Part shown: positions 1 to 64,000 of the stretch, in pieces | Position numbering within the stretch: position 1 is the first letter of the stretch | How the letters are laid out: each line of letters opens with the position of its first letter | Made by a program: the position numbers and the translations under genes | Assembly: GCA_025201805.1 (NCBI GenBank) | Contig: MU619393.1 | Span: 3,221 to 67,220, forward strand | DNA length: 64,000 bases | Source of the DNA: Parasitella parasitica NRRL 2501 | Taxonomy: Eukaryota > Fungi > Mucoromycota | Reading direction: 5' to 3' | The notes under the pieces: model-generated | Databases searched by the model: none | Told to the model about the DNA's origin: nothing | What the model saw: only the letters and a program-made list of their open reading frames with translations

Positions 1-431
1 CATCATGAGACTGTAATAAGAACAATATAGGATCCAAAGTGTCACGACTAACTTGACAAACATCTTTCTCGGTAATTTCTGCAAATGCAAGTGCTGCTGA
101 CCTTTGCAAGTCTACGTTATCTGAATATGCAAGAGTTGAAAGTGCTTGTAATGGTTCTCCTTCAAAAAAGTTGGTATCACTACGATCTAAGAAAATCGGG
201 TCTCAGTAATTCATACAAAGATGTTAACTTCTGTAAGAGCCATACTTTCAAGATATTGCAATAGCTCTGCAATAGCTTCACGCTCATTTTCTTGCAATAA
301 AGGTTCGTAAAGTCCCGTCCTACTATGCTCTATTAACTGTAAATAATTTCACTCATTCAAAAATAAAATAAAACCTAATATTCCTTACTTCCAAAGCAGT
401 TTGAGCAACAACTACTACATGAATTACCCAT
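1..431 (-). CDS. VAC8: Vacuolar armadillo-repeat protein Vac8, 5' part; the gene runs off the left edge of the window
   Basis: Spliced translation [14 protein letters not shown]|..[28 protein letters not shown]|..[36 protein letters not shown]. The N-terminal Gly/Cys acylation motif and [15 protein letters not shown] are Vac8 hallmarks. ATG at 431-429. Confidence 0.93.
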
Positions 432-1224
432 TTAATCAACTTATTTATGATAATCAGACAAAGAATAAGAGAATAGATTGAAAAGGATAGCAAACAACAA
501 GAAAAAAAAAGAAAAAAAAGTGAGGAATCGACATGACTGAGATTGATAATATTTTCTTCCTTCGTTCGTTTGCTTCCACTATAAATGTGCCTTGTCACTA
601 GCTTAGATATTGAAATTTAACAATGAACGACCTTGATATTACTGAAGAAAGAATTGTATTTTGAGAATGTTTTGACACTTTTCAAAATGCCAATCAAATG
701 AGTAGGATTATTTCGCCATCTTGGAATATATGTAGACATAGTATAAGTTTTGTAGGCCCTAAATCGGTTTAAATGTTGTTTATTGAACTGGTATTACACA
801 GTTTGCTGCTTGGACCAGCAGAGTGGCTCTGATAGACTATTTCCAAAGTATCTGTTGTGCAGTTGATTTAAGGTCATCAGATTTGAAGTGCCCAGCTGTC
901 AAACACTACTCGTTGCTATGGTTACATTTGTTCCAAGTTTTCCTTTCAGTACGCATTATAGCATGCATTGATTTTTCTGCGATATTCAATTTATAGTCAA
1001 GTGTTGTTAACTTCTATTTGCATTTTATACCGTATATTCGAAATGTTCCAAATCGTTGTATGGGCAATTACAACATTACCAAGCTAGCATGTACACCCGA
1101 TATGTTTAAGGAATACTCATTTTCGGGTATGCTAAAGTAATTTTATTTGCACAAAAAGAATTACTAGAAAAAAGGAGAGGAGAAAATTGTTTGATTAAAT
1201 GGATTGGTTTGATAGGACATAGAT

Positions 1225-2031
1225 TTATTCTTCCTTTGATGCTGATGCTGTTGTTGTCTTTATAGTTTTTGCCGCAGCCTTTGATTCCCCAGATGACTTT
1301 TTACTTTTTTTTTCTTTGACTGGATCGAATCCGTACAGAGGAATGAAACTGTCAACAATGCCAACATCTTCAAACAAATTAGGGAAAATCCAAAATCCAC
1401 GAGGTAGGACAGGATATGTCACGACATAGAGAACGAGACGAACAAGTGCAATTGCAAAAAAGAGACCAATCAAGCAAAGAACACCAATACTAAGATACCA
1501 GACACCCAATCTCAGGAAAGTAGGCCAAAGGGGAAAGAGAACGCCTGCTAATACAACAGCCACCAAAGCGGCAGCACCCATATACACCTTTACTTTTGAG
1601 CCTTCCCAAATCCACATGTAATAACCATCCTCTTTCACTTCTTGAGTTGGGTTTGGTTGCAAAATACGAGGAGATCCCTTCCCACCAATAGATTGACCAC
1701 GGTCAACACGTAGAATGAACCCAAATTTACCCAAATCATTCAATACATTGAAAGCTTCTTCACGGTTTGTGGGTGTTTTATCACCTTTGGTTACCTTGGC
1801 ATAATTTTCGTGTAAAATAGCATCAATGCCTCTTTTACCCTTGAAATATTCGAATCTTTTGCCATTGAATACACCTTGTCTTGCTTTTAAACCAGAAGCT
1901 TTTTCATCTTTGAGGTAATTGGCAGTATTTTTGTAAATTGCGGGAGCTTTGTTGGCATCGTTGACCTGGATGGTTTGCTGTTGACCGTTAGACGGCCCAT
2001 GATTGCAATCAGGTCCATGTTGATGGCTCAT
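1225..2031 (-). CDS. SEC62: ER translocation protein Sec62, intronless
   Basis: ORF 1225..2148 with likely start at MSHQHG (2031). Contains RFEYFKGKR, two TM helices (VLFPLWP..GVWYLS) and GFWIFPNLFEDVGIVDSFIPLY, all typical of Sec62. Confidence 0.93.
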   Translation of the reverse strand: MSHQHGPDCNHGPSNGQQQTIQVNDANKAPAIYKNTANYLKDEKASGLKARQGVFNGKRFEYFKGKRGIDAILHENYAKVTKGDKTPTNREEAFNVLNDLGKFGFILRVDRGQSIGGKGSPRILQPNPTQEVKEDGYYMWIWEGSKVKVYMGAAALVAVVLAGVLFPLWPTFLRLGVWYLSIGVLCLIGLFFAIALVRLVLYVVTYPVLPRGFWIFPNLFEDVGIVDSFIPLYGFDPVKEKKSKKSSGESKAAAKTIKTTTASASKEE

Positions 2032-2152
2032 TTTGTATATGTTTATGTAAGTATGTTTAAAGAAAAAAAAAGAAAAGCTGATGGAGGCGTTTATTCTCCC
2101 CTTTTGATATGATTTATTATGATATTTAACCCAATCAAAAGTGGACAAACAC

Positions 2153-3304
2153 CTAGCTTTTTTTTAATTTACTTGAAGAAGCTGGAGGCACTATTGGTCT
2201 AAACGCAAACTTGGTTCTGTATGTAAAGATTAGTCAATACAGCTTCAGAATGAATACAAACTCTACTTACTTGCAAGTCGAGCAAACAGGAGACCATCTG
2301 CAAAAAACTATGGTAATGAATAGTCAGCAGTCCATTTCCTGAATATGCCCCATCTACACAACTTACTTGATAGACAAACAGAACATACAAATCCAATGTC
2401 GACAATCTTTTTATGACAAAAACAAGCGGCTCGAAAATCGACTTGATCTTGAGTGGGAAGGTTAAGGTAGTTACGAGAATATCGATCGGGTAAAAATGCC
2501 ATCATCAAATATTCCAGCAGTGCTTGACGATTCTCCATCTTGATATAAATCCCTCCTGTGATGTTGGATGCCTGCTGTAGAAATGCAGTTTCATCCCCAA
2601 ATATCTTACAAACATCTAAAGGAATGCTCGCCTTTTGCGCCGAAAAAATACAGTTCATCAATGGGATATATTGATATGCGGAATCGGGAGATACTGATAA
2701 AACTAAAATTCTCGGTTTAACATGGCCCTCATCATCTAATTTCGTCACTCGATTGATATAACATAGTGCCATAGATAGAGCGCCTGTGATTGTAGGCGAA
2801 GCTCCCATATCTTTCTTTAAAAAACTCGCATCCGTGCTCGACAGTAGCTTTTTTAGATTCGATACGATTTGATCTGTCACTATTTGAAAATGTGGGTACA
2901 TATTAGCGTTTCTTTTGTTGCCATTATTGTTTGAGGTCGATTCTTCGTTGTCGGCGAGTGGGTATAGGATTTTACTGCGTACATTATGGAAACATTATGT
3001 GTATCAGATCATTCAGTCCATGTCTTATAGGTAATACGACAAACCTTTGCCCAATATGACTTGCTATGACCACAACTTTATTGTTATATTTCAATGCTAA
3101 ATGTGCGTTGATGAAAACAAGCACCTGGCTAAGCGCATTTTCAAGGCTGAGAGGCACTGCTGCCTTCGAAGAGTCTTCCCAGGCAGATGGATTTGTGTCG
3201 ATTATTATTACCAGCAAATTTGAATCATCTGTAATTTTCAATTTAGCATCTAAATCAGCTATAAACAGCGGGTGTTTACCTTCGCTCAATGACACGTCTT
3301 TCAT
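2153..3304 (-). CDS. TFB4: TFIIH subunit Tfb4/p34, multi-exon
   Basis: vWA-like LLVIIIDTNP..W, QYIPLMNCIFSAQK, FLQQAS, and the C-terminal zinc finger DFRAACFCH..GFVCSVCLS..C..C. The last exon KFAFRPIVPPASSSKLKKS* ends at TAG 2155-2153. Confidence 0.92.
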
Positions 3305-4252
3305 TTGTGAAATACGTAAAATAGAAAGAAACAAAGTCAAAACGAGTTCAAAAATACAGCCATTTCTAAAACAGACTAAGTGACACATTGTTTGTTTTTG
3401 TACGCATTCAGATATTCGCACGTCCATAAGCTCATGGTAGACATTTAAGTTCTGTAAAACGATTCAAGGTTTAGCACCCTTCAAAGTTAGTTTGCAGGCC
3501 CAGGGCTTGAAATGTTATCAAGTTGAGAGTTGCATCTAATATAAACGTTCAGACAAAGTTTGCGTGTCACTCACAAAATGCCCTCAACTGTGACACTATA
3601 AAAGATATGTTATCATCGAGTAACATGGAATTAAGCTCATGATGTTGCATTAATATTCATCATATACCTTGATGAGCTGAAAATTAGCACTTGGATCAAG
3701 CAGTTGTGGGATGTGCGTCTTGCGAAACAAAGGGGTATATAAACTGATTGAGAGTATCAATGCAGTTTGCTGAAAACAATGTTTCTGACGGCGAAAATCG
3801 AAGCTCATTTACATTTAATTAGCACCTAAAGAGAGGGGCGATGAAGGATAGTGAGCATAGTTTAGATCGGATGTATATCAACGTGTTTCTCAAGCAGAAT
3901 AAGGCTCAAGCAGGACTCTCAGAGAACTGTACAAAAGACAAACCCAAAATCCCACCTCATGTGGCAAATTCGTACTGTAACTCGTCAAAAAGACTTTAAT
4001 TAAAAAGTTTCCAATGTATATATTACCATAGTCATAGTAAAATTTGATATACACCATTTCAAAGTGTACTCAATACTTGTCATTACTCTGATAATGAGAA
4101 TTGGAACAGAACCATCTTTAAACTATTGGCAACACAAGGTCAACATTTCGATGTTCCGCTATTCTGGCACCGCGGTTGTTTTTTTTAAACAAAAATGATG
4201 GCTTTCAGATTTCACATTCTTCTTAAACCTTCCATAGCATTACTCGTCGAAT

Positions 4253-5219
4253 ATGGATGACCCAAACGCAGATACCGAGTGGTAATAAAAATGTAACATG
4301 CAAGATTATTAAAGCAAACAACGCTGAATTTATTGAAAACAGGAATGATATCTTACGCGCCAAGGGTATCTTACCACCCAAGGACGAAGAAAAGGACAAT
4401 CAATTTGAAGATGCTTTCGTCGACATGGTCAAAGCCAGACAAGCAAAATTGGATAGCCTCGACAGCATTACCGATCTTGACAAATTTGACGAGTTGGAAG
4501 ATGTAGAAGATGATCGGATTTTGGATGAATACAGGTACAATCCAGGAATTGAGATTTTCACAATACATTGTTGTTGACTTTCTTTAGAATAGACGTCGAC
4601 GCATGATGGAAATGCAAGCAGAGGCCGCAAAGGAAAAGTTTGGCGAGGTCAAGGAGATTTCGAAACCTGATTTTATTAAAGAAGTAACAGAAGCAAGCAA
4701 GGAATGCCATGTGGTTGTTCATTTGTACCAGGACTAGTAAGTTTTGCGAGGCTCGTTGAGCTTGGGGTTGACGGAGACTGATGGGTGTTGTGCGTGATAG
4801 TATTCCTGCTTGTAAACTGATGAACCGCTGCTTGAATGAATTGGCTCTTCAATTTAAAGCCACAAAGTTTGTTCGCATTGTAGCCGATATGTGTATACCA
4901 AACTATCCTGAACAAAATGTACCTACTTTGTTAATTTACGGTGAAGGCGACATCAAGGCTAATCTAGTTGGTGCTATCCAGTTTGGTGGAATGAAAATGA
5001 CAACCAAGAGTAAGTGGGATATCAGGGTGGCCAGATTAAGAGATTAAAATGACTCTGAATGAAATAGGTCTTCGTGCTATACTTGCTCAATATAATGCTG
5101 TTCCTGCCGAGAAAAATGCTCATGAAGACGAGCCAAAAAAGACGATTTATCAATCAACAGCTACTGCTGCGCTTAGCGATGACGATGAGAGCGACACTGA
5201 CGATAGAGGATATTATTAA
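4253..5219 (+). CDS. PLP2: Phosducin-like protein (PhLP2/Plp2, thioredoxin fold, CCT co-factor), multi-exon
   Basis: MDDPNADTEW|NDILRAKGILPPK, KFGEVKEISKPDF..EVTEAS..VVVHLY, CIPNYPEQNVPTLLIY, and an acidic tail SDDDESDTDDRGYY*. Confidence 0.9.
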
Positions 5220-5451
5220 AATAAACGTTTTTACGATCAAAAGTGTGTATGCGGAAACCTCTTTTCTAAAGGAAGGAGGAGGAATTCCCTATTTTTCCAT
5301 CATTTAATACGTGTTCATCCCTTGCCTCTCCTTCATGGATCTGTCAATGCTTCAATCCATTTCATGTGACTCGTATCAAACTCTTTGATGATGGTGTCTA
5401 ACACGCATATCACATTCAAACCAATTTTTCACTCGTTAGAACACTAGAATA

Positions 5452-8400
5452 ATGAGTTCAAAGAGAAACCACTCTTCTAACAATAGTGGTGGATACAATA
5501 GACACAATTCTAGAGGTTCAAACAGAGACAAAAATCAACGACAAGCGCAAAAATCCTATGGTATTTCTATGAAACATACTTGATAATAATCCTTTAACGA
5601 TAAAAACCCCATCCACCAGAATCAACGACATCAAATGAAACTCGAGCAGTTCAACTATTAAGACATATATTCAATGATGACGATGATACCCTATTTTCAC
5701 GTCGAATTACCAACGCGAATCAGCTGCTTCATATGCTTGAAGAGTCAAGAAGCAGTATTTCCGACTCTCTTGAATTTCGACAGGAACAAAAGCAATTACT
5801 TGACATTTGCATCTATGATGAAGGTCTCAGACGTATCGTAGAGTTCACTAAGGCGCCACCTGTGTTAAAAAGCACCATGATGAAAATAGTGTCAGGATTG
5901 GCTTGTTATACTAGACTGGATCTTGCCTTAAGCTGGATTTTTGATAGGATATCAGTTTGGGAGACATCTATCAACCAAGTCAGCAAGGATCGAGAGTGGA
6001 AAAAATGGCTTTTAAAGCTGTTGACACAGGCAAGAAATTGGACGCAAGAAAACGCTGTTTGCTCTAGTAACGCATGAAAATAGATATTGGCAGATTCGGC
6101 TACAGATCAATTTACCTACAAGCAAACATTGGAAATGTCGCCCATGATTGTAGCAGGCATCATCTCATTTTTAGACGCCATGGATTCCGAAGAATTCCTT
6201 CCTCTGATGATAGACCTGCTCGTATATTTTTCAGAAAATTACCAAACCACATTTGCACAGAGATTTAATGTAAAATGGCAATACGATTGACTTGATCTGT
6301 AGAGAAAGATTGACGTTATACTATAGGACATTATTGATTTGCTAGTAGGCTGGAATATGGACCCTAATCTATCAGAATCAAAGAGAGCAATTCTCATCTC
6401 TTCATACTCCAAATTCAGCTTGTTTTGGTCTGGTTACTTGCCATTTGCTGTAGAGCTGCTAAACCATTTTTTGACCGACATGCAAACGCTGGTTGCGGGG
6501 TTGAGAAACGCTACGAATGATGAAGTACAGACCAAGAAATGGGAATCCTGCACTAATCTTTTAAGGTAAACTTATAGTGGAATATTGTGTAGAATATGTA
6601 TTAATCTTCCACTGTCAATTATAGCTGTTTTGATGCAATTCTAAATACCATTTTACCATTGATGGCTTCTTTATCAGAGAACTACCATGATAGCCACAGG
6701 GCGGAGGCGTCTTTCGGTAAATTGGTTCCTGGTATACTTTCCATAGCAACAGAGGCACAGCAAGCAGGTCCAAATGAGCAATGGAATCAATTGGTCAGGA
6801 GAACACTGCTCTCATTGATCTCGCTTAAACCAGCAAACCAGCGCGCTTACCAATACAAACTATACCTTTTCCTTTTTGCAAAACATCACCACCAGGAATT
6901 TACATCAAGTGAGGATTGTCAGACATATGTTGACTTGCTTTTGCGTGTAAGTCTTTGTTAGCATAAACCAAAAATACTGGCTAATTTTGGTTGATAGTTT
7001 ATCAATTATTGGGGTCAAAATATCGATCAGCAGATAGTATATCAGTTACTGAACACGCAAATCTCACCATTACATCGAATAAGATCGCAAAATGTAGATA
7101 ATGAGAGATTAAAAAGTGGGATACAGCTTCTCGTGCGATTTTTGATCAGAGTTCCTATATCCGAGAGTACTCGCAATCAGATCAATCACCAATTCATTGA
7201 AAGGCTGAATGGTTTTCAAAATCAACTCAAACAACAAGATAACGCAACCGTCAAAGAAAAGGATGTGCTTCAGCGTACTGTATCCGTGATTCAACAGAAT
7301 GATGGTTCCATTGCATTTTCTTTGCCCAGTACCGGTAATTCTAAATCGAGAATCGACAATGTGCAGATTCAAGATACCCTATTTTACAACTATATTTTGC
7401 TCGACATTGCGGCTGTGTGGCCAATGCTGCGCTTCGAAAACTCGTTGATCTCACTTGAAATGCTGTGTGCTGCTTGGCATAACAAGTACAATGATGTTTT
7501 TGATTCGTGTCTTCAATTGTTACAGAATTACTGGGCAAGGTAACCATTCGATATGTATTTAAACATTTTTATATACACTGAACTGTTGTATACTAGCTTG
7601 CACTACATGCTAGAGGATGAGTATGCAGTGGAAATGATTACGTGTTTGGTAGCCGATCTACTAGATAATTGGAAACAGCTGACATTACAAACACGCCAAT
7701 CCCTATGCAGCTTTGTAAAAGCTATCTTGTTGGAGTTGTATGTCACTGAAAACTTACATTTGGATACACATACACTGTTCAAGCCGGTGATGTCTGGATT
7801 TCTCAATGCTGCCGGTAAAAGATGGATGGTTGCATACTCTGCTCGTCTTATTGATGCGGGCTATTTAGGTATTGAAAGAAACAACGACACAAAGCAGCTC
7901 CTTTTAAGGCTTGTAACATATTACTGCCAAGTGTTCGGGTCTGCCGAGATTATCGATTTGATCCTTGAGCAAATGCAAAAAAGCATCAACAATCCTCACA
8001 ACAAGGTTCAAAGAGCAAGCGAAGATTTATTGACATCATTAAACCCTTTCATGATATCTGAAATCAATAAATTCGATGACTACACAACTGCATTCATTCA
8101 GGTATGAACATTTCAAACGGTGCCATGATAATTTTACTAAAACCATTACAGAGCATCGTCATGGCAACCCCACATACAGGTTCATTTAGACCTGTTCATT
8201 ATGAAATTGTAATGAAACACTTGGGAATGTCGAAATATTTACTGGGCAACCATAGTCAGCCTAGCAATATGGATAACGAAAATTCATCCGAATGGGCCAG
8301 ACGATTACTGCATCATTGTGACACTATCAACAATATGAAAAATGTGAATATATTTACTGAATTAAAAGAGGATATGGATCTTGGAAACATAGTAGATTTA

Positions 8401-11400
8401 ATCAACAACAGTGAGACGCTTCTCTGCTTCTGGGCAATGTGGGAGTCAGCTCGATACTGTATGCTGTCTCGATTGCGTACGCCATTTGGTGGACCGCAGC
8501 AGACGTTTACTGCGTTTGAGCGAACGCTTCAAGCCTTGGTGTGCGATGCAGAATCAAAGGATTGGTAAGCGTACTACATAAATTTTACATACAGGGGATG
8601 CCAATCTAAACTTTGCCGTATAGTGCTGGTGGTAACAATGTAGACTTTTTGCGGCACTTGCTGCTTCTATTGGATCGTTTGGAGCTTCAAATATCCAACG
8701 CCACAGACGGGTGTGCCACTGGATCACTTCCAGCTGTTCCTCGATCTAGCTTGATATTCTTTAGAACAAACAAAAAGACATGTCATGATTACTTTTTAAG
8801 AATTAGACCATCCATTATCGCAGGCGCTAAGCTGGTTCGAAATGATAATCTGTTGATTACACACGCGACTCAGGTACGCAGATCTCCTTCTTTCCAGTCA
8901 TTGAGGAAATTTAACATTAGATGGATACTAGATTTTAACCGAATTGGAATCCAATATTCCATCCACAGATTTTGCGTGTTGGTTCAAAGAATTAAATGGC
9001 TACCTGTGTGATTTAGGTACAAGTACCTTTCTTTCTTGCCAGATAACGATTGACTAACATTTTGATTTAGTGGAAGCATGTATTCGTGAAAAGTACATGG
9101 ACCTAATTTATGGAGTGCAAGCCTGGTACAAGAAACTGATCCGAAGAGTCCAGAATGTTTCTAATGACTTTAAAGATGACTGGGCATTTAAAGGGTTGAT
9201 TGGGCCTTTTGAAAGCTCTGAAAAATCAACTGCCACTTCAAATAATGTTACATGGTTTCAAGTAGCAGCTCAATTTGCATCTGTAAGACGTAGCAAGCCG
9301 AAAAAAGGAAACGAACTACATTGGATTGACTTTGTACTGTATATAGGGTCGTGATGAAGATGCTATAAAAGCATTGACTAGTCTTAAATCCTTTGTAAAT
9401 CAAGATGGATTTGGCATCTTGGATATGCTTGATCGCCAAGTAGTCTACTTTTATACTTGTCTGGAAGACTACGAGTCTCTGCAAAAAGTACTTGATAACG
9501 GCTCTACCGTGATAGATGATTTCGTATGTGAAAGCTTACGAGCATTCAATGCGGGTAACCAGGCATCCCTTGAAGAACAGAACAAGGCTATGAGGGATAT
9601 CGAAACATTTGTAGCAACTGCTCCGTTAGAATCCTGCCTCGAATTATCCCGTTTAGACACATTTAGACACTGGATGATTTCTTCTGTTTCTACAACAACA
9701 ACACCAGATAATTCGCCAAACACTGGTATCACGACTCGATTGGCTGGAAGAATACTTCAAGTGCTTAAAGATGGTATTTTCAGTAACAAATCCAGTTTAC
9801 TAGAGCTCCAGTTACTTCAATCTGATTGGGAGAATCTGATTGCCAGTGCCAAAGATTGGTTATACTTGACCTCGGGAAATGCATCCAAACTTCATCATCT
9901 ACCGTCTGAAACAAAGCATTGGGCAAGACTATCCACTCATTTTGAAAGGCTATATACACAAAATGACGCATTAGAGAACGCTGAAGTCAGTCAATGTTTA
10001 GGTTTGATACAATTGCACGCTGCCAAGGTTGCCCGTCGTCAAGGTAACATTCAACTAGCAGAAACTCTCATCAACAAGGCTGTCCACATCCCTGATACAG
10101 AGTATTTGGCATTGTATGAACGGACAAAGATATTGTTCGCTCGCTGCGAATATGCCCATGCTATGAAAACCGCCAATAATGTGCTAGTCCATGTTATGTC
10201 TGCACCTGGATACGAAGAACTAAAGAGCATGACCTATCTTAAAGTAGCTCGTTACTTGAAAAGTTGTCCAGATAACCAGGTGGAGGAGCTGTTGCATCAA
10301 TTAGACACTACCCTTATCAAGACAGAGGCTACTGATTTGCAGTCATCTGTCGAAGTATCGATCGATGATGCCCTTGAAAAATCAATTGAAAACAATACCA
10401 CAGATGGAAGGCCATGGTTTGAATATGCCACACATTATTATAAACAAGGCTGGCGTATCTTGGATGATATTACGAAAACTGATATATCTATGCCAGCTGT
10501 TGCTTGGGCCAACAACAAGATTCAAAAGGTGCTGATTCAAGCAGAAGATATGCCGATTGATGCTAAACAAGTTGATAAGGTAAGAAAATTAAGTTACTTG
10601 TCTAACAAGCTTCTAATTTGGCTGGAGTTAGATTTTCTCCGTGCTACTAAAGTATTCGTCTGCGGTTGGAGATAAGGAACTATCAGATTTTGATGCGCTC
10701 AATACTGATCTGAAGCAATTAACACCATTTTTGGAATCAGACAGTCAAGCAATCATCCTTGATACTTTGAATGTATTGCAGCAAATGATCATTGGCAAGT
10801 TTTATGCCTCGGCCCAGGCATATTTCCGCTATCTATCATTAGACATCCATAGTCAGTATCATGTAAGTCATGCGACTATTGCTAAGAGTTAAGTGTGCTA
10901 ACTCTTTTTCTTTTGAAAAAAAAAAAAAAAAACTAGGCGGATAGCAGTGCAAATATTAGCTCCACGTCTACAGTCATCACTGCAACGCTACGGCTGCTGA
11001 GGATCCTAACAAAATATGGTAAAGCGCTACAACCGCTGTTTACAGAACACATTGAAAACGTGCGTGTCGATCTCTGGAAACCAGTGATTCCTCAACTATT
11101 TGCACAGTTGAACCATCCGAACGAATTTGTTCGTCAAATCATTGGAAAACTGATTAGTCGCATTTGCGATGAATATCCTAGAGAAATAGTGTACGATGTT
11201 ATTGTTAATTCGACATCTTCCAAGACCAATCGAGAAACAAAACAGAGTCTGGACGCCATTGCAAACCGTATGATGGATAGAAACGAATTGCTATGGTTAT
11301 CTACAAGACGAATGGTGGAAGAACTGGAGAAAATTACAGTTTTGCTGGAAGAAAGATGGCTAAACAAGATTGCTTCGCTGCAGTATGATGTGATGCTGCA

Positions 11401-13854
11401 GTTTACGAAGCTGGATCAGGAGTTTGACCGCTTGCAAAAGTCAAATATGCGCCAAGATCAACAAGAAAGCAGCTTTTTAGAAATATACAATAGCTTGATG
11501 AAGTCTGTAATCACTTCGGTCGATAAATTTTTGATGGAGACAGCTCATGACTCTGTTGCATCTACTCCTCATGAGCAGTGGTTCCAGAAAACATATGGCA
11601 AGCAGCTTATCCATGCGTGTAATATGCTTCAAAAACCTACCTCTATGAAGAACTACCGACAAGGATGGGAATGCTTTCAGCAGGCAAGTGAAAAATATTT
11701 GTCCGATTTCGTTTCACGTACTGATACAATGTTGACAGTTCCACCGTCAGTTAATGGCAGAAACTCACAAAGTTCGAATCTTGGAGCTCTCCCGAGTCTC
11801 GCCTTATCTTCATAGTATGAAAGACACTCCCATCGGTCTTCCTGGTCAAAATGAAGACGAAGAATCGTGCTTCATATATTCATTTGGCTCCAATGTCGTT
11901 GTATTACCCACGAAGACCAAACCAAAAAAGCTCGATCTCAAGGGCTCTGATGGTAAAAAGTATTCCTATCTGTTCAAAGGGCTCGAGGACCTCCATTTGG
12001 ACGAGCGTATCATGCAATTGCTGACAACAACCAATGGACTATTGAGCGAAAATGGAGCTACTGCTCTCCGTGGCTTGCGCGCCAGAACGTATGCTGTCAT
12101 TCCACTGAGTGATCATTCAGGTATGATTCAATGGGTTAATGATGCTACGCCATTTTTTGCTTTGTTCAAGAAATGGCAAAAACGCGAATCCACTGCTTAT
12201 ATGCTCTTGAACAATGACAAGCCAAACGAAGCCTACATGCAGACTCTCATGCAACGGCCGACTGAACAGTTTACAGCCAAGGTGGCAACTATTCTCAAAG
12301 CTGCTGGTCTCCGAGTAACCGCAAACAGAAGATACTGGCCGAAAGAAGTGCTGAAAAAAGTCTATCTTGAGCTTGTAAAAGAGACTCCTGGTGATTTGCT
12401 TCAAAAAGAAATTTACTATTCAAGTTCTAGTGCTGCAGAGTGGTTCAAAAAAAGCACCTCATTCGCACGTTCATTAGCAGTTACCTCCATAATTGGTTAC
12501 ATCATTGGTTTAGGTGATCGACATTTGGATAATATGCTGATTGATTTCCGCTCTGGGGAGGTAATTCATATCGATTATAACGTTTGCTTCGAGAAGGGTA
12601 GACGACTTCGTGTGCCTGAATTGGTGCCTTATCGTTTGACTCAAAACTTGTATGGAGCATTGGGAATCACAGGCGTAGATGGGCAGTTTAAAGCAGCTGC
12701 AGAAGAAACCCTGCGTGTACTAAGGAAGCACAAGGAAGTCTTGATCACTTTATTGGATGCTTTTGTGTATGATCCTTTGGTTGACTGGGAAAGTGAGGCA
12801 ATGGAGACAGGTTATAGACAAATGATGGAATTACAAGCCAATCTTAGTCTGGTCGCTACTCGTGTTATCAAGAAGCAAGCTGAACAAGACAAAGAGCGTA
12901 AGATTATATTAGGAAGTCTTTCCGGATTAAGACATAATCTACATCAGTGGCAGGAATCTATGCTTATCGAGGCAGATACATTAAATGCAGAGGATGGTAG
13001 CGATGACGACGAACAAGGTTTAGATCAGAATTCAATGTTGTCTTCTCGTATTGAAGGCGAATATTCTACGTTTATGGGTAGACTTCCAGTCTATTTGCTC
13101 CGAGAAGTAAAATCTCATTTAACCAATGTCTATTCACTTGTGCGAGATTCTCGATCTTCAGTTGAAGGAATTGCACCACTTTTAGAATCGATTATTATTA
13201 TTGAAACAGATGCCGATAATGAATTGCGTCCAGCTCAGAATAGTGCAAAGGTTAGTGGTAGTTTACAATATCACCGTACGATCATAGTTTCATTTATTTG
13301 CAATTGTAGATTGCCTTGGATGCCACAATTGTCATTACTACTGAACTCAAGAATTTTGATAAACAGTTAAATGAAAAGATAAATTACGAGTCGGAATGGA
13401 CATATTCTCAACTATTAGATTTTATTGAGATCATCTCAAAATCTGTACAAGATTATTTCGCTGCATTGAGAACTTTGGAAGAGTTTGGTCCTGACGGTAT
13501 CAAAAGCAACGCAACATCAGCTGCTCTTGAAGACGAAGAAACGAATAATGTGAATGAAGATGTTAGAAACTCGCATCAGCAAACATCACAGGATCCATGT
13601 AAGTGATGAGTTATACGGTTATTCTATTAAATAGGGTGTATTCATTTTGCTATTTATCCACAGTTCTCGTAAAACCTGTATCAAGCAGCCACGTTACAAA
13701 GATTATGAAAAGGATTCGATCCAAGCTTGATGGATTAGATTTCGGGATTCAGCATAAAATGAGTGTATCTGAACAGGTTGCAAGATCGATAGAACAGGCT
13801 ACATCTGTTGACAATCTGTGTATGATGTATGAAGGTTGGACCAGTTGGGTATAA
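5452..13854 (+). CDS. SMG1: SMG1-type PI3K-related protein kinase (nonsense-mediated decay kinase), ~2,400-2,500 aa, many short introns
   Basis: FWAMWESARYCMLSRLRTPFGGPQQTF, FFRTNKKTCHDYF, WKPVIPQLFAQLNHP, TPHEQWFQ, LPTKTKPKKL..YLFKGLEDLHLDERIMQ, GLGDRHLDN, HIDYNVCFEKG..LRVPE.VPYRLT, and FATC NLCMMYEGWTSWV*. These are SMG1-specific versions of the PIKK motifs rather than TOR/ATM/ATR versions. Confidence 0.9.
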
Positions 13855-14923
13855 GGAGTTTGATCGTCAGAGTGCGCATGTAATCTGCATTTAAGAATAT
13901 TATACAATAGTGAGAGAGAATATACAAAAAGGATAGGATAAAGAAAAAGAATGGCGGTGTTGAGGCATCTCCACCACCACTGCCTGGATTATATACATAA
14001 TGTTATATCATCTTACTTGAATAAAACCAAGAACCTCTACATAATCCATCTTATGAGGCTATTATAACAATTGGTCTGGCTGCAAACAGATCAGCTTAGT
14101 AGAAATTATGCGTTTCCATGCAAGGACGTAATAGGATTTATCCTGATACTTTATGATGCTCGGATTACCAGCAATTAAGCATATGACGGATTAAATCATT
14201 CAAATTATGTCAGTACAATTTTTGTAGAACTAAGGAGCACTTTTATGCAAATAGATAACTAACACAAGAACACAGCAAAATAAACACAATTCAGCGAGGA
14301 ATAGAGTTTAATGTTTTGTTTGGTTTTTTAATTCCCATTCAAGTTTCGTATTTTTGGGAAGTCGGTATTAAATCAGGTATATCTTATTTTCAAAAACTAA
14401 TTAAAAATATATATATGCTTTAGAAAACTATAAAAAAAATATGTGCGTATGCAACAAAGCGTGAAATAAATGGTCATGTATTTTGATTTGAAATAAGAGC
14501 TCTTTCAACAGAGTAAATCATGTTGAAAGTCGGGCGAAATAGCTTGAATCAACCAAATTAGGAGATTCGAAATCCAAAAAAGGCGATTTTTCAAGTTGAA
14601 CACTCCGTTCTATTTAATAATAGCCGAGTTACATCTTCACTTGTAAGTATTTAGCTGTAATTTGTTTATCCTTTTCTCTTCTTTTATTATTATTACCCTT
14701 TATTTTCTGATCCTCTTGATATATCCAGTCTTTTTCTTCCCTCATCATGACATTTAAAGGACTTAAAATAAAATATGGAGCATGTCCTCCCTTACAAAAA
14801 AAAAAAAAAAAGTTCTATTTAATTAATAATATGTTAACGAACAGCTTTAATGATAAACAGAAATTTGCTTTTATAAACACAATGCTAATCAAAGAGAGTT
14901 TTTTTAGAAATGATGAAAATTGA

Positions 14924-15157
14924 TTTATCAGAATGAGAAATTACTCAATTAAAACGGTTGTGACTTAATCATGTAAAAGTATCATTTATTACATTAAATA
15001 TGATGGTTTATATACTAGTAAATTTAAGTGGACTGATGTGGGAACAGGATGTAATTGCGAGGCATGGTATGACTTAGAGAATGGAACGATAGAATGTATC
15101 TATTATCTATGAACATGCCATGTTGAATTATAAATATGGAACACGATCCATTGGGAT
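14924..15157 (-). repeat. Dispersed non-coding repeat, copy A (inverted relative to copies B and C)
   Basis: Its reverse complement CCCAATGGATCGTGTTCCATATTTATAATTCAACATGGCATG...CATCAGTCCACTTA...TTTCTCATTCTGATAAA aligns by eye with 46451-46593 and 63095-63175. Confidence 0.85.
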
Positions 15158-15950
15158 TGTGAAATACATTCACCATGATGATCTGCCTTCCACTTCTAGA
15201 TTCATCCAGTTACCTTAAATTGATATAAACTACATATGCGCACAGATAATAAGATGTGCAATACAGATTTATACTATATAAGATATAAGCTAGAGACGGC
15301 ACCATTAGGATGGATGACGCTATAGACTGATACTTATATCTCGACACGAGCCTTAGACATTTATTAGATTTAGTATATGCTACGAGCTTATGCTATATAA
15401 GATCTATGCTTCAGATGCGTATTCCCAGTTTCTAGATACGCACTACAAGACATATACTTATATCCATGATACTAGCTACAGATACATCATGTACTACAGA
15501 CTTGTACAATATGTGCAATGCTATAGATATGCTCATGACATGCTATAGTCATGCTTCATATACCAATATATGCTAAGATGAATACCAAGTGATATACACT
15601 CAGACATGTACTATTAATATAGACTGAATAAGACTATACAAGAGATGATATACGCTAATGGATCGATATTAATAATCTTCGCATAGAAGATTGATCAGGG
15701 TACGTCGGGTGAAGACTATATCTACTCACTCAGATAGATCTATAAGTTATGTTTAGTCTGCTGAGATGTCGGTTAGCACAAATTTAAGATGCTAATCAAT
15801 CAGAATCATTGTGCACGTTAAATTACGAGAATAGAACATTTATCCATAGCTTGAGTATATGAAGGTTCATCTACCTGGCCAGTAGATGAACGGAAGCTTT
15901 ATACACCTGTCGATTTGATAATAAAAACCTATACCTTTATCAAGTTGACA
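15158..15950 (-). mobile_element. LTR-like / transposon-derived non-coding segment continuous with repeat copy A
   Basis: No ORF. Distinct texture rich in TAGAT/TATGCT/GCTATAG words and almost free of homopolymer runs. On the minus strand it begins TGTCAA.., has a TATAAA ~50 nt in, then a near-perfect palindrome. No target-site duplication was identified. Confidence 0.4.
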
Positions 15951-18145
15951 TTATTGTTTTTTTATTATATTTTTTTCCGTGAATCCATATAGCAACTATG
16001 CCGATTCCACAGGCTGCGTTGATACTACCAATTACTTCCGAAATAATAAAGTGTCTTACAACAATATCATTTCCACTGCAAGATAGGAAATATTTCTTTT
16101 TAGATTCTTCTTGGGCATTTGCGAAACAAATGCATTCGGTGCTTATTAGTTTTTATTGATATTGGGAATATCACTCATGACAATTTTAAGGGTACTTCAG
16201 CTTGGGCATTTTTGAAGTATTGTGGGGCGTTAAACTTCGACCCTGCTGTAGAAAGTAATCCTCTGGTAAGCATTGATTATTAAAAAATAATAACAATTGC
16301 CAGTATTTGTGGTTGATGAGCAATAATAACTATAAACATTAGATTAGTTCGGTAGGCGTTATAATGATTTTCGTGCAAGTGGTACAAGGTTCGGAAAACT
16401 GTGCAGCTGCAACCCAGGTACATCCATGTATAAACCTTATCATATAACTCGCATTTGCAAGAAGCTTGACCTTGTCAAAACGTATTAGAATTTAATTAAT
16501 AAGCTTGAACCCGCCTCCATATACTTTTTTGTTCAAAGCAGCATTACCAATGATAGATTGAAAAGTCGGCCGATGTGGGCCGATTGAATTTCAGGAAAAC
16601 AATCTCTGATAGCACATTTTTCACTTTTTCTGAACAAAACAAAAAAACTTGGAAGCACAATCACCTTCAGTGTGTATGATTGAAATCTTGTACCACTAAT
16701 TATAGTGTGTAACAAGTACAGTTATTGCGCAGAAAACAATGTTATCAATTAGAAATGCCAATTTGACGTTAACATAATACAGCATTGTACCCTTTTACTA
16801 CTAGGTAATTGTACTCTATCACAGTTTGTATCTGGTAATTTTGATAGTCTCTATTATTTTCCCTTTTTTTTTTTTCATATACCAACCATCTGTTGCGCTT
16901 TTTTCATGACCTGGCACAACAATGTTGATTCCGTTTACATAAAGACAATAATTTGAATAAAAAAATACCAAAAAAAAAAAAAACAAACAAATAGGAAGCA
17001 GAGCATAAATCCTTAAAGTAATTTGGGTGTGTCTTACTTGCTTGATTAAATAAATCTTTGCTTCCCCCTCGTTAAAAGCATAATAATGTCTCAAATGCCT
17101 AATATGTTTAATCACTTTTATGTAATTTTAATAAAATAAGGCACCTTCTTGCACCAAATTATGCTTTTCTTGTACCGTTTTATAAATCAGGCATATTTAA
17201 ATATAATATACTGGGCTTCTTTTGTCTTATATTGATTTTGCAATGATCAAAATACCAAATAGATACAGAGAGGATGTCTTTGAAATGCAGTGCAAATTGA
17301 ATTAATGTCATTGATTTGGTTGAGCGATTTTGATACACTTTGGTGAAATAAGGAACATGGTGTAATATTAGGCAGCCATGAATCGCTTGACCCTGCAAAT
17401 TTTACTATAACTTACGTAAGCACTATCTACTTGATCAAATAAATCTATTATAGAGGTACAAATGATGGGTAAAATAAACAAATAGGTAACAATAAAAACA
17501 ATTTCCACTCACATTCAATGTGGGACATGTACTAGGCCCAAAATTTCCTGTTTACGTATCAGCAAACATGATGCCATGATGATGATCTAAATTGAAAACG
17601 AGTTTTACATTGGGAGCACCGCATTTTCTGGTATGTGTGCATGTCATACTAAAATGCACCTTTTTTTTTTTTTTTGTTCAGACAGCCAGCTTAAGACAAA
17701 ATGTTCAAGATGTGGCTATCAAGATAAACTAGTTCCTATCCATAATAGTAATATGATAGCAACCATAACCATCTTTTGTGAAACATATAATGCCCTATAT
17801 TTTGAATCTCCATATAAAAGACTCTCTTATTATTAGACCGATCACCAAGTTTTGGACCGTGCGGATGATGTAAGAGATGTGTAAATGTTGCTGTGTAACT
17901 TTTTCCGTGCTGATTTGGGGTTAAGAGAACTTTATCAATACGTAAAAAAAAATTGACTCAAATTATCAACATGAATTGTTTTTTCCTTGAAAGTAGATTA
18001 AAAAAGTTTTCTCGCATGATAATACCGTATAAACAATTACATCGGTTGTTTCGGGAAATCTAAAGAAACACAAAGATTGGAAAGGCGTTTTACCCGCGTG
18101 TGGTCTGCGGAGTGTGTTGGGCTATTTTCCTGGATTGATCAAGCA

Positions 18146-18153
18146 TATATAAA
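18146..18153 (+). promoter_or_regulatory. TATA box of UGP1
   Basis: TATATAAA ~80 nt upstream of the ATG, followed by a CT-rich tract. Confidence 0.55.
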
Positions 18154-18229
18154 TGATCATTGTGTTTTTCTAGTCTCTCTTCTTCTCTTTCTTAATCTAA
18201 CCTCTATTGATTTCAACTAACACTGTAAC

Positions 18230-20091
<1,862 letters not shown>

Positions 20092-20242
20092 GCTATATAA
20101 CTATTCCCATTACACTCTTCCACCTCTCTCTCTTTTTTTTTTTTTTTTTATTTTTTTTTTAAACATATACTGTAACTTCTTCATAACCCATCTGCATTTT
20201 TCGTTTTGGAAGACCAAATCAAATAAACTTGTTTATTATCTA

Positions 20243-20972
20243 TTAATCCATGTTCTTCTGGATCTTTTCTAGTAAGACATCCATCTGTGATGCCATTTTG
20301 GGCTGGCCCTTCTTTGTCCTTGCCAACATTTTGCTTCTCTGCTGACTTCTTTCTTTATAATAGCTGATGCGAGCTTTCTTCTCCTGCTTGTATTTCATTT
20401 GGCGTTCTTCCCTTTCATTTAATGATTCCTTTTTGAGCTTTTCACGTTCTTCTAATTGTGCTTTGAATGGATTTGGCTTTAATGATTTTGCTGATCTTTG
20501 CATTTTTCGAGATTTTTCTCCGCTATCACTGCCTTCATCGTCTTTATCGTCTTCATCGTCTTCATTATCTTCCTCGTCTGAAGAAGATTTGTCCAAGTCA
20601 AACTCTTGTTCCTGTTCCTCATCTTGGTTTCTTTTTAATTCAACCACATTTCCATCTTTATCAATCGTACGCTCTGCGCCGAAAATCTAATTAAAGCAGT
20701 ATTAACGAGTCTAGACTTCCCCAAGTTTTAGCTGCTATATTACCTCTTTAACATAATCCGGTGTACTGTCGTTGGTATTTTTATTGAGTTCTTTGTAATA
20801 TTCACTCTTTACTTGGGCCTTGTGTATGAGATCATACTTTCTTTTCTGTTCTGGATAATATTCTACAGTGTCAGTGATAGGCAACAAGTGTCCGTGCATT
20901 TCAAATCTTACGCTTTCTTTGTAAGGCTGTTAGAGGCTTTCTAGGCTTTTTCGCGTGAGGTTTAGGAGGCAT
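20243..20972 (-). CDS. Fyv7-like rRNA-processing protein, 3 exons
   Basis: MPPKPHAKKPRKP.. start, LIHKAQVKSEYYK, an acidic linker, and C-terminal RTKKGQPKMASQMDVLLEKI, which matches the Fyv7/rRNA_processing family motif. Confidence 0.7.
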
Positions 20973-21131
20973 ATTTTATAATGTCAATCGTGAAATGGAT
21001 AAAAAAGAATGAATAACTGTATAAAAAAATATTGGAAAGCCAGTCTTTTCATGCGATATTGATAGGTGGCTTGACTTCTCAACATCTAATCAAGCACATA
21101 AATCATCCTTGTTCTCTGTAATAAGGGAGGT

Positions 21132-22945
21132 TTATTTAGCACGGCCATTCTCAGCAGATAACAACTCTATATCTGCGAAATCAGTAGCCATGCTCTTTGC
21201 ATCATGTGTAGTATATATAACATAGATGATCAGCGATGATATTAGGGACGAAGCTACGAATATTATATCCGACCACCGTTTGAAATAATCAAATTCTACT
21301 GATTGCAGGGAAGAAGAAATCAAGTATCTATGCGTATACCTTAATCAGAGAATCCAGCAGAAGCATCAAGGGCCATTACATACCTGTATTCTGGGGGCAA
21401 GCTCATTTGCATCATCAAAACCGAACTTAAAAAGTACATTCCCATCATATGAGCAACAAACAGTAAAATACTGCCGGCAGAAAAGGTTACTTTAAGCGTG
21501 AATACTCGAAGCACTCGAGTCAACAGCTTTACAAACCCTCGCACAGAACCAAATACAATGATGCCCGCAAACCAAAAGCTAAGTTGCTGAGACCAAAAGA
21601 CAGGGTCGATTTTAAAATCGACATTGTTTCTTTCCAAATGTCCCATCATCGCCGATAGTAATTTTGTTATGGGATCAGAACTACCTGATCGTTGCAACAA
21701 GACGTTGAACGTTGTCTGCGTGAATCTATTAGGATAGCGCGGGGAACGGGTCATGAACACTTACGACAATTAACCTGTAGATGCAGTAAATGGAGAATAT
21801 CCAGTCGACAATCCCCCATATTTGACCTTTCCAAGTCTGTGAAAATCTACTCTTGGCCCTACCACGCTCCAATTCATCCAGATCAGCTTTCATACTAACA
21901 GCTAATCCTTCCAGCTGTTCGATTTCCGTTTGCAATAACCTAATTTCTACATGAAAAAAAAAAAAAAAAAAAAAAATTAGAACACATGTCAAATACCTAC
22001 GCCTAAAAATTACCACTATGGCCGGGCCCAGTTATTGAGGATACCATGCGGGTAAAAAAACCACCCCGTGATGACGATGCCTTGTTTGCGTTTGATATAC
22101 TGTCTTGATTCTGCATCTTTTCTAATAACAACTTCATTTCTTGAATCCTGCTTTCGGTTTGCTGATAAGCATGCTCGGCCACTGTGAAATCCTGTTCATT
22201 AACATGTCTTTTGTATGACGCCCATGTATTGAATGGGGCGTTTACCACACCAAATCCAGACAATATCGAGATAATTGTTATTCCAACAACACTAATACGA
22301 ATAATACTGAGCTCAACCCATGATGTTGTTGCTTTACAGATGTGTTTTTAGTGTGTGTGTGTCTGTGGACGCGGAGATTTACAGTAGCATAATGATTACC
22401 TATAACCGCATACTGCTTTATTTGACTGAACAAATAGAGGTAAACGGCACAAAATGCCGTTGCTGAATAGACCGATATTTTGATTCTCCAGCCTATACCA
22501 ATGTTAGCCTGAATATTAAATACCATTAATAAACCAAACAAACCTCTAGTTATATGAAAAAAGACATACAGTTGAAACCAAGGTAAAACCACGATGACAA
22601 GTAACAGCAGCAGGTCGAGATTGAGTTTCCAATACTGTGAGCGTGCACTATTTATATGAATGAAGAAATGAGGGACATCAAATTAGTTTTTCTTTATGCT
22701 GTTATGAACACCACGACTTACGTATTCGAGAATAGATTGACTATCTCACTAAATACGAGCAAAAACAAAGTGCAGGAGCTACTCAGTGTCAGTGAGAATA
22801 ACGTGTGCGGTATATACAATGGATGCTTGAATGCAATGGGTGAAGGTACATTATAGTCATGGAATAGGAGCTTGGCGACGTTTGTCGATCCAACTGTTAG
22901 CAGAGTGAGTTGTATCGAAATAAAGATAAATGTATCAAAAGTCAT
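21132..22945 (-). CDS. GPR89/Golgi pH regulator (GPHR, GTG-like) membrane protein, multi-exon
   Basis: LFSLTLSSSCTLFLLVFSEI, RIGVIGITIISILSGFGVVNAP, FSQTWKG..FSIYCIY, DPIT, WSQQLSFWFAGII, MGMYFLSSVLMM, and W.DIIFVAS. Confidence 0.88.
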
Positions 22946-23040
22946 TGCACAAGAGGAAAAGAGTGTAGAAAATAGATTATTGAAACATTTTATTGGTAAA
23001 ATGCCACCTATTTTTAGTTTCTTTGTATTATTATTTACAT

Positions 23041-24163
23041 TTATTGTTGCTGTCTCCATTCTACATAATCATCAAAGAGAACAGGCCCTAAATAGACAAA
23101 CGAGTAAGAATAAATGCTGCTGAAAAAAATACCAAGAAAATACACCTACATGATGATGTGCTGTCGTAAGTTGAAAGGTCTTGAGGAACTGCTTTGCAAA
23201 AATCAAGCAAACTAGACCATTGGTCTTTATTGATTACTTTGACAGGTTTCTTTTCCTTTTGGCCGTAGATGTCAATCAAATTGAATGCCAAGCGATGAAA
23301 AAAAAAAAAAAAAAAAAAAATGACTTACTTGAACAAACTGTACAAAGGACTTGCTTATAGGGTATTCGTGTTCTAACAAGAGGCGCCAAAGAGCAGTTGC
23401 CATCTACACTCACGCTTATATCAGATAATGCTTAATGCAGCCATTCCTACATCTCACCTCTACTTCCATACTCTTTTGACCTTTTGATTTGACATAATTG
23501 AAAGTAAAAAGATATAATTGTTTGAACTGGGTCTCGTCTTGAGAAATTTGCGTTTCCCAATCATCCAGTACTTTCTTGAAATCAGCTGCAGTTGTAATAC
23601 TGCATTTTGCAAATGCGTCAGTGCTCTACACATTGATATATCGTTATTGAACTTGTTCGTACCCGGCAGCTTCCATTGCTTTGATCCATTCCTCCTTTGT
23701 AATGTAACCCATACTACTTGCTCCCATTTTCCATCCAACAATGATAGGTACTATCTATATACATATACAGCCCATGTTATTGTTTGCGCATCAAATTTAC
23801 TCGCTTTGACGTACACTTTCCAAGGAAATGCCTAAATCTCCAAAGAGTTTCTGACAGCCATCAGGAGGTATAACGTTTGGATTATCTTTGTCTGTATATT
23901 TTTGAAACCACTTTATACGTTTATCTGTATCGGATTTTTGCTATAAACATATGCAGGGCTGGTCAGGTTCAACAACTACCACAAATTCATACACACTTAC
24001 TTGAGCTGTACTATGTATTATGTTAAACAAAGAACGTAAATCAAAAATTGTTTGCGTGCAAAAAACCTATTTACTTTACTTACGTTTGTCTCTTTTTTTG
24101 GATCTTGACTTTTCTTGGTATTATAGTCGATTCCCTTGCAGAAGCTTTACGTTTTGGCGGCAT
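23041..24163 (-). CDS. DCN1-like cullin-neddylation protein (DCUN1D4/5 type, basic N-terminus, no UBA domain), multi-exon
   Basis: MPPKRK start; PDGCQKLFGDLGIS, WKMGASSMGYITKEEW, LYLFTFNYVK..QKSM, INKDQWSSLLDF, and YDSTSSWPVLFDDYVEW (PONY domain). Confidence 0.88.
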
Positions 24164-24532
24164 CGTTGTGCTGTGTGTGTTTGATTGTTTTTGGAAAAAA
24201 GAAAAGCTGTCTTTCTATATTATAATATATTGCGTAAAATAAATATGGTTCCTCTACGCGCACCAGATGCAAGGTGCAACCCGAGATCTGGAACAGAGCA
24301 AATAATCAAAAGATTAACCTGCGCAACATTGCAGTTGTATTTCATGAATAGTGTGCTCTTTACAAATATACAGGTGAATGCCCTTATGCATGTGTGTTCA
24401 TGTACAAGGTAATTTCTTGAGACCACTGCCAGCCGTTGAAAATATTTTAATAACCCAAATAGACATGATGTAAATGAACAGTTTGAGATAGTTTTTTGTT
24501 TATTAAATTATTAACATACAAGAACAATAATA

Positions 24533-24536
<4 letters not shown>

Positions 24537-24571
<35 letters not shown>
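24537..24571. repeat. (AG)17 microsatellite
   Basis: Perfect dinucleotide run downstream of the MFS gene stop codon. Confidence 0.95.
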
Positions 24572-24573
<2 letters not shown>

Positions 24574-24712
24574 TGGACAATGTTGAAGGATTGCTACTCG
24601 TTACAGAGTAAAAATGAGCATAATATAATAATGTCTCTAGCCATTAGTATGCAGGGATATAGATAGTCAATGATTTAGATAGCATAATACGGTAAATGCA
24701 TGGACATACATT

Positions 24713-26505
24713 TTAGGCAGAAATTTTGCCACTGGCAGCATAGACAAAGAACAAAACCCAAGCAACAATCAAGCAAATAATAAAAGTACCCAAGTAAATA
24801 TAATTGAGTCTTTTGCGAGGAGTATTGGCATAAGAATCCAGCCCTTGTCTGTTCAATTCAATCTCTTTGTCGTTTCTCTCCCTCATGGCAAGAGTACGCT
24901 TTGCACGACTCATCTCCAACAGATTGCCCAGAAAAAAATATTGTGAAAGCCACAAGCCAGCAATGAGAAGCAAACCAATACACGACAGGATCAAAAAAAG
25001 AATCATTACGCCAGTGTAAGCTTGATTTGCAGTGTGATCTTGCACAACACCAACAATGATATCCAAAATAGTGGTACCAATATTGTTTGAGCTCTTGTAC
25101 ATACCGAGACCAGTACCGATGTAATCAGAGGGCAAAATCATGCCTATCGAGGTAATCATACCAATGGGGCCAAATGCAAGCGAGATACTATAAAACACCA
25201 TACCTATGGTGGCATCGACGTAGGACCATGCTAGTAAGCAAGTACTAAGAATCAAAAAGATGGCTGAAATCAGTAGAATGGAGATGCGAAGGCCAAAAAG
25301 GTCCATTATAATACCGAGAATTGGTGTGGCAACAATTGGGACTGATTGGGAAGCGCTCGCAGTGTAACCTGCCAAGACCTTGTTGCTACTTCCAAAGTGT
25401 AACTCAACAAATTCAGTGCTGATAGTCTGGAAAGAAGACCAGACAGCAGCAAAGATGAACTCGATCAAAAGAATATGCCAGTAAAAAATAGGAAACTTCA
25501 ACACGCTTTTCCAGTGGAATGCCTTGCGTCGTTTGACTTTTTCGACCTCTTGCTGAGGAAGTATTAATCCATGAGCAACAGCAGAAGTGTTGTTTTTTTC
25601 GCTATTTTCATTAATAGCTTTACGACGCAAATGTCTCACAACGAGAGCGTATACCAAATTCATCAATATAGAGAATATACAGATAATGAAGGATAACCAA
25701 AACGCCCAGACCCAATCACCTGTTCTTTCCGCTATTGGATTAGCTACCAATGTACCTAAAAATGTAGCTAATCGACTAATAGACAGCTGCAAACCAATCG
25801 CAATCGACAGATGTTGAGTTCTGAACCATTTGGATAGAATAGATTCTTGCATTGTAACGATTAAGCCCGAACCAATGCCAAAAATAACGCGCCCCGCCAC
25901 CATTGAACCAAACGATTGATACTTGGCTGCAATTGCAGTCAAAAGACTACCAATGATGACTACGGCGTTGATGGCAAGTGTACCCCAAATGGAGCCAAAC
26001 ATATCGACAAAAATACCACCAGCGATAGGGAAAATTGTGTTGATAATTGAGACAGAGGATGAAATAACACCGTATTGGGTATTATTAATACCAAGGTTCT
26101 ACAGGCGCATGGACAACAACATTAACGATAATGTCACACAGCATCGAAACAAAGGTGCTTTTACCGTTTTAATAGGGGCTTTCATTGCACTGAGTGCACT
26201 CTGTGAAAAATGAGCGCCAACTGTATAAAATAATTCAGCGTTAGGCTTTAGAAGTACAACACGTCTGTGTCTTTTCTGAACTTACGAGGAAATAGCAAGG
26301 CTGTGATCAACGCAATGAGTTTGTATTGCCATGGTGAATTAGCCAGTGCAGCATCACCAACGTCTTCAGACGTGAGGGGTAGATTCTCACTTGTAGAATT
26401 GCTATTTACGTCGTGATCCGAGTACTCTAAAGTCTTTTCAGCGGCATCAAGCGATTCACTGTGGTCATGATTTATCATAGCTTTCCTGCCTTCGACAAAA
26501 GGCAT
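24713..26505 (-). CDS. Major facilitator superfamily transporter, MFSD1-like, 3 exons
   Basis: About 12 hydrophobic helices; GGIFVDMFG, GRVIFGIGSG, KWFR...AIGLQLSISRL, and GIIMDLFGLR. Confidence 0.88.
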
Positions 26506-27095
26506 ATTTTTTCAAATAGATAAAAGAAGAAAAGTTGTGTGCTAGTGCAATCTGATTAAATTACCCTACTATACATATACAATTTAAAAAAAAAGTGAAA
26601 CACAAAAAATAGCTACTTTTGGATATATTCTTAATCTGATCATCAAATACAATCTATTCCAATTGTATGCATTTAGGTTAGTATTACAGGTAAGCTTTGC
26701 AGATGAAGGATATCAGAATAATCTGCATTGTGCAACTGATTACTAAGAAAAGAGTAATTTGTGTTCTAGGCTTGCTTCTGTTTTTTTTTTTTTTTTTTTT
26801 TTTTTAGCATCACTGTGGACGAATAGACAACGGATGAATTATTACTGCGATTTCTTGTTTTATATAAGAATCTGATAAACAAGCCTGCGAAAACCTCGGA
26901 GATCCTGATCAATCTAGTAAAATACAGTACACTGATTTAGTTGCATACATGTAACTGTGTAACTCATCAACATTTCTTTTTCCGTACAAATTGTCTTGTT
27001 TCAACATTTGTCTTTCTTAACAAACAATCCTCTTACGGTATAGTGGGCAAAGAATCTTTATTTCATCAAATTAATGTGCATGTGTTTATTATATT

Positions 27096-30000
27096 TTAAA
27101 ATTCGGCATTTGGAGGATAAGCTTCTTTCACTGTTGCCCCTTCTTCTGTGCTCAAAACCAGAATACTTAGCTTATCAACCTTTTCCATCATGACATTTTT
27201 AAGGGTGTCATTCGATCCCAGGAGTTCATTTCCTTCAGTTACACCAATATAATCAAAGACACCATTGAGGCCAGTATAACCATCTTTCCAAAAGTGGACC
27301 GCACCTCCCTTAAGACGAGCGTATACCTTGATATACGCGCCTGCTAATGGACGCTTGGACTTTTCGCTCATGACTCGAACGACTCCAAACGATTCTGCAA
27401 GATGAGTGTAAAGACGATTGGCATAATAGGCTTGGCGTCTTTTGATGGGACCACTAGACATCTCGACAAACACATTCTTGTTGCCTCCATTGAAAGGAAC
27501 CTTGACAGTCTGCAATGTGTTTACTTGGCCAACACCGATGACATCAAAATCTTCGTTTTGCTCATCGGCAAAGGACTGTTGGTCTGGTAGTTCCATAGTG
27601 ACAGCATAGCTTGGTTTTATCCAATTGAAGTTTTGGCTGGTCGCTTTTTCGCCATTGCTGTTCATGAAGGGATTGTTGGAGAACATGACCTCGATATTCA
27701 TGTCGTAATACTTTATCTGGATAGAACTGACATTTGCATACTGCACAACCAGTTCATCATTACGTTGATCCACCTCGAACTCAAGGATGGGCTCAGACAA
27801 GATACGGTTGCTTTGCAAAGAATTGTCCGACATCCCAAAAGAGCCTTGCTCGACTTCGCATACAAAGTCATGCAGATTTCTGAACAATTGACGCCATTTA
27901 GGACTATCAAACTCCTTGTATTTGTTTGCAATATCTTTGATAGATTGGAGATCTAATTGCTGCATCTGAGCCTGGTCGGTAGCGACAGGAATGCGTGTTT
28001 TTAAATACGCGTTCAAATAGTCGAATTGTACCTGATGGGTGGGACTCTCAGTGTCTTGAATACGTGCAAATGTAGCTTGTGCTTCACCAATACGGTCTTG
28101 TAAAAGCAAATATAGCGTCAAGATAATGAGATCAGAGTCGGATGGAGCTTTTGATTTGAGACTCAAATAATCAAGGAAATTGTTATATTGCTGATAAAAC
28201 TGTTGATTAAGAATCTCTGCGGTAGGCTTCAAAGGATGTGCTCTAGCATTGAGCAGTGGATAATAGTCAAGAACTAGCAGCTGATGCTGCTCCAACTTGT
28301 CACTGGCAACCAGAGGCGAGTCAAATACTTGGCCGACTTGAGAAAACAAATCGTTGCTTTGGAAGAGGAGCAAATCTCGAATGATGTCGGGAAATTGGTG
28401 GGAAACGCCGTATTTCCAGATTTCCCGAGCCAAGAAATATCTACTCTTCAGGACATCAAAGACGGACCGAGCAAAATCGCGGCTGTTCATCCTCCAATAA
28501 ATCAGACTGAAGTCAAGTTTATCCAATTTGCGATATGAACTGAGGAATCCAATCACTTGTTCATTTGAGCCGCTGTTTGCAATGGCAGACCAAGATTGAG
28601 AGATAGATGCGACCTGATTGGAGCCATTGGATACGGCGGTAGATGATGGCTCATTGACACGAATGTTTGTAGCCTCGATCATACCAATAAGTTCGTCGCC
28701 TGAAGATGTCGATACAGTAACAGGCACAATAGCGTAATCACCGGCGGCAGGAAAGTAGAAAGTACCAACAACTTGGTGCCATGTTGAATAAGGCTGGATG
28801 CGGATTGTGCTTGATTTACAGTAGGTTGTCGTTTGTGTAGGTACCGATCCGGTCGGTATCTGCACAGTTATCTGACAGGTAAGTGGCTTTGATGAGACGT
28901 TGCTAATAATCAAATGAGAGCCATATTCTACCGCAGATTCCAAGGCCTGGGTCGCAGGGTTTATCTTTATGCATTCCTCAGAATCAATATATGCCGCTGG
29001 GTCAAAGACAAAGATCTCCTGGCCCAGCATCAGATTGTGTCGGTCATTGCTAATGAAATTTCCTTGGTTCTCGATCAACGTACGATAAAACACCATTAAA
29101 GGCTGTGTCGCTGCAGAAATAACTAAGCTGGATTGAGAGTCATTGTCGCTGGCTGCGTCAATTTTCCAGTCAGTGTTGGAGGCAAAAGGCAAATCCATCA
29201 AAGCCAATACGTAAAACAGCTCGGCTGGACTATCCAAGCAGTAGATAAAATTCTCTGACAAGAAGTGGCTGTCAGAGGATTGGCAATTGATGTGATGCTC
29301 AACGTAGTCTATCCAAAATTGCTTCAAAGGAGCTTGATTTTGGTAGAAGAATCCCATTTCAGTCCATTCGCTGGTAGATTCGGTATACTTGTAGCTCACT
29401 TTCTTGCGTTGCTCCTTGGCCTTTTCTCTCAATTCGTTGACAGCTTCCTCAACAATCACCTCATCTTGTTCATCATCTTCGTCATCATCTTCATCAGTAT
29501 CAACGGGTGACCCTGGGCTATAACTAGGGGAGGCAAAGCGGCGGAAGGGTTGCCTCAGGGAAGCAGTCTGAGCTATCCTAGGTTCTCCACGAGAAATAAG
29601 ACTAGCGGCAAAAGCAGCAGGAGGAGGAGGAGGAGCAGAAGCTCCAAAAGTTACAGCATTTGATTCACTTGACTGGATGTAACTTTCTGCAACATCGGCA
29701 ACAGTAGTAGTAGCAGCAGCAGCAGCAGCAGCAGCACTGCGCGCTAAAATAGAGTCAAAAATGGAGTCGCTTCTGTTGTCTAATTTTTCATCGTCTAGAG
29801 AATCTTTGAAGCATCTTGCAACAGCCTGCATGACATCCTTGGATTGTGTGGACGCAAAAAGAGCCTTTTCAACCGTATCAAGTTGTTTGAACCGATACAG
29901 ATCACGCTGGTACAGTGATAAATCTTGATCCAAAAGGTACAAATCCATAAAAGACTTTTGAATCTTGCTCTGGATTGCAGGCTTGACATGAACATCAAAA

Positions 30001-33000
30001 AAGACCTCATCTTTCTTCTTTAACCACAAGTTCAATTCATGACAAACATGCTTGTCATGAAGCTCCCGCTTACTGGCCAAATCAAGCCCTGACCATGTCT
30101 TTAAAAAGTAAAACGTTTGAGCAAATTCCTCTCCTGCGGTGGAGATTGTCTTGACAGTGTCAAACAACTTCTCCAAGCTATCTATAGTCTCGTACTCATG
30201 GGTGTTAAGAGCTAAAGAATCATTGGGAAGCAGCTTGGAGATCACCTTTGAGCGAATCAATGCCTTGTTGCTGCTTTTATGTTGACTAAGGTCTTTGAGT
30301 TTCAAGCTTCTGCTGTGGTCAATGACTGTTTGTTGGCAAACAGTTTGATCGCCAGAGACCACAACTGCTTGCAGGAATTTTCCACCATAGCCAAGAGATC
30401 GGCGACTGATTTCAACCTTACCATTTTCAGGTACGGGGAGCACAAGAATGGGCGACAGATGGTCCAAGAATGCAAAGCTGGAATCCATTGCACAGCTAAT
30501 ATTAGATGTGAGCATACTGCAATTGGCACCTCGAGCAAAATCCAGGCCACTGAAGCCCATTGTCTTCATCTTCTTGCTGCAAGCCATCTCCGCCATTTCC
30601 TCTACATTTTCAAGATTTCTTGCGTTGGATGCCGTGCTAGCATTTTTCTTTATATGCATATATATATAAAAAAAAAAAAAAGAGGGGAGGGGGAGTGAGA
30701 CGAGTGAGTAATGACGAAAATTTTATGCGACGAGGATGAATTTTACCTTGGGATACATGAGTAATGATGGTTTCGTCAAGTTACTACCAACCCATTTCTC
30801 AGATCGGGAGCGATTCAAGATGTATTGGTATTCTTCACTAATGCGCTTGTCGCCTAAAAAGATGGAGCGAGTACCGAGTGTATCATTTTCTTGGCAGGGA
30901 GGTTGAGGAAGAGGACGGCTGTTAAAGAGGTGGGTCATGAGAGTTTCGTGGGATGACGGAATAAAGGTGCTGGTGGTCACTACTACAAATGCCTTTGAAG
31001 GAGACGCATTTTCAATTTGAAGTTGGACAGCATCATCAGAGATGGATGTGCTCGAAATAGTCAATGGCTTCTTCAGCACAGATCCATTTTGTCTTCCATA
31101 TCTGTTTTCACCAAGAAGCCAATTAGACCACAATGTTTGGTCGGTGCCATCAACCAAACTTTGAATGACGGTGCATTTGATGTACTCTAAACCGCCAGTC
31201 GAAGAAGGAATGTGAAGCATGTATTCACCCTCGGGTAACCCTGCAACAGTGATGAACCCATCCTGCTTTTGGATTTTATCTGAAGCGTCTCTGACGAGGG
31301 TTCTAAAAAATTAAATGTTAGAGTAAAGTAGCATTTCGAGCCAAGATGCTGTGTGTACTTACGACCGGATACCAGTAGCATAAAGAGAGTAGAGCGAACC
31401 AGGAAGGCTGGTGGGGCAAGCAATCCTGAACTCCTTGCCAGCAGATACACAAACTGCAGGTGGCAGAGCAGAATTAATATCGTTTCGGAACACCCATTGC
31501 TTGTAGGTAGAATAAGTATTGTTAAACTCAATCCATTGGATATCTTTGAGCTCTCCAAGTTCAACGGCACCTTCTTGGTTTGTCTTGACAAGGACATCAA
31601 CGGTACGATTGACAAAGGCATGCTTAAGTCGAAGAGAAACCTCGTAGTCTTTCTGGGGCTCACCGTTCTTTCCAAAAGCACGGATGAAATAGATGTCGTT
31701 TGATTTTTCAAGCTGAACACTGCACGGAAGATTACGGCTGCTTGGTCCAACACAGAACGAAATGTTGTGATTAGCGCCAATTTCATGCATTGAGCCATCG
31801 ATACCCTTGAGCTTTCCCGTAAGATGGAAGTCAACAAATGTCACTATATATTATATAAAATGATCCAAAGTTAAAAAAAAAGAAAAAAAAAAGAAGAAGA
31901 AGAAGCATTCGGGCATCTGCAATATACTTACGTTGCTCAGGCACAATGAAATCAAAACTAATATAGCTAGGGTTGCAATCAATATTTTGACAGGTGGAAC
32001 TAGTTTTGACATTGCTTGAATTGGTGCAATCAACACTCAAGGTTAGTTTTTCTTGTAATAAACTCCAAGGTACAGTAACATCGTTTAGAGTCAATTTGGG
32101 GACAACTACGACTGTCGCCTTCTTGTTTGTGTTGACCATTTCAGGATTCACGTAAAAGCTAGCTTTCAAGTTGTATTGCTCAGCATGATGGTAAAAACTT
32201 GCAGGCTCGCAGAAGCCGTCGTTCGCAGATACAAGAATCACTTTTCTCATTTTGGAACTTTGATCGCGAGGCAAGTAGGGAATCAGGATGTTGTTGGCAT
32301 TGTCAGCCTGTATGTATGTCAGCAATCTATATATCGTTTTTAAAGATCTTGGCTATATATATGTTGCACAAACCTCGTAATACTGATTGTTATACCATAT
32401 CTTCGCATTTTCTAAAATTTGGCCATCTTCACGAACTATCTTGGCTACGTGGCCAGCTGGCGTCTCTTGAATAACATGTCTAAGGTAGCCCTTTTGCACA
32501 ATAACGCGGCATTGGTGCTGGCCACCTACAAATTCAACCACCCAAAGACCACGACCTTTAAACACGTCAGCTGCCAAACCGCTTTGACCAAACTCGAATT
32601 CAGTAGTTTTCACCAACAAAGCTGGCTCGGAAGAGTAGTCCATATCCTTTTCAAACGTAGGGCAGAGGCCATCCAGATTGATATTGCTGTTGGCAGCAAC
32701 AGGATTACTGCCATCGTTCAGATGAATGCGCCAGTAGTTCTCGGTGTCAATCTGGAATACGCGAATGGCAAGGCGAGATATGTTTTTTGTTTTAATCTGC
32801 AATTTGATGGCATCAGATGGCTTTCTTTTCTCACAAGTGTTGATAGTGGCAGGCGTAAATGACACCAATGATTTGGATACCAGAGATTCGTAAGCAGCAC
32901 TACCTAGAGATTTTGCCCAAGATCCTTGGTTTTTAGTATCGGATGATACTGTCAGCATGATCTCGGCTAACATGGGCTTCAAAATATTATGGTAATCCAT

Positions 33001-34319
33001 ATATGCGCCAAGGGCTTCAGTAGAAACAGTTAGTTTTTGGCGTGTAACCAAGCCTGTCAAGTATTCCTCGACTACCAAGCGTTTATCCGAGTCAGGAATG
33101 GCGCATTGACCAAGCAGAGGTAATGAAATCAAAGAGTTTTCCGTGCTGCTGTTTCCAAACGATACTGAGCGAGTGGGAACTGGGGACAACATTTGAGCAT
33201 TGTTGTTGTTGTTGTTATTGGACGAAATGGATAAATAGCTATAAACTAGTTTTAAACTTCCATACAAACATTTGCTAAATACACTTACTTTACTAGACGT
33301 TCCTCACAAAAATCTTGTCTAACAATGTCAATACGCAACTTGTGAAATTTGATTGCTGCGTTCACGGTAAAATACATGCCGGGTAGCTTTTCAGCAAAGG
33401 TCTCCAAGCGATCCAAGTAATCCTTGAGCACATTGGCATCATCGTCCCAAAAAGAAATCGACTGATGGGCATGATATTCAGCCGGTACCAATTTCTCGAG
33501 ATAGGCATTGACAAAAGTGTCGTGCAGGAAAACAACGTTGGGGATTCTGTCAATGAGCTGATCAAGCTGCTGCAAGGTAAAATTGTAGAAAGGTAAGTTT
33601 TCCAGGCACCAGTTAGAATCAGACGTCTGTTCTTTCCACAATGTGGCCAAACGGTTTATTAAATCCGGACCAAATGCACTTTCCGAAGGGATATACAGCA
33701 GCTTTTTCAATAGCGCGACTTGTTCGTTTGGAGACAATCCTTGCCACAGACTGACATCATTAGCAATAAGAGGGAAAGACAGTATCTCTAGATCAAGCAT
33801 AGTATGGCCAGTGGAGGATGCAAACTCTTTGAAGCTGTCGCGGATCAAGTTTTTACCATCGAGCAAAGCAGGATCAAGCTTGCATGGTGCAGTTGATTTG
33901 CTGCAGGATTCAGTCGAAGGAAGACTACTCTGCTCTGGAGTGGCTACCGGCTGTCCGTTATCGATCATGTCAAGGTGAAGGCCTTTCTTGATGAATTCAA
34001 TACTAGTGCTAGTCTCGAATGGGTAGATCAATAAATAAAAGCGCGTGGAGAGCTCCCTGAAGCGCGCGCTGTGGCCATCCAGCTTCGCAAGAAGATCCTT
34101 CATCTGTTTTGAGAGCTCATTTTCGGCATCCGTTGCTTGGCGTACTTTAACAGGATCTTGGTGGTTCATGACTTGGTCGTAAATCTTTTGCAGCAAAATC
34201 AGGCCCTGATAATACGTTGCATCCTCGGTGTTTGCTGCTGCTAATTTGTCGACAACATCCTGTCTATTATCAAGGGGGGCAGTTGCAAAACTCTCTTTCA
34301 ATGAGGAGATAAACGGCAT
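27096..34319 (-). CDS. Giant (~2,300 aa, 6 exons) conserved protein of unknown function; AbpF-like / planctomycete giant-hypothetical family
   Basis: Six consecutive minus-strand ORFs joined by short GT-AG introns. Motifs include INLDGL, GRGLWVVEFVGG, EYQYILNR, CHELN, FWIDY, YYPLLNARAH, YLLLQDRIGEA and YIKVYARLKGGAVHFWKDGYTGLNGVFDY. The family assignment is from recalled motifs, not from a search. Confidence 0.8.
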
Positions 34320-34370
34320 TGTTAAAAGAGTTTCTATTGATAAAAACAAATATTTGGCGTTTCCATCGCC

Positions 34371-34378
34371 TATTTATA
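34371..34378 (-). promoter_or_regulatory. TATA box of the giant-protein gene
   Basis: TATAAATA on the minus strand ~52 nt upstream of the ATG at 34319. Confidence 0.55.
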
Positions 34379-35507
34379 CTTTTTGAAAGATAAAACGGAT
34401 ATAAGGACAAAGTTGGTTTAGCCTATTAAAACATGTTTCAGGATTACTACTGCTGATATTATGTAACGGAAGCCATCAAGAAAAGGGTCGCACAAGAAAA
34501 CGAGAGAAATGCTCAAAGCAATTGCATGACAAACAAATACTGAATTACTTTCAAGACATGTGAAAAAATGATTGAACTTTGGATATTTTGCTTTTCATTA
34601 ATGCTAAAGTTGTGTGAATATGCAGCTTTTCATAATCAAATTACCTCAAAACTTACTAATTGAGCAAGCAAAAGTAGCAAAATCGCTAAAATATATCGTA
34701 AACAACATATCATTAGACATCTATTGCAGAAATGCATGAATGCATAAAACTTATATTTCTTATCAACATGTTTCCATCAGTTTTCCAAAAGACTCTTTTT
34801 CTCTTTTTTTTTACTCATGAAATCAAACTGGGAAATGAAAAGATAGCGAAAAGACATCTCAGAGGGGAGAAAAGATATCCGCCAAAGACAAAGATGGTAG
34901 GCTACAAATATCTAACATAATATGACTAAAAACATGTACAATATTTAGACTTGTTTGAAGTGTATGTCAAGATAGCTCAGCAACCTGCTTTAGTTATTAC
35001 TAAGTGTGAGAACTTCAAAATTCTCTATAGTCTCAGAACGACAAGCAGACGCCCGGACCATTGTAGCAGAAAACATGCTACAAACTAAATACAAGGATTA
35101 AACTAAAATGAATACATTAAATGTACTAAAACGAAATTTGCTTTTTTTTTTCAGATCGACAAAAATGTACCTGGTCGCTCAACTGTAAAAAAAAAAATCA
35201 GAAATATCCTTTCAAAGCTTCAATTTGACGCAAGTTGTCGCTGTTGGTTGCTGTTGCTGTCATTTGTTTGCAAGGCATACCAGTGCCTGTCGAGTATTCT
35301 GAGCATCTGCCTCCTTTTTATTATCGTCCAGTACCTTGTTTTTGAGTTGGATAGAGCCGTGGAATTTGCTCTAAAGCAGTAATGCACTCGCCCTCAAGAA
35401 CCAACATCTGAAAAAAAAACAGCACCTCATTCGGTAGTTCAAAAGATCAAAAAGATTTTTCTTTACGTGTTGCTCTTCCATTCTTTTTTCTTCAAGTATC
35501 CTTCAAA

Positions 35508-36722
35508 ATGAGTGGATGGAAACAAGCACCGCAACAGCAGTGGCAGAGCAATGCTTCTGAATACACATCTGAATACACATCTGATGAAGAATACACTGAT
35601 GACGACGACCTACCGCCTCTTGCTGCCACATGGGGCACCCAAACTGTTGAAAAGGATGGCACTACCAATGTTAGCTTAACTGTCAGCGGTTGGCAAAGTC
35701 TTATTGATCCCAGCATCAAAACCAAACCTGGTGGTATTGGAAGTGGTCAGCTTCATCGTCGTGGAGCTAATTTCAAGCCCATCGATGAGCAAGACATTAT
35801 TGATAGACGTTTAGGTATTCCTGTCCAGGGTGGGTTGGGCGGTGGTAAGAAGAAGAAGAAATCCAAGAAGCCTGCTGCTAATGGCAGTGTCAATCTTCCA
35901 TCTACCCCAAAAAGAAGACCTGTTTCTACTTCTTTGATCCCTCCATCAGGATCTGCGTTTCGTGGAAGAGAAGCAATTACTTCGGGCGCTTGGGGTTCTG
36001 GTTCTCTATCCTCCACCCCTTTCTGGCAGCAGCCAACCAACAACGCAGGGAATGGCTCTGCGGCCAGTAAGTATGCTTCTCTTTCATCTGCCAGCAATGC
36101 AGGAAATGGCGCTGCGACCAGTAAGTATTCTTCTCTTTCATCTGCCAATAGCCGTCCTCCTGCTTTCACTCGCCCACCAAATCCATTCCAATCAACCCAA
36201 CCTTCCCCACTTGTTGCTCCATCTAGACCAGCAGAGCCTGCATCATTCATTAGGTCCAATAAAGGATCTGCTGCTTCAAAGTATGCTTCACCTGCTGCTA
36301 CCATTCCTGTGGCAACACAACAACAATATCAACCTCAGCAACTTCAGCAACCTCAACAACTTCAGCAACCTCAACAACTTCAGCAACCTCAACAACTTCA
36401 GCAGCCTCAGCAGCCTCAGCAGCCTCAACAGCCTCAACAGCCTCCACAACCTATGGTTTTCAATGTACCCACCGCTAGCTTAAAATTAGAACAGCCTATT
36501 ATGAATATCAAGGTAGAAATATCAATTGGTCAGTATGCATCTATGAGTATCTATGCAAATGAAGCACCAGAAAAGGCTGTAGAAAGACTGGAGCGAAGTG
36601 CCAAGCTGACGAATCAGGATTTTGGATTTGATGACTATCAAAGGAGCAATGTCAAAGCATATATTACATCTCTTGTTGACGATTATAACAAAAGAATGGG
36701 TATCACATCTCAAGCCCAATGA
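35508..36722 (+). CDS. Uncharacterised intronless protein, mostly low-complexity (S/G/N/P-rich and QQP repeats), with a small globular C-terminal domain
   Basis: 404-aa ORF with good start context (AAAATG), a CT-rich leader, internal repeats and a K-rich patch. No family recognised. Confidence 0.75.
   Translation: MSGWKQAPQQQWQSNASEYTSEYTSDEEYTDDDDLPPLAATWGTQTVEKDGTTNVSLTVSGWQSLIDPSIKTKPGGIGSGQLHRRGANFKPIDEQDIIDRRLGIPVQGGLGGGKKKKKSKKPAANGSVNLPSTPKRRPVSTSLIPPSGSAFRGREAITSGAWGSGSLSSTPFWQQPTNNAGNGSAASKYASLSSASNAGNGAATSKYSSLSSANSRPPAFTRPPNPFQSTQPSPLVAPSRPAEPASFIRSNKGSAASKYASPAATIPVATQQQYQPQQLQQPQQLQQPQQLQQPQQLQQPQQPQQPQQPQQPPQPMVFNVPTASLKLEQPIMNIKVEISIGQYASMSIYANEAPEKAVERLERSAKLTNQDFGFDDYQRSNVKAYITSLVDDYNKRMGITSQAQ
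36330..36452 (+). repeat. Coding minisatellite (CAGCAACCTCAACAACTT)n encoding QQPQQL/QQP
   Basis: 18-nt unit repeated about 4 times, followed by 9-nt CAGCAGCCT/CAACAGCCT units. Confidence 0.9.
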
Positions 36723-36843
36723 AGAAATACCAAAAATAAAATATAAAAGCTTTAAATGATATTTGGTTGGTCTCAAACAGATCCTTGGAATACTGTAACA
36801 TGGAGTATTGCAGTGTTGTACAGAAAATGATGGACTGCCTTAA

Positions 36844-36927
36844 ACGCGTTCATGAAGCGCGATGGTTGATTAGTAACAGGACATCAATGGTACATGTTGC
36901 AAAAAATTTCTTTTCAGTCACACGCGT
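36844..36927. promoter_or_regulatory. Two MluI cell-cycle boxes (ACGCGT) in the RNR1 promoter
   Basis: ACGCGT at 36844-36849 and 36922-36927, ~80-160 nt upstream of RNR1, the classic MCB-controlled S-phase gene. Confidence 0.7.
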
Positions 36928-37005
36928 AATGATAAAAGAAGCGTAGTTTTTCTCTTCCTTCCCCACTTCTTTCTTCTTCTGAAAAACGATTACAAGATCA
37001 GGACT

Positions 37006-39555
37006 ATGCCCATGTTTGTCTATAAGAGAGGTACCCAGAGTCTAGTTGTCATTATACAAGTGTTTAAGCCCAATATCATTAGATGGAAGACGTGAAAGAG
37101 TAGCTTTTGATAAGGCATAGTATACAGAGAAATGCCCAATGCTTCAACTAACCATCTATTTATCACCTAGATCACCGCTAGAATCAACAAACTCTGTTAT
37201 GGTCTTGACATGAACTATGTTGATCCTGTCGCTATCACTCAAAAGGTAAGTCTGTGGAGTAGCTGCTCAGTTGACAATACCAAGTTGTTGCTTAATTAAA
37301 AAAAAAAAAAAAAGGTTATTTCTGGTGTCTATCAAGGCGTAACCACTATTGAGCTCGATAACCTTGCTGCGGAAACTGCAGCCTACATGACTACCACCCA
37401 TCCCGACTATGCTCAATTAGCTGCTCGCATTGCCATCTCCAACCTACACAAGGAAACCAAAAAGGTCTTTTCTCAAGTCATTGAAGATCTTTATACCTAT
37501 ATCAACCCCAAGACTGGTAAGCATTCTCCAATGATCGCAGAAAACATCTACAATATCATCATGGCCAATGCTGAGCGTCTCAACTCCGCCATCATCTACG
37601 ACCGTGATTTCAAGTACAATTTCTTTGGTTTCAAGACATTGGAGCGCTCCTACTTGCTCAAGATCAACTCCAAAGTAGCCGAGAGACCTCAACATTTGAT
37701 CATGCGTGTCGCAGTCGGCATCCACGGTGAAGATATTGACGCTGCCATCGAAACGTACAACCTGATGTCAGAACGTTATTTCACTCACGCTAGTCCCACC
37801 TTGTTCAATGCTGGCACTCCTCGCCCACAGTTGTCCTCTTGTTTCTTGTTGACCATGAAAGAGGACTCAATTGAGGGTATCTACGAAACCCTCAAGATCT
37901 GTGCTCAAATTTCAAAGACGGCTGGTGGCATCGGTTTGAATATTCACAATGTTCGTGCTACTGGTTCTTACATTGCTGGTACCAATGGCTACTCTAATGG
38001 ACTCTTGCCCATGTTGCGTGTGTTCAACAATACTGCCCGTTATGTCGATCAAGGTGGTAATAAGCGCCCTGGTGCTTTTGCCATGTATTTGGAACCCTGG
38101 CATGCTGATATATTCATGTTCCTTGATCTCCGCAAAAACTTTGGTAAGGACGAAATCAGAGCTCGTGATTTGTTTTATGCTCTTTGGGTGCCTGATCTTT
38201 TTATGGAACGCGTTAGAGATAATGGTGAATGGTCTCTTTTCTGTCCTAGCGAGGCTCCTGGTCTTTGTGAAGTATGGGGCGACGAATTCAAGGCTTTGTT
38301 TGAACAGTATGAACGGGAAGGCAGAGCTAGAGAAACTATCAAAGCACAAAAACTTTGGTATGCTATTTTAGAAGCTCAAACTGAAACTGGCAATCCTTTC
38401 ATGCTCTATAAGGATGCCTGTAATAGAAAGAGCAACCAACAGAATCTGGGTACTATCAAGTGTAGTAACCTTTGTACCGAAATTGTCGAGTATTCCAGCC
38501 CTGATGAAGTCGCCGTTTGTAATTTGGCCTCTATTGCTTTACCTTCTTTCGTTGTTGATAGGAAGAAGTACGATTTCCAAAAGCTTCATGATGTCACCAA
38601 GGTCATTACCAAAAATTTGAACAAGATCATCGATGTCAACTACTATCCTGTGGTTGAAGCTGAACGCTCTAACAAGAGACATCGTCCTATTGGCTTGGGT
38701 GTTCAAGGTTTGGCTGATGCTTTCATGCTAATGAAGTTTGCTTTCGACTCTCCCGAAGCCAAACAACTGAATATTCAAATCTTTGAAACAATCTATCATG
38801 CTGCCTTGGAAGCTTCGATTGAACTAGCTGAACAGTTTGGCCCATATGAGACGTATGAAGGTAGCCCAGTATCTCGAGGCATTCTGCAATACGACATGTG
38901 GGATGTCACGCCTTCTTCTCTTTGGGATTGGGCGTCTTTGAAAGAGAAGATTGCCAAGCACGGTGTCCGCAACTCCCTCTTACTTGCTCCTATGCCCACT
39001 GCCTCCACCTCACAAATCATGGGTTTCAATGAATGCTTTGAGCCCTACACATCCAACTTGTATACCCGCCGTGTTCTTGCTGGTGAATTCCAAATTGTGA
39101 ACCCTTGGTTGCTGAAGGATTTGGTCGAAATGGATCTTTGGAACGAAGATGTCAAGAATATGATCATGTCTGATGGTGGTTCTATCCAAAACATTCCTGG
39201 TATCCCTCAAAAATTGAAGGACATTTATAAAACCGTCTGGGAACTAAGCCAACGTACTTTGGTTGATATGGCTGCTGACCGTGGTGCTTTTATTGACCAA
39301 AGTCAAAGCTTGAATATTTTTATTGGAGAACCTAATTTTGGTAAATTGACCAGTATGCATTTTTATGGTTGGCAAAAGGGCTTGAAGACTGGTATGTATT
39401 ATCTACGTACTCGTCCTGCTGTCGATGCAATCAAGTTTACCGTGGACCAACTTTCTTTGCGTGAATATCGTAAAAAGAAATCTGAAGAGGAAAATGAAGC
39501 TGATATGGTCTGCTCCATTGATAATAAGGATGCTTGCGTTAGCTGCAGTGGATAG
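37006..39555 (+). CDS. RNR1: Ribonucleoside-diphosphate reductase large subunit (class Ia), three 5' introns
   Basis: ATP-cone [55 protein letters not shown], and C-terminal CVSC. Confidence 0.98.
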
Positions 39556-39999
39556 TTTATTTTTATCCTCTCTTTTCCTTAATTTGCTGAAACAACCAAA
39601 ACTTGTATATATCTTATATTTAATTCCGCTCACCCTGTCTCCCCTTCTCTATTCTTCTATTATCATCATCTTGGCAATAAAAAAAAAATCGTTTCAATTT
39701 GGGTTGATATAAATCGCTCACTTTATCTGATCCTCCTAGTGATAGTTTAATGTAGCACTCATATCTTGTCCATCGTAACCATTATTTCAACTCAGCTATC
39801 ACGGCAACCGTTCCTGATCGGATCCAAGGTTAAAATATCACTGGTTGTTCTATGATAAATAGAAATAATTATGGAATGTCTTGTGCACGAGCTCATCTGC
39901 TTGTCTTAAATACAAAAGATAAACTTATCGCTGAATGATTTTACATGCATAATGATTAGCTGAAACTGTTTTTATTTACTATTTCTTTCACTCTATTCA

Positions 40000-40860
40000 C
40001 CCAAAAATGCTTTTTGATACTTATAAGCCTGAGGAGTAAGTGCAATTTATAGACGGATACGCTACGTCTGGTGAAGAAATGGGAGAAATGAACGAGATTG
40101 TAGACGTAGATTATGAGCACGCTCAATGCTCTGTAATGAATGCTACTAATATAAATAGCATGGCCGCTGATGAAATAGAAGAAGTAAATAAAAACATAAG
40201 CAACTTACTCATGACACCCTAACTCCTCGAATAACAGTTGCCTGTCAGCTAGCCAAACTGTTTGATTAGCTCAGTAAAAGCTCTCTCTCCCTATCTCTGA
40301 AAGCACTATCTTCTATCCTTTGGCCGCCTTCAAGGACAGCTTTCATCACTCACATTTATTACTACAGTATTGCTAATTTTTGTGTGTAGTAAAGTGTATT
40401 CAGCTTATTTGATTTACTCAACATACTTTATTATTTAACTTGACGTAGCTATTCTTCAGCTTTTTCTCGCTTGCAAAGTGAATAGCCGCTAATCTGTTAT
40501 GCGACATGTTGCCTTGAGATTCATCGGTTTCTACAAAAATCATTATGATTACAGGTACTGCAACGTAGACATACTTGGCTCTATACTAATTTCTTATGGG
40601 GGGTTTTTTTCTAACTACTGTTTTACTCTAAAATGAGGCGATTGGGAATCCAATTTGAGATGATCTGAAAACTAAAATTCTTGATGGATTGAGCAACCTT
40701 GTTCTGCTTTATACTTTGTTAGAGTCCAAACCATATGAAGTCGTTGCACTACTCTCAATTCAATTTCTTCCGTAACCGAATCCTCTTCTTCCTCGGATGT
40801 AGATTCTTCTGGAAGTTGCTTCAAACATGGCAATGTCTTAATGGCCAGTAGTTATACCTT
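40000..40860. pseudogene. Decayed coding-like fragments, probably transposon debris
   Basis: Short acidic ORF pieces interrupted by stops: QFIDGYATSGEEMGEMNEIVDVDY (+) and LPEESTSEEEEDSVTEEIELRV (-). No catalytic motif recognised. Confidence 0.25.
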
Positions 40861-42777
40861 TTCTTAAAAGTCAAGAATTCCAAGACACATTGAATTATTT
40901 TACGGGTAAATCTCAAAAAGCCAAAAGAAATCAGAAAAAACTTACCAAATAAGATAATAATAAGTTTTTTTTTACAGTCTTTTTATGGTGTCTGATAAAA
41001 AAGTTCTAGTAAATGATAAATGTCACGGTTTTTGTGATAAAAGCTGAGAAAAGGCCTTTTTAGATTTACATTTTAGAGTAGGGAATATTTTATATTGATT
41101 TGCAAAATTGCGACGCCCTTATTATTTTATTGTTGATCAAACAGCCATTGTGCAGGAGCAATAGGTATTTGGTTTAGCGATTTATCGCCTATTCAAAATT
41201 TGATACTCTACAGTACAGTGCCTGGAACTTGGAATCTACCAGAAGTTTATTATGAAGCTTAACTTTTTTTTAGTAAAATTACCTGTAACCTCAATCCTAA
41301 CCTCTATTTTACATGTTTAGCATTAGAATCATAAAAAAAAGGAACTCTCGAACTGAAATTAAGTATTATTATAGGCAACAATGGTAATAGGGCTTCTCTG
41401 TCACTAGCAATTAGCAACTTATGAATTATTCACAAATAACAAGGGGTTACTAAAGCAGAACATTGTATTCGTTAATTATTCTCTTCGACTTCCAACTCGA
41501 TGAGCCACACTTGTTTTATCATATTACCGTGAAGAAAGGTATACTTGCGGCATCCAAAATGCTTACTTTAGAGCTGTGTCATGTACTAGAATTGATATTG
41601 ACATAATGTCTTCTTCAGAAAGGTATTTTTACAGCTAAAAAGCAAGAACTTTAGCTTCTTGTGCCATTTTTTGACTGATTTTCATAATCTAAAGTGCCCT
41701 GAAAACACCAGAAATAGTATCCGTTGGGAAAAAACTATATTATATATGATTTTGGTGCAATTTGAGCATGATTTTTTTTTCGATGCAAAATGACGGATTT
41801 TTTCGATTTTTTCCTTGTATCCACACATCCAAAATCATCGATTATGCATTATCCTCAATTTCGACCCCAAAAATGCAACTTTTTACTATGGCATATATTG
41901 GAGGAAAATGATCGTAAAAGACCAATCCTTGATCTCAAAGACTAAAAATGCGCTCTGATTAAGCAAAATATTGACTTTTCCCTCTTGAACTGTTTTTGAA
42001 ATTTTTCGGCAGAATTCCTTCCATAGGCATACGGGGATTATGAAAATAACACCATCGTGTAGCGTGCCCAAATGTACAGCTATTATCATAGATTGACAGC
42101 CGTGGTATGTATAGTATCGGAGGATGATATCTTGCCTCAAAGGGGTAATTTTGATTTTGTTGTGTCCGAATGGAGTTTCTGAAAGAATTTTTCCTTCCTG
42201 ATTTTGGACGCGTTTAATCTCCGCTATCAAAGAAAAATGGAAAAAAGCATTAGCTTTGAGAAGCCATAGCTTGTCCAGTTTAGAAGAAAAACAACCACAG
42301 CTTGCTTCATTTAAATGTTACGCTTATTGGCTTTCTAATGGTAGTACTTTTATATCTGTAACTAGCTTGACATTCTCACGCTCCGATTTTGAAAGATACT
42401 TTTCCGAAAAAAGCCAGAAAAGTCGCTACCTTCATCTGATGTCAACCTAAAAAGCACAAAAACTTGCTCTAAGCTATGCAATATGTAGTCAAAAGGTGCC
42501 TTACAGTCTAATGCATTACTTTGCATTACTTTTTGTGTTTGAGATCGCTAAACATTGTTTTTTTTTTACAGTATTCGTCTTTTTTCTGACAATAACACAC
42601 TGAAGTTCGCGCAGACTAAAAAGAAAAACAGGCGTCTAAAATCTAAGATGGCTTTACAAAGACACACACTGTCGAACCATTCCAATATTATGGAAAATAT
42701 GGCACAGGTTTGACTAGCTGGTATAATTTGCAACTGGATATAGAGAACCCAGCTTGTCACTTGTCTGACAAGACCTT

Positions 42778-43494
42778 CTACATTAGAAGACGCCAAATTG
42801 TGATTGTACTGCCTATATGTCTCTTGCAATTTGGTGGAATTCGATTTTGCTTCTCATCTTCAGATTGCTCTATGAGAATTTTTATAGAGCTAAGATTTTG
42901 GACTCTCGAGTGAGCAACATATAATTGGCCAAGTGAAAATACAGGCTTTGGAAGGTATAAGCCCACCTTTTGCAAAGTCTGTCCTTGAGCCTTGTTTACA
43001 AACATTTCAAAGGCAAGCCTAATGAGAAATTGATGTCTTTGGAAGTTGATAGGGGACTCATCAGGTGAATTTAAAGAGATTTCCGGGATAAGGACCCCAT
43101 CAGCAATTTTTGAACCTGAGATTGTTCTTGCAGAAATAACATTTGGGAGAAGGGCTTCGAGAAACAATCTTCTAATGTTTAAGTTTAGTAGATGAGGAGG
43201 AATACCACCAAATTCAATGTTGTTCATCATTTCTAGGGGATACTGTACTTGAGCTATCTCAAAGGAACATTTATCAACGCCACGACATATGACCTCTTGG
43301 CCAGGAATTTGAGCAAGCATGATATCATTTAAAATCTGAACATTGGCATTCATTGGTGTCATAAAAATTGAGTTTGTGAGCATGTCTACCCAGGAACGGG
43401 ATATCATATCGACACCCACTGTAACCAAAAGTGGGAATGTGCTATCGATAAGAAAATACAGGTTGATACCAGGAATCACCATATCCAATGACAT
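42778..43494 (-). pseudogene. Helitron PIF1-family helicase, C-terminal fragment
   Basis: GIPPHLLNL, FQRHQFLIRLAFEMFVNKAQGQTLQKVGLYLPKPVFSLGQLYVAHSRV. This is a degenerate form of the QFP.RLAFAMTINKSQGQ..VFSHGQLYVA.SRV motifs; Walker A/B are absent. Confidence 0.88.
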
Positions 43495-43824
43495 GGGATT
43501 ATAATCGGTGTCAGAAGCAGGAGCAAAATCTGAGAAAATATTGGGCGTTCTCCGGCCGCAGGTAAACCACTACCCCATTAAGTGGTACGCACCTCTGTGC
43601 AATTTAATGATGTATACACCACCACCTCGAGTTTCTTGTTCTCTCGAGATCTCCTGCTCTCAGAAAACAAATCAAAATGTGTTTTTTTTTCAGTTAACAA
43701 GACATTATCTTTAAAAAATGGAATAATTTTATTGCAATATCATCTAAACTTTGAACTTGTAATCGATTATATTTAGATTTTAGATCATAAATTGTTCGAC
43801 AATCAAAGAGTTTTTCTAATTCTT

Positions 43825-44541
43825 CTAAAACATTCCTACATGATTTGTTTTTTTCTTAATCTTCATTGAAGCAAAGCTCAATGCACTGTTATATGACTTT
43901 ATATTGATCCTGAACTCCCTACATTTGCGTGTTGATACTTTTAGCAAATGAGCAAGTAAAGGTGGTGTTGGTTTAAGAGGTTTAAGCTTGAAAGAGCTGG
44001 TTGCACAGCATAGTTGAAATCGAGGGTTGGTATTAGATGACGTTTTGATTCTCTCAACCATCCACATCAGGGTTCCACAGCCAGTACACTCCACGCTCAT
44101 ACGACTACGGTCATCTCTCTCAGTGAGAAATCTTGCGGGATCCTTTGCAATATTTCGTGTGATAAAATCATTTGCTGCTCTTGGACTTCGTGTTTAGTTT
44201 GTTGGGTCAGCGGAGCATGTTTTGCTTTCGGAAGGATTTGGGTTATTTCTTGGATTATCAAAAGAAGAACTGTGCGTACTTTCTGAACGCCCTAATTACT
44301 GCCAAAAGGCACACTTAGACACACTGACTTAACGTGTGGGGGTTATGTCGCTTTCTCTAACAGATTGAGCGTTCTCATTTGTATCATTTGTAGGGATACA
44401 ACTGCTAATTGGATTGTTAGAACATGATTTATGTGATCTTCCCGAATGACCCAATTTGTGGCATGAAGCGCAACGCTTGGTTTTCTGGTGGCTAGGGCCT
44501 GCTATATTTTGGTCAGAATCAGGGAAAGGACGCTTTGGCAT
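43825..44541 (-). pseudogene. Helitron RepHel N-terminal region (zinc knuckle plus zinc-finger fragment)
   Basis: CASCHKLGHSGRSHKSC, and CTGCGTLMW..ER....NPRFQLCC....L..L...P..L..LL......FR.NIKSYNSALSFASM, the typical Helitron N-terminal signature. Interrupted by stops. Confidence 0.85.
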
Positions 44542-44869
44542 ACTATCATTTATTATAATACTTGTGATTTCTAAAAATTTGATCAAGCCCTAGGCCCTTT
44601 TAAGACTTATTTTACGACGTAATTTGAGGAGTCTCTTTTGAGGGTAATATGTAAACTGTGATTTCTAGTTTAACACATGAATCAACCTTAAATGTTATTA
44701 TTTATACCAATTTGTAAAAGCGAGAGAAGGGTGCGATAACAGTGGGAAGGGAGGCATTTATATGATGGCTGTAGTTCGCAATGTTGCACCAGACATTGGC
44801 AGTAAACTTTCTTACTGTAATGACCAAGAGAGATTGCATGAACTAATAATATAAATAACCAGAAAGTAA

Positions 44870-46064
44870 AATGTTTAAAAGAATTTCGAATAAATAGGCA
44901 AAAAAAAGTGGTACTGTTGCTTTGGATGTGGCTATAGGAATCACTCCAAAAAAAAAATCGAAACTTGGTTTTATTGACGAGAAAGAGGTTTGCCCGGGCA
45001 AGACTTTGGTCGATGATTTCGATGTTACAGCTATTTTCCGACGTTATCAAATTTACTCTGAAAAAATAGCTAAACCTATTATGCTTGAAAGCAACATCCA
45101 AGAATTATTAGCCTTGGGCGATGTCCTATTTTTAGCAAGAAACCAACACAGCAATACGATGATGTCTTTTTCACCGAAGAGTTGCTTGATAAACTGTCAA
45201 TTAATCAACAACATTTATTGTGAAATAAAATTCCAGACACATGCCCCGAGTTTACAAAAAGAGAGTACATGGATGTGATGGACATTTTAACTTGTATCGA
45301 TCGAAACACTGTGACACCCAAACAAGCGAAACTTCAATTATTAACGCTTGCTGCTGATATGGATTCTTTAAAAAGGCATATTATTGAAGGAGTTGGTGAT
45401 ATGTAAGTGTAGTCGGATGAACAGGGGTTGAATGAGGGCTTAATTTTTTTTATTCTGTGGTTGTAATAGGCTTACGAAATTACCCTTGGACACAATAGTG
45501 GTGAAGCTGATATCCAAACCAGATACTATGAGCCATTGCTATCACCGATCTTGGCGGATAACACGAAGAAAGTCATTTTGAGATGGCTAAACAAGATGGA
45601 TGAAGTAACACCTGAAATACGAGCAGATGCAATCATATCAACATTGATCCAATCGAGATTTGGAAGACGTCTTGGGTATGGCGAGGTAAAACCTGGCCAC
45701 CACACAATCGCTTTATATAGACACTTTGAAATTGGCCATTTTATCAAGGAATAATTGTTTAAACAAAGGACATCCTACCATTTCATTTCAAGTCAACGGA
45801 TTCCAGCGCTTTTATACCATGACTGAAATTGGTCGTGTCAAAGTTCCAGATTCTTTATCATCAATTGAATCATTTGCTACCATGAAAAACCTCCAAACAT
45901 TGTTATATGTGATCCATGTGTTATGGTATTGGTGTTATTCCACCTCATTGCCAAATTATTCACCGCTGCCTTCTAGTTCCTCAAGCCCTGATATTATTGC
46001 TTTATTTAATATGGCTAGCAACTCAAACTCCAAATTTCGAGATTGCCCCATTCAATTTAATTGA
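44870..46064 (+). pseudogene. Frameshifted gene of a PD-(D/E)xK restriction-endonuclease-like family (multicopy Mucorales-type)
   Basis: Fragments IQELLALGDVLFL; EPLLSPILAD..KKVILRWLN; R(A)DAIISTL....LGYGEVKP; ISFQVNG; FYTMTEIG.VKVP.SL. The pieces sit in different frames, with one apparent intron at ~45403-45469. Confidence 0.6.
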
Positions 46065-46380
46065 TGTGATTAGTTTTAATAAATATAAATCAAGTTTTAT
46101 GATTTGCAAAATAAAAAGCTTTCTATTTTTCGCTATTAATGAATAAGGCTGAAAAGTATAAAATAAGAGTTAGATTCACTCTTTTCAACTATCCAAACTC
46201 TCAAGCTTTCCAATGCAATTGCATCCCTGCTAAATTTCTGGAGCGTTGGCTTCTTTAGGAAAAAATCAACAAACAAACATAACCTTTTTATTAAACATAT
46301 TTACATATTTATTGTAAGCTGTATCATATAACTCTTATTTATTATTTGGCAGAAAAACCCTTGGCTTATGAATATGAAGT

Positions 46381-46593
46381 GATGTGTCAATTTCCCAATC
46401 TGAAGTCAAACTCAAGCAAACTCAATCCTGAACACAACCCAGGAATATATCCCAATGGATCATGTTCCTTATTTATAACATAACATGACATCGTCCATTC
46501 TCTATATAACACCATGTCTCACACTTGTACCTTATCCCCCCATCAGTCCACTTAGATTCACAGTTTATTTGAATTATTTCTCATTCTGATAAA
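46381..46593 (+). repeat. Dispersed non-coding repeat, copy B
   Basis: Shares GATGTG.CAATTTCCCAA...GAAGTCAAACTCAA..AA...TGAACACAACCCAGGAA with copy C, and CCCAATGGATC.TGTTCC.TATTTATAA...CATCAGTCCACTTA...TTTCTCATTCTGATAAA with copy A. Confidence 0.88.
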
Positions 46594-47519
46594 GCACCGA
46601 GTTAATAACGCCGACATCAATCTCTCCAGGATTTATTATTGTATCCATATAAAGGCTACATATGTCATAGTTATAATGCACGGATAATGATATTAATTGT
46701 TGGTTTTTCATTTACAAATAAGGAATAAGCTACAAGTTGTAATTGAACCTCTCGCGGGATGTCGGGAAGCAATCTGCCCAATCTTTTCTTTAATTCAATA
46801 ATCTAGAAGAATAGGTCTGTCCTGGAAATGCTGTGATTTAATAATGTTTGACACTTCTTGTCCAACATCAGATGTTGTGTGGATAAACATTGATTGATAT
46901 TTTAGTATAAATAGAGATCATATCTTATGTCTATCATACAGCCATTGTGTTGCTCACATGCTTTGTAGTAAGCGATCACCTTTTTTTCCATTGATGTGTA
47001 AGACAAGGCCTCATATGCAACTTAATATCCTGTAGATATAATCGAAAGCTGAGAAGATATGCTGTGAAGTATGGTCTCAAGTCCGTGTTCGAATAACCTT
47101 ATTTTTGGCCAAGAAAATACCATTCCAATCTGTAAATACTAGTTTTTCGCTCTCAATGAAAATTAAATAGCTATTTTTTCCTTTGTATGTTCTATTTCAA
47201 GTAATAAAAACTTGTTGGCATTTCTTCATCGTAGTGTCTCGTTGAAAGAAGAGGCTTTCAGGATAATTTTTTTTTTCGTTTTCAATGTAAATGATAAATG
47301 ATTGTTTGAATATTCATTCCTGCAAACAAAAACACACGGATGCTGTTAATGAAGCCACTATAATTGAAAACGTAATACTTCGTGAGACACTTTACAACCA
47401 AGATGCAGTATGTATGGAACCCATTTGCGTGACCTTGAAAACGCGAAGCAGAAATTTACCAAAAAGTGTGCAACAAAAAAATCTTGACATTACACTTTCC
47501 ATCGAAAACATTGTCAATC

Positions 47520-50500
47520 ATGAACAGCAAGAACACTTACCATGTTGTCACTACCATCAATGAACCCACCGCTATTACATGCACAGCCAAAAGCAGGTTT
47601 CTTGATCCTGAATATGATAACCTCATTATTTGGTAAAAGAAAATTTCGCCATCAAAAAAACTAATTTTGACAACTCATCGTGCAAGCTTTTTGTTCTACA
47701 TTATTACTTATCAATAGCAAGGGCTCTACAATTGAAATTTACTCGATATTATCTGACGGTATCAAGTTGGCAACAGATTTTAGCATTTATGGCGTGATCA
47801 GTAAGATACAGGCATGCACTATACCCGTAAGTTTAAACCATCTCTTTTTTTAAAAAATGTCTTGACCTTTTTCATTTAGAATAAATCAACATGCTCCTTA
47901 TTCGTACTGACAGACCAAAACTACTTTACAATTCTTACATATGATTCTGTAATGCAGAGAATAAATTCAGAAGGTCATGGCAAACTGAGTGAACCCAATG
48001 CACGTATTACGGACCAACCTATTTCGATAGTGATCGATTTGAAGAGCAGTACAATCCTAATCAGTGCATTTACGGGACGCTTGTTTTCCGTACCACTTGC
48101 ACCCAAGATAGATGTCAAGGGCAAATCGAAAGAAGCTGTCCGATCGACTCCATTTGAACCATCATCTATACGAACAAACGAGTTCGACTTTATATCTATG
48201 GTGTCACTGAAAGGCATCCATCAATCCAGCATTGCAGTCTTATTGGGAGGGATCGACAATCTGAAGACAATCAAGACGTTCAAATATAATGCTTTACTGA
48301 ACGAAATTTCAGAAAATGACAAACTGCAGGTTGGAGTAGAAGCGACCACGCATTCACTAGTCGCTGTGCCGGACCCAATCGGCGGCGTACTATCCATTGG
48401 AGAGTACATTATATCTTACTACGATCTCTTATCTCCAGGCAGTACGCCAAAGGAATTAAGTATCGATCCAACAGTAGTCATGGCAACCTCGTTTCTGGAA
48501 AACAGTTATGATCATTGCATGATCGGAGATGCTGAAGGATATCTCTACATGCTGACGTTTGATATTAACAATCTTAAAGTGCATCAAATTCATAGTACGC
48601 TAATTGGACAAGCCTGCATTCCAAATTCAATCACTGATCTAGGAAATGATTTGTTCTATATCGGATCTTCACAAGGCGATCCATGTGTGATAAGGCTGAA
48701 CAGACTAGGAGCCAAATTCTCCGTAGACATTCTGCACACATTCTCGAATCTCGGACCTATTGTGGATTTCTGTCTGTTTGATTATGATCAGCAAGGCAAG
48801 CAGACGATGGTATGCTGTTCTGGCGTAGACAAGGACGGCAGTTTACGTGTGGTAGAAAATGGGATTGGATTTTTAGAAGAATATGAGTTGAATATACCAC
48901 TGATTACGCAAGTCTTCCCATTAATAATACCTGGCAGGTAGGCCCTCAAAGCGACCTGGCACCGCACACACCGACACATACACACACACATTGGCTAACA
49001 TTTTAATGTAGAACGTCGGATACTCTTATTATTTCAACATTCGACCGAACGATCGTATTGAATCAAACTAGCGACACGGAAATGAAGGAATACAATAAAT
49101 ACGGTGCATTGATACACAATGATATCACCCTTGCAACGACTGTCAATCACCAAGGCCACTTGGTACAGATTACCAAATTATCAGCACGCATAATGACCCT
49201 GGGGAGTCAGGGCACTCTTTTACACGAATGGAGGCCACCTAAAGGAGAATATATTGCTATTGCCCAAGTGAATGCAACCCAATGTGTGCTTTGTTGTGGG
49301 AAAGGCTTACTGATTTATTTGGATTATGCAGGCAACGCATTTAGACAGATTAGCTGCTTGCAATTGCCTGATGTTGCCTGTATACGGCTTTGCCCTCTTA
49401 AAGAAGACGGTCTTGATAACGATTACGTACTGGTTGGCATGTGGTCGAAGCCAAAGGCCATGCTACTACTGCTCCCCACCTTAGAGACTATTCTGGAGTA
49501 TCCAGTCAAGGAAACGGGGCCTCGTGATCTGCTGATTACAAGGTTCGAACAAAAATTATATTTCATGGTGCTTCTTGGGGATGGGCAGTTATTCAGTAAC
49601 GAGATACAGTTTAGGAGAAACGTGGCACTCTTAATGAACGAAAGACAAACAATGGTTGGCACTTACTGCACAGCCATGTACCCCTATGTACATCAGGAGC
49701 AAAAGAAGGTTTTCATTGCAGGAAGCAGGCCCACTATCGTATCCAGCTTACGGCAAACTCTATTTTTCTCTGCTGTCAATATGAAGGTTTGAACTGACAA
49801 CAATGACCTGTCTGCAGTATTCTAAAATGTTCTTTAGGATATCTTTGCATTTGCTACATTCAACCAACATATTTTATTGATGACTAGTCAAAGTTTATTA
49901 TTTGGCCAGATTGATGCGAGCCAAAAACTGCACCACAACAAGTTTAAAATTGAAAATGACATGCCTGTGCGAATTCGATACATGAACCAAGCAAGGGCGT
50001 TGGCAGTGGGCACAATTTACAAGGAAAAGAACAACCATAACGGATTTCTTTCAAGCAAAGGCAACATACGTATTTTGGACGCACAGACATTTCAAGGTAA
50101 CTGCTACAAATCTGCGAGTTTAAATTGCAAGCAGCTAGACTAACCTCCAACAATTAGTGCTGGATACTTACGCATTGCCTGAAACCGAAACAATTGAAAG
50201 CATGGTCATGGCAAGCTTCTCTGGATATCCCAATAAAGAGTACCTGTTTGTCGGCACAATTATCGAGAATCTCGAAGATCCAGATGCAAATCATGGCCGT
50301 ATTCTAGTGTTTGACATAAAGGACAACTATAAAGTCGAATTGCTCGAGGCAGTTGAACAGCCTGGCGTTATATACGATCTGAAAGCATTCCAGAATTCAG
50401 TGGTGGCAGCCGTGAATGGCTCGGTAAGTTCAAGCATGATCTTTCCCCTAGCAAAACCTGACTTGTTTATAGATTTATTGCTTGACGAAATTTGCACCAG

Positions 50501-51311
50501 ACTTGCCGGTTGGCCAAAGATTGTCCTTTGAGATCAATGTCCACAAAAATGTATTGGCATTAGGATTAGATACTCGAGGAGATAAGGTGCTGGTTGGTGA
50601 TTTAATGCAGTCTATGTCAGTTTTGAAAATGACAAGCCAAGATCCTTTGAAGCTAGATGTATTGGCAGTGGACAGCAAACCAGTTTGGATGACAGCTGTC
50701 AAGTTTGTCAACGATTACACTTATATTGGAGCTGATGATAGAAACAACATATTCACACTGGCGTTGGATCAAAATGAAAATAACGAAGGAAACATATCAA
50801 AATTACAGCTGAAAGGGGGATTTCATGTTGGATCACTGATTAACTGCTTCCGACCAGGTACAATAAAGTCTATACACACGCAAATGTTAGACGACTCAAT
50901 ATATTATTAGATACTTTGGTAGATGTATTGTCGACTGGAATCAAGGATAAGGATGCACTGACAAAATGCACTGCAAAGTCATTCACATTTGCCACCGTAC
51001 ATGGATCCATTGGAACAGTGAAGACAATATCACAAAAGTCATTTGAAATGTTCAACGTGCTGCAGCAATATATTTTACTCGAAAATACAAATGTGGGCAA
51101 TCTCAAATATTCGTCATGGCGAAACTACAAGCCCAAATTACAACAAATGTACCATCAGCAGGAGATCACAACCTATTTAGATGGTGATTTACTGAAGAAG
51201 TTTCAGTGTTTGACATATACAGCCAAGTACAAGATATTACAGCAGCATGAACTACTAAGAAGATACAGTATCATTGAAATGGAAGGACTTATTAATAGCC
51301 TAATTTCTTAA
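47520..51311 (+). CDS. DDB1: DNA damage-binding protein 1 (DDB1/CPSF-A beta-propeller family), divergent, multi-exon
   Basis: VPDPIGGVLSIGE, IGDAEG.LYML, FYIGSSQGD, FSNLGPIVDF, CSGVDKDGSLRVVENGIG, GSRPTIV, GRILVF, VLVGDLMQS, WMTAV, FHVGSLIN, and YLDGDLL. Confidence 0.88.
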
Positions 51312-51567
51312 TAAATATTTATTTGTTTGTGCTAATGCAATTCTATCGAGTGTTTCATATGTTACATATAGGGAGAAACTAAAAGAAAGAGGGGAGGCTT
51401 CGTTCACTGTCTCTGCCTGTCTGCCTCCCAAGAGTCACATTATTGGCTGTTATTTCAGAGTGTCTAATATGCGAAGGTTGGGTTCTCCACATAGTACACT
51501 CTCATTTAGTATGAATTTCTTTCTTCTTTCTTTCTCTTTCTTTTTACTTTTTTTTCCAACCCTTAAA

Positions 51568-54088
51568 ATGAACGTATTGCATTCTCATTTATCAACATTA
51601 TTTTCATTATGGACATCAGTAGACCTGGATACATGCTCAATGAACAGTAAATTACATGTAACACGAATACATAACAACAATATTCTTTTGGTTATTAATG
51701 CATTTGTACCCTAGAATGTGATTCATGAACTAGAAAAGCTGATCATGGCTGAGAAGCGGGAAAAGATGATACTTGCAGCCAACATTGAAGATGCAATGGT
51801 AATGAACCTTGCTTGAAAAGATAGGCTTGTGTGCGCTAACAAAGACAACAGACAAGCGTCGATTTAGCTTCTCAGTTACTGGGTGTTTCATTAGAAAATA
51901 TGCTGTACTCAAGCATCAGTAATGAAAAAATTAGCATCTCACCAGAGACACTGTCAATGTACAATAGCCTGAATCCCACTTTTCCTAAACAAAAGGCATT
52001 AATTGAGTTAGACTCTAGACTAACACATGTAACGTTGGAATGTTTACAGTTATTATTTTTGCTTAAAAAGTATTATTATTATCTTAGGAAATATCAACAA
52101 GGCAGCACTATGTTGATGAATGGCTAATATCCATACAGAAACTATGCAAAATACTAGACATTCCATATAGATTTAAATCAATAGAGGTATAAAAAAACTA
52201 TTCATTGTAATTTCAATTAGTAATGTTTGATATAGGAGTATCATGAAAATGATTTGTCTTGGGCCACCGTTCAATCAGTAAGCACATATTTATATTATCC
52301 CTTAAAATCAGCAAAGTTGGAAAGCTAACCCCCCTTTGCACATACAATAGATAAGTTGCGAGTTACGTGATTTAAAAGAAATTGAGGTATTTTTTTTTTT
52401 CTATATGCAATTGTAAAAATATAGACTAAGCAGCATATTACTATGAATAGGCATGCCGTATTCAGCAGTTCAATTCAACTATGAAATCAATTCATTATTA
52501 CTGGCATGTACTCCACTACCAACCAAATATAAACCACCAAGATAATACCATCGAGACAAACCTATTCGCCCTATACCAAAACTTTCCCTTAGACGTTGAT
52601 CTCAGCATGGTGAGAGACCAATATGAGCTATCCACATTTGATTACTATCGTCATCCCTCAAATCAGCTGCAATTGACAACCTGGACACTGGATTTACTGT
52701 ATAAAAAGCAGCGTGTGCTTCAATCCTTGTATGACGCTAGAATTCATGTATATAATCACTCGACTACAAGGATTAAAGCAGTGTGGGAAGAGTTTAATAT
52801 ACCCATCTTGGAGAGGCCCACCTTGCCACTTGGATTAAGCAACCAGAATATGATTCAACTGCAAGAAATTATGGATAGCATCGATCCTCTGGTGAAGAGC
52901 GTATTTGACAAGTACATTCAACAGGTAAAAACGACAAAGTTCTCCTTGAAGGTGATGTATGCTAAACCAACATGTTACAGTTTAAGGTTCAATTGATACC
53001 CTTATGGGATGCTTGCCTCCTATCACAGGTAGAAAGAGCAGAATTCATTGCATCCCTTTACGAAAAAAGTGAGTCCCTTTCCTGTAAAGTTGGTTCCCTA
53101 TTTAGCTTACATGTTGTTGTTGTTGTGATTATAGATACAAAACTGGAAATTAAATCACAAGTCGATCATCATATGACATATCTCACAAGTATCCACATTG
53201 AGGGCCAAGCGCTGAAAGCACTAATGAAGGAAAGAAAAGACTTGATTCAGGTACAAATCATCCAAAGGACTGATTTTCAACAAAGATCTAACGCTTCTAA
53301 CTCATGCAGAAAATGATTGACTTTGAGAAAACGGCCTCTGACCCCAAACGACTGTTTCAAGCTTCTTTCCAGCTGTTAGAAGAGGAAAAATGGCGCAATA
53401 ATTGTTTACCACGTTTATTATATTTAGACCGTCAATTGATCAAAGCGATCAATGAGTTTGAAAAACTCGCTGGCAAGCCCGTTATGATAGGAGAACGACG
53501 ATATCTCGATACTTTGGTAAGCATTGTAATGCGACGAACATTCAATCTCTAACAATACCCTCTTCCCCCCAACTTTTTTTTTCAACAACACAGTTGGATG
53601 AAATTGCCGACCGAGAGGCAAATCAAACGTTTTTCGGCTTCCTCAACTCTGACCCTGTCCAGGCACAAAAACGTGCAAAAAGCCGACCTGCATCAGTAGG
53701 TAGTTTAGGGTCGATCATGCAAGCCAAAAAGCCACATCAACTTAAAACACGCGCTATCTCTGCTATCATGACCTCAGTCGTCAGCAATACACAGAGCGTA
53801 CCAAAGAAGATTAAGCCATCTCAATCCATGCCGTTAAAAAAGAAACCTGTTGTGAAATCCCCTATTCCCCAAGAAAAGAAGGGTCAGCAACAGCAGCAAC
53901 AGCAGCAACAGGAAAAACAACAGCAGCAGGAGCAAGAGCAACCTCAAAACCAAGGCGAAATCTACTCTTCTACTGCATACATCAATTCAAACATCACACT
54001 TACAAAAGCATTCAGACAAAAAGGCCAAATGGCCTCTCTCATACCCATACCCGCTTCTCGAGCATTGACGACTACAAAATCTGTTTAA
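51568..54088 (+). CDS. Ase1/PRC1/MAP65-family microtubule bundler, many small exons, poly-Q in the basic tail
   Basis: Helical rod region and the conserved MIDFEKTASDPKRLFQASFQLLEEEKWR...LP motif, followed by a basic disordered C-terminus. Confidence 0.8.
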
Positions 54089-54314
54089 AAAGACATGAAT
54101 AAAATTGTAAAATATTCAATTATGCACTTGTAGATCAGCTCAATCTAGTCGCATTTGTTGGTGCTCGAGAAAACGGCTTCATTTCATGCAAAAAATAAAG
54201 GTTCGGCCTGTAAAGATCAGGCTATGCATTATTGTTGCTTTACATAAACATCAATAATAACCTAATTAAATTATGAAACGTTTAGCGCAGACCACTGCAA
54301 ATATATACTTTATC

Positions 54315-57300
54315 TTAGAGCATGTCATATTCATAAGACTTTCTACTGTCTACGTTTTTAGCATCTAAAGGGTCAATAACGCTTTCATTTGCGCGTCCAC
54401 TAACAGGCTTTTTCATTATAAAGCTGCTTCTTTTTCTAGGAGACAGTGGTTTCTGTTCAGACTTGAATAAATCCTGGCCGCCACCACCATCACTGCTATT
54501 CAGAGAAGAGGCAGAAGAAGGCTGCTTATCGGCAAGGCTGGCTTCGTTTTCCAACATCCACTGAAACTTGGCATTTGCATAGGCTTTAGGACTGGATAAC
54601 TGGAGATCCGGGTCTGATAAAAGGTCTTCAATTCTACTCTTGACCTGTTGCTTGGGTGGTGTGGGATTGATAGGAACGTAGGAAATTGGGATCTGAGGGA
54701 GCTTCTGCTCTTGGAAACCACCGGCAGCGGGTGGTAGAGGCTTGCTTTCTTTCTCAATAGTGAGCGAATCTATCTCGGCTGATATCAAAGAGGATGATGT
54801 TTGAGGAGGAATAAATATTGTTGCTGATGTTCTTTTAGCTGACACTGTAGAAGGAGGTGGGGATGAAGGCGTGGAGGGTATAGATGCAGCCTCTTTATGA
54901 TCCACCAAGTCCCATTTCCACTCTTCGCCATTGGAAGTGCTATCAGGTGTGCAGCCATCAATCGCACTCGCATCAAAATGAGCCTGCTTGCCTAGAAGGA
55001 CGTCGCGCACATGTTTGAGCCCTGCAAGTGCCATAATGATGGTAGCTTCATTTTGAGTAGGCCTTGTGACTAAAGTTTCGCTAAAGTTTTCTTTCTCTTC
55101 AGCAATGGACGAGTTATTACTATCATAGTTAGCCAGCTTTCCTTCTTCTTCTTTTCCTACCGCCTCATCTTTAGGCACATTTTGTAAATCCTCGGGTGAC
55201 CTTCGAATAGCCTCTTCTTTCTTTTCAGGAACACTTGTGTCAAGGAAAATCTCGTTTTCTAATAGAGAGATACATTTGGCCATCATATCCCCCATGCTGC
55301 GATTTACCGTTGCAAATCTTGCGAGATCTTCGTTGTTTTTAGGAAGAGGAATGGGAGGTGCACGTTGCTCGTATTTATGAGTATTGGTAATACGGCCAAT
55401 ACCAGAGGGAAACTCTGATGACACAGTGGATCTTCTTAGGCCCTCCTGCTGTTTTCCTAGAACGTTCTCACCAAAAGTATTTACATTTTTCTATATACAA
55501 ACATCATTAGAGAAAAAGATAATTTATTCGATATGCTACATACCATCACACCAGCAATAGCTCTGTTTAGATCTCTCACTTGAGAATTTTTCATCATGTT
55601 TGTCGTAATTCTTGAAAAACTCTCAAACCCTTGCGAGCTTCTATGGTTAAGGGTTCGCTGTTGAACAGGTTGCCGCTGTTGCTGTTCCGAATAAGCTGTG
55701 GCACCAGACAATCCCTCAGGTACGCCATCCGACATGCTGTTTCGAGGATCCTTTCCAGATCTAATATCAATTTGCTGTAAAATATGCAAAGCAGTGTCTT
55801 CAGATAGGTCTTTTTGTAAATCCTTTGCTTGCTCAACTAAAGATGCAGGCTTGGAAACCTGAGGCGGTCTCATCAATAGTGTTAAGCATTCAGCATAATC
55901 TTTCCGCAACACTGAATAAGACTATTAGAAGCGACGCAAATAGAGCATTCTTTGTATACAAACGTTGATCCCTCATGCGTAATAGAATGACCAAACACAC
56001 ATATTCCACAATTTTAAGCGTTGGATCTTGGGCAAAAATAGCATCCCAGAGTTTCATTAGTTCATATATGTCAAATTCTCGTCCAAAGAGTAATCGGATC
56101 CAACGGCTTGGCCAAAGGTTAGCTACTAGACAGGTGTACAAACATGAGTATTATTTATGCTTACATTCCGTATAACTGAGGTTCAATGCCAAAACTCTCC
56201 AAATGACGATACAATAATGGATCAACAGTGCGAAGATATTGATGGTGAATACGATGGCAAGTCATTACAACAGGATTTAATTGAGCACTCTAATAGTCAA
56301 GAGATGTATTTAGAACCAAGTACCAAATAGTGTTGCTACCAGATAAAAACTTACATCAGTAAGCTTGGGTATATGGTTTGACAAGATGTCAGGCTAACGA
56401 TTCAACAAAAGGGTAAATATACATCATAGCTTTGATCAAAATCATATATAAAAACCTTAGTGTTGTTTTTGGCTGCTTTGTGATTTGGTGAATCGTCGTT
56501 GAATTCGTACCATGCTTTCCCAAAAGTCATAAGATTATCAAACAAAATGTATGCGTCATGCTCTACAAACGCCGAGTCCAAAACCTGAAGCATCAACTTG
56601 GTGGCAGGGCTACATTTAAAAGTGAGAATCTACAAAGAAGTTTGCTGGGGAGCAACAAACTTACTCGATATGGCCTTGATCTACTTGATCCGTATCCAAG
56701 CTTTCAGTTGCAAGAACCCAATATAATGGAGCCAACAATTCATGCATGCCTTGGCGATAAGAGACATCGCGGTTCAGCTTGCAATAAATAAACAAAATGT
56801 CGGTTAATCGCTGTTGTACATGGTTATCGCGAAAGAAATCGACGTCTGGAAAACTAATTGTGTTCTTTTGAAATTGAGTTGGATGCACTACCAGATATTT
56901 TCAGTTCCTTACGTTCTTTCCACATCTTGACGAATGACAGTACGGATTTCGGTATCCGCAAAATACTGTTGCCATGGATTCTAGAAAAAGAGGCATCAGT
57001 ACGAAATATTGCTGCAATGACAGAGATTTATGTTACGCTATCGCTAAGTGCCAAAGGATTGTTATCTGAAAGGTCTTCCTCGCCCTTTTTGTTCATTTTT
57101 TCAGCAGGCTCATCAATGTACTTTCGTCTTAAATCCGTATAATGTTGGCGTTGTTCCAATTGCAATGACGGCCAGGTCGAGACTTCCAAGGTGGGAAGAT
57201 ACCCGAGAAATATCTGTTTTTACTCTGTTGAGTGCATATTTACGTCTCGTAACAAGTTACTAACCTTCCAGCAAACCGAGCGCAATCCATTTTGACATAC

Positions 57301-57459
57301 ACTACCTGCGACTGCTCGGTGTCGAAGCGAGTTGAGAGATAAATTTGGATCATCAAAAATAATATCCCAGGCTTTCCTGTTTGTATGCTTGTCTTAAGTT
57401 ACTGTTTCCTGCGTGGAATTTTTTCGTTCTTACCTCTTTGTTTCAAGTATTTGTGTCAT
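54315..57459 (-). CDS. TBC-domain Rab GTPase-activating protein, TBC1D5-like, multi-exon
   Basis: GLRSVCWK, DNPLAL, IRQDVERTFPD (R finger), SYRQGMHELLAP (Q finger), EHDAY, and RWIRLLFGREF..LWDAIFA. Confidence 0.9.
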
Positions 57460-57683
57460 GATTCAAATAATGGATGAATAAGAGACTGAGTGATAAATAC
57501 GAGAAGAAAAGAAAAAATAATTATGCGGTGTCCTCTTCTGATGGTTTGTTCAACAACACTTATTTGATCCCCGGTTTTTATGTATTAGCCTTTATTTATT
57601 GTCACATTGAGAGTTTCTTCTTGTGTCAGAAGGTAGTTTCTCTCAAATCGAGAAGAAGAAGTAAGTATAATACGGCATCTAAG

Positions 57684-57726
<43 letters not shown>

Positions 57727-57867
57727 TCGGTCGATTAAGCTTGTTTTTTGCACTGTCAAGTGGTTTGTAATTTTGTCAAGATAATGGCAACCATAAACAA
57801 GAGACAACAAGCTTATTAGCGCGTAAAAATACAACAGGAAAAGTCAACACGGTTTTATATCTATTAT

Positions 57868-60292
57868 TTACACATCAATCCCCCAATCACCCACGGTTCT
57901 CATTGCTTCTTCGTCACCATGTACAATTTTTGAACCATCTTCACCGCCAAGGACATCAGCAATGCATTGCCATGGATCACGCGCACCTCCCCATTTTAAC
58001 AGATTATCTCTAAATGCTTGCCCCTTTTCTCTGTCCAATGGATTGGACTTGAAGCTCGTTTCCCATACTCGTCTTGCTAATGTTCTGTCAAATAAATATG
58101 AGTAGTAGTTGGATCCATAGCCAAACAAATGGCCAAACTGAACAGGCCACATAGTGCCAGGCACGCTGGGAAAGAGGCCAACTTGATCTTGAAGTTTATG
58201 CCATTCGGCTACACTAGAGAACTGGTGATCGCCCACCTGCGATGAATGGTATCGCTGATCAACCAAAGCCATCAGAATTTGACTATTGATCTCAATGCCA
58301 CTGAATCTTTTGCGCTGTTCCAAGAATGCTTGCACACCATCGGGTGATACACTCCCATTAGCAAATAAGGGCAGCACCTTGGGATGCCAGGCGAAATGTT
58401 CCATCAGAATAGAAGGCAGTTCGACGAAATCAGAGGCGCATCGAGTTCCTGCTACGTTGTGAAAATGAGAGCGGCCCAGCATGGAGTGCATGGCGTGGCC
58501 CATTTCATGAAACAGTGTTTCTACCTCAAACATGGAGAGCAAGGCAGGCTTTGCACTGGCAGAGAAATCGCATGTCAAGACAATCATTGGCAGCTGAAAC
58601 AAGCCTTTGTGGCCTGCAACAGATTCAGCAGGCGGTTCAACAGGCGGCAGAAAGTTGGCAACATCTACACCACGGCCAGGGAATGCATATTTGACGTCGT
58701 TTGCAGTATCGTCATCGTCCACGCGGCGAGATGTGCGGATGGTATAGTGCGCTGCATTGGTTGTTTTCCCAGGGCGAGAGAATAAATCGCAGTAAATCGT
58801 GCCAATCTTGCCTTCTTGCTCACAAACGACGTCTAATTTACGAACGTGTTCATGCCACACTTCGCCAGATCTAAGAGAAGCATGCTCAAATTCAACACCG
58901 TACAAATGCTTAAAGAGCCTTGAAAGTCCTTGAATGACTGACCCGACGGAAAAATAAGGCATGTTGATGAGCGACGATCGAGAAGGGCTAGACATTTGCA
59001 TATAAAAGTCGCGATCCCACGCATTGACGGTAGGAAGGTAGCTTAAACGCAGGTCGTCCTGCTTTGTAATTTGGAGTAAATTGAGATCATTCTTAAACGT
59101 GGGCTCCTGATGGCCAAATAGAGTTCTAAGAAATGCATCCACATTATCTGCAGAAAATTAGATGCTATTTGCTTTATAACACAGAATTGATAAATCCTTA
59201 CTTGGGTTTTTGGCCATCTTGTCCTCCAGCTGCAAATCAGCATAAGATTCTTTTCCAATCAAGGTGGCTAATGCTGAACGAGTCTTCACAAGTTGCTCTA
59301 ATGTTGCGATGCTTCCTTTTGTCGCGGAATTCATCGATTCATATGCTTTTTTGCGTACATTTTCGTTTTGAGCATACTTCAAGATCATTTGACATTCGGG
59401 CGAGTCAGTTGGGACATAGGCATAACCGTCGTTACTGACTGCAGATCGGATCAGGCTGGGATTGACACCGCCCAACGCTGAATGTTTGATTTTCACTTGC
59501 TTGATGGCTCTTGGATTCATTTGGATAAACTCTCGGCCGAGGTGAATGATTTGGTCTGATAAATTAACAAATTCGGCTCTCTGTTGGTTGCGTAAATGGA
59601 TGCCAGATTTATGAAAATCTCTTAAAAATACTGTAGCGGCGGCATATTCATCAGCAGTGAACTTGGAAACAATCGACTTGTCAGCGAATACCAGTGATAG
59701 GACCTAATAATACATCATCAATAAAACCAAGTCAACTTGCTTCTGTATCGCATACCTGAAAGATGCGAACATCTGTATTTAACGTATTCATGTAAGAACA
59801 TAAATCCCCATAAGCCTTGTTGGCGGTTTCCATCATAACCTGGTCAGGATGAGCATTGCGAACAAATTCGGCCATATCAATTACGACGCAAAGAGTATCT
59901 GATAATCTGTCCAAGTTTTTCACAACTTTGGCCATTTCTTCAGGCCCATTGTCGGGTGCGTTGCAGATACGTTCAACAATGATTTGAGCTTGCTGAATGG
60001 CTTGTTGTGTAGCAAAGGCAATACCATGAACATTACTAAAATAAGGGCTTTCGAATAGCCCTACAGGCTCTGAAGATGCTGCATAGGACGAATTCTGTTT
60101 CCAAGCAGTATTATCGTCAAAGATGGAACGAAGATGATCATTTTTGTCTTTTCTATTCTCGACAGTGCTGGTTGCAGTGTTCGCTCGACGAAGGGTGGTA
60201 AAACGAGAGGATTGAGAAGCAATTAAACGAGATGCTTTAATAATTACATTTTTACGCAATTGAGGTAATGATTCAATAACGGATATCGACAT
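57868..60292 (-). CDS. OCT1: Mitochondrial intermediate peptidase (M3 metallopeptidase), 3 exons
   Basis: R/S-rich presequence, LDRLSDTLCVVIDMAEFVRNAHP, LFHEMGHAMHSMLGR, GTRCASDFVELPSILME, and FGHLFGYG..YYSYL. Confidence 0.95.
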
Positions 60293-60525
60293 GACAGTGT
60301 AATCGATATATGTGGTTTCAAACAAGAGAGAGAGAGGGACTACATAATAGCCGCCGGGGAGTGATGCAATGTCTCTCCGCATTAGATCCCAAAATCTCAA
60401 TGATGCAGTAAAAGGCCTCCTCATAGGTTAGAAGTCTAATTAACGAATTTACCCGCGAACTAGGTTAACAAAGACATTCTTATTTCTTTCTTTTCTTTTA
60501 TTCATCTTTTAATAAACGAGAAAAT

Positions 60526-62746
60526 ATGGCAGGACCATCCAAAGGTTTGCTAAATACAACGTAAATATCTCCAAATCAATTAACTTTTTCTTTTTTGTAT
60601 AGGGATACGCTTAAGTTTTCTAGCCCAAGCTGACCAGAACAAATACGAAATGCTGTTTTCCCAAGTCGCTGGTGGAAGTAACATTTTATCTGGTAGATAT
60701 GTGGCCTAGATATGGAAAAGAAAAGCGATTAAGATTTATTTGAATTTAGCTACTGCTGCTAAAGAAGTTCTTTCTCGGTCCAACATTGGTGACGATAACC
60801 TTGCTCACATTTGGTATTTTGAATCGTAATCGCAGGACATAAAGCACAACCTCTTATACGAATACTTGCATAGGGATCTATCCAACGTTACCAATCAACC
60901 GCAACTGTCTTTTCCAGAATTCGCAACTGCAATGTATCTCACATCTATGGAAATGACAGGCATCGATATTCCAGCTGCATTACCTGACGATATCCGTAAT
61001 GAAATCCGTAATGCAGTAATTGCAGTGCAAAATGAACCTCAACAATCACTTATTCCACAGCAATCTACTGGTTTTCTACCATTGCAGTCTACTGGATATG
61101 TATCGTCGCAAACTACTGGCTATGGCATGCAGCAACCTATGATGACGGGTGTTTCGCCGATGAATGGAGGGCCTCAAGTTGCTATGCCTACCGGTATGGC
61201 AAACAACAACATGGATTTTACAAATCGAATGATGCCACATACAGCAACTTATACACCTCCTAGTGGGTTTGAGAGCTTATCAAAGAATGTCAAGATTCCT
61301 TGGGCTGTTACTGCTGAGGAAAAGAAACGATATTCTAAAATTTTCAAAGCTTGGGATACTGAAAATAAGGGTATATTATCTGGAGATAAATCAAAGGAGA
61401 TATTTTCACAATCTGGATTACCACAGAATGTGCTTATGCAAATCTGGAACTTATCAGACCCTAACAATCAAGGCAAATTGAATTTGGACGAATTCTCGGT
61501 GGCAATGCATTTGATCTACAGAAAGTTAAATGGCTATAATGTTCCAGAGACCTTACCTGCAGAACTGGTTCCACCTTCTCACAGAGATTTAACAGACAGT
61601 GTCAGTCAACTGAAAAAATCCATCTTGGATGATATTGCCAAGAAACGGCACTTGAACAACTTTCGCTCTACACCTTCTGAATCACCCATCACTACAAACA
61701 GATCCATAAGTAGCCCTGCTTCTCGCAATATTAAAAAGAAGGACGAAGAGGATAAAGATACTGAAGTAGGTTATGTATCAAGCGCTCGTCGAATGGGTCC
61801 TGATAGAACTCGAAACAGAGACCTTGGAAGTGGAAATGCATCACCGTCCAATTCTAGTTATGGTTATCGTGGAAAACAGACTCGTGTTTTTGATCTTAGA
61901 AAGGAAATCGAAGAGAAAAAGAAACTAATTCAACAATTAGAAGATGACACTACTCACCGTGTAGCTACACCCTACAGCGAGCTATCAGCACTTGATAAAA
62001 AGGACATTGACGGTCTCAAAGAAAGAATAAGGGAATTGCAGCATGAGATTTCCAAGACAGGAAGCGAACAAGGACAAGATGCCTGGAGTACATATATTGC
62101 CAAAACTGCAGAATTATCAAGCTTAGCAGATCAAGAAAAATCGCTCGAGGCAGATATTCAATACATGTTGGATGTAACATTGAAAGGCTTATTGGCGCAA
62201 GTAGATGAAACGGAAAATGATCTACATGATAAAAAGATTCAATTAATCAAATCCAAGGCATCAGCTACAGCATCATCATCTTCACCCGCTGCTGAGGTAC
62301 CGCTAAACATTGTAGGTACAGGACCTAATGGTGAAGTAACTGAAAGTGATCGCATCAAAGCCAAAGCAAAAGCCATGGTGGCTGCTCGAATGGGCAAAAT
62401 AACAGGTAAATCTTTACCACCGTCCGCGACCAACACCAAAGCAGAAATCGACAAAATCAGTGAAGAAAGAGAAGAATTCAAATTATATACCGACTCCATT
62501 ACTGATAGCTTGAAGGAGATTGAACAGGCCCTCAATACCATTCACATGGAAATAAGCATGATTGGTTTAGACATTAGAAAACAAGATCAAGATCAAAAGA
62601 AGATTGAAGAAAGAGCTAGGTTTGATCATGGAGAAAACGTCGCCAAGGATTTGAAGGAATTCATCTCTCAATTGACTTACGATGCCGCACTAGCTAAAGC
62701 TCCTGATGTTGATCCAGATTTCGAATCAAGGTTTCCTTCGTTTTAA
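60526..62746 (+). CDS. Pan1-like EH-domain endocytic scaffold, short form (~680 aa)
   Basis: RLSFLAQADQNKYE.LF, two EH domains (LSFPEFATAMYL; IPWAVT.EEKKRY..IF..WD; IWNLSD..NQGKLN.DEFSVAMHLIY), Q[S/T]TG repeats, a coiled coil, and GPNGEVTESDRIKAKAKAM. Confidence 0.85.
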
Positions 62747-63027
62747 TACTGTCATAAACAAATAGAATCCTTTTTTTTTCACTTTGCTTTTCTTTTTGCT
62801 TTCTTTAAATTATGGTAATGTCATACATCGTAGCTTTAACATTCTATTTAAAGCTTGAGTGTCGATCAACTTCTTGTGCCGTAAAATTCCAATCATAGAT
62901 CTGTACCATCCAAAAGGTATATAGTGACTCCTAATTACCTGAATGGAAGAAGATTCTGATAAAATCAATAAATATAAGACATGCTTACCTGCTATTCTCA
63001 TAATCATTGCTCTTTATAAGTAATATT

Positions 63028-63205
63028 GATGTGCCAATTTCCCAAACGGAAGTCAAACTCAAACAACTCTTATAATGAACACAACCCAGGAACGTGTCCA
63101 TTAAATTGTGTTCTATAATATTTATAGCTCTACATGACATGTTCATGGACAGAGGATACAATCTATCGTCCCATCATCACCTACTTGTTCCGCACTTTCT
63201 AAGAT
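63028..63205 (+). repeat. Dispersed non-coding repeat, copy C
   Basis: GATGTGCCAATTTCCCAAACGGAAGTCAAACTCAAAC...TGAACACAACCCAGGAA matches copy B. ACATGACATGTTCATGGAC...GATACAATCTATCGT matches the reverse complement of copy A. Confidence 0.85.
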
Positions 63206-64000
63206 ACATTTTAGTTCAAATTTTAGTGAACTATATATCTCGCAAAAATTATAAAAAGAAGCCACTTTCACCCAAGAAGAGTTGTTCTTGGTTAGATCTC
63301 CTTTTCACACTCCCCTAGCAATTTCTCTATAATCTAATTCTCCTCTTTCCTTTTTTAATGATTAATATGTTGCTTGAATAAATCCATTTGCGTATCTTCT
63401 TAACTATATGTTTCTTATTATCTAATAAGGCCCTAGATCCCTGATAAAACGAAATCTTAACCTAATTAATTCACAATAGTTTTATTCTGATAACTTTATT
63501 TGTATGCAATGAAAACAAATAAGCTATTGATGAACATTGACATATAAGTAACCTGATAATAGATAACAAATTCAGTGCTATTGGGCAGCTTTGATGCTTA
63601 TTTAAACACTGTAAATCGCAAAGAACTGGCAATTCAAAAAAAAAAGCGGTGTTTCAAATTTTAAACTCCGAATTCTCAAAAAATTTGCCACTGGCAATTT
63701 GGGCGACCGATTGGGAGCAAATATGTAATATTTATGATAAATATTGAAAAATAAAACTGGTTTTGCAGATAACTTGTGATGGAAAGGTCGCCCAGTGGAA
63801 AGCAAGTTATGCTCATATAGCGATGATCATGCCTGTACTTATGGCGCATGAGACAGTGTTTTATTTTGCTGTTTATGGAGGCCTATCATCGATTATATGC
63901 AATTCTGATATGTAAATTTGTGATATCATCTGATAATTTTGTAGATATCAATAAAAACATGGATGCAAATGTTGTTGGCAGATAGCGCCAAGTCAACGCT

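Follow-up and report, generated by a model that had tools for sequence, protein, structure and literature searches.

A probable CAGE-family orthologue encoded by a single-copy, intron-bearing gene in the mucoralean fungus Parasitella parasitica

Parasitella parasitica encodes a protein of 2,286 residues that is very probably its single orthologue of the CAGE family, which includes Dictyostelium AbpF and Tetrahymena CAGE1-3. We characterized its gene in a window of 64,000 nt from contig MU619393.1, where it forms a single intact gene of fungal type, interrupted by introns and passed on vertically. The family, its cage architecture and its Mucor homologues were already known before this analysis. 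New here are the sharing of introns, a fungal N-terminus without a signal-like stretch, a disordered insert in 93 of 93 family members and the absence of a conserved operon partner in the bacterial loci we examined.

CAGE was described by McCafferty et al. (bioRxiv 10.1101/2025.09.22.677704; 2025, v2 2026) as a homotetrameric, hollow cage of ~1 MDa, solved from Tetrahymena and Dictyostelium (AbpF). The published members include AbpF (DDB_G0291229, XP_635154.1) and CAGE1, CAGE2 and CAGE3 (I7MLD7, I7M9Z0 and I7MGF4). According to that study, CAGE contains macroglobulin-like beta sandwiches and no Pfam domains, its overall architecture is novel, its cavity shows no substrate density and its function is unknown. 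McCafferty et al. also united AbpF with the proteins of ciliates, planctomycetes and Mucor in one family, named Mucor and mucoralean fungi as carriers, and found CAGE in Mortierella, chytrids, choanoflagellates and amoebozoans but in no animals or flowering plants. An earlier, sequence-only reading of the Parasitella gene had proposed an uncharacterised cytosolic system. With the architecture solved since 2025 and the family already described, that label still stands for function and no longer for structure.

On the minus strand, which also bears all features given below, the gene runs from 34319 to 27096. Joining six open reading frame pieces across five GT..AG introns (50, 66, 88, 60 and 99 nt) yields 6,861 nt, or 2,286 codons and a stop. 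The splicing and translation that the sequence-only reading had called for thus gave a product identical to P0162 (BD408DRAFT_486588, 2,286 aa), whose public record is named 'hypothetical protein BD408DRAFT_486588 [Parasitella parasitica]'. All six exon translations are exact, contiguous substrings of this protein, and the three residues outside them are split codons. Because full-length Mucorales orthologues (2,217-2,336 aa) are collinear with the stretch between 34319 and ~27100, and residue 1 of all of them falls on the ATG at 34319, we read 34319-27096 as one gene rather than several. The unbroken frame, the exact protein match and the collinear orthologues bear out the earlier view of an intact six-exon gene. 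Its copy number in the 32.8-Mb assembly is one. The TATA box attributed to the gene was also found: a TATAAATA box, read directly at 34371..34378, lies 59 nt 5' of the start codon and may act as a promoter element.

Exon 1 (33289..34319) encodes residues 1-343, a helical N-terminal region, plus 2 nt of codon 344. Exon 2 (32374..33238; residues 345-632) completes the helical region, enters the first beta-rich stretch and carries INLDGL and RGLWVVEF. Exons 3 (31932..32307; residues 633-757) and 4 (31363..31843; residues 759-917) are followed by exon 5 (30747..31302; residues 919-1103), in which EYQYILNR lies on conserved columns of the 43-protein family alignment A1, and by exon 6 (27096..30647; residues 1104-2286 and the stop codon). 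All five introns are common to the Mucorales compared (Rhizopus, Phycomyces and Hesseltinella). Intron 1 (33239..33288; GTAAGT..TTATAG, 50 nt, phase 2) has the same position and phase in these three genera. Intron 2 (32308..32373; GTTTGT..ATACAG, 66 nt, phase 0), which contains a branch-point-like CTGAC site, and intron 3 (31844..31931; GTAAGT..ATATAG, 88 nt, phase 1) also occur in Endogone. Introns 4 (31303..31362; GTAAGT..TTTTAG, 60 nt, phase 2) and 5 (30648..30746; GTAAAA..ATAAAG, 99 nt, phase 0) complete the set.

Assignment to CAGE is transitive. The Parasitella protein is 42% identical over its full length to the Rhizopus protein P0165 (ORE06466.1; E=0), and in Table S2 of McCafferty et al. 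AbpF finds ORE06466.1 by BLASTP (E 7e-99). Since the Parasitella protein matches the Rhizopus protein and the Rhizopus protein matches AbpF, we take homology to AbpF as supported by this indirect link, and together with matching family features this points to CAGE membership. For AbpF and the Parasitella protein themselves, ~24% identity is expected, since Table S2 gives that figure for AbpF and the Rhizopus protein. A phmmer search with exon 6 among 1.84 billion cluster representatives returned 2,301 at E<=1e-3. E-values of 0 to orthologues and ~1e-105 to bacterial relatives mean that this similarity is not due to chance. Orthologues in Mucorales and Endogonales are 37-100% identical, full-length relatives occur in both orders, and a family member is present in all Mucoromycotina checked by name. 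A Choanephora orthologue is named 'Actin-binding protein F' in its record.

Bacterial relatives of ~2,100 aa were found in Planctomycetota, Verrucomicrobiota and other Gram-negatives (Kiritimatiellota, Lentisphaerota, Desulfobacterota, Rifleibacteriota and Hydrogenedentota), and Candidatus Uabimicrobium amorphum is among the species, so the homologues are not limited to Mucoromycota. They are collinear with the fungal protein over its whole length at 25-33% identity, and they share its invariant residues, its C-terminal KDGYT signature and a disordered insert at the same site. Unlike the fungal genes, they have no introns and some are tandem duplicates. A back-translated C-terminal pattern matched at least 600 stretches in bacterial species genomes, 586 of them confirmed relatives; these matching stretches (at least 586) are mostly from Planctomycetota and Verrucomicrobiota. 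In three word-indexed homologue searches, with the C-terminal half of protein P0001, the A1 family profile and the last 117 aa of P0162, all proteins retrieved were from Mucoromycotina or were bacterial or metagenomic. Two long metagenomic matches, P0107 and P0139, were considered as possible eukaryotes and rejected on their bacterial neighbour genes. The sequence-only reading had placed the protein in a ~2,000-aa family of planctomycetes, other bacteria, ciliates and AbpF, a grouping that the published CAGE family unites, and knew of no members in yeasts or animals; for animals, the published survey agrees.

The motif series on which that placement rested is present in full: INLDGL, RGLWVVEF, EYQYILNR, CHELN, FWIDY, NARAH, YLLLQDRIGEA and IKVYAR...WKDGYT...FDY all fall on conserved or invariant columns of A1. 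In both A1 and A2, the last of these, the C-terminal signature at 27249..27335, shows no variation at K, D, G, Y, T, G, F and Y. The family alignment contained no conserved catalytic motif that gave a mechanistic clue. None of the six exons matched Pfam above the cut-off, and sequence searches of a PDB copy without the CAGE entries 11KS and 11KT, using exon 6 and the 43-sequence family profile, also gave no match. These features resemble AbpF and CAGE1-3, which likewise have no Pfam domains and span 1,890-2,418 aa, as against 2,286 aa here. The taxonomic range is likewise that of CAGE, with PVC bacteria, Mucorales and others.

Predicted structures are consistent with this assignment. The AF2 model of exon 6, built from a 23-sequence alignment, is of moderate confidence (mean pLDDT 65.7, pTM 0.44). 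It predicts a beta domain (1194-1258), a helical bundle (1261-1424) interrupted by a disordered stretch (1412-1539) and continued by helices (1546-1586), a beta domain (1598-1768), two helical domains (1789-1874 and 1918-2054) and a C-terminal beta domain (2057-2279). In CAGE1, the C-terminal half consists of beta domain 10, helical domain 11 split by an unmodelled gap, beta domain 12, helical domains 13 and 14, and beta domain 15 (McCafferty et al.). The order in the exon-6 model corresponds to CAGE1 domains 10-15, with nearly all boundaries within ~40 residues at the model's moderate confidence.

For the central Ig-like/MG-like array (CAGE domains 3-8), the module folded here is the one inside exon 4, the others straddling exon junctions. 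It spans residues ~795-878 (31482..31733), and the AF2 model of exon 4 has a mean pLDDT of 83.5. When compared with 48,161 PDB chains by VIA-align, its best match was TEP1r (Z 9.4, rmsd 2.3 over 78 aa), followed by MG1 of E. coli alpha-2-macroglobulin (Z 8.2) and by C3, human A2M, C5, C4, CD109 and Salmonella A2M (Z 7.3-7.8). The leading matches, at Z 7.3-9.4, are thus mostly MG domains, although a common beta-sandwich arrangement can also give Z scores of 7-9. In the Foldseek comparison that the sequence-only reading had proposed, the two best matches were both E. coli A2M (E 4e-3 to 8e-3). These data indicate, at the level of predicted fold, that the protein has at least one macroglobulin-like beta sandwich, as reported for CAGE. 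They favour the earlier suggestions of MG-like beta modules and of a large cage protein, both of which also agree with the published Tetrahymena and Dictyostelium structures.

The central low-complexity hinge noted from sequence was located at residues ~1412-1539 (29340..29723). It carries poly-A, poly-P and an acidic run, lies inside a helical domain and is predicted to be disordered (pLDDT <50). An insert occurs at the same alignment position in 93/93 family rows, in bacterial and fungal members alike; its sequence is unconserved and its length is 85-179 aa, with one of 425 aa. In Tetrahymena CAGE1 it falls where published domain 11 has a gap, from residue 1414 to 1519. On this alignment, we regard the insert as a conserved feature of the family rather than a lineage-specific quirk.

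Fungal and bacterial members differ at the N-terminus. The first 35 residues of the Parasitella protein reach a maximum 10-aa hydropathy of 0.6 and contain no hydrophobic stretch, in keeping with the earlier remark that a signal peptide was not obvious. By a crude hydropathy test, an N-terminal hydrophobic window is present in 56 of 68 bacterial proteins versus none of 17 fungal ones. Because the fungal proteins lack a signal-peptide-like stretch and their Met1 is the start of the conserved mature N-terminus, they are consistent with a cytosolic location. The signal-peptide-like stretch of the bacterial homologues suggests that these are probably exported. McCafferty et al. likewise found signal peptides in most bacterial CAGE members and not in eukaryotic ones.

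The gene neighbourhoods of the bacterial homologues, another check suggested by the sequence-only reading, yielded no conserved partner in 80 loci. The commonest neighbours were PSCyt1/PSCyt2/PSD1 proteins, DUF1501 proteins and a third, heterogeneous group that includes a Ser/Thr kinase and a PP2C phosphatase, each in only 8-9 of the 80. At least the PSCyt1/PSCyt2/PSD1 and DUF1501 proteins belong to very abundant planctomycete paralogue families. Given these low counts and the abundance of at least two of the families, we conclude that there is no conserved operon partner among these loci.

If the macroglobulin resemblance reflected descent, the protein would be a true, very divergent member of the alpha-2-macroglobulin/complement/TEP family and act as a thioester protease trap. 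Alpha-2-macroglobulin, C3-C5 and insect TEP1 are, like CAGE, large multi-domain proteins built partly of MG-type beta sandwiches. The best structural matches of the exon-4 module are mostly MG domains, from TEP1r, A2M, C3, C4, C5 and CD109; the weak, multi-beta-sandwich Foldseek list of the whole exon-6 model likewise begins with C3/C3b and E. coli A2M, and A2M/MG2 clusters score 0.77-0.81 in the ESM Atlas. A2M, too, assembles as a homotetrameric cage, and it has a flexible bait region. However, the Z scores fit a common beta-sandwich arrangement, and Atlas values below 0.9 are leads that fall below the level of evidence. Whereas A2M/TEP proteins have sequence-level MG, A2M or thioester-domain matches, no Parasitella exon reaches any of these Pfam models, and when the module was taken from 69 members of the family, sub-threshold bMG3, MG4 or MG2 matches (E 0.003-0.07) appeared only in isolated cases (3/69). 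The CGEQ-type thioester motif of A2M/TEP proteins is absent from the Parasitella protein and not conserved in the family; a similar motif occurs in 2/93 family rows, in the N-terminal part (~residues 357-379). The large helical domains have no counterpart in A2M/TEP proteins, and those of CAGE had no PDB match (McCafferty et al.). We therefore consider this descent extremely unlikely. A chiefly actin-binding, cytoskeletal role, as the name AbpF implies, we judge very unlikely. McCafferty et al. trace the name to an actin interaction reported for the Dictyostelium protein and saw one CAGE-actin cross-link in Tetrahymena, but AbpF turns up only among many other proteins listed from an unrelated pull-down. 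Pfam found no known actin-binding domain in any exon, the solved architecture is a closed cage rather than a cross-linker, and hundreds of bacterial homologues are probably exported proteins of organisms that lack actin.

Evidence on the gene's origin comes from its introns and from the family tree. At least 10 intron positions are common to Endogone and Mucorales; the Parasitella copy has lost all introns of the 3' half. From these shared positions we conclude that the ancestor of Mucoromycotina, before the Endogonales-Mucorales split, already had an intron-rich gene, and any transfer would have to be older than that split. We consider it unlikely that an early Mucoromycota ancestor acquired CAGE from a PVC-type bacterium in a single ancient transfer, and then lost the signal peptide and gained introns, rather than inheriting the gene vertically from LECA. 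Such a transfer would fit the patchy eukaryotic distribution and the best exon-6 relatives outside Mucoromycotina, which are bacterial (30-33% identity, E ~1e-105); every further entry checked by name or contig among the best 150 was Mucoromycotina or bacterial. AbpF, too, scores higher against Planctomycetota (~31% identity) than against Rhizopus (24%) in Table S2 of McCafferty et al., but slower bacterial evolution can alone explain this. CAGE members are also known from Mortierella, chytrids, choanoflagellates and amoebozoans. In a 93-row tree of Mucoromycotina and bacterial or metagenomic proteins, the 25 fungal rows formed one clade (support 100) on a long stem, and its internal order followed fungal taxonomy. 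The nesting inside bacteria that the sequence-only reading had named as a sign of transfer did not appear; the fungal clade joined the bacterial part at its base, not within a shallow bacterial clade. The choice posed there, between an ancient, often lost gene and one transferred and then intronised, is only narrowed by the intron-rich ancestor. The many bacterial relatives and the lack of Pfam annotation might have suggested contamination of the assembly, a recent insertion from bacteria, or a set of separate or decayed genes. These readings are practically excluded: the five spliceosomal introns lie at positions kept in other Mucorales, the gene's GC content (39-46%) resembles that of coding DNA around it, ordinary fungal genes flank it (an MFS transporter, the ribonucleotide reductase large subunit and UDP-glucose pyrophosphorylase), and its frame is unbroken with collinear full-length orthologues.

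If the Parasitella protein is a CAGE member, as we favour, four copies would assemble into a hollow, ellipsoidal shell of ~1 MDa, ~22 x 16 x 12 nm, with slit-like openings. This picture is taken from the structures of the Tetrahymena and Dictyostelium members; the fungal one is known here from its gene and predicted models. The fungal shell would reside in the cytosol, with most bacterial relatives probably exported. Our best guess, which is speculative, is that the shell passively contains or traps client proteins, enclosing or shielding them like alpha-2-macroglobulin or a chaperone-like holdase, and the disordered insert could be its gate or bait. By analogy, CAGE might be a thioester-free counterpart of alpha-2-macroglobulin that captures proteases or other clients in its cavity, which in fungi would happen in the cytosol and in PVC bacteria in the periplasm or extracellularly; we rate this more specific proposal as quite improbable.

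Very few megadalton protein shells common to bacteria and eukaryotes have been found recently, and CAGE is among them. The window adds no new kind of object; it offers a clean, single-copy, exactly modelled mucoralean gene close to genetically tractable species of Mucor. Three family-wide facts, namely intron-rich residence, the N-terminus and the conserved insert, constrain hypotheses. In public records these proteins are still labelled 'hypothetical', and for one bacterial member the annotation reads NusB; both could be updated.

The CAGE gene lies on the minus strand of the window (34319-27096), in six exons (34319-33289, 33238-32374, 32307-31932, 31843-31363, 31302-30747 and 30647-27096) that sum to 6,861 nt, or 2,286 codons and a stop. 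Each exon translation is contained exactly and uninterrupted in P0162, a public Parasitella protein (hypothetical protein BD408DRAFT_486588, 2,286 aa), as checked per exon and again by protein-to-genome mapping along the DNA. Therefore, our exon model is the public model. Single exons were used as search queries, and full-length comparisons were run with P0162. The five introns measure, in order, 50, 66, 88, 60 and 99 nt; their donors read GTAAGT, GTTTGT, GTAAGT, GTAAGT and GTAAAA, and every acceptor ends in AG. Full-length orthologues (2,217-2,336 aa) are collinear over all six exons with their residue 1 aligning at the ATG at 34319, and TATAAATA is found 59 nt upstream of this ATG. The 32.8-Mb assembly carries one copy, flanked by ordinary fungal genes (MFS transporter, ribonucleotide reductase large subunit, UDP-glucose pyrophosphorylase). 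These data bear out the intact six-exon gene of the sequence-only reading, and all motifs that it listed are present, at positions that are conserved or invariant in an alignment of 43 family proteins. About 1.2 kb upstream is a divergently transcribed ORF of 404 aa (35508-36722, plus strand), which has no Pfam match and where GC content rises to 47-49%.

No Pfam domain was found on any of the six exons. The CAGE family has been described in 'The CAGE complex' (McCafferty et al., bioRxiv 10.1101/2025.09.22.677704, 2025-09-22, v2 2026-04-03), where Tetrahymena CAGE1 (I7MLD7) and Dictyostelium AbpF are homotetrameric hollow shells of ~1 MDa and ~22 x 16 x 12 nm, with structures at 6.9 and 3.6 Å. 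A chain comprises 15 domains and has no Pfam or SCOP match; the beta sandwiches look Ig-like, and alpha-2-macroglobulin (A2M) is the top match for two of them. That study reports ~3,500 homologues, two thirds of them bacterial and above all from PVC phyla, with no homologue found among animals or flowering plants; a signal peptide is present in most bacterial members and lacking in eukaryotic ones. Its Table S2 comprises BLASTP matches to AbpF (XP_635154.1), and one row is ORE06466.1 from Rhizopus microsporus (BCV72DRAFT_305474; E 7e-99, 24% identity). This protein, our P0165, matches the window's protein over its full length at 42% identity (E=0). Transitively, and by matching features, the predicted protein belongs to the CAGE family. 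The family, its architecture, its macroglobulin resemblance and its range, which includes Mucorales, have all been published; the finding is therefore already known. The sequence-only reading was correct in both observation and interpretation, and its guess of a macroglobulin (MG)-like cage matches the structure paper; its candidate system was correctly read, but it is not new.

A phmmer search of 1.84 billion cluster representatives with exon 6 (1,183 aa) returned 2,301 matches at E<=1e-3, 837 of them at E<=1e-30, indicating a large family. Most matches are 2,060-2,340 aa long, and exon 6 matches their C-terminal half. Mucorales rank highest (Helicostylum, Mycotypha, Blakeslea, Pilobolus, Apophysomyces, Radiomyces, Cunninghamella, Hesseltinella, Mucor, Thamnidium, Rhizopus, Phycomyces and Absidia), followed by Endogonales (Endogone, Jimgerdemannia). 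Nearly all of these fungal relatives are named 'hypothetical protein'; one protein, from Choanephora, bears the name 'Actin-binding protein F'. Next come ~2,100-aa proteins at 30-33% identity, and those looked up were bacterial or from metagenome assemblies.

We also scanned a C-terminal signature through bacterial and archaeal genomes, one for each species, which confirmed at least 586 stretches as CAGE relatives (586 of the 600 listed). Together with P0165 in the AbpF table, these relatives support the proposed family of Planctomycetes, other bacteria and AbpF. The best 80 loci among the matches listed are mostly from Planctomycetota and Verrucomicrobiota; also represented are Kiritimatiellota, Lentisphaerota, Desulfobacterota, Rifleibacteriota/Ozemobacter, Hydrogenedentota, Myxococcota and Candidatus Uabimicrobium amorphum. 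The latter, a planctomycete with reported phagocytosis-like prey engulfment, encodes a full-length homologue with a signal-peptide-like N-terminus (locus L009, chromosome 6837678-6863764). At least two of the best 80 loci carry full-length tandem duplicates on the same strand (L010:9911-22837 and L033:9254-22395), and probably L019 and L037 do also. Two copies each occur in the fungi Thamnidium elegans (P0155/P0156) and Apophysomyces (P0015/P0169). P0193, a 2,127-aa homologue from a Lentisphaerae MAG, carries the annotation 'transcription antitermination protein NusB', almost certainly in error.

A hydrophobic, signal-like N-terminal stretch is present in 56 of 68 bacterial CAGE proteins, followed by a conserved mature N-terminus (consensus EIGF.E.FALA.DR...LIPGTEDYYYYH). 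Such a stretch was found in 0 of 17 fungal proteins, in which Met1 is the start of the conserved mature block. Exon 6 was folded with a 23-sequence alignment (mean pLDDT 65.7). The model predicts beta strands (residues 1194-1258), a helical bundle (1261-1424), a disordered segment that is the poly-A, poly-P and acidic hinge (1412-1539), helices (1546-1586), a beta domain (1598-1768), two late helical domains (1789-1874 and 1918-2054) and C-terminal beta (2057-2279). This predicted order mirrors CAGE1 domains 10, 11, 12, 13, 14 and 15, of which domain 11 is gapped (1244-1414 plus 1519-1559; McCafferty et al., bioRxiv). The disordered insert sits at the same alignment position in 93/93 family rows. 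The insert is unconserved in sequence and spans 85-168 aa in the bacterial rows and 95-179 aa in the fungal ones, apart from a single fungal protein in which it reaches 425 aa. Together, these data demonstrate that this fungal CAGE-family gene is intact, conserved and single-copy, and that its product follows the domain plan of the family and lacks an export signal.

The fold comparison for MG likeness covered the exon 4 module, as the remaining beta modules cross exon junctions. With 68 bacterial sub-range references, exon 4 folded at a mean pLDDT of 83.5, and the model contains a complete beta sandwich at residues ~795-878. Among 48,161 PDB chains its best match was TEP1r (Z 9.4, rmsd 2.3 Å over 78 residues), followed by invasin and E. 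coli A2M MG1 (both Z 8.2) and by C3, human A2M, C5 MG4, C4, CD109 and Salmonella A2M (Z 7.3-7.8); Foldseek agreed weakly with the MG-type matches. These matches favor the proposed MG likeness. Neither a sequence-level MG signal nor a conserved thioester motif was found, and the resemblance to A2M extends to fold and general design but not to family membership.

By analogy with the two solved homologues, the fungal protein would form a cytosolic homotetrameric hollow shell. Such a shell might, speculatively, contain or trap macromolecular clients, and the disordered insert at its fixed site could then act as a gate or bait. An enzymatic role drew no support from catalytic motifs, cofactor sites or operon partners. 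Bacterial gene neighbourhoods, which the earlier reading had proposed to inspect, yielded no conserved neighbour at the best 80 loci. The commonest neighbour families occur at 8-9 of the 80, and at least the two best defined, PSCyt/PSD1 and DUF1501, belong to very abundant planctomycete paralogue groups.

The gene might be ancient or horizontally acquired and then intronised. When public protein models were mapped onto their own loci, Parasitella had 5 introns, Rhizopus 8, Hesseltinella 13, Phycomyces 16 and the partial Endogone gene at least 14. All five Parasitella introns match in position and phase in Rhizopus, Hesseltinella and Phycomyces, and two are also common to Endogone. Eight more positions are common to Endogone and Mucorales and missing in Parasitella, whose last exon (30647-27096) is 3.55 kb and intron-free. 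Judged from these common positions, the gene was already intron-rich in the ancestor that Endogonales and Mucorales share. Parasitella later lost introns, at least eight positions of them in the last exon, which is a clear example of loss weighted towards the 3' side. A FastTree built from full-length proteins, 25 fungal and 68 bacterial, groups the fungi in a single clade with support 100 and an internal order following taxonomy, on a long stem and not within a shallow bacterial clade. Because the tree is confined to fungi and bacteria, it cannot tell descent from the last eukaryotic common ancestor apart from one very old transfer.

A partial CAGE protein labelled 'Basidiobolus ranarum' (P0158, 8.6-kb contig) shares 64% identity with the Helicostylum (Mucoraceae) protein, more than many true Mucorales share with each other, which suggests a mucoralean contaminant in the Basidiobolus assembly, or a transfer. 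P0160 and P0162, both labelled Parasitella parasitica, show 75-80% identity by tblastn segment and 84% across aligned columns. Given this strong divergence and the single copy in the window's genome, the two assemblies may come from separate species, or one of the labels may be wrong.
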